A DNA stretch of 63,765 nucleotides, counting the filler, from Hyphochytrium catenoides (taxonomy: Eukaryota > Protista > Hyphochytriomycota), in NCBI GenBank assembly GCA_900088475.1. It is 8 parts of 8 records of this genome, joined end to end, with 100 filler letters (N's around TTAATTAATTAA, not from the genome) between each part and the next. Parts side by side here need not be neighbours in the genome. Positions count along the whole stretch, not along the records: positions 13,905 to 35,747 come from FLMG01000985.1; 7 more parts are not named here. One strand, given 5' to 3'. Under the pieces are notes generated by a model, which made no database searches, had not been told where the DNA came from, and worked only from the letters and a program-made list of their open reading frames with translations. A program made the position numbers and the translations under genes. Below, in pieces: positions 1 through 63,765 of the stretch. Every line of letters begins with the position of its first letter. Within the stretch, counting starts at the first letter, position 1.

Positions 1-33
1 TCTCTCTCTCTCTCTCTCTCTCCTTCCCTGCAG

Positions 34-677
34 AAGCTGTTTCTGACCATTGTCCAATCTTGGATATGTCTAAAATGCTACCTGCTCCTGACTCTCTCTC
101 TTCCTCGCTCTGTTCCTCGTGTTTAGTTCCCTTAGTTTGTTTTGTTTCCATTGCTGTCGAGTTTTTCTCGTCACGATCTATCACTTCTCTCTTCCTCTTT
201 CAAATATTGCCTCTGAAAAACCGAGTTCGTTTCGTTTCTCTCTCTCTCTAACTCTGTCCCCCCTTTCTCCCTTTCTATTTCTCCCTCTTTTTCTCTCTCC
301 CTATTTTTCTCTCTCTCCTCTCCCTTTTCGTTCAAATCTCTCAAATAAAGAAGGAAGACGGCGTGCGCAGTCCAGATGAAGAGCCACCGCAAGGCCCAGC
401 AAGAGGTAGGGGGAGCTCCACGCTTTCTCTGCTATTCTTCTCTCTTTCTCTTTTACAATCTACCTCTTTTTATATCTTTCTGTCTCTTTTTACTCTCTCT
501 CTTTTCTTTCTCTCTCTCTCTCTCTCTCTGTGTCGCTCCCTCTTCTCCCGTTTCCCCTTTCTACTCTTCCTCATTCCTTTTATTCTCTCACACGCTTTCT
601 CACATATGTTTCTCTACTTCGATCCATCTAGTCTCTGTCTGTCTCTATCTGTCTGTCAGTCTCTGTCTGTCGGTATG

Positions 678-715
<38 letters not shown>

Positions 716-985
716 TGTCTCTCTTTCTCTCTCTCTCTCTCTGTGTCTCTTGTCTTTGTGCCCTAACTAAGCTAGTAGTCTCCTCTGCACCTGCTGCAGT
801 CACACCTGCGGAGCTACTGATCTCTTCTGCTCCGCTGCGCGGCCCTGACACGAGTGATAAAGCCGCCGCTCCGGTCAGACCTCCTTCCAGTGATGGCGCT
901 AGACACAGATCACCGCCCAGTAAGGACCAAATTCTCCCTCTTCCTTGTCTCTTTCCCGTCTCCCTCTCGCATCCTGTCTCTCTCT

Positions 986-1020
<35 letters not shown>

Positions 1021-1242
1021 CTTACCTCTTGTCAGTCTGTTTCTGTCATTTTTCCGGATTGTCATTTTTTCTCTCTCCTCTATCTTTGTGTGCTAAGCTG
1101 TCTTTCCGTCGCCTTTCTTCAAAATATTCTCCTCCATTTGTCATCTGCACATTCTCGCTCTCTTTTTTACCCTTCTTCTAAGCGCGTCCCTTTTTTCCTA
1201 ACTTTAGTTTCCACTGTCTCGTCTCTCTCTCCCTCTCTCTCT

Positions 1243-1287
<45 letters not shown>

Positions 1288-1534
1288 GTCTCTCCCCCTC
1301 TCTTCTCTCTCTCTCTTCTCTCCTTTTTACCACCCTCGCTACCTCCTTGGCTTACCCTCTCATAGAGTCAAAGACCGCTTCCTCTCCTGTCCGGCGTCCC
1401 GCTGTAAAGTCCGTTCGTTTCTCTTCCTCTCCCCACGCGGTAGACAGCGGGGGCGGGGCGTGGGAGACTCACAGCTCTTCAGGCTCCAGAGAGCTTTCAG
1501 ACTTGGAGTTCAATCCTTACAAGATCAAGACCAC
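34..1534 (+). CDS. Exon fragments of an unidentified Ser/Pro-rich protein (partial)
   Basis: Non-repetitive islands (~34-95, ~345-404, ~772-920, ~1366-1534), several with AG/GT edges, separated by (CT)n introns. They translate to low-complexity text (LVVSSAPAAVTPAELL..., ESKTASSPVRRPAVKSVRF...). No family recognised. Confidence 0.4.
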
Positions 1535-1648
1535 NNNNNNNNNNNNNNNNNNNNNNNNNNNNNNNNNNNNNNNNNNNNNNNNNNNNNNNNNNNNNNNNNN
1601 NNNNNNNNNNNNNNNNNNNNNNNNNNNNNNNNNNNNNNNNNNNNNNNN

Positions 1649-2037
1649 GACCTTCAGAGACAGAGAAAAGTCAAAGAAGAGGAGGCTGTCGCGTACGTTA
1701 AGTGCCGGAGGAAACTCTCTCTCTCTCTCTCTCTTTCTTTCCCTCTCTCTCTCTCTTTCTCACTCTTTCTTTCTCTCTCTCTCTTTCTCTCTCTTTCAGT
1801 CTCACTCACTCTCTCTCACTCTATATCCTTACATTTTATGGTTCTCTTTCTCTCTCACTTGCATTCTTAACTCTTCTGGTTGCCTCTCTATCTTCCTCTG
1901 GTTCTCCGTGTTACCCTCGATTTTTCGTTTTAACGTCTCCCTGTCTCTCTCTCTCTCTCTTTCGTTTCTACCCCTCCTGTTCTCTCTTTCCTCTTTCTCT
2001 CGCTCCCGTCTCTCTCCTTCTCCCCTGTCTCTGCTCC

Positions 2038-2094
<57 letters not shown>

Positions 2095-2465
2095 GGCCTC
2101 GGGGACGGGAGAGCAGCTATGCCAAGTCTGTGGGAGCCGATCACTTTTACACCTCCGCGAAGATAAACAAAGGCTTAGAAGATGTCTTTCTCTCTCTCTC
2201 CAAGGCGATGCTGAAGAGAAAAGGAAAGAGAGAGAAGAGAGGCAGCGCCGGCGCCCAGGGAGGGAAAGGAGGCGGCGGAAGTTTGGTCACGGAAACACTG
2301 GAAGAGATGGATTACGGAATATCTTCAGGGGCAAGCTCAGGAGCGCCTAAAGGTGTGACAGGAGCGGGCGGCGTAGGATCGAGGAGAGGAACACGAACAG
2401 GGACGATCAATATTGTCGATGATGTCCAGCCCATGAACATCTCGGGGAGAAAGTGAGTAGACTCT

Positions 2466-2532
<67 letters not shown>

Positions 2533-3092
2533 CTCTCTCTCGCTCTGTGTGTGTGTGTGTCTGTCTGTCTGTAGCGTCCCTCTCTCTCTTTCTTCTCTCT
2601 CTCCCTCCTCCCTCTGTCTCTTTCTCCCTTCCTCTGTCCTTCTGTGTTCCTCTCTCTTGTTCTTTTTCTCTGTGTCTGTTCTGTCTCTCTTCTCTCTCCT
2701 TCTCGTTCTCTCTCGTCTTCCTCTCTCCTCTCGCTGTCCTTTCCTCTTCGTCATCACTCTTTCTCTCTTTCTCTTCTCCTTTGCTACAAGTCTCTCTCCC
2801 TCTTTATCTTTTGTTAACAACCTTGTGCTGTCTTCGAAAGTGGCCTCTCACTCTCCAGTGGTTCTGTCCAAAGTGTCTCTCTCTCGTCCTTCTCTGTGTC
2901 TTTTCCCCATTCCTCTGTCTTTCTCTTGTTTATCTCTCTATTTGGTCCGCCTTCTTCTCTCTCTCTCTCTCCGTCTTTCTTTCTTTCTCTCTTGCTTTTT
3001 ACCCAGATGCTAATCACTTCTTCCCGCCTCGTTCCTTTTCTCCCTTCTTTGACCTTTATTTTTGCTCCCTCTCTCCCTTGACCTTCTCTGTC

Positions 3093-3131
<39 letters not shown>

Positions 3132-3243
3132 TTTGCTCTTTCTTTTCTGCAGCGTTCGGGGAACACCTGGTCCTTCTGTGAATGGAGCGACACAGAGCAG
3201 CAGCAGCTCCAGCGGAGGGAAAGAGAAAGGAGGATGCTGCTAA
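1649..3243 (+). CDS. RAB21: Rab21-like small GTPase, 3' exons (1649-1692, 2117-2452, 3153-3243)
   Basis: Spliced translation DLQRQRKVKEEEAVA|YAKSVGADHFYTSAKINKGLEDVFLSLSKAM resembles the Rab21 post-G4/G5 (TSAK) region. GT-AG phases are consistent. Ends ...GGKEKGGCC* (CC prenylation motif, TAA 3241-3243). N-terminal exons are not seen. Confidence 0.8.
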
Positions 3244-3864
3244 GCCAAGAAATGACAGAGAACGAAAGTGAAATAAAGAAGAGGAGAAAAGGAGAAAGAG
3301 AGAGACAAAGAGAGAGAGAGAGAGGGAGGAAAGAAGAGAAAGAGAGAGAAAGAACAGGAGAAAAGGGGAGAAGGGAAGGTGCATCCAGTTTGGAGAGAAG
3401 CAGCACCATGAGAGAAAAGTGTCTTTTTAGTCCAGGGCATCCCGTTCTTCTTCTCTCCGCCGATGGGTTGAGAGGTAGCAAGAGAGGAGAAAGATGGGGA
3501 AGAGAGAGAAATAACAGACTAAGAGGAGACAGAGAGTCAAGACATCCACTGAAAGGGGGAGAGAGAGAGAGAGAAAGGGAAAGAGAGACACAGAGAGAGA
3601 GGGAGAGAGAATACTCTTGAAGATCATGATTTTCCTTCATAGTACATGGGTACCCATATATTGAACTTGGTTCTCGCTCTATGATGTATGCATTCTATTG
3701 CCCTATACAGATAATATGGGTAGTGTTTGCCACAAAGTCGTTACTGCGAGCTGGTTAACCCACAACTCATATGGGTAATATGAGCTAGTCTAGGCGTTAG
3801 CGGATACAGATGGTCCCCCTTTATCAGCTGCGTTCTCTCCTCATCCTCTCTCCCTCTCTTTTCG

Positions 3865-3904
<40 letters not shown>

Positions 3905-3909
3905 TCTCC

Positions 3910-3940
<31 letters not shown>

Positions 3941-4453
3941 CTCGCTCTCTCTCTCTTTCTCTCTCTCTCCTCTCTCTCTCTCTCTTCCCCTCTCCCTTCC
4001 CCGTCCCTCTCTCTCCCACTCTCTCTTCTACTCGCTCTCTTTTTCTCTCTCTCTCTCTCGCGTTCTGTCTTTCTCTCTCTTCGCTCTCTCTCTCTCTGTC
4101 TCTCTCTCTCTACCTAGTTGTCAAATCAGTTCCACTCTGTTCTCTCACTTTTCCTCAGATCCCCGCCGTTGTCCTCTTGATGACAAAGACAAGCTCTTTT
4201 CATTGAGATTTCTCTCTTCTCCTCTCTCTATTTCTCTCTCTTTCTCTCTCTTCCCCACTCTTTTCCGTTCACATTAGCCTAAGAATAATCGTGCAGACAT
4301 CGCCGTAGTACCTAGAAAGAGGCAAAAAGAGAGAGAGACCAGTAGAGAAAGAGACTAGAAGATACGATGGCGACAGGTTAGGAAGAGAGAGGCAAAGGGA
4401 AAGACATCTAGCGCGGGCACTACTGCTGCTATTGCTCTACTGCTGTGCCCTAT

Positions 4454-4494
<41 letters not shown>

Positions 4495-4580
4495 ACTTTC
4501 TCTTTGTCTCTTTTCTCCGTGTCTCTCTCCCTATCTTTTCTCTCTTTCCCTCTTTCTCTCCCTCTCTCTCTCCTTCAGCT

Positions 4581-4782
4581 ATGAATCTTGGGAGAGAAAG
4601 AGAAGAAGGTGGAGGGGCTGTTCGGCAGCGCCTTAAGAGACGAAGAGGTAAGCACAGAAAAAAGAAGAGAGAGAGAGCTTTGATACGAGAGGAAAGAATA
4701 GGGAGAGAGAGAGAGAGAGCGGCGTACTGTCGAAGGATCTCTACTATTTGCCTCTCTTTCTCTCTCTCTCAGTCCCCTTAAG

Positions 4783-4818
<36 letters not shown>

Positions 4819-4868
4819 TCTTATCTCTCTCACGCCAACACTCTCTCTGTGTCCTTTCTCTCTCCTTG

Positions 4869-4907
<39 letters not shown>

Positions 4908-5156
4908 CTCTCTCTTTTCTCTCTCCTCTTCTCTCTCTCTCTTTTCTCTCTCTTTCTCTTCCTCTCTCTCTCTCTCTCTCCCTCTTGCCTTTCTCCCTCG
5001 TCACTCTGTCTCGCAGATGTCTCCTCCCCGAACGCCTTTATAAATCTCCTTCAGCGGCAGGTCCAGGCTCTCGATTTGAGGAGTAGAAGAGAAAACTTCG
5101 CCGCCCTCGAGAGATTTGTTGACACAGAAAGTGTCAAACATGTAGGCATCTCTCCC

Positions 5157-5237
<81 letters not shown>

Positions 5238-5327
5238 CTTCCTGTTCATTTTTTGTTCGGCTCTCTTTCATATTTCGCTTCTGCTCTCACTTCTACCACC
5301 CTCTCTTTCTCTGCCGTACGTAAAAAG

Positions 5328-5358
<31 letters not shown>

Positions 5359-5856
5359 TCTTCCCTCTTCTCTCTCTAACAACCTTTGTCTGTAGTCTTC
5401 TGTCCTTCTCTTCTGTACTCTTTTACACTCTCGCCCGTATCTCCGCCCCCTATCTCTCCACATGGACACTCTCTCTTCAACTCTTCTTTCCGTACTATCT
5501 CCTCTCTCTCTCTCTCTCTCCCCCTCCTCTCTTTCTCTCTCTCTCTCTCTTTTTCTATGTGTGTGTCTGTTCTTCTGTGTCCCTCTCTCGCTGTATCTTT
5601 TTCTCTCTTAACTACTCACTTGCAATCTCTCTGACCAACATCTCTGCTCTTCTCCACCTTTCCTCTCTTTCTTTCCCTCTTTCTTTCTCTCTCTCTCTCT
5701 CTCTTTCTCTACTTCTTCTTCCCTCCCTCCGTTTCTTTGCTGCTCTCTTCAAAATTAATTCTTTTTTGCGCTTTTAACCCCTCTCTCTCTCCCTCTGTCT
5801 CTGTCTCTCTCTCACTCTCTCTCTCTCTCACACTCTCTCTCTGTGTCTCTCTCTCA

Positions 5857-5893
<37 letters not shown>

Positions 5894-6039
5894 GGTGGAA
5901 TGCCGTTATTATGATCTTCCCCCGACGACAAAGAGCGCAATTTCCATCGCTTTCTCTCCTGACGGAAGCTGCTTCGCCTCCACTCACGGCGATCACACAG
6001 TCAAAATCATTGAGTTTAATTCGGGCAGGATACTGAAGG

Positions 6040-6072
<33 letters not shown>

Positions 6073-6308
6073 TTGTCCTCTTTCTTGTTCTCTTTCTCTC
6101 TCTTCCTCTCCCTCTCGTTGTGCTCTTTCTCCGTTGCATTTCCCCCTTTCCTCCCGAGATCTTTCTTTCTCTTCTCTCCTTCCACTCTTTCCCACCTTTC
6201 TTTCTTTTTCTCTCTCCTCTTTCTCTCTTTCATTCCGCGGGTTTTGTCCCATTCTCGCCTCCGTTCCCATCTTCTCTTTCTCTCTCTCTCTCTCTTTCTC
6301 TCTCTGTC

Positions 6309-6352
<44 letters not shown>

Positions 6353-7008
6353 CTTAGACGCTGGTGGGGCACCCTCGCACTCCTTGGACAGTAAAATATC
6401 ATCCAACAGACCCAAAAATAGTTGCCTCAGGATGTCTCGCGTTCCAAGTCAGGTAAGAGACAGAGTTCAAAGAGAAAGAGAGAGAAAGAGAGAGAAGGAA
6501 AGAGGGAACAATCAAAAGGGGAAGTCAAGGTAGAGGAGAAGGCAACAGAAAGAAGAGAGAGACACAAACCGAGAAAGGGAAAGAGAGAGAGAGAAAGAGA
6601 GAAGCAGGAAGACCCAAGAGCATATGAACCTTTCTTTCTATGTCTCTCTCTCTCTCTCTTTCTCTCTTTCTCTCTCTTTCCGGTTTTCTTTCTCTGTCAA
6701 TCTCTCCCTCTTTGGATGTCTCTCTTCGCGATCAGTCTTTCTATGTAGTTCTCTGAATCGCTAAGACTNNNNNNNNNNNNNNNNNNNNNNNNNNNNNNNN
6801 NNNNNNNNNNNNNNNNNNNNNNNNCTAGGGTGTGGGACGTGTACTCTGGCGCGTGTCTCTTCCGAGAGGTTCTGACTCATCCGATCATTTCTATTTCCTT
6901 TCATCCTGCCGGCACCGTCCTCGGCGTGGCCTGCGGGAAGAACCTACATGTTTGGGAATATCAGGTCTCCCTCTCTCTCTCTAATATACTCTCTCTCTCT
7001 CTAATATA

Positions 7009-7067
<59 letters not shown>

Positions 7068-7947
7068 TTGCCTTGCACCGCCTGTTCCATCCCCACGCTC
7101 TCTCTCTTTCTCTCGCGACCCCTTCCTGCCTGTCTCTTTCTTTCTTTTCCTTTCCTCCCTCTCCATTTGTCCCCTCTCTCTCTCTTCTCTTTTCTCTCTC
7201 TCTCTCTCTCTCCCCTCTCCATACTGCCTCAATTCGTGTTTTCGACCTTCCCTTGTAATCTACGGCGTCAATGTTTTCTCTCTCCTCCTCTCTTTTGGAT
7301 CTTTCCTCCGGGTTACTTCCTAATTTCTTCTCTCTACTCGCTAATCTCTCTTTCTCTCTCTCTGTCTGTCTCTCTCTCTCTCTTTCTCTCTCTCTCTGTC
7401 TGTCTCTCTTTCTCTTTTGGCTTGCGATTCTAGGAGTCGAAGCCTGTAGTTGTCTTAGAAAGTGAGAGGACGCTGCGTTGTGTCTTCTTCACCCGCAGCG
7501 GAGACAGAGTTATAGTGGGAGAGGCAAACGAACCGACGGTAGGGTCTTCTCTTTCTCTCCTTCTCTTTCTCTCTCTTCTTCTCTCTCTTACAGGCTCTTT
7601 CTTCCAACTCTCTCTCTCTCTCTCTACTCCATTTGTCTATCGCTTCCTCTCTTTCTCCTGCTTCCTCTTTCTCTCTCTCCACTTCTTTCTTCACTTCCGC
7701 ACCCTCCTTCTCTCTCTCTCTCTCTCTGTCTGTCTCTCTCTCTTTTTCTCTCCCCCTCTTACTCTCCCCTTCTCTTTCTCCCCCCTCTCTTCTTCTCTCT
7801 CTGAGAGTTTGTCTGCTGAGCCTTCTAGCTAGCCCTCTTCTTGTCGAGTCTCTTCTCTCTCTCATTCAATTTCACGTCTTTACTCTCTCTCTCTCCTTCT
7901 CCTATCTGCGCTTAATCCTTTCCCTCTGCGTATCCTCCTCCCCCCAA

Positions 7948-8040
<93 letters not shown>

Positions 8041-8093
8041 TTTCCTATCTCATTTAATCCTGTCCCCACTGCTTATCCTCCTCCTCCTCCTAA

Positions 8094-8129
<36 letters not shown>

Positions 8130-8558
8130 CCCTTCTCTCTCTCTCTTTCACTAAATGTTAGGCTTACCAGGATATGGAGTTAACGGTGACTCTCTCTCTC
8201 TGGAAATTTAATCTCCTGGACGCGACCTCCCGCCACGGCTTCAGAACTGCGCTCGCGGAGGTAAGAACGCGTGAAAGTTTCCAGAAGAAATATATCGGAG
8301 GGATGGGCAAGATTGTTATGTAGGGTTTCAGGATGGAAGTTTGGAAAAAATCGGAAGATTAGGGGCTGCGATCGCTCTCTCTCTCTCTCTCTCTCTCTCC
8401 TTTATGTCTCCCTTCTTTTCCTCTCTCTCTCCCTCTTTCTCTCTCACCTCGCTTCTGCCATGACGTTGTCACTGATAGTCGCTCCGCCTGGAAGTGCTTT
8501 CCCAGACCTTCATAATCATGTCTTCTCTTTAGCTGTATGCTCTCTCTCTTCCTCTCTG

Positions 8559-8590
<32 letters not shown>

Positions 8591-9624
8591 CCCTCTCTCT
8601 TTAACTCAATACCTTCTGGCTCCTCTAAGTTTCTCAAAGTCTTTGAACTTGCTTCCATCCCCTTCTTTTCTCTACGATTCGCCTAACCGTCCTCTTCCAA
8701 TCACTCTCTCTCTTTCTCTCTCTCTCTCTTTGCGTCAGCCTCATTTTCTCTACGATTCTCCTAACCGTCCTCTTCCAATCACTCTCTCTCTTTCTCTCTC
8801 TCTCTCTTTGCGTCAGCCTCAGGCTCTATTATCGCACGCTATTCTCTACAGCGATGGAGGCTTTGACGTCTCTTCCTGCGGAAACTACCTCGTCGCTTGC
8901 GCAGAGTTTCCTCCAAAGAGCACAAAAGAAGAAGAGAGAGTGCCTTCTCCCTCAACCGTGGCGGGTAAGAATATGTAAAGAGAAGAAAAGGAAGAGAGAC
9001 CGAGAGAGAAAACGAGAGAGACAAAAAAAAAGAGGAAGAGAGAGAGAGACTCTAAAGAGAGAAACAGCCAGGGACATAGCTAGAACAACTAGAGCAATCG
9101 GAGAGAATGATTGTTTTATGGAGTGAGCTTTCTCCCCCCTCTCTCTCTCTCTCTCTCTCAGTCTCTCTCTTTCTTGCGTTGGCTAATTGTATCATCTTTC
9201 GCTCTGCCCTCTGTCTGTCTTGTTCATTTTCGCCCTTTTTTCTCTCTCTCTCTTTCTCTTTGTCTTTCTCTCTCTTTTCCTCTGCTTCTCTCTCTTTCTT
9301 TTTCTCTCTCTGCTTTTTCCCGCTCCATCTCTTTCTCTCTCCCCCTCTCCTTTCTCTTCTCTTTCTTCCTTTCTCTCTCTTTCTCTTTCTCTGCTCCTGC
9401 TGTGGGGCAGAATCCGCAGGATCTTTGTTCCCTTCTCCTGCTCCGCCCCTTCCTCCTCCAGAGACAAGTCCTGAGAGAATGATAGAAGAGGTCCTTTCTC
9501 CCTTCCTCTCCATTAAGAGAGGATCGTGCTGCTCTCTCTCTCTCTCTCTCTGTCTCTTGGTCTTTCTCCCTTATTGCCATTTCGCTATCAGAAATATCTA
9601 TAATTTTCCTTGCCTCTGCTTTTG

Positions 9625-9662
<38 letters not shown>

Positions 9663-9954
9663 TGTTTGATGTTTGTTACCAGAATGTTCCCTGTTTCTGC
9701 TGTCTCTGCCTTTCTCCCCTCTTTCCCTCTCTGCCAGTCGGGTTGCCTGGTTCATCCCCTTCTTACTTTTTCTCTCTCTCTCTCCCACTCTCTGTCTGTC
9801 TCTCTCTCCCTCTTTCTCCCTCTCTCTCTCTCTCTCTCTCCCCTTCAGTCTGGCTCACAGCCTAGCTCGGGGGAGGACATGATGGACCTTCAGGCGCAAG
9901 AGGCAGTGCAACTTTTGAGAAGCGCCATTCCAGAGGTGAATGTCTTCCATTCCT

Positions 9955-9985
<31 letters not shown>

Positions 9986-10610
9986 GTCTCTCTCTCTCTG
10001 TGTGTATGTGTCTCTCTCCCATATCACAAAATTCGCTCTGTCTGTCTCTCTCTTGGTTCTCTCTGTTTCTGCTGTACTTCATGTCCTACCTTTTCTCTCG
10101 ATGCCCCAGTCTTCTCCAACCTCTCTCTCTCTCTTTCTCTCCCTATCTTCTAAAGGACAAGAAGGAAAGGTTTTCAGGGTTATTTCTTATGCTTTCTCTC
10201 TCTGTTNNNNNNNNNNNNNNNNNNNNNNNNNNNNNNNNNNNNNNNNNNNNNNNNNNNNNNNNCTCTCTCTCTCTCTCTTCTTTTTCCTTGTCTCCTCCCC
10301 CCCACTTTCTCTTTCTCTCTCTCTCTCGCTCTCTCCCTCTTTTTCTCTCTCTCTTTTTTTCTCTCTCTCTCTCTGTTTCTCTCTCTCTCTCTCTCTCTCT
10401 CCCTGTGTGTGTGTGTATAGCCTCCTCCCATCGTCCGCGGGTTAGAGTTCCCTTCGGAGGCTCTTTCTCGTTCCTCCCGCGTCGCTCTGAGGATCACAGG
10501 AGACCTTCCTTGTTCTTTTACTCCTCCTTCTCTCTCTTCTGTCTCTCTCCCTCTCCCTCCTTCCCTTCCTCCCAGAGCACAGCCCGTGATGTCTCACAGG
10601 TAGGAGAGAA

Positions 10611-10664
<54 letters not shown>

Positions 10665-11112
10665 CCTCTCGTTTGCTCTCTCTAGGGTTAAATCGTACTC
10701 GTGGACTCTGGATTGATCTCTCTCTCTCTCTCTCTCTCTCTCGTCGTCTGCCTCTGTTCTCTTTCGAACTATTTACTCCGTTTACTCTCTTTTCTGACGT
10801 GTCTCTCTCTCTCCCTCTCTCAGCAACGGACACGTTGCTTTTAACTCTACATTGGGAAGCTTAAACGGGCAATTTCGAGAGAGGACAGAGGGAGAGACAC
10901 TGGGGAGAGGAGGAGAGAGAGAGAGAAGAGAGAGAGGAGAGAGTCACCGCCACCACGTCATTAGACGGAGGCTCAATCCTTCTCGCTCCTCTTCCTCTTC
11001 TTCCTTTCGTTCTTCTCACGGTGACGCCTCTCTCGCGGTGATCTCTCTTGGAAGGCATTCCTTAGGAAAAGTCATCAGATCAGAAAAATTGTTAAATATC
11101 CTCATCAACCTT

Positions 11113-11174
<62 letters not shown>

Positions 11175-11179
11175 GCTCG

Positions 11180-11213
<34 letters not shown>

Positions 11214-11470
11214 ATTTTCTCTCTCTCTTTTCTCTTTCTCTCTCTCTCTCTCTCCTGCGCTCTTCTCTCTCTCTCTGTCTGTCTCTTCCGGATATTTTCC
11301 ATGAAGCTTTCTCTTCCCTTGCTATTCGCGACTCTCTTTCACGAACTTTCTTTCTTTCTCTTTTTCTCATCCTCTCTACGTTATCTCTGCTTCACTCTCT
11401 CTTGATTTTCTCTTTCTTCCTCTCTTTGTCTTTCCCACAATCTTTCACCTGCTCACTTCAATCATTCTTT

Positions 11471-11504
<34 letters not shown>

Positions 11505-11766
11505 GTCTTCTTCTCTCTCTCTCTTTTAATGAGCCTTAACTCTCTCTCACGCGCCAACGGCGTGACATCTGTGAAGCTCTCTCCCACAGGATCTTTTGTT
11601 ATTCTCGGATATGGAGTCAGAGACAGATCAGCAGCTAACTCAAGGTCTCTCTCTCTCTCTCTCTCTTTCCCAATTTCTTCACTTCCCCTTCTCCCTCTGT
11701 CTCTTTCTCTCTTTCCTTCGCATCCTCTCTCTCTTTCCTTCGGTTTAACTCGACTTCTCTCTCTCC

Positions 11767-11822
<56 letters not shown>

Positions 11823-12575
11823 CGATATTATTAGCTGCAATTCTGCTACTCTTTCTCTCCTCTCTCCAAAACGGTCTAAGCTCTCTCTTTCTTTTCTCAC
11901 ACCCTTGGTCTGTCTCTCTCTCTCTTGTCTTTCTGTCCGTCTCTCCCTCTTTCTCTCTTTCTCTCTCTCTCTCTCTCTTCAGCCAAGGTCGAGTAGTAGT
12001 TCCCCACCGCGTTGTTAGCGTTTACAAGTGCTCAGACCTGTCTCTTATGGTACGACAGTCTCTTCTGTCTCTCTCTCTCTCTTTCTTCCTCTTTCTTCTA
12101 TTTCTCTCTCCTTATCCCTTCGTTCTACAGTCTCTCCTCTCTCAGCTAATGCCATTCCAAACATACAGCTAGCTCTCTCTCTCTTTCTCTTCCTCAAAAC
12201 CATCCCCTCTCTCTCTCTCTCTCTTTGCTCTTCTTTGGCTGCCCATGACTTTCTCTCTCTTTCTCATTTCTCTCCCCTTTTTCACCCATGACGCTTTCTC
12301 TCTCTCTCTCTCTCTCTTCTCTTCGCCGGCCCATAACACTTTTTCTCGCTATATTTCCCTTCTCTTTGCCCGCCCATGACTCTCTCTCTCTCTCTCTCTT
12401 TCTTTTGCTCTCTCTCTCTTTCTCTCTTTTTCTCTCTCTCTCTCTCTCTCCCCCTAGACGATGCTTGCCAGCACTCACGATGATGTGAATATCGCACTCT
12501 TTCACCCGAGCCCGGGCCTTGGGTTTGTGTATGGAACTAAACAAGGGAGAATCAGACAGTCTAGCATTAGAAGAT

Positions 12576-12577
<2 letters not shown>
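4581..12577 (+). CDS. AMBRA1: AMBRA1-like split-WD40 protein (DCAF-type), roughly 15 exons
   Basis: Exons translate to ISIAFSPDGSCFASTHGDHTVKI (5895-6038), TLVGHPRTPWTVKYHP...VASGCL (6358-6452), VWDV...ISISFHP (6829-6964), ILYSDGGFDVSSCG (~8823-8964), LAVISLGRHSLG, VTSVKLSPTGSFVILG and DVNIALFHPSPGLGFVYGTKQGRI* (12458-12577). These match AMBRA1 N- and C-terminal WD motifs in the same order. Confidence 0.85.
8666..8821 (+). repeat. Tandem 78-bp duplication of an intron 3' end (CTAAC branch-like site, pyrimidine tract, CAG)
   Basis: Two near-identical units TTTTCTCTACGATTC..CTAACCGTCC...GCGTCAGCCTCA at 8666-8743 and 8744-8821. Confidence 0.9.
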
Positions 12578-12611
<34 letters not shown>

Positions 12612-13122
12612 NNNNNNNNNNNNNNNNNNTTCTTTCTCTCTCTTTCTCTTGGCAATCGTTCTCCCTCTTTTTGACGAAGAAAGGAATGTGCTTTTTCTGC
12701 CTAAACTTCATAATGAAGCCTGTTGTACTTTTAGAAAACGTCAATGCTCTTCTCTTTATTATCAGAAAGACTCTCTCTCTCTCTCTCTCTGTTTCTCTCT
12801 CTGTTCCTCTCTTTGTCTACAAGAGTAAGGAATACAAGAGGAAGAAAGTGTTCCTCTCTTTCTGTCCTTGAGCGTCGTATGAAAGAAAAAGAATGGGAAC
12901 CCACGCGGGGGAGAGAAAAGAGACTCTCTCTCTCTCTCTCTCTCTCCTCTGTCGTGTTTGTTGTCTCTCTTGTCCCTCTTGGGCGAGACTCTTCAGATAA
13001 ATAATGGTAAGCCCCAAGAGAGAGAGAGAGAGAGAAAAAGAGAATTTTCTGCTTCTCCTATTCCTCATAAAAAGAGAAGCGAAGAAAGAGTCTTTCGTCT
13101 CTCTCTCTCTCTCTCTCTCTCG

Positions 13123-13701
13123 TTATACTGCGGTAGGGCTGTACATGGCACGATAGTCTTCCTCTCCCTCTTCCACTTGCTCTGGCGTAGCAAGATCCAA
13201 AGGACTTGGCCGGGGAGAGAGGCTTCCTCTTCCTCTTCCTCCCGGAACCAGGAGAGGACCAGGAGCNNNNNNNNNNNNNNNNNNNNNNNNNNNNNNNNNN
13301 NNNNNNNNNNNNNNNNNNNNNNGGAAGAAGACCCGAGAGAGCAAGAAGATAGACAAGGACACAGACAAAACCGAGAAAAATGGAGGTTGCGAGACTGTTA
13401 ACGAAAACGGGGAGGGACAGAAAGGGGAGAGAAAGAAAGAGAGAAAGAGAGAGCGAGAGAGAGAATAGCCACAGACAGTAGGAAAAAATTAAGGAGACCA
13501 AAGGAGCAAGGGTTGAGACAAGAAAGGAGAGAAGAGAGCCAGAGAGAAAGAGCGACAGAGGCAGAATGAGAGCAGACGAGAGAAAAGAGAGAGAGAGAGA
13601 GAGAGAGAGCAATGTGCAATCCTCTACCTTGCCCTGGGTGGTCTCCAAGCCATCTGATGAGCGTAGTTCTGAGACTGTTCCTCGACCTGAAGCAGGCCAG
13701 G
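13123..13701 (-). CDS. 3' exons of an unidentified minus-strand gene
   Basis: Coding-like islands ASGRGTVSELRSSDGLETTQG and APGPLLVPGGRGRGSLSPRPSPLDLATPEQVEEGEEDYRAMYSPTAV*, separated by introns that read (GA)n on the + strand. Confidence 0.35.
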
Positions 13702-13804
13702 CTAGAGAGAAAGAGAGAGAGAGAGAGAGTATAGGTGAAGAGAGAGAGACCAAGAGAAAAGAGAGAGCGAGAAAGAGAGAATAAGAGAGCGTGGGCGAGA
13801 GAGG

Positions 13805-13904
13805 NNNNNNNNNNNNNNNNNNNNNNNNNNNNNNNNNNNNNNNNNNNNTTAATTAATTAANNNNNNNNNNNNNNNNNNNNNNNNNNNNNNNNNNNNNNNN
13901 NNNN
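13805..13904. other. Artificial contig-joining spacer N44-TTAATTAATTAA-N44 (12-mers at 13849, 35792, 42652, 46061, 48170, 58419, 62355)
   Basis: The same 12-mer, with stop codons in all six frames, sits centred in 100-nt N blocks seven times. Confidence 0.97.
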
Positions 13905-14091
13905 GTCCACGTCCCAGTCCACCTTCAGCCGAGGTGGTCCCCAGATCCTCCGCCAACTCAGCTTCGGCATGTCTCTTTCTTCTGAGAAAGAGATTCTTCT
14001 TCCTTTCTCCGTTTTACGAATCTCTGTCTGGAGGAGGAAGAGGTGATGATGATCGGAAGCTGCAGGAGAGAAGAGAAAGCAGGAAATGAAC

Positions 14092-14135
<44 letters not shown>

Positions 14136-14669
14136 CAGTGGAGGTGAACGGAAGGGGATGGCAAGACGAGATTGGAGAAGAAGAGAAAGAGAGAGAAAGA
14201 GCACCCTCGTGCTGAAACAAAGAGAAGAAAGAGAGAGGGGACAAGAGAGAAAGAGAGGGGGGCGACGAGAGACAAAGCTCGTCGTTGCCTCTCATTTTTC
14301 CTCTCTTTTCTCCCTGATACAGACGCAGCTGTCTCTCGGAACACGAGATAGAACAAGCGTTATGCAAGTCCTTAGAAGACAGGAGATGACAGCGAAGGGA
14401 TGGACAGTGGAGAGAAAGAAGCAAGGAAGAGGAGAGAGAGGAGACAAAACGAGAGAGAGAGAGGAAGGGGGAGGAAAGAGAGAGAAAGGGGGAGAAAGAG
14501 AGAATTTAAGGACAAAAAGAGTTGAAAGAACAGCTCTTGAAATGGTGTCAGAGAGGGACGAAAGAACAGAGAGAGGAAGAAAAGCAGGAGAGGAAAAAAG
14601 AGAGAATGAGAGAGAAGAACGAGAAAGAGAACGAGAGAGAGTGTAGACAGAGAGGAGAAAGTAGAGAGT

Positions 14670-14703
<34 letters not shown>

Positions 14704-14811
14704 NNNNNNNNNNNNNNNNNNNNNNNNNNNNNNNCCCTGGGGGGCTAGTGGTGGATCCGTTTGAGAAGCAGATTCTGACCTTTCGCATCTTTTCTCTGCC
14801 TTTTCTCTATG

Positions 14812-15183
14812 AGACTCTCTCTCTCTCTCTGACTCTGTCTCTCTCTCTCTCTCTGACTCTGTCTCTCTCTCTCTCTCTGACTCTCTCTCTCTCTCGCTGA
14901 CTCTCCCTCTCTCTCTCGCTCTCTCTCTCTCTGACTCTCTCTCTCGCTAGCTCTCTCTCTCTCTCTGACTCTTTCTCTCGCTAGCTCGCTCTCTCTCTCT
15001 GACTCTCTCTCTCTCTCTCGCTCTCTCTCTCTGACTCTCTCTCTCTCGCTCTCTCTCTCTGACTCTCTCTCTCTCTCGCTCGCTCTCGCTCTCTGACTCT
15101 CTCTCTCTCTCGCTCTCTCTCTCTGACTCTCTCTCTCTCTCTCTCGCTCTCTCTCTCTGACTCTCTCTCTCTCGCTCGCTCTC
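14812..15183. repeat. Compound (CT)n minisatellite punctuated by CTGA/CGCT
   Basis: Recurrent CTCTCTGACTCTCTCTCTCTCGCT-like units. Confidence 0.8.
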
Positions 15184-15427
15184 TGGTTGACTGCCCGACC
15201 CCTACCTACCCTGGTTACATGTGTGGTTCTGTCTATCACCGCCGTCGGCGCTAACTCTCCTCTTTCCCAGTCGGTTGCTCACGCCTTCTCTTACTTCCTC
15301 ATCGCTGGTGCCCAAGGAGCACTTTGTCTCGCTCCTTTCTCTCTCCCTTCTCTACCCTTGTCTTCCTATCAAATCTCACTATGACTTTTCCTCCGCATCC
15401 TAAAATAACCCTTATCACCTGCATCCA

Positions 15428-15461
<34 letters not shown>

Positions 15462-16172
15462 CTTAACTTTCCTGCTCCCCTTCCTCTCTTCGGCTTCGAC
15501 CTCGTATTGCATTCACACCTCTGAACGACTTGCTTTCCTTGCATTTCTCTTCCGTCTCTCTTCTATTTCATCCGGGGTTTCTCATCTATAGGAAGGATGG
15601 CATTTCCTCCTCCTCAGCTCTACGTCTCCTTATAAAAACATGATCTCTTCCTCTCTGTCTCTCTCTTTCTCTCTTTCTCTCCCTCTCTCTCTTTCTCTCT
15701 CCTATCTTTTTCTTTGTCTGGGTCTCCTCCCTCCTCTTACTTTGGCTCCGGACCTTTCCTTCATGCGGCTGCATTTTTCTCTCATCAGCAGCCCAATAAT
15801 GTGCCGTGCATTCTATCTTTCGCTCTCCCACCACCTTGCCTCGCTCTCGCTTCTTTCGGTTTGTCACTTTCTCTCGGTCTCTTTAGTTCCGCGCTCACAC
15901 TCTCTTTCTCTTTCTCTCTCTCTCTTCCATCCTGCTTTCTTCTCTCTCTATTAAGTTGTGCATGAAGACGTTAAATGATGGTTCATGTCTATAAAGAGCG
16001 CGGTGTTACATTGTTAACTCCTCAGGGAAGAGAGAGGAGGAGGAGAGGAGAGACAGGAGAGGAGATAGAGAGGAAAATATGATGACAAACAGCTCTGGAG
16101 CGATGGCAAACGAAGCAATTTCACGTGTCCAGTCTCTCCGGTTTCCTGTGTTTTACTGTTTGTCTCTTTGTG

Positions 16173-16204
<32 letters not shown>

Positions 16205-16443
16205 GTCTCCTCGCTCTCTCTCGCTCTCTCTCGCCCTGCATCACAGCTCTCTGTTTTTTATGCGAGACTATGGACAGCTATCCACCGAACTTAATAATCC
16301 CGCACTCGCCCACTCCTTCTCTCTCCTCTTTCCTCGGTCTTTCTCTCTGTCTCTGTCTCTGTCTCTCTTTTGTTTCCCTCCTCCTTCCTCCTCCTCCTGA
16401 CGCTCTCTCCCTCTCTCCTCCTCCTCTCTATTCACCGCCCCGA

Positions 16444-18270
16444 CTAGTTGCCATACTGTTCCTTCAGACTCGCCCGTCTGTAGATCCTCCGCACCGAGGC
16501 CGGAGCCTGGACGCGGACGCGGTGCCACGAATTATTTAGCAGTCCGCGCGGGTTCCAGATCGGATCCACGCTCTCCGGCTGAGCGTTATAAGCGTCGTCC
16601 ACAGCCTTACAGCACAGCTCGAACTGGTCGTTGCCCGGGTGCTCGTCCGGGAGAGGAATCTCGGCCTCCCAGAGCGTCCAGGCCCAAGCTCGGCCGGCCG
16701 GCTGTGGGATCTTTCTCAGCTCGGCTGTATGCCATGTCTTTCCTCCGTCTATGGACACGTCCACGCGGATGATTCCTCGTCCTCCTCCGCTCCAGGCGTA
16801 GCCTTTCAAAGTGATCGTCTCATCATCCTCAGGCAGCGTCCAGCCATTGGCAGGCTCCAGGATCGCGGACTGGACGGGCATTTCTTGGATGGCCGGGCCG
16901 GCCATGTCCCAGTTTAGCTTGGCAAAGTCCATGCCGGGCGGGAAGCCCTTGTAGTCTCTCTGCTGCCAGAAGCTCTTGCTCTCCTCAGAATGTGGGACAA
17001 TCTTGGAGACCCACTTGACGTTCCTCGCGCCGACGGTCCCTGGGACGATAAGTCGGACAGGATAGCCGTGATCTCTTGGAATGGGCTCTCCGTTCATCTC
17101 ATAGGCCAGTAGGACGTCTACGTAAGGGTTGAGAACCTTCTCGATTGGGATAGAAGCACCATACGGTGCCCCGTCCACTTCTCTGTCAAGCCCTTCCACC
17201 TGCAGATGGCGCAATCCCTCGACCGTGGAATCAAAGCCAATATAGTCTAGGACGTCCCGCAGTAGCACTCCGGACCACGAGGCATTGCTGACGGCCGCTG
17301 TGCCCCAACTGAGGCCCTTCACGTGCTTCTTATGCGACATCTCGGCTCTGCGGTTGCCTGCGCACTGCAGGGTTGCGGCGATTGTCCTCTTTGGAAACTT
17401 GGTCTTCAGATCTTCTAACGTCAGCGTGGCCTTCTCCTTTATTCCTAAGCCTTCTATCTCTAGCTTGTACTCTCTCTCGTCTATCATTGGCACAGGGAGA
17501 TGGTTGCGCACGAAGAACAGGTCATTGGGAGTGTAGAGCTTGTCAGGCAGGAGCTCCGGTGGCGGTTCAGCGTTGAAAGGCTGTTGAGAGTTAACCGTAA
17601 GCGCGGGGTGGCGCTGTGGATCATTGGCATACGGCCCGGCGGTCGCTGGAGGAAGAGCAAGCTTCTCCTTATCTTTGGGGTCAAGGTTCCCGATGCGATA
17701 AATCTCCAGAAGTTCCTTCACGTCGTCGTGATTATGAGCAGCATAGAGTCTCCAGAAAGGCTCAATGGACTTCCCTGCGGCCAGTAGGATCTTCCCGCCG
17801 CCTGGGTGGCTCTCTATGAAGTTCGTCACATCGTAGACGCCGTCCTGGTAGACCACCCAGATGCCCTTTTCCTTAGATGTGTGCTTGGATATCTCTTCTA
17901 TGGAGAAAGTCGGCAGTCCGTCGAGCTTCTTCCCGGCGTTGGCCGCAGAGATTTTAGGCAGCTTATCAGTCGATTGAATTAGCTTTCCAGCGCGGGAAGA
18001 AGAGGCTTCACAGGAGCTCTCGGAAGGAGGTAGGCTTCCAGCTGCTAGAACAAGGCCGGTTCCAAGACCCAGCAGTCCCGCTGCCATCCAGCGGCCAGCT
18101 TGGCTTGGTTCTTCATGGATGGGGCGATGTTCAGAGCGATAGCTGAGCCTCCTTTGGGCTTGGAGGAGGGCTGGCCTTGCTAAAGGGAGAGAGATCCCGG
18201 ATCTATGACAAAGGCCTGAGAGTCTGACAGGCTTCGTGGCAAGAGATCTGAGTCTGTTGGCCAGCGCCAT
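16444..18270 (-). CDS. SUOX: Sulfite oxidase, mitochondrial type (presequence + cytochrome b5 + Moco + dimerisation domains), single exon
   Basis: 608-aa uninterrupted ORF with an Arg-rich presequence and hydrophobic segment, b5 motif YDVTNFIESHPGG, and FFVRNH, LQCAGNRR (Mo-ligating Cys), DHGYPVR, GARNVKW, GYAWSGGGR, IWNPRG. Confidence 0.96.
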   Translation of the reverse strand: MALANRLRSLATKPVRLSGLCHRSGISLPLARPALLQAQRRLSYRSEHRPIHEEPSQAGRWMAAGLLGLGTGLVLAAGSLPPSESSCEASSSRAGKLIQSTDKLPKISAANAGKKLDGLPTFSIEEISKHTSKEKGIWVVYQDGVYDVTNFIESHPGGGKILLAAGKSIEPFWRLYAAHNHDDVKELLEIYRIGNLDPKDKEKLALPPATAGPYANDPQRHPALTVNSQQPFNAEPPPELLPDKLYTPNDLFFVRNHLPVPMIDEREYKLEIEGLGIKEKATLTLEDLKTKFPKRTIAATLQCAGNRRAEMSHKKHVKGLSWGTAAVSNASWSGVLLRDVLDYIGFDSTVEGLRHLQVEGLDREVDGAPYGASIPIEKVLNPYVDVLLAYEMNGEPIPRDHGYPVRLIVPGTVGARNVKWVSKIVPHSEESKSFWQQRDYKGFPPGMDFAKLNWDMAGPAIQEMPVQSAILEPANGWTLPEDDETITLKGYAWSGGGRGIIRVDVSIDGGKTWHTAELRKIPQPAGRAWAWTLWEAEIPLPDEHPGNDQFELCCKAVDDAYNAQPESVDPIWNPRGLLNNSWHRVRVQAPASVRRIYRRASLKEQYGN

Positions 18271-18603
18271 GGCTCCTTCAAAACAGTGCTAGCACTAGGA
18301 GAGGTCGGAGGGAGAGCGAAGAAGAGAGAGAGGCGCTCTCTTTCAACAGACTTTCCCGAGGACAAGGACCTAAGTCTGCGGAGCTCAACAGACCTGACTC
18401 TCGATGTGCTAACAATGCGTCTCCATCGCTTGAAGGTCCTCTGCCCCACTGCACGATGCTCCTTAACCTTACGATGTCGGCCGGAAAAGGAAATTGTCTG
18501 CAATGACGCAGAACCTCCAGAGCAGATAGAAAGAAACGAACTAACGACGCAGAGATGAAAGGGAGAGAGAGAGAAAGAGAGAGAGAGACAGGGAGGGAGA
18601 GAC

Positions 18604-18657
<54 letters not shown>

Positions 18658-19205
18658 AAGAGACTCTGACAAGGCTCATCTCTAAGACTTCAAGCTGCTG
18701 CTGCCCAGTACCGCATCGCTTTCTCACACCCGAAGAATGGCCGCTAACGGAACCCCTTACTCCTGGGGGAGCTCAGGCCAGGACCAGCCATAATGCATTG
18801 TATTCACTTATGTCCCATGTATAGAGGTTGTGTAACATGGATGACGTACTATCATCATGGACTGTCCCCTATGAGAAGCCCTATGGTGCTCTAAGGCAAG
18901 GAAAGTCCGTTTCGCCCGCAGCAGAAGAAGTGCAAGTGCGGCGCTTGGCCCGCCGGACAGGCAGAGATCTCTGTACCAGGAGCGGAGCGAAGAGTGAAAG
19001 GAGAGAATATGAGATGTAGGCAGAGGCTCCGCCTGTCTTTGGCTAGCAGCAGTAGCGGGAGAGAGAGGTATAGACATAGAGGGCAAGAGAGGTAGCATAA
19101 AGGGAAGGCTTCATCGTGCCTGACCTAGAGGACTGTGTGCTACGACTCTTAGCGATTCCTTTCTAAGATCTCTGCTTGAAGGAGAAAGATAAAATCCTCG
19201 CCACA

Positions 19206-20683
19206 ATGGCCACATGCTCCTATTTAACGCCTGGGCTCTCTACGGAGGAGCTGCCACTGTGCGCTACGACGTTCCCTTCTGACGCAGAAGCGGCTTCGCA
19301 CCCCGCGAAGTACATCCAGATGATGCTCTGTAAGAGCCACTCGCTCTGTCCCTCACTACTTTAGATCTACGGCTAGCTCCACATTTTTTGCTGCTAGCAG
19401 TGGGAAGCGGTGACGCTCTCTTCCTCCCGCTTCCCTTCTTAATCTTCGCACCTCACTGTCCTCCGAATCCTGTGTTCTCTCCTTCCTTCCTCTCGCAATC
19501 TTCTTCCGACATTCTTTTGCAGGGAAGGCGCCAGAGGATGTGGAGAAGATCTGCGAGGTTCCTTCCTCCTGTGATCCTCTTGCGTGGCAGTATGAGCACT
19601 TGAGGTGAATCGCATCTCTTTCCTTCTCTCTCTGGCTAAGATACCTACTCTTCTTCTCACATCTCTTTGTCTCTCTCCCGCTTGTCCATCTCTATCTCTC
19701 GTCTAGATTGTTCCTTGTCTCTTTCTTCCTGAATCTATCTTCCTCTTCAATAAGGCATATCTTTCTCGTGCGCTCTCTTCTCGCGCATGTAAGGCGAGCT
19801 CTGCCACCCTTGGTCTTGGTCTCATGTACGCCGCGCCCTATCTCTCACGTCTCAACCACAGACAGCTTGTTATAGACTTAGGGTGGCTGGCGGCTCTGTT
19901 GACGGAATGCTGCACCGCTGAGTCTTGTCCAACTATGATGGCTACGAGCCAGTGGGAATATCTCTGTGCAGCCCACAGGCAGCCACAGAAGGTAGATTTT
20001 CTAACTCATTCTGAAGCCTTTTTCTTTCAACATGCTCACCATGTGACCCTCTCCTTCCTTAACCTCTGCTAAGTCCTGACTGTCCATCCTTCGGCTTATC
20101 TTTAGCTTTCCTCTTCTTGACCCTCCTTCCTTGGCAGTGCTCCGCAATGGACTATTCTAATCACACACTGGAGAACGCGACGACGACGTTGACCAGTCAG
20201 AAGCTCTTTCCTAGCCGGCCGTGCATCCCCGCAGCCTCCGTCAAAGAGTTGCAGTCAGTAGCTCGAAGGCTGTACAGGATCTCCTCACATGCGTTCTTCA
20301 ATCATAGACACCTTTTCGATTTGTTTGAAGTGAGTGATCGTCTCTCTCTCCTTTTCGCTTCCCTACATTCTCTCCCTTACTTCTCTCTCTTTCTCTCTTT
20401 TCCCTTGTTGTTTCTCTTTCTTTCTTTCTCAACCCTACTCTCTATCTCTCTGTCCCCATATTTCTCTTTATCTCTCGTTCCGACATCTTTTCCTGCTAAT
20501 CTCTCTCGCTCTTTCCCATCCTCTCTTTCCGTTCTGCGGTTTCTCTCGCCCCTGCTCTTCCGATTTTTCTCTCTGCGCTAGGGCAAGTATCACACTACGC
20601 GGCGGTTCAATCGCTTGGGTCGGCTGTACAAGCTGGTTCCTGAGGATCAGATCATCGTCCCAGACGAAGAGCTATCGGATTGA
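19206..20683 (+). CDS. MOB4: MOB4/phocein (STRIPAK subunit), 5 exons
   Basis: Spliced WQYEHLR|QLVIDL...CPTMMATSQWEYLCAAHRQPQK|CSAMDYSNHTL...LFPSR...VARRLYRISSHAFFNHR...|...RF...LVPEDQIIVP, the diagnostic phocein motifs. Confidence 0.9.
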
Positions 20684-21195
20684 AGAAGAGCAGACAGCAC
20701 ATGAGGGCCAACTTATTTATAGGAAGCGCTGTAGCCTTAGTGCCCGAGTAGTGGTGCTGCCGTCCCTGTCCCCATACCGCTAGCGCGTCATCTGGTTGAC
20801 CTCTGCACTGAGTGCCGGTAGATGGCTGAGCCCCTCGCGCTATTAACAAATCTGTAGACGTTCGTCAATGTGAAGGAAAGCTCCTTTTCCCATCTTTTGC
20901 GCACAAAGATCAGTATACTGATAACTGTAACGTAGTTATCGAAGGCTGTATCCCCTCTTGTAAACCTCCACGGGAAGAACTTGGGGTTCATCGACGACGA
21001 ATCTCTGGTGGCACTCTGTCTCGCCCTACAACCAAGAAAGCAATGTTTTCTATATATCCCTTGAACCACTCTGTCTCGAGAGCGTATGCTCACCCTTTGT
21101 CGGTCGTCCTTGGTGTTACTCCTTCCTCACTGTTGTCACCGCCATAGGGCGCCCAGCCGCAGTGTGAAAGGTGATGATGGATCAAGAGGAGAAAG

Positions 21196-21245
<50 letters not shown>

Positions 21246-21654
21246 GTGTGAGAGAGAGAGAGAGAGAGGGAGGGAGAGAGAGAGAGAGAGGGCGAGAGAG
21301 AGAGAGAGAGGACGAGACAGAGAAGAGAGAGACAATAGGGTAAAAAAGAAATAGCGGAGCATGGAGAAGTAGAGAGACAGAGAGATTGTGTGCGTCAAAG
21401 ACACGTGTAAAGCGACATCCTAATACCGTACAACTCTCCTCCAAGCTTGCCATTGAGGCTCATTTGCTGCAGCTTCGGAGGAGCGACCAGCCGTCCTGGA
21501 TCCTTCTCTTCTCTTGCCAACCCAAAGCTGGCTCTTCCATCCTTCCAGCGAGTGAATCATACGTACAGGGACGCCTCAAGCACTGCAGAAAAGTCAAGTC
21601 TGCTGACCGCACGTGAGATAAGCGGCTGCGGCGGCGGAGGAGGAGGAGACGAGG

Positions 21655-27399
<5,745 letters not shown>

Positions 27400-27536
27400 A
27401 GAAAGATTTGTTTCGTATTAACAGTGAAACCTGAGTGCATCGCAGCTGTGTGTTGCCACCTTTATCTTTAGCCTAACCTTAGAGTGGCGGTGTAAAGAAT
27501 CGAACGTTTGAGAGGATAGCTTAGAGAGGGCGTGAC

Positions 27537-27572
<36 letters not shown>

Positions 27573-28112
27573 CTGTCAGACAACAAACATTTCTGTAAAT
27601 GGCGCACTCACCGACAAGGTCCCAATCCCTCTTTCAAGTATTCTCTCATTCCCGTAAGCCGGGTCAAGTATATTTCGTATGAGCACCGTAGTCTCGATCA
27701 TAAACTCTTTGTTGGTTCCACACAATACACATGACACAGTAATATCGTCAGGTTGACCCCAATTCGGACCCATGCTGCCTGTCTTCGGTCGCCGTCAAGG
27801 AAGGGGTGCTCTCAAGTTTCAATCACCTTTTGCTCTTTTGGTTCCTCTTCTTGTCTTCCTGTCCTTACCTGCTGTCAGCGGCATGAATGTCAAGCTGTAA
27901 GGAGGGAAGAAGAACCTGCAGAAGATGATGATCCCGTCTACATGCCCGCCCGACAGCCATCATCCACAAGTGGCCTGGGAACCTTCCTTCCGGTCAAATC
28001 GCTGCAGCTCTGAAGTCCGATCTGTGGGGCTCTTGGCGAGCGAAGCAGCCCTAACATGAGCGGTGGACGGGAGGTGCACGAGCCGTAACTAGAGAAAGAA
28101 GGAGAAAGCAGC

Positions 28113-31100
28113 ATGTCGTCTCTCAGTCTCCCCGGCTCAGGCTTCATTGCCTCCTCCCCGGTCTGGAGGCGATGGAGGTCAGGTTTCCAAGGCTCGGGAG
28201 CGGGCTCTAAGGAGGCCGGCCAGCGGCAGGAGTCCACCTCTTCCAGCACCGGGGATCGGGGGGAACTCACCTTCCAGGGACTCTTCTCACCGATCGACGA
28301 CAATGCGCGACGGATCCTGCAGCCCCTTCCTGAGATCATTGCTGAGTTCATTTCTCTCATGCTCAGCTACCAGTTCGCAGAAGTATTGAAACAATCTTTC
28401 GTCTTTGCCTCTTCTTTCCTTCGCTGACGTGTTCCCTATCCATCGCTCCAGGCGGCGACCTATGTGAGCTCCTTCGGTGATGGGGCGGAGGACGGCGGCC
28501 GTGGAGAAGCTGCCGTCCGGATGATGGTCTTCCTTCGACCTCTTCCCCTTTGGGCCTCCTGCGACTGCACGTGAGCATTCCTGTCCCAGTGACGACTTGA
28601 TCTTCGTCGTTCGTAGGGTTGACCATCCAGTCTCTTCCTCCTCTGTATCTCTCCTTCTTCTCTTTCGATTCCCCTCCCGCCCTGGGGCTGCTGGCTGTAG
28701 GTATTATACAATGCGCTATCTGGACACAGAGTGGCTGAAGAATGACACCCTGGACGTGCTGTACACCCAAGTACCACCGACTTGACTTGTTCTTCGTCTA
28801 TATTGCCTGCCGATCACCTAACCTTTTGCTGATGTCTCCTCTCGGTCTACGGCCTCTCTTCTCGTAGGCACTCACTGAGATCCGCCATGGGCTCGACGAG
28901 CTGTATCGCATCTTGCCGCCCGAGAACTTTCCTGTGCATCAGGAGTTGGTTCTGTTCTATGAAGAGCTTAGAGCCTTCCTCAAAGTCAGGAGATTTCATG
29001 CAGTGTGACGTTTAGTTGGGACGTCTTATCCTTTCTCTGAGCCTTAGCCTGCTGTGCAGCTCGTTTCTTTTTCGTCTTTTTTTTGTGTATCTGCCCCGCC
29101 TTTCTGCCGCAGTTGCCTAAGAGTCCGTTTTTCCCTGGCTTTTCCTTACGTTGCCGTAGCTGCGTAGCCGAGCGGTGAAGCTGTATCGAACATTAGGCCA
29201 ACACCCTCTCCCACGCCCTTATCATCTAGTACGTACGGCGCTAGGTCCTTCTCTACTTGGCCTTTCGGCTTCCTGATCCCGCCTCGTGCTTTCTGGTACT
29301 CATCCCCAACATTCACTAACACTTCCTGCATTCTTCAGCTTTCCCAGCAGATCCAGGACTTGCTCCGCCAGCATCGAGATAGATTCCAGCATCCGCTTCT
29401 GGAGGTCACTCGTCCCTCCCTTGGCCTTGTTCAATCCTATCACGTTTCTCCGATTCTGCCTCATCTGTCACGCTTATCTTGCGTTTTAACGACTACGAGT
29501 CTTCATAGGCAGTAGCGGAAAACGCGTGTTTCGAGCTCGAGGCTTTGAAATCTGCTCTTGAGGCGAACCATTTTATGGCCTTCTATCAAATGGACCGCGC
29601 GGTACTGGCCGTTTATACCTTCGGAAGGCAGCTTCGCAACTGGGAGGAACACGTCCTCCAGAACTTAGAAGCTCGCTCACTCCTAGAGGAGCGGAGAAGT
29701 CAACGCGGCGGTGCTGACCGGGAAGATATACCACTTATGGAAGAAGTAAGAGTGTCAGAGCCTAGCAATGCCTGCTGGAAGTCCGCTCTCACTGCTTTGT
29801 CTCGCTCCATCTTCTCTTCTATCACGTGGTTAGTTTATAAGTTCACCTGCCAAAGACGGACTCCAGAAAAGCAGCGTGGAGAGCCCAGAGATGGGCAGCA
29901 GTTCTGGCCTTCTAGGGAAAGGTGAGAAGCTTTACTTTATGAAGACTATTCTGTCAGTGCGGAGAGACCGCCCACACTCAGTCCCTAAACGACTATTATT
30001 CGACTGTTACACTCTCTTGCTCTTTTCGTCCCTACTCTAAATGCCACAAGCTGCTGCCGCCCAAGACAGAGGACAGCAGCGGGCTTTCCGGTCGCGGGAG
30101 AGCCAGCGTGGAGCAACGTCCACAAGGTCACTGAGTGCCTCAAACTCATCCCTCAGCCCTGACCCCAGAGCGGGACCGCTTCTCATCAGGAACCATGCCA
30201 GGTGAAGCAGGCTTTTGCTTAGAGCGACCTTTATTTGAGAAAGTGACCCCAGTGCTTTTTGCAGTCAGGAACTGCTGGACTGCGATATCCCGCTTTTGGC
30301 ATGGTTGCGACAGCTCTTCGTCTCGCTGCTCGCCAAGTATACCCTCTACTTCCACAAAGTGCGGTGGTCCCTTCGGTTTTGCATGACCTGCAACCTTGGT
30401 CCTGATGCCTATTTTCTCAGTGCTTACATCCATACGAGAGGCTGATGAGTGCGGAACTACAAGAGGACCCTGCGACCCGTTCGCGATACGTTCTCCTAGA
30501 GGCAATTGAGGCGTTCTGTAGGAGAAATGGTGAGTCTTCAGTCTCTCTTATAACTGCTCTCGCCTCGTCCCTCTCGCCTATCTCGCTCATTTCCACTCTT
30601 CTCTACCTAAGAGCGCAAGGTGTGGTTCGCCCTGGCCTTCCAGGCCCGAAATGCTATTGATCAGCGCCCTTTCACGTCTGAAGGCTATTCCTGTCCTGCT
30701 GTTCCTCTTACGAGCCGCCCTGCTCAGCAGATCCTCAGGTTCGTCTTTACTTGGCTCAATGCTCGTAACCGCAAGCTGGTGGGACTCATTTACCTTAACA
30801 CAATGCACTTCCTATCCTCCCTCCTTATGGTGGCATGTCCGTTGTCAGCTACCTCAGTTCTCATCGTCAGGATGACGCTCAGGAGCCCGATGAATCTTTC
30901 CCCACCAGCGTTTCTGGCTGGGAGGCTGGTCAGTACCCAGTGCCCGCAACCGCCGTCCGGTTACGTCTCTGTATTAACCCTATCTCAAAGTGTTTGCCTT
31001 TCCCAGCAACCCATCGCAGGAGGAGTGGAGCTATATTCCAGGGTTGATGAAGGCCCACCAGACAGAACTGCAGCGGTTTGATGCGCAGTGAGACAATCAC

Positions 31101-31418
31101 TTGACTGTCCGACGTTGCTAGCGCTTCCGTTCACATTCGTGTTTCTTCTCACATTTGTCAGGTCCTATCACTTCAACAAGAGGACCAACCGCACTTATTT
31201 TTTATCTTGCGTCGAGCCGTCGCTTCTGACAATTGTTCTAGGCTTCGAGGACAGGAGAAAAGCCAATGACAAGGCGACCTTGGTAAGGTGCCTCCAGCTT
31301 TCCCACCCGCTACACAGGTTCATGTGTATTTTTTGACCTATCTTTGCAGGAGTTTCTAGGTCGAATTGGGAGCGTTCTTAGACTCAAGCCCATCTTTACT
31401 ACCCTTCAGGAGCCATAA
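28113..31418 (+). CDS. KICS2: KICS2/C12orf66 homologue (KICSTOR subunit), multi-exon
   Basis: Exon peptides YYTMRYL...LDVLYTQ, LLAWLRQLFVSLLAKYTLYFH, IEAFCRRN, FTSEGYSCP, HFNKRTNRTYFLSCVEPSLLTIVLGFE and EFLGRIGSVLRLKPIFTTL resemble, in order, recalled human C12orf66 segments (LFLWL..L...LLAKFSFYFH; STYFLTRPEP..TIV..FE). Exact exon edges are uncertain. Confidence 0.72.
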
Positions 31419-32260
31419 CACTTTATCAGCAAGAAGACGCTAAGACGTTTTAGGCGATGTAGTCGATGTCTTATTTATTCAGTGAACCAATATGGTCCTA
31501 TCACCTTAACTAAGATACTCCCACACGATAAGGCGGCGAACGCCTGCTCCACTGTCTACTCCTTCAGCTGAGAGGCCCTTTAACGATCAAACCTGTTGGA
31601 TTTGTATAAGATCGTTGGACAATCTCATTAGATGAGAGTGCTCTAGTTCGAAGCCCAACTGGGGTCCCACAACGTAGAGCTACTCTGACTATGCCAACGA
31701 TTTCTTCTATTAAACCCTAACGTATTCAGGGATAGAGATAATCTTGTCCAGTACAATAAGTTCTAAAGGTATTCAGGGGTACTGACCATAAGCCATAGAT
31801 ATCAACAGGGACATTTCGTTTGCTTCATATCTCGGCTTCTACAGGGAGTTTGGAACTGGAGCTTGGTATTGGATGTAGGGTCCGGTAGTATGGACGGCAG
31901 TCCCTTTACTGTCCAAATCTCAGCTTCTAACTCTTTCTAGTTGCTGAGATATCGCCATTACAAGATAGCATAGTTAGCTGCTAGTATTATCTATGGCAAT
32001 TAGACCACCATCTAAATGGGTGGCTGTGAGGCATCCGAGTCGTCCTCGTATGCGGATAAGGTCGCATCTTCTGGTCCGGCCGCCACTTCATTCTAATCTC
32101 ACTTTCCAATTTCCCAAGTACCCCACAAGTCAACATCTAAGAGGTTATTGGGCTCCACACAACGCAAGCAAGGCCAACCGGCCAACCTGCCAACCTTCTG
32201 GGGCTTGCGAGTCGAATTGAATTGAATTCGAACTGGAAAGTCAACCCACCATATCAACGA

Positions 32261-32550
32261 CTGTGGTTAGACATCAGGTGAATCGTCGCAAAGTCTTGGA
32301 ATCGCAACACTGTCGAACCAAGAAGATGTCTGCCGACAATTTCATGAAGGCGTTACCAGCACCTCAGTTCCGAGAACAACTTCCGCAACTCGGAATTGTC
32401 CCGTCTACTTCCGCTGTAAGACAAAGTCTACTTTCCGGGGGGGAGGACAAGGCGGAGACCGACGGACACTCAGGAAGTCTGGACCTGCGGGGAGGTGTTG
32501 AGAGCAGAAGCTGACAAAAGCTCTGTTGAGAGCAGAAGCTGACAAAAGCT
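32261..32550 (+). mobile_element. Copia remnant 1: RNase H C-terminus, PPT and LTR start
   Basis: VVRHQVNRRKVLESQHCRTKKMSADNFMKALP is a diverged copy of 34974-35202. GCGGGGAGG PPT is followed by TGTTGAGAG at 32496. The first 28 bp of the LTR are tandemly duplicated (32496-32550). Confidence 0.85.
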
Positions 32551-32598
32551 TTAAAAGGCTCACAGTTCCAGACTCTATCTGACGAGAGGAAGAAAGAA

Positions 32599-33231
32599 TG
32601 TTAGATTTTTATCATTGGATGGTGAGCACTTTGAATTAATATTGGGGGGTGTCTGGATAAACCGGAGAAAGGTTTTGTACGGTCCGGGATTTGAACCCAG
32701 GACCTCTATCTTGATGCCGACACCCTAACCAGTATGCACCATACACCAAACGTACTCTTTAACTAATCTCGGTTTTGTTTATATACCAGGTTTTTCCCCT
32801 CTGCGTCGTCCGCTGTACACTTTTTGGTTTCAGCGTCGATCACAGTTCAACACTCCCCCGGAATCTAGAGAACTCTGTAAGCTCTAGATTCAAATGGAAC
32901 TGTGATGGTCATCCGTGGTCACAGAACCGAATGGCTCAATATATTGCCCGAGTTGAATCGCTCGGAGCGTACACCATGTTAGATTTGATCATTGGATGGT
33001 GAGCACTTTGAATTAATATTGGGGGGGTGTCTGGATAAACCGGAGAAAAGTTTTGTACGGTCCGGGATCTGAACCCAGGACCTCTGTCTTTGATGCCGAC
33101 ACCCTAACCAGTATGCACCATACACCAAACGTACTCTTTAACTAATCTCGGTTTTGTTTATATACCAGGTTTTTCCCCTCTGCGTCGTCCGCTGTACACT
33201 TTTTGGTTTCAGCGTCGATCACAGTTCAACA
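32599..33231 (-). mobile_element. TRIM copy A: LTR 32599-32852, internal 32853-32976, LTR 32977-33231; tRNA-like gene in each LTR
   Basis: ~254-bp direct repeats with TGTT...AACA ends. On the minus strand, PBS TGGTGTACGCTCCGAG abuts the 5' LTR and PPT GGGGGAG abuts the 3' LTR. No clean TSD (AAGAA / GAAAG). Confidence 0.9.
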
Positions 33232-33964
33232 GAAAGCACAAAAAAAAGTGTTTCAGAGTTATATAACTAGGTTATTATCACTACTAGGTAAGTCATCATG
33301 TGACGTCAAGAAGTAGTAGTAACTGGGTCTAGTAGTCTATACGAGACACAGTTACTCTGCAGAAGAACCAGACAACGTGATAGGACAGCAGGACAGGAAC
33401 ATCTGGTTTGTAAGCTAAAGCGCAGCATTTATGGGCTCAAACAAAGTCCTCGCCAATGGAACCTTGCGTCTACATCAACAGGTCCGGGGAGGATGGCAAG
33501 CCGACCATCGTTTCGACTTTCGTAGACGACCTGCTGATCTTCGCGCCAAGCAACAATCGTGCGGATCAAGTTAAAGGACTTCTCAAGGACAAATTTGATG
33601 TGAAGGACTTAGGAGAACTCCAATACTTCCTAGGAGTCGAGACAATCGGAAGATTTACCTTCGCCAACGAAGATTTATTCAAGACCTTCTGAAGCGCTAT
33701 GGCATGGGAGATTGTAACCCAATCAGCACGCCTGTTACCCCCGGTGAAAAGCTACCCAAGGCAGACCTCTCTCCACACTGACTTCTGAAGAGGTACCGTA
33801 CAGAATGCTGTTGACCGTTTTATGCATCTGATGGTAGCCTCCAGGCCGGATATAGCCTTCGCGGTAACAATCGGTTAGCCAGCATATGACTAACTATAGA
33901 CAGACTCACTGGGCCGCTGTGAAGCGGATACTGAGATATCTGAAAGGGACTGCAGACCACTTCT

Positions 33965-34597
33965 TGTTAGATATTTATCATTGGATGGTGAGCACTTTGA
34001 ATTAATATTGGGGGTGTCTGGATATACCGGAGAAAAGTTCTGTACGCTCCGAGATTCGAACCCAGGACCTCTGTCTTTGATGCCGACACCCTAACCAGTA
34101 TGCACCATACACCAAACGTACTTTTGACTAATCTCCGTTTTTCTTTATATACCAGGGATTTTCCCCTCTGCGTCATCCGCTGTACACTTTTTGGTTTCAG
34201 CATCGATCACAGTTCAACACTCCCCCGGAATCTAGAGAACTCTGTAAGCTCTAGATTTCAAATGGAACTGTGATGGTCATCCGTGGTCACAGAACCGAAT
34301 GGCTCACTATATTGCCCGAGTTAAATCGCTCGGAGCGTACACCATGTTAGATATTTATCATTGGATGGTGAGCACTTTGAATTAATATTGGGGGTGTCTG
34401 GATATACCGGAGAAAAGTTTTGTACGCTCCGGGATTCGAACCCAGGACCTCTGTCTTTGATGCCGAAACCCTAACCAGTATGCACCATACACCAAACGTA
34501 CTTTTGACTAATCTCGGTTTTGTTTATATACCAGGTTTTTCCCCTCTGCGTCATCCGCTGTACACTTTTTGGTTTCAGCATCGATCACAGTTCAACA
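33965..34597 (-). mobile_element. TRIM copy B: LTR 33965-34219, internal 34220-34344, LTR 34345-34597; 5-bp TSD CTTCT
   Basis: Same architecture as copy A. Perfect TSD CTTCT at 33960-33964 and 34598-34602. Removing the element rejoins the Copia frame LKGTADHFLCLGG. Confidence 0.95.
34041..34121 (-). ncRNA. tRNA-like Pol III unit in a TRIM LTR (other copies 32676-32755, 33054-33134, 34421-34501)
   Basis: Minus strand reads GTACGTT-TG-GTGT-ATGGTGC-ATAC-[27 nt]-AGGTC-CTGGG-TTCGAAT-CTCGG-AGCGTAC-A-GAACTTTT. It shows a 7-bp acceptor stem, 4-bp D stem, 5-bp T stem, A box TGGTGTATGG and B box GGTTCGAATC. The anticodon arm is non-canonical. Expression is not shown. Confidence 0.75.
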
Positions 34598-35847
34598 CTT
34601 CTTATGTCTAGGAGGAGAAGCAAGTCCAGACATCAATCAGAGTCCAGACTACAACTCTTTGCAGATGCAGACTAGGCAAATGATCCTATGGACAGGAAAT
34701 CCATTTCAGGCTACTTTCTTAAACTGGGGACTGGTGCTTTCAGTTGAAAGGCTAAGAAGCAAGACATAGTGGCTTCTTCAACCACTGAAGCTGAGTGCAA
34801 CTCACTTTGGACTGGAGCCAAACATGCAGAACGCATCTCTTATTTCTTAGTAGAGGAGCTTCAGTATCCACTGAGTAGACCCATTTTCGCACATCAAGAA
34901 GACAACAAGAGCACAATAACAGTGTGCGAGATGCCGAGACCAAAATCGAAATATATTGATAATGTCAAACACTGTGTGGTTAGAGACCAGGTGAATCGCA
35001 AGGTCTTGGAATTGCAACACTGTCCAACCAAGAAGATGTCTGCCGACATTCTCACGAAGGCGTTACCAGCACCTCAGTTCCGAGAACTTCTTCCGCAACT
35101 CGGGATTGTCCCGTCCACTTCCGTCGTAAGACAAAGTCTACTTTCCGGGGAGGACAAGGCGTAGGCCGACGGACACTCAGGAAGTCTGGACCTGCGGGGA
35201 GGTGTTGAGAGCAGAAGAAGCTGATAGGGCCTGACACTGTGCGCTGCTTTCTCTCGCTCGCCGCCACGCTGTGATGAACTTTTTTACAGAGCTGGGTGGC
35301 AATGCCTGAAGCTTCTTCTGTATGAGCACAATCTAGATGAAACGATAACAAAGGGACTTGGATATTGATGTGTGATGGAGATTTCTCTGAATGATCACTT
35401 AGTGCTGAGAGCCTGGTGGTCTGGACTCGAGATCTTTTGCTCGGCCCAGCTTCCCTCATCATCATCTCTCTCTTCTCCTCTGCTGCTCCTGTGTTCTTCT
35501 GGTAATTCTTCTCACACCCCTCTTCTTTCCCATAACACAGGTGTACCCGTAACGTCTATGTCCCTGAGAGCTAGTGTGTGTAGAGAGTGACTACTGTACT
35601 ACTGACAACGAACATAGTAGCACTCAACACTCCCCCTCCTACCTAGCTTCTCTGGATCATTAGTGGTGAGGGTCGAATCAACTCACCTAATTGTCGGTCT
35701 CCCTCACTCTCTCCCCCTCAGACGAAGCTAGGTGGGTAGTGGCAAGANNNNNNNNNNNNNNNNNNNNNNNNNNNNNNNNNNNNNNNNNNNNTTAATTAAT
35801 TAANNNNNNNNNNNNNNNNNNNNNNNNNNNNNNNNNNNNNNNNNNNN

Positions 35848-36266
35848 AAGTCCTGATCCTTCACTTCGACGCAGAATCTGCTATGGTCAGTGATCTACGG
35901 ACAGGGACCCGTTACCAGTGCAGCAGTTCCAAGACGGCCGCATTTTGATAGAGAGAGAAGCAAAGAGAGACAGAGCGCGAGAAATGAGCGAGCAAGAGCC
36001 AGAGAGAAGGTGATAAAGAGAAAGTCTCGAATTTTAATGGATTTAGAGAGAAAAGATGTGGACAGAAGAGAAACTATGCGGAACCCACGAAGAATGCAAA
36101 TGACGTTGACCGAAGAGTGGAAGTGGCGGGGAAAGAGGTGACTTCAACGGAGAAGAGAAAGTGAAAGAGAGGTTTGCAAAAGTGGTCGTGAGATACGAGA
36201 GAGAATGTCAACGTCTGAGAGCAAGAGAAGAAGAGAGAGAGAAAGAGAGAAAGAGAAAGAGAGAGA

Positions 36267-36306
<40 letters not shown>

Positions 36307-37059
36307 CACGGGGAGACGCAGATCATAGGTGTACCTGGAACATGAAGCTACTTTCGAAGCCGTCGAGCACTGGGACAGGGTTAGCGTACCACGCCGCGCC
36401 TACCTCACTCGGTTGGGAACCAGTTAGCCTGTAAACAAGTATCATCCTTAGGTGTCCTCTGTGTGTGTGTGAGAGAGAGAGAAAGACAGACAGAAAACAG
36501 AGGAAGAGAACACCGGAGAGAGAGAGAGAGGGGGCAAGAGAAAGAGAGACGTCCCGGCCAGATGGAGAGTGAAGATATTCTAAAAGAGAGAGATTGCTAA
36601 GAAAAACAGGTTGAGTTAGAAGAAAGACATCTACAAAGAGAGAGAGCAAGGGAGAGAGAGAGCGGAGAGAGAGAGAGAGAGAAAGATGACCAGGGGAAAC
36701 CTAGAGATAAAGCATTAGCTAAAGAAAGAGCGCTGTAACTAGAAGAACGGAGATAGAGAGGAGAGAGCCTGATGAAGAGAGAGGAAGAGGGAGGGAGAGA
36801 GGCAAAAGGGGAGACAGAGAAAAGAGGTTGAGAGAGAGAAAGAGGGAGGGAGAGAGTCAGATTGGTCTCTTACCTCATCCTCACGTCGCATCTCTCCTGG
36901 GGCGAAGGAAGATACTCGTCGCGGTGTTTGAAGTCTGCGAGAGAGCGCTTTAGGTAGAGCGAGCCCAGATCTGCTCTGTCGGTCACGACGCTCGTCATGG
37001 ACAGCTTCTGACCATCCACTTGCTGGAGGGGACGGGCCACGGAGAGATCAACGTTAAAC

Positions 37060-37092
<33 letters not shown>

Positions 37093-37550
37093 TCTGTGTC
37101 TCTCTCTCTCTCTGTGTCCCTCTCGTCTCTGTGTCTCTCCTTCTTTTGTCTCTTAACCCGTACCTCTCTCTATTTCCACTCTTTCCCTTTCTATCGTGCT
37201 CTCCATTATTCTATAGGTTTCCCTGCGCTCTCTCTGTCTCCCCGACTCTTTGCTTCTGTTCTCTCTCACTCTATTCTCTCTCTCTCTCTCATTCTGTCTC
37301 TCCCTTCTTTCCTGTCTCTGTCTCCGTCTCTCTCCTTCCGTCTCTCCCTCTTTCTCGGATATTCTTTATATAACTTTCTCTTTGAGTTCTTCCACTTGCG
37401 CTTTCTTCTTGCTCTGCCTGTCTCTCTCAACTGACCTGTATCCGTGTCTCCAGCGAAGTGTCTCGATCGTTGACGGTGTGCGTCTCCTCATAGTTATTCT
37501 ATGGCGGAGAGGAGCCCAACATGAGAGAGAACTTAACCCAGGGCACACAG

Positions 37551-37613
<63 letters not shown>

Positions 37614-38517
37614 GCCGAAGATTGACAAGAGAAAGATGAGAAAGATGGAGACCTGCCCATTGTGACGTAAGGCAGGGCAGAAGAGAGGTAGATGGGGGGT
37701 AGCGAGTACAGTGCCAGAGCCAGCCAGAGACATGAAAAGAGAAAGAGAGAGAGAGAGAGATCAGAGAGAGAAGAAGAAGAGAAACTGCTTTGAAAGCCTT
37801 CACTCTCCTTACTCTAGTAAAGTTGTCACAGTTTGTGGTGCCCGCATGTCCCACCAGCGCAACGCCAATAGTGCTGTTGAAGTTCTTGAAGACGAAGTCT
37901 GAGCCGTGTAACACCGGGGAGAGAAAGAGAGGGAAGAGAGAGAGAGAGAGAGAGAAATGGGGGCAGAGAGAGAGTGAGAAAGAGAGAAGAGCGACAGATA
38001 GAACGAAGAAGAGAAGAGAGAATAAGAGAAGACAGGAAGGACGTGAGATGGAGCCAGGGACAAGAGAATGAAAGACAGAGGAGAGTGAAGAGAGAGGGAG
38101 GGAGAAATAGAGAGGAGAGAGAGAAGAGAGAGAAAGATTGCGAGAGCAAGAGAGGGCAGGCGTTAGACCCTTGAGAGAGAAGACGAGGAAAAGAATAACT
38201 GCCATGTGGAAAAAAGATGGTGGGACAGTGTGCGCGAAGGAGAGAAAGAGAAGAGCTAGATGAAGGCTAGAAGGGAAGCTGGCAGAGGAGCGACCAGGTG
38301 GAAGAGAGAGAGAGAGAGAGAGCAGAGAGAGCATAAATACTTCGCATCCAACACAACGAACACGAGAGAAAATAGAGAGAAAGAGAGAGAGAGAAAGCGG
38401 GAGACGAGAAAGAGAGAAAGGTAGAGAGAGGCAACGGTAGAAAGAAGAAGCCCAACCTGCGTTGCTGCAAGGCCCAAGGCCCACAAGAAGAAGCGAGAGA
38501 TAAGGCACACGCTTCAT
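35848..38517 (-). CDS. Secreted legume-lectin (ConA-like) domain protein, 5' part
   Basis: Signal peptide MKRVPYLSLLLVGLGPCSNA, then exons SDFVFKNFNSTIGVALVGHA, ...FKHRDEYLPSPQERCDVRMR|LTGSQPSEVGAAWYANPVPVLDGFESSFMFQ|ITDHSRFC (the L-type lectin LT...G.AWY..PV.....F...F motif). Truncated at the spacer. Confidence 0.75.
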
Positions 38518-38891
38518 CTTTTTTCCTCTCTCTCTCTCACTCTCTCTCTCTCTCTCTCTGTGTCTCTCTCCCTTTGTCTTGGGCTGTCTCCCCTGCTCTT
38601 TCTGGGTCGCGGCTGTTCCTGTCGACAATCAGTCTCGGCCCATAATGCTCTGCCCCCTATGACGCCTCCAAAGAGAGAGACGGAAGGAGAAGGGCTGCTT
38701 GTTTGGCTTTCCTGGTGTCTCTTTGGCGCTTGTCCAGCACCACGAATTGCCGCTGGTCCGGTGCTCAGTGATGAGATGAAGGAGACCAAGAACCAAAGAG
38801 CTGAGAGAGATGGAAGCAGGAAGAGGTACGCACAGCGTAAGAGACAGAAGGAGCAAGTGTAGGGAGGGAGGGAGGGACAGAGAGAGAGAGA

Positions 38892-38925
<34 letters not shown>

Positions 38926-39559
38926 TGAGAGAGAGAAAGAGAGAGAGAGAGAGAGTGAGAGAGAGAGAGTGAGAGAGAGAGAGAGAGCATGCATAGTTCT
39001 AAGTGTCCCAAGTGCAACTTTAGATGACCTTTCATTCTTTGTCGCATATTTCTCAGAGCTCCTCCGCGACCAAACCAGCACCTAAACTATAGGACCTCCC
39101 ATGACCTATCTCGCCGAAACCGAAAATAGATTGGTGCCATAGAATGACCTGTGGTCACTGCTGGAGGTTTTCGTATGGGCCGAACCTAACCATTGATCCC
39201 CGAATAATGAGTCTCAATGATTCTGTAGATTTTCAGATTTAGAAGGCGAAGCTTCAGTCTCTCCGACAGAGATCAACGTCCCGATCTCCCTGATTTCTGG
39301 GCCTTCTATAGAAGCTCTCTGCGGGAAGATGGCATATTGCCGCTTGAGGAGAAGTAAAAGGCATTGAATAAGCTCATGACAAGGTGAAGGGCATGTGAAT
39401 AGACCAAGGGAAGCAGACAAGAAAGGAAGAAGGAGCTTATTAGGGAGGTTTGACAGAGAGACATGCGCACAAGTAGACTCTTGCGGCGATGCTTCTGAGA
39501 CTGTGAGGACTGTAAACGTCGTGCCAAGAGGTCCAAGACTTCCATCCGTCCAAGATATT

Positions 39560-40629
39560 ATGTGGGGCGCTATGAGCGCCGTCGATCTGATCCTCCTGCT
39601 TCTGGCAGTGATGGATATACTCCTGTGCCCATCCACTAAGGTCTGAAGTTACCCAGCCAACACGAGAAACGGAGGAAGGAAAGAAAGAGAGAGACAGACA
39701 GACAGAGAGATGCGAGAGAGAGAGAGACCAGATCAAGAAAGAAGAAGCTAAAGAGAGAGAGAAAAAGAAAACCGAGCGACTACTAAGCACTCTAGTTTGC
39801 CTTGTTTTGCAGGTGGAAGAGAGCTTTAACACGCAAGCCATGCACGATCTTCTCTATCACTCATCTCCTCCAAACATTTACCTCGAGGTCAGACAATACC
39901 CGGCCCTCTTTCTCTGCCGTGCTTCGTTTTTTCTCTCTCTTGGTGGCCGCTCTCTCCCCTCTCTCGCCGTTGCGGCTATCTCTCTCTCTTTCTCTCTCCG
40001 CCCGTTTCTCTTTCCCTAAAGTATCTCTTCTCTCTTTCTTCAGCGCTTCGACCACTTTGAGTTCCCAGGAGTCGTACCGAGGACGTTCCTTGGCGCTCTT
40101 GGCATCTCTCTCCTTGCCTACCCAGTCAAGCTCTTAGTAGGACCAGGCAACAAGGTTTTCTTACTTCTTACTGGTGAGAGAGAAGAGAGAAAGAGAGCAC
40201 GAACAGACAGAGATGGCTGCGCAGAGACACAATGAGTATAACCTAGGAGAACGATGTGCCATTCCGAGTCCCAAGGGCTACCAAGTGAAAGAGGCAGTAA
40301 GCGTCGTGACTCTGAAAGAAAGAGGGAGAAAGAGAAAACAGATACAGAGGTTGAAGAAAGAGAGAGGAGAGAGAGAGAAGACGGGCCCATAAATAACAGG
40401 GATAAGCCGCGAGAAGGAGAGGAGAGGCTCTAATATTAGCTTCTTTTCTCTCCTAGTACGCATTCTGCTCGCCTTGAGTCAGTGGGTGGGCTTTCTAAGG
40501 CTTAAGGCGGCCATTGCCAGGCGCTTCGGGAAGGTGATCATCATCTGGGGCTGCTTCCTCGTTCCTCTTTCGTCCTATCTCGGGCGTTCAGTCTGCCATC
40601 AGGATGTGGCTGATTCTCTTCGCCTACTC

Positions 40630-40681
<52 letters not shown>

Positions 40682-41603
40682 CCTCTCCCTCTCTCTCTCT
40701 CTCTCCGTTTTGCCCCCTCCCCTTCTCTCTCTGGCCCTGCCTCCATGTGTATGTGTCTCTGCCTCTTCTCTACCTTACTCTCGACCCTCTTGCACAGCCT
40801 TTATTCTTCCTTATTTCCTCTCTTTACTGCTGCTGCAACCGTTTTGGGACAATTTGTCGAATTAGTGCCTCCCTTCTTCTCATCTTTATTCTTTTGTCTC
40901 TCATTCCTTTGTCACCGGGCCAAGCTTAGACTGTTCTCTCTTCTGTGCGTAGGACACCGGCCTCTTCTTCATGCTGCTCACCGCGATGCAGTTCCACCTC
41001 GTGTTCTACCTGGGCCGCCCTCTCCCGAATATCTTCGCTCTGGTCTGGGAAGCAATTTAAGAGAGAGCAAGCCTATCTTTCCGCTGACTCCTCTCTCCTC
41101 GTTGCCCTCTAGGTCTCTTCCTCTCTCTACGGCGCTCATTGATCTAGCTCGCTTCATATTAGTTCTCACTCTTTGTGTCTCTCTCTCTTCCCTCGTTGGC
41201 AGGGTTGGGTCTTGTGGGGTTTTGCTTTCTGGTTGGAGGTGAGTGTCGCTTCTTGTTCGTGTCTCTCTCTTACCCCCTGTCTGTCCACTTCTCTCGCTCT
41301 CTGTTCCTCCGCCTCGTCTACCTTATCAAAGACTGTGTCAGATCGTCCGCTGCCTGCCTGGTCTCTCTCTTGGCTAGCGTGGCCCTTTTCTCTCCTTTGG
41401 TTTGACTCCTTCCATGGAGTCTCTCCTGTTTTATACCGCTCCCTGACAGTAAGTGACGCAGGGCCACTATCTGCGGATGATTCTAATGTTCGTGGTGGCG
41501 ACAGTCATCTTCCGCTGCGACACAGTCGTGCTGTTTGGGCCTATCTATTTATCTCTTCTGCTGCGGAAAGAGGTCAGAAGACGAGATGATGTGGAGATCA
41601 GAA

Positions 41604-41645
<42 letters not shown>

Positions 41646-41652
41646 GAGAGAG

Positions 41653-41710
<58 letters not shown>

Positions 41711-42330
41711 AATGTGAGAATCAGCGGGTGAGATTTCTTTTTCTGAAGGGAGAAATAACGGCGCGTTTACCTTCAGATTCCTTTCTTTCGTACGCTCTTC
41801 CTTGGCGTACTGATGGGCCTCTCGTGTCTGGCCCTTACGGTGGCGGTAGATTCTTACTTCTGGTCAGTCTCGATTATTCCGTACATCATTTTGTTCTTAA
41901 GTTCTGTTCTAGTTCTAGGTGGGCAGGTTGTTTCACTGTCTTTCCCTGTCTCCCTTCCCTCTCTCTGTGTCTCTCCCTGCGCCTCTCTCTCTCTGTCTCT
42001 CTTCTCCTCTCTTTCCATACACCTCTTTATCTGCTTCTCTTTACCACTCTCCTTACTGGTTACTTTCCACATAGGAGGCCTCTTTCTCGTTCAGTCCCGT
42101 CGTAGCTTTGCTTGGAGTTCGACTATATTTATTTACCAAGGAGTTGCCCTTTCGTCTCGTTGTGACTGTCTCTCATATTTCTCCTAGTTTCATGTGTCTC
42201 TTCCTAAACTTTTGGCACAATGTACTGAGGCCACTTACAGGCAGAGGCCAATGTGGCCGGAGGGCGTCGTACTCTTCTTCAACACTGTGGAGAACCGGAG
42301 TAGTGAGTGGGGAACTCACGCGTTCCATTG
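39560..42330 (+). CDS. ALG12: ALG12 alpha-1,6-mannosyltransferase, 5' part
   Basis: CPSTK|[87 protein letters not shown] are ALG12 signature motifs in the expected order. Confidence 0.92.
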
Positions 42331-43203
42331 GTGCGCCTTCTTCTCCTTTTCTTTTCTCGCTGTCTATCTATCTCACTCTTGCTGTCTTTCTCTTTTGGTC
42401 TCCCTCAAACATCGTCCATCGGACTCTGTGTTCTCTCTCTATTTTTAAGGCCTAATTTTTATGCCTTTTCTCTGCCCGTGTAGTCACACTTAATGACAGT
42501 CTTCAATCGGAAGAGGCTGTATTGACAGCCTTGCTCTGGAAGCTACTACTGATCCTTGTTTGTTCTTTGGGTCTCTTTGAGATGATGGTCCACTCGCTTT
42601 GAAACGCNNNNNNNNNNNNNNNNNNNNNNNNNNNNNNNNNNNNNNNNNNNNTTAATTAATTAANNNNNNNNNNNNNNNNNNNNNNNNNNNNNNNNNNNNN
42701 NNNNNNNAGAGAGAGAGAGAGAGAGAGACAGAGACAAAGATGGGAAGAGGCAATAAAGAAAGGAGAGAGGGGGAGAGACAAGAAAGAGAGACAGGGAAAG
42801 ACACATGGTATGATCTCGCAGCAGAGAGCAGCAGGCAGAAGATAGAAAGGGAGCAAGAAGATAGGTAGATGGAAAGAGAGAAACAGGAGGAGATAGAAGG
42901 GAACACGTAGTATGGACGAGAAAGGCACAGACAGAGAGAGAGAAGAAGAAAGATGAGGAAAGGGAGAGAAGGAAGAAAGAGACTCCGGTAGACTGAGCGT
43001 GCAAGAAAAGAGAGAACGGAGAGAAGAGCAGCGGAGCTTACCTGCGCCATAGCTCGAGACAACACTGGCAACCAGAGCCACCANNNNNNNNNNNNNNNNN
43101 NNNNNNNNNNNNNNNNNNNNNNNNNNNNNNNNNNNNNNNNNNNNNNNNNNNNNTCTCTCTCTTTCTCTCTCTCTCTCTCTTTCTTCTACTCTCTCTCTCC
43201 CTT

Positions 43204-43235
<32 letters not shown>

Positions 43236-43629
43236 CGTCCTGCGCCGCTGCTGCTGCCGACGGTGGTGTGTCGCTTGCTCTTCGTTTCTCTTGAGTGCTC
43301 ATGACGCCTCTGGTCGCTCTCTCACCCATCACAATACCTAGCTGGCCCATTCTCAGTCCCCTAATCAGTCTTCATGGACTCTGTCTGCTCCTTTTTTGAC
43401 TCTGTCTGGTTGCATCGTGGCACATAAGAGGGGCTAAAAGACAGAGAAAGAATGAGATGGGAGATTGGTCTTACAAAGTACAGTCATTACTACTATATAA
43501 AGGGTCTAGAGAAGACAGACAGAGTTTCAAAGTAGACAGACAGAGTTCAAAGGGAGAGAAGAGAATTACCAAAATAAGCCTGGATGTACCGTTAGCGGCT
43601 TTGCAGATGCTTTTACTATAAAAGTCCAA

Positions 43630-45750
43630 ATGTGTTTGGAAGTTGATGGAGACGACACTGTGGATGATGATGATTCACCTCCTCCTCCTCCTCCTTCTCC
43701 CCTTATTATCACTGAAGAGATCGATTATGATACTTCCGTCACTGATGATGAGTGTGGAGGAGATCAGGTTGAGGAGGAAGAGACCAAGGCGTTATTGCTT
43801 TCCCTTGTTTCTTTTCTTCTTCCTCTTTTTCTTCTTCCTTCTTCTTCTTCTTCTTCTTCCTCCTCCTCCTCTTCCTCTTCTTCTTTCTTCATATTTTGTT
43901 TCTTCTTTTACTTCTTAGTAGTTGTTAGTAGTAGCTATCATCCCTTATAAAAAACAAAAAGAGAACAATAGCAATAACTAAGAAGAAGTAGAAGAAGAGG
44001 AAAGAAGGATAAGAAGAACAAGGAGGAAAAGAAGAAGAAGAAGAAGAAACGAAGGAGAAGAAGAAGAGAAAAGAAGAGGAGACGAGAGCTACAAAGCCCT
44101 GAACTCTACAACGCTTTCTCCGCCATCATCGCCATCAATGTCGAAAATGGAAGAAGAATCATAGTTGAACTATTTCGCAATAATGATAGGAGACGGAGGA
44201 GGAGAAGAAGAAAGGGGCGTGGCGCCGAGACCATCATCATCATCGCGCTCAATCATGCAAGTTAGGGCTTTCCTTCTAACCTAATGTATGAGACGAATCG
44301 AATGGTTATTATAAAGACTAGACGTCTTTTCCTAATAGACCTGGAACAATTCAATCAACCTGCTTCTCGCTTATCATCCAAAGCCTTTGTGGTCTTGCAA
44401 GCTCAAAGGCCTTTGCTCAGAAGTTTTACCAAGCATATCGCTGACAAGCCCTCAGCAATGAATGATGCTTTGCTCCGATTGCTAACTAATTGCACTCTAC
44501 AGCAAGGCGAAAAAGACATGAAAAATCTATTTTAGAGGCGGTGAGCGATAAGCTGAGCCTTTCTTTTTTTTTCGGACTCGCCTAACGATATTATGTTACC
44601 GTCCATAGCTATACGCACTCACAAGCCCGGTCGGTCAATAGCTGTTGTTGCCGCTACCCGAGCTGAAGCTAGAGGCTAGCAACGTGCGGTCGCAACTGAA
44701 ACTCGCAATGGTGGAGGTGCTTTCTGCTAAGTGGTGTCGCATCAATAAGGTTTGGAAGATATAAGACTGTGCTCTTCGGGTACTCGCCTAACTCCACACC
44801 AATGGAGATGGATGAAGTTCAAAACGGAGGGAGCTAGTTATAAATATCGCATATGACAAGCTTATAGTACTCTATCAAGGAAAGAGGGTGCCTACTTAGT
44901 ATGACACCACGGATCCATCACTCTGAGGATGCGCGGGCGGCGTAGTGGCGTAAATAGAAATAGAGGCTTCGCTAAAGCATATGCATAGTAGAATTACTTA
45001 ACTAAAAAGTATTTTTGATGACCATCACCTTGCTTCTTGACTCTGAACCTGTCCTACAACGCGCTACTAAAAAATGGCTGTCGGTGTAGAATGAACTTGC
45101 TTATGTATAAAAAGATTCTGACCTCTCCATACCAGAATCCCTTTCGTCATCCGTGAAGAGAATGCGTCTCAGATTCTGAAGTGTATTCCTGTTCAGCAGC
45201 TGGACCCCGCCCTAGCTTGCATGATTGAGCGCGATGATGGATTATGGTCTCGGCGCCACGTCCCTTGCTTTCTCTTCTCCTCCGTCTTCTATCATTATTG
45301 CGGAAGTGTTAAACTGTGATTCTTCTTCCTCTGACATTGACGGCGAGGGTGGCGGAGGAGAACGCGTTGTGGCTCTCGTCTCCTCTTCTTTTCTCTCCTT
45401 CTTCTTCTCCTTCGTCTTTTTCTTCGTTCTTCTCCTCCTCCTTCTTCTTCTTCTTCTTCGCCTCCTTCTTCTTCTTCTCTAATTCTTCTTAGTTATCAGT
45501 AGTAGTAAGCCTCTTCTTTATAGGTTCATAACGAGAAAAAAACATGAGTGTGGAGGAGATCAGGGTTGAGGAGGACGCGACCAAGGCGTTGTAGCTTTCC
45601 ATGTTTCTTTTTTTCTTCCTTCCTCTTTCTCTTTTTCTTTTTCTTTTTCTTCTTCTTCTTCCTTCTCTTTGTCTTCTTCTTTCTTCATCTTTTACTTCTC
45701 TTCTCTTTGGCCTATTTTAGCTCTTTCTCCATTCTCTTTTGTTGCTTCTA
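43630..45750. mobile_element. Cluster of a dispersed repeat family (core, (TTC)n tract, TAGTAG tail): ~43630-43965 (+), 43973-44268 (-), 45209-45525 (+), 45545-45750 (+)
   Basis: The cores are mutually similar (e.g. CGGAAGTGTTAAACTGTGATTCTTCTTCCTCTGACATTGACGGCG). Related sequence lies at 48226-48268/49226-49285, ~50460-50610 and 55451-55640. Confidence 0.7.
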
Positions 45751-46772
45751 GTACATATTTGCATCTCTTCATCTTCTTCAAACAGTAGTCGATTATACAC
45801 TCCTTACTAATTTCGTGATGAAAAAAAGGCTAACATACAAATACTGCAAATGCGTTACTGTATTTCTCCTTGACATCACCAATTTCGGTCAGGTCAAGCT
45901 CCTTGTAGCTTCTCGGTACCTGTACTCGTAATAAAGTAGGAATGCAGAGGGCTGGGGCTTGACATGTTGTTGTGCCCTTGGCCTTCAGGTCAAGGGTCTG
46001 AAACGCGAAATTGTGTNNNNNNNNNNNNNNNNNNNNNNNNNNNNNNNNNNNNNNNNNNNNTTAATTAATTAANNNNNNNNNNNNNNNNNNNNNNNNNNNN
46101 NNNNNNNNNNNNNNNNTCTCCTCTCCTCTCCTCTTCATTACATTTTCAATTTTCTTTCTCTCTTCTGTTGTTCTCTCCTCCCCTTTTCCTCATCTGTTTT
46201 GTTCTCTTCTTCCTCCTTCCCTTGTTTTCTCTTCCTTGGAGGCCTTCGACACAAGTGCCGTTGGAAGCCTGCCATCCGTCTCTTCTTCTTTCCTGCCCTT
46301 TGCTCTCTCGTCCTTTCTCTCTCCTTTCTTTCCTTTTTGTCTGACTTCTTCCCCCAAGCGTCTCTGTCGCTGGATCCCTAGGAGAGAGGAGTGGAGAAGA
46401 AAAGAAGCGACGTTAGCACTGAAACTCTCTCTTTTTGGGGGAGAGAAGAGAGAGGAAAGGAGAGAAGAAGACTGAAGAAGAGAAGAAGGAAAGAGAGAAA
46501 TCTGACACATCTCTTTTCTGTCCCTGGTTGTCTCTCTCCCAGTCTAACAGGGTCTTCTACAGCTGTCTTTGCGTTACTGAGGAACATCTTTCCAAACGAA
46601 GCTGTGCATGGTTGTCCCTTCTCAGTAGTGGAGAAAGGAGAGAGAGAAGACAGAGCTCCTGGGATCAGCAGTCCAGGCAACCAACGTCCCCTAGAATCAG
46701 AGAGAGAGAGGGAAAAGAACCTCATCTATTTTGCTTTCCAAACAAACAGCCGCATAGACTAACCCCAGAGAC

Positions 46773-46815
<43 letters not shown>

Positions 46816-47799
46816 CTTCTCTTGTTCCTTGTAGAGGTGATGAATCTCTTTCCAAAGAAGGCGTGGAAGATCGGGCTTGTCCGTCCCGCTGCCTATAATA
46901 TATCGAGTATAGGCCCTGCTCTGTCTCTCTCACATTCTCTCTCTCTCTTTTTCTCTCTCTCTCGTCTCACTAATCAGTGGCAATTGGCCAGCAGGGCGCA
47001 GCGTCATGTCTCTACTACGACTCTTGAGCACGAGGATATAGAGAGAAACAGAGCAGGGAGAGAGGGCAGAGAGAGAGAGAGCACATTTTTTCTCTCTCTC
47101 TCCTCGCCCTCTCTCTCCCTCCAACCCTTTTTAAACTTAGAAGAGCCAAAGCTGGAGGCAGGAGGAAACAGAACTGCGGCCCACTGCCCTTGGACCATGA
47201 AAGCATCGGTGGCAATGGATCAGGGAGAAGCGTCACTCTTGTGCAGGAAAAAAAGAAGAGAGAGGCAAAGCTCTTTTCTCTCTCTCTAGGTCTCTCCTGC
47301 CGAATCTGTCTCTTCCCTGTGGGAACTGTGTTAAATGGCAAAAAGAGCTTGATGAGGAGAGAGGCGTGGCTTCTTTACCTGCGTGTTTCTCTTGTAAGGA
47401 CCCCTGTCTCTTTTTACGGTCTCTCGCTCCTTTCTCACTCTCTCTCTCTTTCTCTCTCTTCCTCTCTCTTTCTCTCTCTCTCCCTCTCTTTTTCCTTGTT
47501 CTCTGTCGTGCAATAGCTGCACATCCTCTGTCGTCCAATAGATGGAAGACGCTTCAAACTGGAGAGAGGAGCACAGCGCCAACGGACGGAACCTTCTATC
47601 CCTCTCCTCTGCACCGCTGGAGGAAGGAAAGCAGTTGTTGGACGATAAAGTAGAGAGAGAGAGAGAGAGAGGGGGAGGAGAAGAGGAAGAGAGAGATGAT
47701 GAGAGAGAGATGATGAGATAGAAGTGGGGAAAAAGAGAGAAGAGAGACAGAGACGACAGCGAGAAGAGAAGAGAGGAGAGAGAGAAAGAGAGAGGAAAA

Positions 47800-47833
<34 letters not shown>

Positions 47834-48268
47834 AGAAGAGAACAAGAGAGGGAAGACGGAGAAAGAGAGAATAGACACAGAGAGAGAGAGAGAGAGAGGA
47901 AAGGCAAGAGAGGAAAAGAGAGAAAGAGACAGAAGAACGAGAGAGAGAGAGAGAGAGAGAGAGTTAGAGAGAGAGAGAAAGCACTCTGCTCACTCTCCCC
48001 TGGCGCTTTTAGTGTCCTTTCCCTTTCTTATCACCTTTCTCCCGCTCAGAATCTGACGCTCTCACTCAGTCAGGGACCGACCCTCTCTTTCCTTCCGCAG
48101 AGAGGTGAGTAAAGGAGCTCCCAAGNNNNNNNNNNNNNNNNNNNNNNNNNNNNNNNNNNNNNNNNNNNNTTAATTAATTAANNNNNNNNNNNNNNNNNNN
48201 NNNNNNNNNNNNNNNNNNNNNNNNNTCAGAAAGGAAGAGTCATGGTTGAACTCCTCAGCAATAACAAT

Positions 48269-49225
48269 GGGTGGTATCGAATAGCCTAAACCACCAGATT
48301 ACCAAATTCTAGGGAAAGTTTCTGCAACTTTCCGAGGCTCTGATTGGTCAATCGATCTAGGGGACTCTCAAATCTGACAAGGGGGTGGCACCCCCTTTTC
48401 AAATCACCATTAGGGTTCAGCACGCTTACATATTTTCTCAGGGATCGGCACCAGGTTAATGGTTGTTATTCCATGTCTGGTCCGAACAATCCGGATTCGG
48501 AAGGCAGAGCACTTTCAGATTTTCGTGCTTGTTCTCGATACCCCTACCATCTATTGGAAATAGACCCTGATCTCCTAGATTCTACCAAACTTTTCTCCCA
48601 GTACAACGTTGACGAACAGCGATGACAACATGAACAACGATGACAACATCCTCATCGGATAACTGTCGAGCTTCAAGCTAAAGAGTTTGAATAGAGATTT
48701 AGAGACAGATCGTATTTCTCATCTGCCATCGCCGCCCTGGATCTCCCCACCAAAAAGAGGAGAAGGAGAATCGTCTTGTTCTCATAGTTCTACCTCACGC
48801 ATTCCCACTGGTGATGATAGCATAATCGAGTCAAGCAGTACTTTTGTTTGCGAGCAAATAGCTGCCACTACGACACGGATGATGCGTTCACACCTTCGCT
48901 GACTTTTTGCATCCATTCTGAAGACTGAAGACGACTGCATCTAAAGATTTTTATTGCGTTGGCGTCAAGAAGAGCATACAACTTCTTCCTGTTCATTCAC
49001 AGTACTCCCAAGCTATCACTTAAGGTTAACCGCAGGAGTAATAATATGAACTCACATGTTTTAGGTATGTTAAAGTAGCGTACTACTATTTTGGCTTTCA
49101 CTCTGAAGGTTTAGGAACTAGACCAGCTATTTGATAGCTCTGACCAGCCAAGTCTAGGAGTCTAGGGCCATTCTGAAGTTCTGGTAATCTGGTAATTTGG
49201 TGGCTCAGGCTATTCGATACCACCC
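48269..49225. mobile_element. Non-autonomous DNA transposon with 40-bp TIRs and AAT TSD (PIF/Harbinger-superfamily-like)
   Basis: TIR GGGTGGTATCGAATAGCCT... (first 19 nt identical, 4 mismatches in 40). AAT flanks both ends (48266-68, 49226-28). The flanks rejoin into a copy of the dispersed repeat. Confidence 0.88.
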
Positions 49226-50929
49226 AATGGCGGAACGAGGAGGAGAAGAAGAAGACCGACCAGGCGAGACCATCATCACACTCGACTGTTGTGGCGCATT
49301 CTCTTCATCAATGGCGAAGGAAGAGACTTTGTAAACATTGAATTGGACTTCATGGCTCTCTCTTTTCTTCGGAGAAGAGCCAAGAGTGCGGAGCGTTTTT
49401 AATACTTATTAGGAGTAGTAGCTCTCCTTCTTTCCCTAGTAAGTTTTATCTGATGAGAGAAGTTAATGATCATGGCTTGTCTGTGGTCGTGGAGAAGTCT
49501 CCCTCGGCCCGGTGTTAGTACAGTCGTACGGCCTATGGAGCTAAACAAGCTATTGATATTGACAAGTATTAGTGATAGCAAAGTAAAAAGAGTTGGCCTT
49601 CTTTAATGTAAGGGATCTTAATCAGCTCAGTCTAAACTACTACTGCTGAGGCTACTACTACTCGCCAACGCAGGTCTAAAAAGCTTCGAGGAGGTGGCAC
49701 CCCTGTCCAACGCACTCTACTATCTTTTGGACTCACCGTTGCCTCGCTCTTTATGTGATGATGGACGATCTGTGATTATAGACGTGGAGTAAAGTCGAAG
49801 CCTTACGAGCTCTGGACCCTTCACTTCGTCTACACTTCTTCTTCTATTCATTCTTCTTCCCTCCCTTGCGTCCCTCATTATTCTCTTTGCCCCAAACAGT
49901 TCAACTACTTGTCACATGACGGACATGCTCATTCTCGGCAATCAGGTCATTATAGGTGACTCCCCTCGCGAAGGACAGCTTAGCAACTATGAAAGATGGC
50001 CACTCACTTTCAAAGATGATGAACTACTAGAAGACTGTCATGTTGTTGTGCAGCAGAAGGACGACTCTCTTGTCGTCTAAGCCCTTGATATCTTAAAAAA
50101 TAGAAAAAGAAGACGTTGAAGAAGCTTAAAGAAATCGTTGAAGGGTGCTCTAGAAGCGCTAATTTGTACTTCCTGGTGTTGGCGTTGTGGACGGCTGTAT
50201 GATCGTCCTCAGCCTCCAATTATGCTGCACAATGGCGGCTCTTCTACTATCTACGACGTCTCGGAACAAGCTCTCTTCCTCTCAATTCACCGCCCGTGCA
50301 TCGGATCGTGCACTACACGCGGTGGTGAGGGGAAGAACGTGCGCCACCGTAGTACGTTCGGCCCTGCTTGTTGCTGCGTGCGTCGTGCATGCCCCTTTAG
50401 CAGTAGTAGGGATGTTGTTCACTTCTGGTTGAGCAGCGAGGTTGCTTCTCTTTTGTCGTCCTTTTTTCCTTCTTCTTCTATTATTATGGTCGTTGCTGAG
50501 CTATCCGGCCGTGAGTCTTCTTCTTCTTCTGACTCTGATGAAAGAGGAGAGTATGAAGAGTCGGAGATTTCTCTTGGAGAATGACGAAGTATTATCATCT
50601 CTTCTTCTTGATTGCTTCTTCTTCTTTTCTTCCGTCTTTCCTTTTTTTCGGTCCCTCTTCAGCCTTTTCTTCTCCTTGAATCGGAAGTAATCGTCGAAGA
50701 GCAGCAGTCTCCACTAATAAATGTAAACGTCATCGTCAAACCAACCGAAGAACGGAATCTTATTAGGGAGGAACTGCTGGCGGAAGATGTAGTAGTAGCA
50801 GCGCCTACTACGATGCTACTTTATTGCTGTTGTTAACTCCTACAATTCTTCTACGGAGTGAGGTTAGACTCCTTCTTCTTCTTCGTCTTCCTCTTCCTCT
50901 TCGTCTTCCTCTGCCTCTTCTTTGTCCTC

Positions 50930-51092
50930 TCTTCTTCTTCTTCTTCTTCTTCTCCTTCTTCTTCTTCTCCTTCTTCTTCTTCTCCTTCTTCTTCTTCTCC
51001 TTCTTCTTCTTCTTCTTCTTCTTCTTCTTCTTCTTCTTCTTCTTCTTCTTCTTCTTCTTCTTCTTCTTCTTCTTCTTCTTCTTCTTCTCCTT
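50930..51092. repeat. (TTC)n / TTCTCC trinucleotide microsatellite
   Basis: Directly visible; followed by a CTTAGTAGTAGC tail like the dispersed family. Confidence 0.95.
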
Positions 51093-51475
51093 CTTTGTCG
51101 TCGTCGTCGTCTTCTTTTACTTCTACTTAGTAGTAGCATTCTTATGAGAGAAACAAACAGAATGAAGTTAAGAAAGATAATTCTTCAAGAGCATCATCTC
51201 CACCAGCCACCACCACCACCACTAAAGAGTATTTATTCAGAGGGTCGCAACCTTCCCTATAATAGAGACTGCTTGCTCCACCTGTAGTTCAAATCTATTG
51301 AGTGAACTCTCTCTTTGGGAAAGGACAGCAGCAGACATCAACCGATCACTCCTGGGGGCTACCTCCACACTATAGGCAGGAAAGTCCATAGATCTGACGG
51401 CAATAACTTTTCCTGCTTCAGAGCCGCTAACCGCGAGGGGGGCAATATCATCATCCATGACGTGTACCCTCCTGA

Positions 51476-51910
51476 GAGCACCTCCACCAGCGAGCACTAA
51501 ACAGTATTTATAGGCCCGCAAACGGTGGAAAAATGGAGCATTCTTATTGGCTGCAGTAACGTCTGGGCGTTAACCGCTCCAAAAAAACTGCTTGCTCCAC
51601 CAGTGCCAAACCTATTGAGTCCTCGAAACCTTAGCAGATTTCCATAACCGCCAACCCCATCCCAGGACTCCTGGGCTCCTGGGGTTATCTCCAAGCTTTA
51701 TACAGGAAAGCCCATAGATCTATTTTACTGCTCCAGAGCCGTTCAACGGTGAGTGGAGCAGTATCCTGGCAAAGATAGTGTTCGAAACGAGCGTTACCGT
51801 CCCGAGCAGTAAAATAGATACTGTTTAGATTCACTGGTGGAGCAGCCAAAACCGTATAGGGAGGGTAACGGCAATTCTTTACGGCATAGTGCTCGCTGGT
51901 GGAGATGCTC
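51476..51910. mobile_element. Tourist-like MITE with 24-bp TIRs, nested in an older relative (~51189-52045)
   Basis: GAGCACCTCCACCAGCGAGCACTA versus reverse-complemented GAGCATCTCCACCAGCGAGCACTA (23/24). Flanks are TGA/TTA. GAGCA(T/A)CTCCA termini are typical of Tourist/PIF MITEs. Confidence 0.8.
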
Positions 51911-53911
51911 TTACTGTTTCGATTATTCACTGGTGGGGCCAGGTCAAAACAGTAGAACAATAGTAGAACAGTAGTAGAGGGTAATTCCAGTCTTTGGTAA
52001 TTATTAGTTCTTCTAAGGCTTAGTGCTCACTGCGGGGCGATGTCTTTTACTTTATTTAGAAGACGAAGAAGAAGAAACTTCTTTTGTTTATTAGGATTCT
52101 AGACGGACTATTCTGAGACAGGAGCCCCAGGGATATCCATAGTCTGACCTTAGTTATCGTCCACTACTTCTTCTTAGCAAGAAGTTGGTTCTCATTGACA
52201 ATTGGCTCTATCCCCGCTGTTTGGACAGAAAGTAGTTCTAGCACTCGAGAGAGAGGTCCAACTCTTTGTGTCCGTCGCGGTGACTTGCCCCATCCCCTTT
52301 CTTTCTTCAAAAAAGGAATCGGTTCTGCCCCATTCTTTTGCAGACTTATAAAAATGGAGTGAGAAGAGTCTGTCTTTTCCCTGTCTTCTGTCAACTGTAA
52401 CCTCTCTGTTTCTCTCATCACCTCACGTCTCATCAGTCGTGTCACGCTCTCTCATCTCTCTCTCTCTCCTTCCACTCTGCCCTCTGCTCCTCGCTGGCTT
52501 TATCTCCTCTATCTCTTTCTCTCTCTTTCTCTCTCTTTCTCTTTCTCTCTCTCTCTCCTTTTCTACCTCTTTCTCTCTTCTTCTCTCTTTCTCTCCTTCC
52601 TCGCTTTTCCCTTCTCTTTCCCTTTTTCCTGCGCATTTTCTTCGAGTTAGCTTTGGAGCTTCTTTTTCTAGAGAACCATCTGCCTGTCTTGGTCAAGAAT
52701 GAGGTTCTAAATAACCCACCATTGCCTCGTGTCCTTTCTGCGATGCTCTTCCTTGGCTCTTCTCTGCAATAACGGGTCATTCTTTCTAACAAGGAGAAAG
52801 TATCCTTAGAAGATGCTCCTCTCGTTTCTCTGGTCATCTTGCAGCCTTTCTTTATCTGGAGTCAGGAAAAAGGTGCAAGCCGAGAGAAGAGAGATGGTCA
52901 AAACCATGGCCCTCCACACTTCCACCCCTTTCTTGCTTTGCCTCGTAAGGAAAGATTTCTTTGAGAAGTAGTAGAGTCCCATATTTGGTTGTTCGCACGA
53001 TCAGCTTCTGTCCCTGTCTTTTGCCATGGATGTTCTTCCTCCTTTCTGAAGTCCCTCTCTTGCTCAAGGAGTGAGACAGTCTCGGTATTAGCCAAGACTG
53101 CGCCACGGATCGAATCTGCAGACTGATTTCTGAAGCCACGATAAACTTCAGATATCGGCCGACAGATACCGATAACGAATCTACAAAGAGAACTAATCTG
53201 AGCTGGCAGCGCAACAGTCAGAAGAGCCTCAGTGCAGCTTCAAGGCAGTAAGTCTAGATGAGCGGCCTTCGAGCAGGAAATAGCGTGTATTAGCGTTAGA
53301 AAGATTGTGCTAAATCCTGACTGATCATCTACAGCCTGCTTGTTCTAACTCCTACTTCGTTTACTATATCTAAACATAGCTTCTCTTTCTCCTCTCTCTC
53401 TCTTCTCGTCTCTTGCTGCTCTGACTAAGTCCCTACATCTTCAGGTCCTCTTTTCTACTGCTAAACTTACCTTATCCCTCTGCTGTTCTTCACTCCCGAA
53501 GATCGCTTCCTTCTGACCTTCACTCCTTAGTTCCGTAGCTGACCTCTCCTCTCCTTCCTTGCCTTCTGACAACTCCCAGTTCCTGGCTTGTCCTGCTCCT
53601 CCGATGACGTAGGGCAGAGCTTCAACCATCTCCGATTTGTATGTAAGGATCCTAGAATCTTCCCATCTATTCCCATCTAGATTGGGAATCGGCTACTCAG
53701 AAGCTTCACAAGGTCTCGCAGCTGCTTCAGCTCAGGCGTCCTGTTACAAGGAGCTCCAAGCCTCGCTCCCTTGCTCTGTCATCTCTTGCCCCAGACCAGT
53801 CTCTTTCTACTCATTCTGGAATTGCCTTCCAAGAGCTCAAGCACCAGCCCTCGCACAGGTCTCATATAAACGACAAAGCCTAATACGCCGTCAACAACTT
53901 CTTTCTTTACC

Positions 53912-54788
53912 ATGAAGATCCCGCCAGCTTCTCTCCTACTACTACTTGCCGCACTGAGCGCTAACGCAGCAGCAGCAGAAGAGAAAAGCCTTCGTGGCCT
54001 CGCTCTAGGAGTGGGACAAACCTCTGCTAATACACAGTCAATCAGTGCAGGCAGCGTCAACACCTATGGGGGAGGAAGAGCCTCCGTTTCGGGGTATTCT
54101 AGCGGAACGGCCTCTTCCACTTCCTACACCGGAGGGTTCAAAGGCGGTCTTTCAACCTCACTTAGTGGCTCAAACACTGGGGCTTTCGTCTCCGCGGGAG
54201 GGAGTCCTATAGGAAGCCTCTTTAATAAGGGAGGAAGCCAGAGTGCCAGCGTTCTGTCCACAGCTGGAGGTCAAACACAAGGCACAACGATCACCAATAC
54301 AAATCCCCTCAGTCTGAACTACTGGCTGGGAGGAAAGAACCTTGAGGTTGCCAATGCCAATAGCAATGCCAACGCCATCAGTCAGGGTCAAAAGAGGTAC
54401 GAAGAAAAAGCTGCCTCGGATAGAATGTCATTTTTTTCTCCTCGCCGCCTGTTGCTTATCTAGCATGTTATTGCCCCTAATTCTTCTCTCAGGACGATGT
54501 TTGTTGCTTTTCTCTGCCTCTCTCCCCCTCTTTCTCTCTCTCTCTGCTCTATCTCTCTTAAGCGCCGAATCTCACATTTTCTTATGCTTCTCCTCCTCGT
54601 TCTATCTCGCTCTTCTTGAAAATAGTCCTTTGGGACTAGGAGGCAACAGCGTTGCACTCGGAACAGGATCGGCATTTGGCAGCAGTACCGGTGGCAGCTC
54701 CGGTGTCTTTGGCAATGCAGGAGGCGCCAACGCTCAGACAAACGCCAATGTGCTGGCAAATGCTATGAACAACAACGGACTCATCTAG
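53912..54788 (+). CDS. Secreted Gly/Ser/Ala/Asn/Thr-rich protein (~215 aa; exons 53912-54396, 54626-54788)
   Basis: Signal peptide MKIPPASLLLLLAALSANAAAA, phase-compatible AG|GTACGA...ATAG|T intron, TATA-like CATATAAA at ~53863, and a low-complexity mature region. Confidence 0.8.
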
Positions 54789-54884
54789 TTGTTTGGGCTC
54801 TGAGGATCTCCCGTCCTCGTCGATGGGTAGACTTTTTCTCTCCTCCTTCCTCTTTATTTAATTGACAGTATCTAGTTCATATAA

Positions 54885-55472
54885 AGCGTACCAAATGCAC
54901 TACCTACTCTTGTACCTCTTCCATGCTTTTCGGGACTCTGGTCTCAGGACCTCTCGTGAACCTCGTCACCTCCTTCCAGGCTCTAATCAGAAGCCTGGTG
55001 ATTTGCTGGTTCGTGGCTTCTCGGCTTCCTACCAGCATACGGCCTTTGATGTGTCCGTCACGGATTCGCTGCAATCCACAACCCTTAACTATGCAGCAAT
55101 CCACGCGGGCTATCAAGGTCGTCTGTCTGAGAAGACGAAGCTGAAGAAAGTACGAGGGTCCTTGTCAAGCTGTCGGTTATACAGTTCATTCCGCTGGTTT
55201 GGGAGTCCTTTGGGGGAGCTATGCCTCGTGTCCTGGACTCTGCGGACGAGCTGGTCAAGCTTCAGTGTGACCGCTCTGCCTTTGACACTTCTCGGCATCC
55301 TGCTGGTCACTGGTCTAGGATGGCAAAGGCTTTAACTCTTCATACCAGAGTGTCCTTTGCTATTCAGGAAGAGAATGCGCTCCAGATTCTGAAGCGCGTC
55401 TCTCTTGAGCACTTGGATCCTCTCTGGCGTGTCTGGTCAAGGGCAAGGAAGGTGATGGTGTTCGCGGCGTGA
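54885..55472 (+). mobile_element. 5'-truncated CRE-like non-LTR retrotransposon (restriction-like endonuclease domain), frameshifted
   Basis: REPRHLLPGSNQKPGDLL...TAFDVSV...EKTKLKK(Y)...PLVWESFG...VSFAIQEENALQI follows the E-P / (R/K)P-D / D / K..KY / E..G / S...Q..NA pattern of RLE-type LINEs. Confidence 0.82.
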
Positions 55473-56401
55473 CTTCTTGTCTTTCTCCTCTCTTCCTCCT
55501 TCTTCTTCTTTGTTCTTACGGAGGTCTTCAACTATGACTCTTCTTTCTCTGATAATGATGGCGGGAGTGGCGAGGGTGTTGAAGAGACCAAGTCTTCCTT
55601 CGTAGCTCTTGTCTCTTCCTCTTCTTCTTCTTCTTCTCCTATCATCTCTTCTTCTAGAAGGAAAATGCTTTCCGCTCTATTGCTTTTTTCTCTCCTCTCT
55701 CTTCCTCTTCCTCTGTCCTCCGTCTTCGGTCCGCTGCATGTCCTCTTGGAGAGGTTCACACGTCATTGGCCCCTGTTGCATTCAAGTCTAGAAGGGCCGT
55801 ACGTTTAAACCGATAATGTACCCAAAGACGAGAGGTGTGAGACTCGGTCCTCTCCGGTGAGAGTTTCTTCCTAGGCGAGATAGCAGACATCAACAAGAGG
55901 CGACAGATCGGCCAGAAGACAAGAACGAAAAAGGAGAGAAGAAGAGAGACAGAGAGGCCGGGTAGAGAAAGAGAGAAGAAGAGAGACAGAGAGGCCGGGG
56001 AAAGAAAGAGAGAAGAAAGGGGAACCCGAGAGCCTAACAGAAGAGACCCTTCTAGCGGCTGGTGACCTTCCTCTTCCAGCGCGAGAACAGACACAGGGCA
56101 TCATCTCACAAGTCCATTGACCTCTCGGTCTGTATCTCCAAGATGGAAACTCTGTAACCTCTACTTCCGTCATTTGTTGATTCCCCCCCTTTTCTTTTTT
56201 TTACTGCCTCTCTTGGTTCCTCTTCCCTCTCCTTCTCTCCAAAATCAAAGAACGGTATCTCTGACAAACAATTTCTTATGAAGACAAACCTTGAGAGTTA
56301 TTTTATAGCTGCACATCAAGCAAGGGTGGGATCTTCTCACAAAGCATTTCATTCTCTCGCTTTGCATGTTGAGCAATAACGACTTTGGTCGCTCTTCGTA
56401 A

Positions 56402-56458
<57 letters not shown>

Positions 56459-57880
56459 ACCCTTTTTCTCTCTGCTCTGTTTCACTCATAGTAGTAAGTC
56501 TTGCCTTCCGCAACATTGGGCCCTTCAAACTTCCAGCTGCTACAAGTAGACGGTTGATGAGGATGAGTCTTCTTACCTTTGATCTCTTCTTGTACTGTGT
56601 CTGGCCCAGAGCTCCTTGTGGCTGTCCTATTATTACTTCGTCGATTCTACAAGGTCTTCATTCTGTGCAATAAGCTGCAAATAAACCAGGAAACTAGCAC
56701 TACTTTCAGAAATGCAGGAAGTCGTTCTCCGCAATAAATAAAGAGAGTCCAGTAGAGTCCGGTTCTTACCGCTCCAGTACTATTTATTACTATTATTGCT
56801 AAGCCTTACATCATACGGTCAGTAGTAACATTATTTGTGTCTTCTAGCTCCCTGACAGTAGGGCGGTGCAAACAGGCAGATTCTTCGCTATACAGTAGCA
56901 GAACTCCTTTCTCCCAGTACTCTATGAAGAAAGAAAGTAGAACTATAATAAGAAAATAGTAAAAGACACCACAGAACCCCCTGTTGCTGGTAGAACTACT
57001 TACAAAAAAATACTCCGGAGTAACAAGTATCGACGGCAGGCAATGCTTATCAATTGTATGACCCTTATCACTACCAGAGCATGGACATTGTCCCACGTCC
57101 GACAACGAGGTTATTTATAATTAGATCCTATAGTTCTAGGAGAAGAGAAAGAGATCCAGTTAAGAGGAAGATAACAAGAACAGCATTCTGACCGAGCTCT
57201 TCTCCCTTCTCCTGGACGAAGCGAAGGCCCTAAAATAAACAACATCAGTAGCATGTCTCAATGAGACAGCTGAAGGACAAGGAGTCGAACAATTCCTTCT
57301 GTCTTGTAATAAGGACATTGGCCTACGTCCTTCCATGAGGTTACCTACTGTACTGTATTGAGGATAGAGAGAGATCCATCTTATTATAAAAGGAAGATAT
57401 ATGATGGAACGCATTCTGACCCCGCTCTCTCCTGGCAAAGTATTGGACCAAAGTTATAAACAGCATCGTAACGTACCATGTCTCCTGCCTGCCTCAAGGA
57501 GGAGACAGCTCAGAGTCCAAAAAGTTCTTCCTTCTGTATTCTTTTCGCCGGCACTACCAGCATCTGCATCTTCTTTGCCTAGTTCTTTCTATTCGTGCAT
57601 CCCATCTGCGGACATCAGCTGGTGGTCTCACAACAAGAAGCTCAACTTCGCCGACAGCATTGTTCTTCTGGTTTGTTCCAATGATGATGTGGCTGGTAAA
57701 CAGCCGTTCTTCCTGTTCGTCCGCCGCTCACTCTAACCGAGTGTAGCACTGACGACCTGTCAGCCCAATCCGCATCACTATTGCTCACTTCCAAACTTAC
57801 CATTCTCAGGTAATACGAAACAAGGACCAGGAAGGTCACCCAATCGCAGCCTTTTCTTAAGAGTGAACTAGTCCTCGACT

Positions 57881-58374
57881 ATGGCAGGACTTCGACTTTT
57901 TTCTCTCGCTCTCTTTCTCACGACATTGGCTGCCGCAGGCCACAGTCTTAGCACAGGTGATAACACCAGGGATGTGCCAGTATTGCTTGACCAGAACCTG
58001 CCCCACTTGCCTGCTTATGCTCCTTCTTTGCATGCTTCCTCACGGCAGATCTTTTCGGCATCATCTTCAAGGACACCGTCTCGTTCATTGAGGACGGCGC
58101 CATTGGAGAAAGAAGGTCGCATCACTTTGTTAAGCGAGGATGATGACGCTGTCACATCCAAAACCAGAAGACACCTTCCTCAGGTGAGAGGAAAGCAACC
58201 TGGACGATCATCCAGTCCAAAGCGTCCTCAATCACCCGGTGTTGCAAAGAAAAGTTCCAGGCGGAGAGGTTCTCAACGAAAGGGTGCTGTTTCTCCGACC
58301 AGAAAGGGGATGCCAAATAGAGCTGATGGTCTGGCCCCAGGTACTGCGTTGACTCACGACGGAAAGCCGTTCGT
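57881..58374 (+). CDS. 5' part of a putative secreted protein, truncated by a gap
   Basis: Signal-peptide-like MAGLRLFSLALFLTTLAAAGHS; the frame is open to the gap; no domain recognised. Confidence 0.5.
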
Positions 58375-58839
58375 NNNNNNNNNNNNNNNNNNNNNNNNNN
58401 NNNNNNNNNNNNNNNNNNTTAATTAATTAANNNNNNNNNNNNNNNNNNNNNNNNNNNNNNNNNNNNNNNNNNNNGAGAGAGAGAGAGAGAGTAAGAGAAG
58501 TCAATTGGAAACATAGGAAGCAATTCAATGTGAGACAAAAAAAGAAAAGGTTTCTCCCTCTTCCTTTAGTGCCGCATGACATCGGCTATCAAATTCTTCT
58601 CTCTTTTCTCTCTTTATCTGCTGTTCTCTCTCCCTCTCTCTTCTCTTTCAATTACTTGCTGCTCCTCCACACGCCGTTCTTTTAATCTTCTTTCTTACTC
58701 TCTCCTCTCTCTCCTGTCTGTCTTCTCTGCCATTCTCTCTCTCTCTGCCTCTCTCTCTCTCTCTCTCTCTCTCTCCCCCCTCTCTCTCTCTCTCTCTATT
58801 TCTCTCTTCTCTCTCTATCATCTCACCTTCTCGCTGTAC

Positions 58840-59224
58840 CGAAGGTGTTCCTCTCCACAGAACGCCTCGCACTTGCAGAGGCGAGGACGGTTCAGATTTT
58901 GGATGTGAATGCAGCGACCGGGAAGATAGAATTCCTGAAGATCTTCAGCTTTTATTCTGAAGCGGGAGAGAATAGGTCTTTGGATTCCTGATGTTCCTTC
59001 TTCTCGGTCCGTGGCGTGAAGAGACGAAGGGAGAGAGGGACGAGAGAGAGAAGAAGAGAGAGAGAGAGGAGAAGAGAGAGAGGGACGAAGCGCGGTGGCA
59101 GCAGAGAGAGACTCTCTTGCACAAATAGCAGCGCTCTCATCTTTTGGGTCATCTGCTGCCTGAGTTAGAGCGTCTATAGCCTCCTGCGGGAGAAGCGTCT
59201 CTCGCTGCTCTCCTTTTAAATCAG

Positions 59225-59263
<39 letters not shown>

Positions 59264-59668
59264 GTGCAATGAGAAGTTAGCGCAACTGCGTACACAGAGA
59301 GTCGAGAAACGATATTTTTTCCTATTCGTAAGAAACAAAGCCGAGAAAGAGAGAAAGAGAGAGAGAGAGTTCAGGGGAGAAGAACAAGAGGCAGAGGGAG
59401 ACAAAGAAGTAACACGAAGCGCGAGTCAATAAATAGAGAGAAAGCTAGAGAGACGGAGCGAAGAAGAGAAAAAAACAGCAGTGAGGGAGAGGGGGAGAAA
59501 AGGCGCAACTTGAGAGAGAGAGAGACAGCGAGACACAAAAGGACAGAGAGAGAAACAATAGAAAGGATGAGAGACGGAAGAGAAAAGGGCAAAGAGACGC
59601 ACAGAAAAGGTAGGGAGAGAACCAAACCTCCACCAACAGCAAGGAGAGAGAGAGAGCAGAGAGCAGAA

Positions 59669-59721
<53 letters not shown>

Positions 59722-59765
59722 GAGAGGGAGAGAGAGAGAGGGAGAGAGAAGGAGAGAGAGGGGGG

Positions 59766-59798
<33 letters not shown>

Positions 59799-60162
59799 AG
59801 AGGAGGGAGAAAGCACCATATTCTACTCTTACCGTCTTCTCCTGGCTGGAGCATCTTTCCTCCCTTGACATCAATGAGCTTGTGCCTCACTCTCTCGCTA
59901 TAGAGAGAGATCATCGTCTCTCTCAGCCCAGCGACGCTTCTCTGGGAGAGACGAGGGACAAGATCATCGTTGAAAACGAAAGAGAAGACAAAGTCTTTGC
60001 ACCATTCTCCCCCTCTCTCGTCCAGAAGCGGAGGAGGAGCAAAAGCGTAGCAGAAAATGTTAGGGAAGGAGCTCTTGAGCAGGAGAGAGACGATAACGGC
60101 CAGGCCTGCGCCCATAGAGTGTCCTGTCAGCACCAAGCGATAATTGTTTGGGCCTGCGGGAG

Positions 60163-60202
<40 letters not shown>

Positions 60203-61282
60203 AGGAGAGACCAAGGCACACACACAGACGGAGACGGATGGTGAGATGGTAACAAGAAAGAGCCCTCAGACGACAGAAAGACAGAAAGCCGAGAGAGAGG
60301 GAGACAGTCGGAAAAAGAGAGAGAGAGAGAAGAAGGAGAAAGAGAGAGAAAGAGAGAGAAAGAGAGAGAAAGAGAGAGAAGAGCACAAGCCAATAGATGG
60401 AGATATAGAGAAACAAGAGAGAGTAAGCACCGGGCTAACAGGACCAACCTAAGGAGAAAGGAAAGAGAACAAGGGAAACCATTGACGGCAAAGGAGAAAC
60501 AAACGCGAGAAAGGAGAATACGGGAGAGAAGTCAGAGGGGGAGGGGTTACAGAAGAGATGAGAGAGAGAGAGAGAGAGAGAGAGAAGAGAGAAGAGAGAA
60601 GAGAGAAGAGAGAAGAGAGAGAGTGTGTCGTTACCTCGCAAGTATTGTTCTAGAATCTCTCTCCTTTTCCCGTGCATGAGATGTTTGAAGAGATGTCTGG
60701 CGCTTCTCAGGAGGCCTTTGTGAGTGTAGGAAGGGAAAGGAAACGGGACTTCTCTCTCAGAGAACATTTCCACCACCGCCAAACCGTCTGGCGACCCATG
60801 GAGAGAGAGAGAGAGAGAGAGAGAAGAAGAGAGAGAAAGAAGAAGAGAAACCGAGAGGGAGAGAGAGAGAGAGAAAAGGGAGAGAAAAGAGAGACAGGAA
60901 GAGAGAGAGAAAAAGGGTGAGAGTGATTTGGAGAGGGGAGAGAGACGGAGAGAGAGAGAGAGAAAAGGGAGAGACAGGAGAGACAGAGGGATAAAAGTGG
61001 TGAGAGTGAGAGGGTAGAAACGAAAGAGTTTTTTGGGGTTCAGGTAGGGAGAGAGAGAGGAAGGAAGAGACTTAATGAAAAGAAACAGCTTCAGAGAAGA
61101 CCTAGAATGAGATTAAAGTAGAGAGGAGAGAGGCACAGGTAGAGAAAAAAAGATGAAGCGATGAGACAGAAGAGAAGGGAGAGAGAGAGCAGGGAGAGAG
61201 AGGGAGAAGTGTTGCATTAAAGGCATTTTCATGCGACGAGAAAGAGAGAGTTTGCTCACTGAGGCAAGACACGAGCAGTGAG

Positions 61283-61318
<36 letters not shown>

Positions 61319-61397
61319 GAAGTGGAGGCGGTAGTACCATTCATTGAAGCAGGGGAAAAAAGTAGGGAGAAGAGAGAGAGAAAGAGAGAGAGAAAGG

Positions 61398-61431
<34 letters not shown>

Positions 61432-61966
61432 ACAAGGCGAAGCCTTACCAATAATAAGATCCCCGAAAGAGAAGGCGTACGTTCCTCTGAGAATAATGAC
61501 AAGCTCTCTCCTCTCATCATCTTTCACGATGGCGAAAGCTTGGTGCTCCAAAGAACTGCTGAAGTTTGCATAGAGAAGATCTGACCCAGAGAGACGGGAG
61601 AGGTGTAGAAAGCTTCCTGGAGAGAGAAAGAGAGAGAGAAAAGAAAGCGAGAGAGAGAGAGAGAAAGAGAGGCAGAGCAAGAAAAGGACAGAGAGAGAGA
61701 GAGAGAAGAGACGTCAGGTTGAGAATAGAATAGGCAAAGAGAGACAGAACTGAAGAGTGAGATTATAATAAAAAGAGAAGAAAACAGAGAGCAGAGAGAA
61801 AAAGAACTCGAAGTAACTAGAAGAGAGAGAGAGAGAGAGACAAAGGGAGAGAAAGAGAGAGAAAGACAAAGAAACAAAGAGGTCACAGAGACCGTAAGCA
61901 ATTTACACAGAGTGTTCGACGGGTCTCACCAGTGTGTGTCCTCATGCAATTATCGCGTTTAATGAC
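58840..61966 (-). CDS. Class 3 lipase, diacylglycerol lipase (DAGL)-like, internal exons
   Basis: DLLYANF...AFAIVKDDERRELVIILRGT, THKGLLRSA, YRLVLTGHSMGAG (GxSxG), CYAFAPP, DDLVPRLS, FYLPGRCIHI. Confidence 0.88.
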
Positions 61967-62410
61967 CTGAACAGAAGAGAGAGAAAGGAAATCAGTTTGG
62001 GAGAGCAAGAAAGAGTGTTTCAGAACCATAGACAGCAAATGATGGTAAAAAAGAGAGGAGAGAGAGAGAGAACGAGGGGAGAGAAAAAGAGAGAGAGTGA
62101 TTGACTTAGAGTGAGAGAGAAAGAGAGAGAGTGATCGTGTCTAAGAGAGACACAGAGAGAGAGAGAGAAAGAGGGGGGCGGGGGCCGCATGGGAAAGAGT
62201 AACGGGATAGATAGGGAGAGAAACAGACAGAGCGAGCGAGAGAAAGAAAGGAAGGAGTGCTTGTAAAGGCAACAGGGCTACAAGACAAAGGTGGAGAGAG
62301 AGAGAGAGAGNNNNNNNNNNNNNNNNNNNNNNNNNNNNNNNNNNNNNNNNNNNNTTAATTAATTAANNNNNNNNNNNNNNNNNNNNNNNNNNNNNNNNNN
62401 NNNNNNNNNN

Positions 62411-63765
62411 TGGAGCCGCAATCCTAGAGCGCGCCAGGCAAAAGAAGAGATTGTTATAAAAAAGACGGGTATGGGAAAAAAGAGAGAACGATTTGGCAGG
62501 CACATGCGGAAGAGACGATGCAAGCGAAGTGATCAGCAGAGAAAGAGAACTTTGACGGTAAAGCTAGGAATTGGGCGTCGTTCGAAAAGCAAAAGACGTG
62601 GAGGAGCTTCTCCAAGGGGAAAAAGGGTGAATGAGTGCGGAGACGTGGGAAATCACCTGGCAATGGACGAAGTAGAGCCGGCTGACACTGTCTCTGGTAA
62701 GAGAAGTGTTTGGACTTCTGCACATCTGGCAGGTGACGTACTCCGAAATATACTTGCGCAGCAAACTCTCAATATACTGACAAGGGAAAGACCCAAAGGT
62801 GTTCGCCGTAAGAGCCTTCATACCGCAGTGACGAGTCAAATTATGTATACGATACCTTCGGAACGAACTTTCCTCTGATAACCAAACGCTGACTTCCATC
62901 AATAGAGCCCTCGGTACCCAGCTCTGCAAGGGAGAAAAAAGGAGCGAAGGCATAACTCTAGTAAGCCCATCGATCAGGATGTGGTTTGACAGACAGAGTT
63001 TTCGCTAGACAACGAAGCTAACAACAAAGGAGATAAACTGCTAGAGAGACAGCACAGAGCAGGAGAGCACAAAAGTGATAACGCATAGTAGAAAACGCAG
63101 ATACAGAATAGCCAAGATTCAAGGTAGTGTTGCCCCTAACAGACAGCGGTTTCCCTTGTGCCTTACCAGCCATGAAGAACTGGAAGACGTGCTCTGGGTT
63201 TCTGTGCATCATCTTGCAGATCTCCTGGAAGTTGACCCACAAAGTCTTCTTGGTTCCCACTGCATTGAGCGACAAAGCATCAGTGAGTGAGAATAGGAAG
63301 AGAGCGCAACAAGGAGTAACGGCCAAGGACTGGCGTGAGGTAGGTGATCAAATTCATGGGGAAAGAGAGGGCTTTCCTCGACTTTCGACGCGCGGGCTGT
63401 CACGGTTTGCTGCTTCCTTACCTCTCATCAGTTGTGGTGGCTTCAGGGTGTGTCTTCGCTTCTCAGTAAGTTCTGGATTGTTGGCGTGGAGAAGGTCCAA
63501 GATGCGATGAAGGAGCTGATAGAACGCCGGGTCAGTGCAACTTCGCGCCATTGAAATGCTGCCAAGAGTAGAAAATACATACATCAGAATAAGGATAGAT
63601 GGCTTCCCCTGTGGCAGAGCTCCTGGCAGTAGCATCATTCGCTCCTTGCTCGCCATCGGCTGCTTCGGTGCTAGTCTTTGTTTTCTATAGGCAAGAGAAC
63701 CTCGTTGATGAAGAGCGGGGCTTTCTCGACTAAGGCGGCGCGACAGTTACCTCCTTCTTCTTCTT
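62411..63765 (-). CDS. EIF2S2: Translation initiation factor eIF2 beta, internal exons
   Basis: Poly-Lys exon at the window end, then LLHRILDLLHANNPEL...KPPQLMR|VGTKKTLWVNF...HRNPEHV|ELGTEGSIDG..RLVIRGKF|IESLLRKYISEYVTCQMCRSP.T.L...RLYFVHCQ|DCGS (C2-C2 zinc ribbon). Confidence 0.95.

What the first reader, a model, noticed from the sequence alone, without database searches (positions are those of the whole stretch)
32599..34597. Miniature LTR retrotransposon whose LTR-borne tRNA-like RNA matches its own primer-binding site: candidate self-encoded RT primer
Seen: the PBS of both TRIM copies (minus strand TGGTGTACGCTCCGAG; 32961-32976 and 34329-34344) requires a primer ending ...CTCGGAGCGTACA-CCA. 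The tRNA-like unit in the LTR at 34041-34121 ends in exactly CTCGGAGCGTAC-A (T stem, acceptor strand, discriminator), followed by a short trailer and TTTT. Adding CCA gives a 16/16 match. The 34421-34501 copy gives 14 contiguous matches, and the copy-A LTRs carry one further mismatch. Established: LTR elements normally prime on host tRNAs, the PBS is re-copied from the primer each cycle, and RNase P, RNase Z and the CCA-adding enzyme recognise mainly the acceptor/T arms, which are intact here while the anticodon arm is not. TRIMs with Pol III-type modules in their LTRs are known (Cassandra, 5S-derived; Helenus, tRNA-like), but I am not aware of one where the module is the cognate primer. Inference: the element makes a private tRNA-mimic primer, which would make priming independent of host tRNAs.
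Basis: partly seen in the sequence, partly recalled or inferred. Interest (0 to 1): 0.93.

Follow-up and report, generated by a model that had tools for sequence, protein, structure and literature searches.

The report
Mini retrotransposon carrying its primer's look-alike
Two copies of a tiny non-coding LTR retrotransposon carry, in each terminal repeat, a degenerate tRNA-like unit whose 3' end plus CCA matches the element's own primer-binding site; published tRNA-bearing miniature elements (Helenus) were reported not to show this, but the sequence alone cannot say whether the element makes its own primer or uses a related host tRNA.

Summary
Two 633-nt TRIM copies lie on the minus strand (A 32599-33231, B 33965-34597). 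Each has 253-255-nt TG..CA LTRs, a PBS, a PPT and a 5-bp target duplication. A related Copia contig (L046) lacks both insertions, so both are real transposition events.

Every LTR carries an 80-81-nt tRNA-like unit in the element's sense, with a TATA box upstream, a B box, an intact acceptor stem and T arm, and a T-run just downstream. The PBS is complementary to the unit's 3' end plus a non-templated CCA. An 11-mer match by chance is expected about 1e-4 times per LTR.

The 16/16 match exists in only one of four LTRs and looks like a post-insertion C>T change. The ancestral state is 14 contiguous matches (15/16), and copy A has a further mismatch. The PBS is identical in both copies while the LTR 3' ends vary, and PBS bases 17-18 do not fit the LTR unit.

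The element is a Helenus-type TRIM from an unidentified eukaryote and is absent from Kojima's newly reported consensus set (Data S1). Kojima (2024) states that no Helenus shows LTR-PBS complementarity, so this is an exception.

My estimates are about 0.5 for priming by a host tRNA of the same lineage and about 0.3 for a self-encoded primer. No host tRNA set or further copies could be reached, so the question stays open.

The parts
32599..33231 (-). TRIM copy A (633 nt), inserted in the 3' LTR of a Copia fragment
   Evidence: A is 94.5% identical to copy B. Contig L046 shows the unoccupied site.
32977..33231 (-). Copy A 5' LTR (255 nt, TG..CA)
   Evidence: Alignment A1. It differs from A's 3' LTR by 4 mismatches and 3 gap events.
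33054..33134 (-). tRNA-like unit in A's 5' LTR. Its 3' end is CCCGGACCGTACA, two mismatches to the primer implied by the PBS.
   Evidence: ARAGORN at relaxed threshold; fold.
32961..32976 (-). Copy A primer-binding site, TGGTGTACGCTCCGAG
   Evidence: Read directly. It abuts the 5' LTR end and is identical to B's PBS.
32853..32976 (-). Copy A internal region (124 nt, non-coding), running from the PBS to the PPT (GGGGGAG at 32853-32859)
   Evidence: It differs from B's internal region by 2 mismatches and 1 gap.
32599..32852 (-). Copy A 3' LTR (254 nt)
32676..32755 (-). tRNA-like unit in A's 3' LTR (80 nt). The T-run after it is reduced to three T.
   Evidence: (Rfam tRNA 16.8 bits, below the threshold of 29).
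33965..34597 (-). TRIM copy B (633 nt), inserted in the pol gene of a degenerate Copia. The 5-bp target duplication CTTCT is at 33960-33964 and 34598-34602.
   Evidence: L046 carries a single CTTCT at the homologous place.
34345..34597 (-). Copy B 5' LTR (253 nt)
   Evidence: It differs from B's 3' LTR by 6 mismatches and 2 gap events.
34421..34501 (-). tRNA-like unit in B's 5' LTR. Its 3' end is CCCGGAGCGTACA, giving 14 contiguous matches to the PBS once CCA is added.
   Evidence: ARAGORN; fold.
34523..34530 (-). TATATAAA, 29 to 22 nt upstream of the first base of the tRNA-like unit. The same motif is present in all four LTRs.
   Evidence: Read directly; invariant columns in alignment A1.
34413..34416 (-). 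TTTT, starting 5 nt after the discriminator base. It is a candidate Pol III terminator, present in 3 of 4 LTRs.
34329..34344 (-). Copy B primer-binding site, TGGTGTACGCTCCGAG
34220..34344 (-). Copy B internal region (125 nt), running from the PBS to the PPT (GGGGGAG at 34220-34226)
33965..34219 (-). Copy B 3' LTR (255 nt)
34041..34121 (-). tRNA-like unit in B's 3' LTR. This is the only unit ending CTCGGAGCGTACA, which gives the 16/16 match with CCA.
33380..35202 (+). Degenerate Copia pol (RT to C-terminus, with stops and frameshifts), interrupted by copy B. Its PPT and LTR start (GGGGAGG then TGTTGAG, at 35196-35209) resemble the TRIM's (GGGGGAG then TGTTGAA), so it is a candidate autonomous partner family.
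   Evidence: Translations; P0121 is 92% identical.

Best explanation
This is a Helenus-type (TRIMp3) miniature LTR retrotransposon, mobilised in trans by a Copia element.

Each LTR holds a TATA box, then a degenerate tRNA-derived unit in the element's sense, then a short T-run. The unit most likely acts as the promoter and as the start of the R region.

Reverse transcription starts at a PBS that pairs with a CCA-tailed RNA ending CUCGGAGCGUACA-CCA. I think that primer is most likely a cellular tRNA of the same lineage as the LTR unit. On this reading, the unit descends from the cognate primer tRNA or a close isodecoder. It may have been captured because that tRNA is the small RNA packaged with the element's RNA. 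The PBS then stays fixed because it is re-copied from the host tRNA at every cycle, while the LTR copies drift.

Shown: the anatomy, the two insertions, and the complementarity in register with CCA.
Inferred: Pol III or TATA-driven transcription, the Copia partnership, and the identity of the primer.
For: - The TRIM anatomy and the real insertions are supported, and by the empty sites in L046.
- The PBS TGG pairs with CCA, but the LTR encodes AAA or GAA there. The primer is therefore a CCA-tailed RNA and the PBS is not a DNA-level copy of the LTR.
- The PBS and its next base are identical in A and B. The LTR 3' ends differ from the PBS at position 62 in three of four LTRs and at position 67 in both A LTRs. 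Neither copy's parent had an LTR that would template its own PBS.
- PBS bases 17-18 are CG, whereas the LTR unit would give AT. Primer copying normally reaches position 59 of a tRNA (established knowledge of retroviral plus-strand strong-stop synthesis).
- The PBS segment CCGAG forms a perfect 5-bp hairpin with CUCGG downstream in the element's RNA. This fits a primer whose T stem is CCGAG/CUCGG, which differs from the LTR's CUGGG/CCCGG.
- The PPT and LTR terminus resemble those of the Copia into which both copies are inserted. Kojima likewise infers that fungal Helenus with 5-bp target duplications are mobilised by Copia.
- Host-tRNA priming needs no new biology.
Against: - No host tRNA with this 3' end was found. 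The piece contains no other tRNA.
- A scan of JGI metagenome contigs for a T loop followed by this 3' end gave 44 places, none inside a predicted tRNA. That collection samples eukaryotic hosts poorly, so this is weak evidence.
- The unit's D and anticodon arms are scrambled (Rfam 16.8 bits). Despite that, its acceptor stem is 7/7 paired and its last 11 nt equal the primer in copy B. At roughly 20% neutral divergence, 11 unchanged bases have about a 9% chance (my estimate), which hints at a constraint tying the LTR 3' end to the primer.
- Kojima found no such match in any Helenus family, so plain shared ancestry rarely leaves this signature.
Confidence: 0.5

Rival explanations
1. Self-encoded or family-encoded primer. 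The LTR unit is transcribed from its own TATA and B-box promoter and terminates at the T-run. It is then trimmed by RNase Z, given CCA, and used as the primer at the PBS of TRIM RNAs. This would make priming independent of host tRNAs.
For: - The match is in exact register with CCA. It is 14 contiguous in the ancestral B LTR and 16/16 in one LTR.
- The acceptor stem (7 bp) and T arm are intact although the rest of the cloverleaf is scrambled. Those two arms are what RNase P, RNase Z and the CCA-adding enzyme need (established knowledge of minihelix substrates).
- A TATA box lies at -29 to -22, so transcription would start at about the first base of the unit. TTTT starts 5 nt after the discriminator.
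- No genuine tRNA with this 3' end was found in the collections scanned.
- The PBS is re-copied from the primer in each cycle, so a switch to an abundant, co-localised tRNA mimic is mechanistically easy.
Against: - Both copies' ancestral LTRs mismatch their own PBS at position 62, and copy A also at 67, yet the PBS is the same in both.
- PBS bases 17-18 do not fit the unit. An unmodified mimic should allow a longer copied stretch, not a shorter one.
- Complementarity beyond the PBS is weak (p about 0.03-0.2).
- The A box is poor, and the T4 run is a weak terminator in many eukaryotes.
- Only two copies are available, so there is no covariation test, and there are no expression data.
Confidence: 0.3
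2. Cis-acting RNA structure. In a full-length transcript that starts at the 5' LTR unit, the unit's 3' half pairs with the PBS about 80 nt downstream. This could mask the PBS or present it, as U5-leader stems do in retroviruses, or it could act as a Tf1-like fold-back primer. In this reading the complementarity is selected in cis.
For: The minimum-energy fold of the 217-nt read-through RNA pairs the unit's T arm and 3' acceptor strand with the PBS region in one long helix. The duplex energy with the B-type unit is -44 to -47 kcal/mol.
Against: - The fold is no more stable than shuffled sequences (z = -0.63).
- The PBS TGG pairs with CCA and not with the templated AAA or GAA, which points to a trans primer.
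- Tf1-type priming uses the first bases of the transcript, and these are not complementary to the PBS here.
- Copy A has two mismatches in the helix.
Confidence: 0.07
3. Chance resemblance between the PBS and an unrelated part of the LTR.
For: None beyond the small sample of two copies.
Against: About 1.2e-4 exact 11-mer matches are expected per LTR. In addition, the match ends exactly at the discriminator of a tRNA-like fold, so that TGG faces CCA.
Confidence: 0.01

Closest known systems
Helenus (TRIMp3), Kojima 2024, PMC10886601
   Same: - It is a miniature non-coding LTR element. Published Helenus span 311-1263 bp; this one is 633 bp.
- A tRNA-derived unit lies in sense in each LTR, followed by a T-run.
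- It has a PBS and a PPT.
- It has 5-bp target duplications and a Copia-type partner, as in fungal and plant Helenus.
   Different: - Kojima states that no Helenus family shows complementarity between the LTR unit and its PBS; this one does.
- Most fungal Helenus prime on the anticodon loop of a tRNA, whereas this one uses a full 3' end with CCA.
- None of its signature words occur in the published consensus set.
- The host is neither a rust fungus, an animal nor a plant that is close to anything in the protein database.
Cassandra and Ajax (TRIMs with a 5S rRNA module in the LTR)
   Same: A Pol III gene-derived module with a promoter and terminator sits inside each LTR of a TRIM. Cassandra modules have been reported to track host 5S gene changes (Maiwald 2024, title only, seen as a citation). 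That is a precedent for an LTR module staying close to its host gene.
   Different: The module here is tRNA-like, not 5S. There is no 5S hit in Rfam even at E<=10. A 5S module has no relation to priming.
Tf1/Tf2 self-priming LTR retrotransposons of fission yeast (from my own knowledge; mentioned in papers listed)
   Same: The element supplies its own primer, so priming does not depend on host tRNA.
   Different: Tf1 uses the first 11 nt of its own mRNA, cut by RNase H, with no tRNA shape and no CCA. Here the complementary stretch is internal, ends at a discriminator base and needs CCA.
Ty1/Copia-type tRNA priming with extended primer contacts (from my own knowledge)
   Same: The element has a Copia-dependent PBS at the 3' end of a tRNA. 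There may be extra pairing with the primer's T arm just downstream of the PBS.
   Different: Ty1 uses host initiator tRNA-Met and carries no copy of it. The extended pairing here is statistically weak.

Membership tests
TRIM (terminal-repeat retrotransposon in miniature) | Under about 1 kb, two direct LTRs with TG..CA ends, and no coding capacity | tested here: met
   Each copy is 633 nt, with 253-255-nt LTRs and a 124-125-nt internal region. Translations of stop-free stretches found nothing in two protein databases.
TRIM (terminal-repeat retrotransposon in miniature) | A PBS next to the 5' LTR, a PPT next to the 3' LTR, and a target-site duplication | tested here: met
   The PBS begins with TGG at the LTR end. 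The PPT is GGGGGAG. Copy B has a perfect CTTCT duplication. Copy A has GAAAG on both sides, with two extra bases on one side. Contig L046 shows the empty sites.
Helenus / TRIMp3 | A tRNA-derived sequence in each LTR | tested here: inconclusive
   ARAGORN calls all four units, two of them only at a relaxed threshold. The acceptor stem and T arm are tRNA-grade. The Rfam tRNA model scores only 16.8 bits against a threshold of 29, and the isotype cannot be determined.
Helenus / TRIMp3 | Conserved Pol III box A (TRGCY...YGG) and box B (GGTTC) | tested here: inconclusive
   Box B (GGTTCGAATC, or GGTTCAAATC / GGTTCAGATC in copy A) is present in all four LTRs. Box A reads TGGTG...TGG and does not fit TRGCY (motif definition).
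Helenus / TRIMp3 | Sequence relationship to a published Helenus family | tested here: not met
   Ten signature words of 8-12 nt were checked. Eight (two LTR-end words, three module words and three PBS or 3'-end words) are absent from Kojima's Data S1. The two 8-mers TGGTGTAC and GTACACCA occur there 2 and 5 times, and the four occurrences shown are in unrelated contexts. Only the generic box B word is otherwise shared. This was a word search, not an alignment. An independent origin is compatible with the family definition, which is structural.
Helenus / TRIMp3 | Transcription of the module by RNA polymerase III | not testable with these tools
   This needs expression data. Kojima says it is not validated for Helenus either.
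Cassandra / Ajax | A 5S rRNA-derived sequence in the LTR | tested here: not met
   No 5S rRNA match in 32599-34597, even at E<=10.
Tf1-type self-priming elements | The first bases of the transcript are complementary to the PBS | tested here: not met
   The unit starts GUACGUU, which is not complementary to the PBS. The complementary stretch is nt 69-81 of the unit and needs CCA. The transcription start is inferred from the TATA position and was not measured.
   The match is 16/16 in one LTR, 15/16 in one, and 14/16 in two.
With only two copies, the PBS does not follow the LTR differences at positions 62 and 67.

The most novel reading that the evidence does not exclude
The LTR unit is a working tRNA mimic. 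It would be transcribed from the LTR, trimmed, CCA-tailed and used as the reverse-transcription primer of its own family, and perhaps of its Copia partner. This would be the first LTR retrotransposon that carries the gene for its own tRNA-type primer.
Probability: 0.3. Interest if true: 0.85.

Novelty: new variant of a known kind. Interest (0 to 1): 0.6.

Why it matters
LTR retroelements are thought to depend on host tRNAs for priming, with fold-back self-priming in the Tf1 group as the known exception. Kojima (2024) raised the possibility that a TRIM's LTR-borne tRNA-like unit could be its primer, and dismissed it because no family showed the required complementarity. This element shows it, in register with CCA.

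If the unit is the primer, it would be a new way for a parasite of a parasite to free itself from a host factor. It would also be a natural example of primer switching through PBS re-copying.

If the primer is instead a host tRNA, the element still indicates that an LTR module can descend from the cognate primer tRNA. That would point to primer capture as one origin of Helenus-type LTRs, alongside the SINE-insertion route Kojima proposed. Either way, it extends Helenus-type elements to a host outside rusts, animals and Selaginella.

Tried and rejected
- **More copies or a host tRNA.** A scan of JGI metagenome contigs for a T loop followed by the 3' end gave 44 places. None is this TRIM and none lies in a predicted tRNA. 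Twenty-three belong to an unrelated repeat. The exact PBS in viral contigs gave one chance hit in a phage-like contig. An 18-mer from the unit gave no hit in viral contigs and one chance hit in a bacterial MAG.
- **TRIM copies mis-called as ORFs.** Translated stop-free stretches of the TRIM found nothing in either protein database.
- **Identifying the host.** The sulfite oxidase ORF is at best 60% identical (about 58% for the top-ranked hits) to cnidarian, fish and oomycete proteins, and it is not on record as an exact sequence.
- **Literature search for the PBS or 3'-end words.** This returned only unrelated PCR primers.
- **T-arm record next to the PBS.** I tested whether the 16 nt next to the PBS record the primer's T arm. 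Alignment and duplex shuffles give p of about 0.03-0.2, so I do not rely on it.
- **Isotype of the unit.** ARAGORN gives Pro-like with a 4-base anticodon, Arg with an 'intron', or nothing, and Rfam picks a different register. I rejected any isotype call. My own recollection that the T arm resembles tRNA-Thr/Pro and the D region resembles tRNA-Gln/Val was not tested.
- **Selection on the unit.** Variable columns are about as frequent inside the unit as in the rest of the LTR (my rough count on alignment A1: about 7 of 81 against about 15 of 172). Two copies give no power.
- **The partner's PBS.** No 5' LTR or PBS of the Copia lies in the piece or in L046.
Full report
**What is there**

Reading 32000-35747 together with the repeat search, the LTR alignment A1 and exact boundaries shows two copies of one miniature LTR retrotransposon on the minus strand.

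| | Copy A | Copy B |
|---|---|---|
| Whole element | 32599-33231 | 33965-34597 |
| 3' LTR | 32599-32852 | 33965-34219 |
| Internal region | 32853-32976 | 34220-34344 |
| 5' LTR | 32977-33231 | 34345-34597 |

- The LTRs are 253-255 nt, begin TGTTGAAC and end TCTAACA.
- The internal region is 124-125 nt. It starts with the PBS TGGTGTACGCTCCGAG and ends with the PPT GGGGGAG.
- A and B are 94.5% identical.
- The two LTRs of A differ by 4 mismatches and 3 gap events. Those of B differ by 6 mismatches and 2 gap events. Both are therefore old insertions.

**Both are real insertions**

- Both copies sit in fragments of a degenerate Copia.
- The Copia C-terminal ORF found a 92%-identical protein (P0121). 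Its 991-nt ENA metagenome contig (L046) aligns at 84-89% to the window on both sides of both TRIMs and lacks them.
- At B's site, L046 has a single CTTCT where the window has CTTCT, then copy B, then CTTCT.
- At A's site, inside the Copia LTR, the window has GAAAG on both sides, with two extra bases between the duplication and the LTR on one side.
- The Copia's PPT and LTR start (GGGGAGG then TGTTGAG) resemble the TRIM's (GGGGGAG then TGTTGAA). This fits mobilisation by this or a related Copia, as Kojima infers for fungal Helenus.

**The LTR unit**

- ARAGORN calls an 81-nt tRNA-like unit, in the sense of the element, at 34041-34121 and 34421-34501. At a relaxed threshold it also calls 33054-33134 and 32676-32755.
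- The acceptor stem is 7 bp in B, including one G-U pair. In A it has one mismatch.
- The T arm has a good box B.
- The D and anticodon arms are poor. The 'anticodon' has four bases, and other options give other isotypes.
- The Rfam tRNA model gives nothing at E<=1 over the piece and 16.8 bits against a threshold of 29 in a restricted search, in a different register. There is no 5S match.
- TATATAAA lies 29-22 nt upstream of the unit's first base in all four LTRs. TTTT starts 5 nt after the discriminator in three of them.
- This is the architecture of Helenus/TRIMp3. The family's signature words are absent from Kojima's consensus file, apart from two generic 8-mers that occur there in unrelated contexts.

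**The match**

The PBS implies a primer ending CTCGGAGCGTACA-CCA. The four LTR units end as follows.

| LTR | 3' end of unit | Templated bases after it |
|---|---|---|
| A 5' | CCCGGACCGTACA | AAA |
| A 3' | CCCGGACCGTACA | AAA |
| B 5' | CCCGGAGCGTACA | AAA |
| B 3' | CTCGGAGCGTACA | GAA |

- An exact 11-mer match is expected about 1.2e-4 times per LTR. The match also ends exactly at the discriminator, so that TGG faces CCA.
- CCA is not templated in the LTR. The PBS therefore records a CCA-tailed RNA and is not a DNA duplication of the LTR.
- Only one of four LTRs has T at position 62. B's two LTRs were identical at insertion and A has C in both, so the perfect match is most simply a later C>T change in one LTR.

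**Which RNA is the primer?**

The PBS is re-copied from the primer in each cycle (established retroviral biology), so it reads out the primer actually used.

Points for a primer that is not these LTRs:
- The PBS and the next base are identical in A and B, while their LTR 3' ends differ from it at position 62, and in A also at 67.
- PBS bases 17-18 are CG, where the LTR unit would give AT.
- In the element's RNA, the PBS segment CCGAG pairs perfectly with CUCGG 8 nt downstream. This fits a primer T stem of CCGAG/CUCGG rather than the LTR's CUGGG/CCCGG. However, the similarity of that flank to a T arm is statistically weak (p about 0.03-0.2).

Points for a functional link between the LTR unit and the primer:
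- The unit keeps a fully paired acceptor stem and an 11-nt identity with the primer, while the rest of the cloverleaf is scrambled.
- Kojima searched all Helenus families for this complementarity and found none. Shared isotype alone therefore seldom leaves this trace.
- Among 44 matches in JGI metagenome contigs to a T loop followed by this 3' end, none lies in a predicted tRNA. That collection samples eukaryotic hosts poorly.

In a read-through RNA, the unit's 3' half is predicted to pair with the PBS in cis, but the fold is no more stable than shuffled sequences.

**Verdict**

- The element is a Helenus-type TRIM of a new family in an unidentified eukaryote. Its sulfite oxidase is at best 60% identical to cnidarian, fish and oomycete proteins (about 58% for the top-ranked hits).
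- It is an exception to the published statement that Helenus LTR units are not complementary to their PBS.
- I put about 0.5 on a host tRNA of the same lineage as the unit, with the unit probably descended from the cognate primer.
- I put about 0.3 on the unit, or a sister copy, being the primer.
- I put about 0.07 on a purely cis role.
- I put about 0.01 on chance.
- The remainder covers mixed or unforeseen cases.
- The deciding data are the host tRNA set, the other family copies, the Copia partner's PBS and CCA-tailed small RNAs. None of these could be reached with these tools.

No contig here looks human.

Noticed in passing
L046 (ENA ERZ27257071, contig k141_290298, 991 nt): This metagenome contig carries the same Copia family (84-89% nucleotide identity, 92% protein identity) without either TRIM. 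It gives the empty sites and shows that a relative of the host occurs in that sample.
   Followed up: yes
window 16444-18270 (-): An intron-free 608-aa ORF encodes an animal-type sulfite oxidase (cytochrome b5, Moco-binding and dimerisation domains). The best database identities are 51-60% (about 58% for the top-ranked hits), spread over cnidarians, fishes and oomycetes, so the host is not close to any sequenced proteome in the collection.
   Followed up: partly
window 21888-22571 and 25235-26188 (+): These ORFs have a DUSP domain hit and a weak USP7 C-terminal hit. They are probably exons of one ubiquitin-specific protease gene.
   Followed up: no
window 14040-15190, 15425-15465, 16160-16235, 18550-18665, 21185-21335, 27523-27572: Long (GA)n/(CT)n microsatellite tracts lie here. 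They produce all the sub-threshold plant microRNA 'hits' in Rfam, which are artefacts of low complexity.
   Followed up: partly
window 32496-32551 (+): There is a perfect 27-nt tandem repeat (copies 28 nt apart) of the first bases of the Copia LTR (TGTTGAGAGCAGAAGCTGACAAAAGCT). L046 has one copy.
   Followed up: partly
window 33232-33380 (+): After copy A, the sequence follows the Copia LTR of L046 for only about 20 nt. It then diverges until the Copia RT fragment begins. The join between the two Copia fragments is unexplained and may be a deletion or recombination.
   Followed up: no
L001, L002, L005, L012, L034 and 18 more loci (JGI metagenome contigs Ga01233xx, Ga0268261, JGI20166J26741 and others): An interspersed repeat ends in GGTTCGA-CCCCGGACCGTACA followed by GCCCGTAGC..GTCGCTATACC. 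It shares the T arm and 3' strand of copy A's unit but nothing else. Rfam and ARAGORN do not call it a tRNA. It is probably a tRNA-derived SINE of some eukaryote in those samples.
   Followed up: partly
window 34220-34300 (-), internal region of the TRIM: There are two near-perfect hairpins (CUGUGA..UCACAG and CUAGAG..CUCUAG) between the PBS and the PPT, conserved in both copies. The internal region differs less between A and B (2 mismatches in 125) than the LTRs do (9-14 in 255). The numbers are too small to call this selection.
   Followed up: partly
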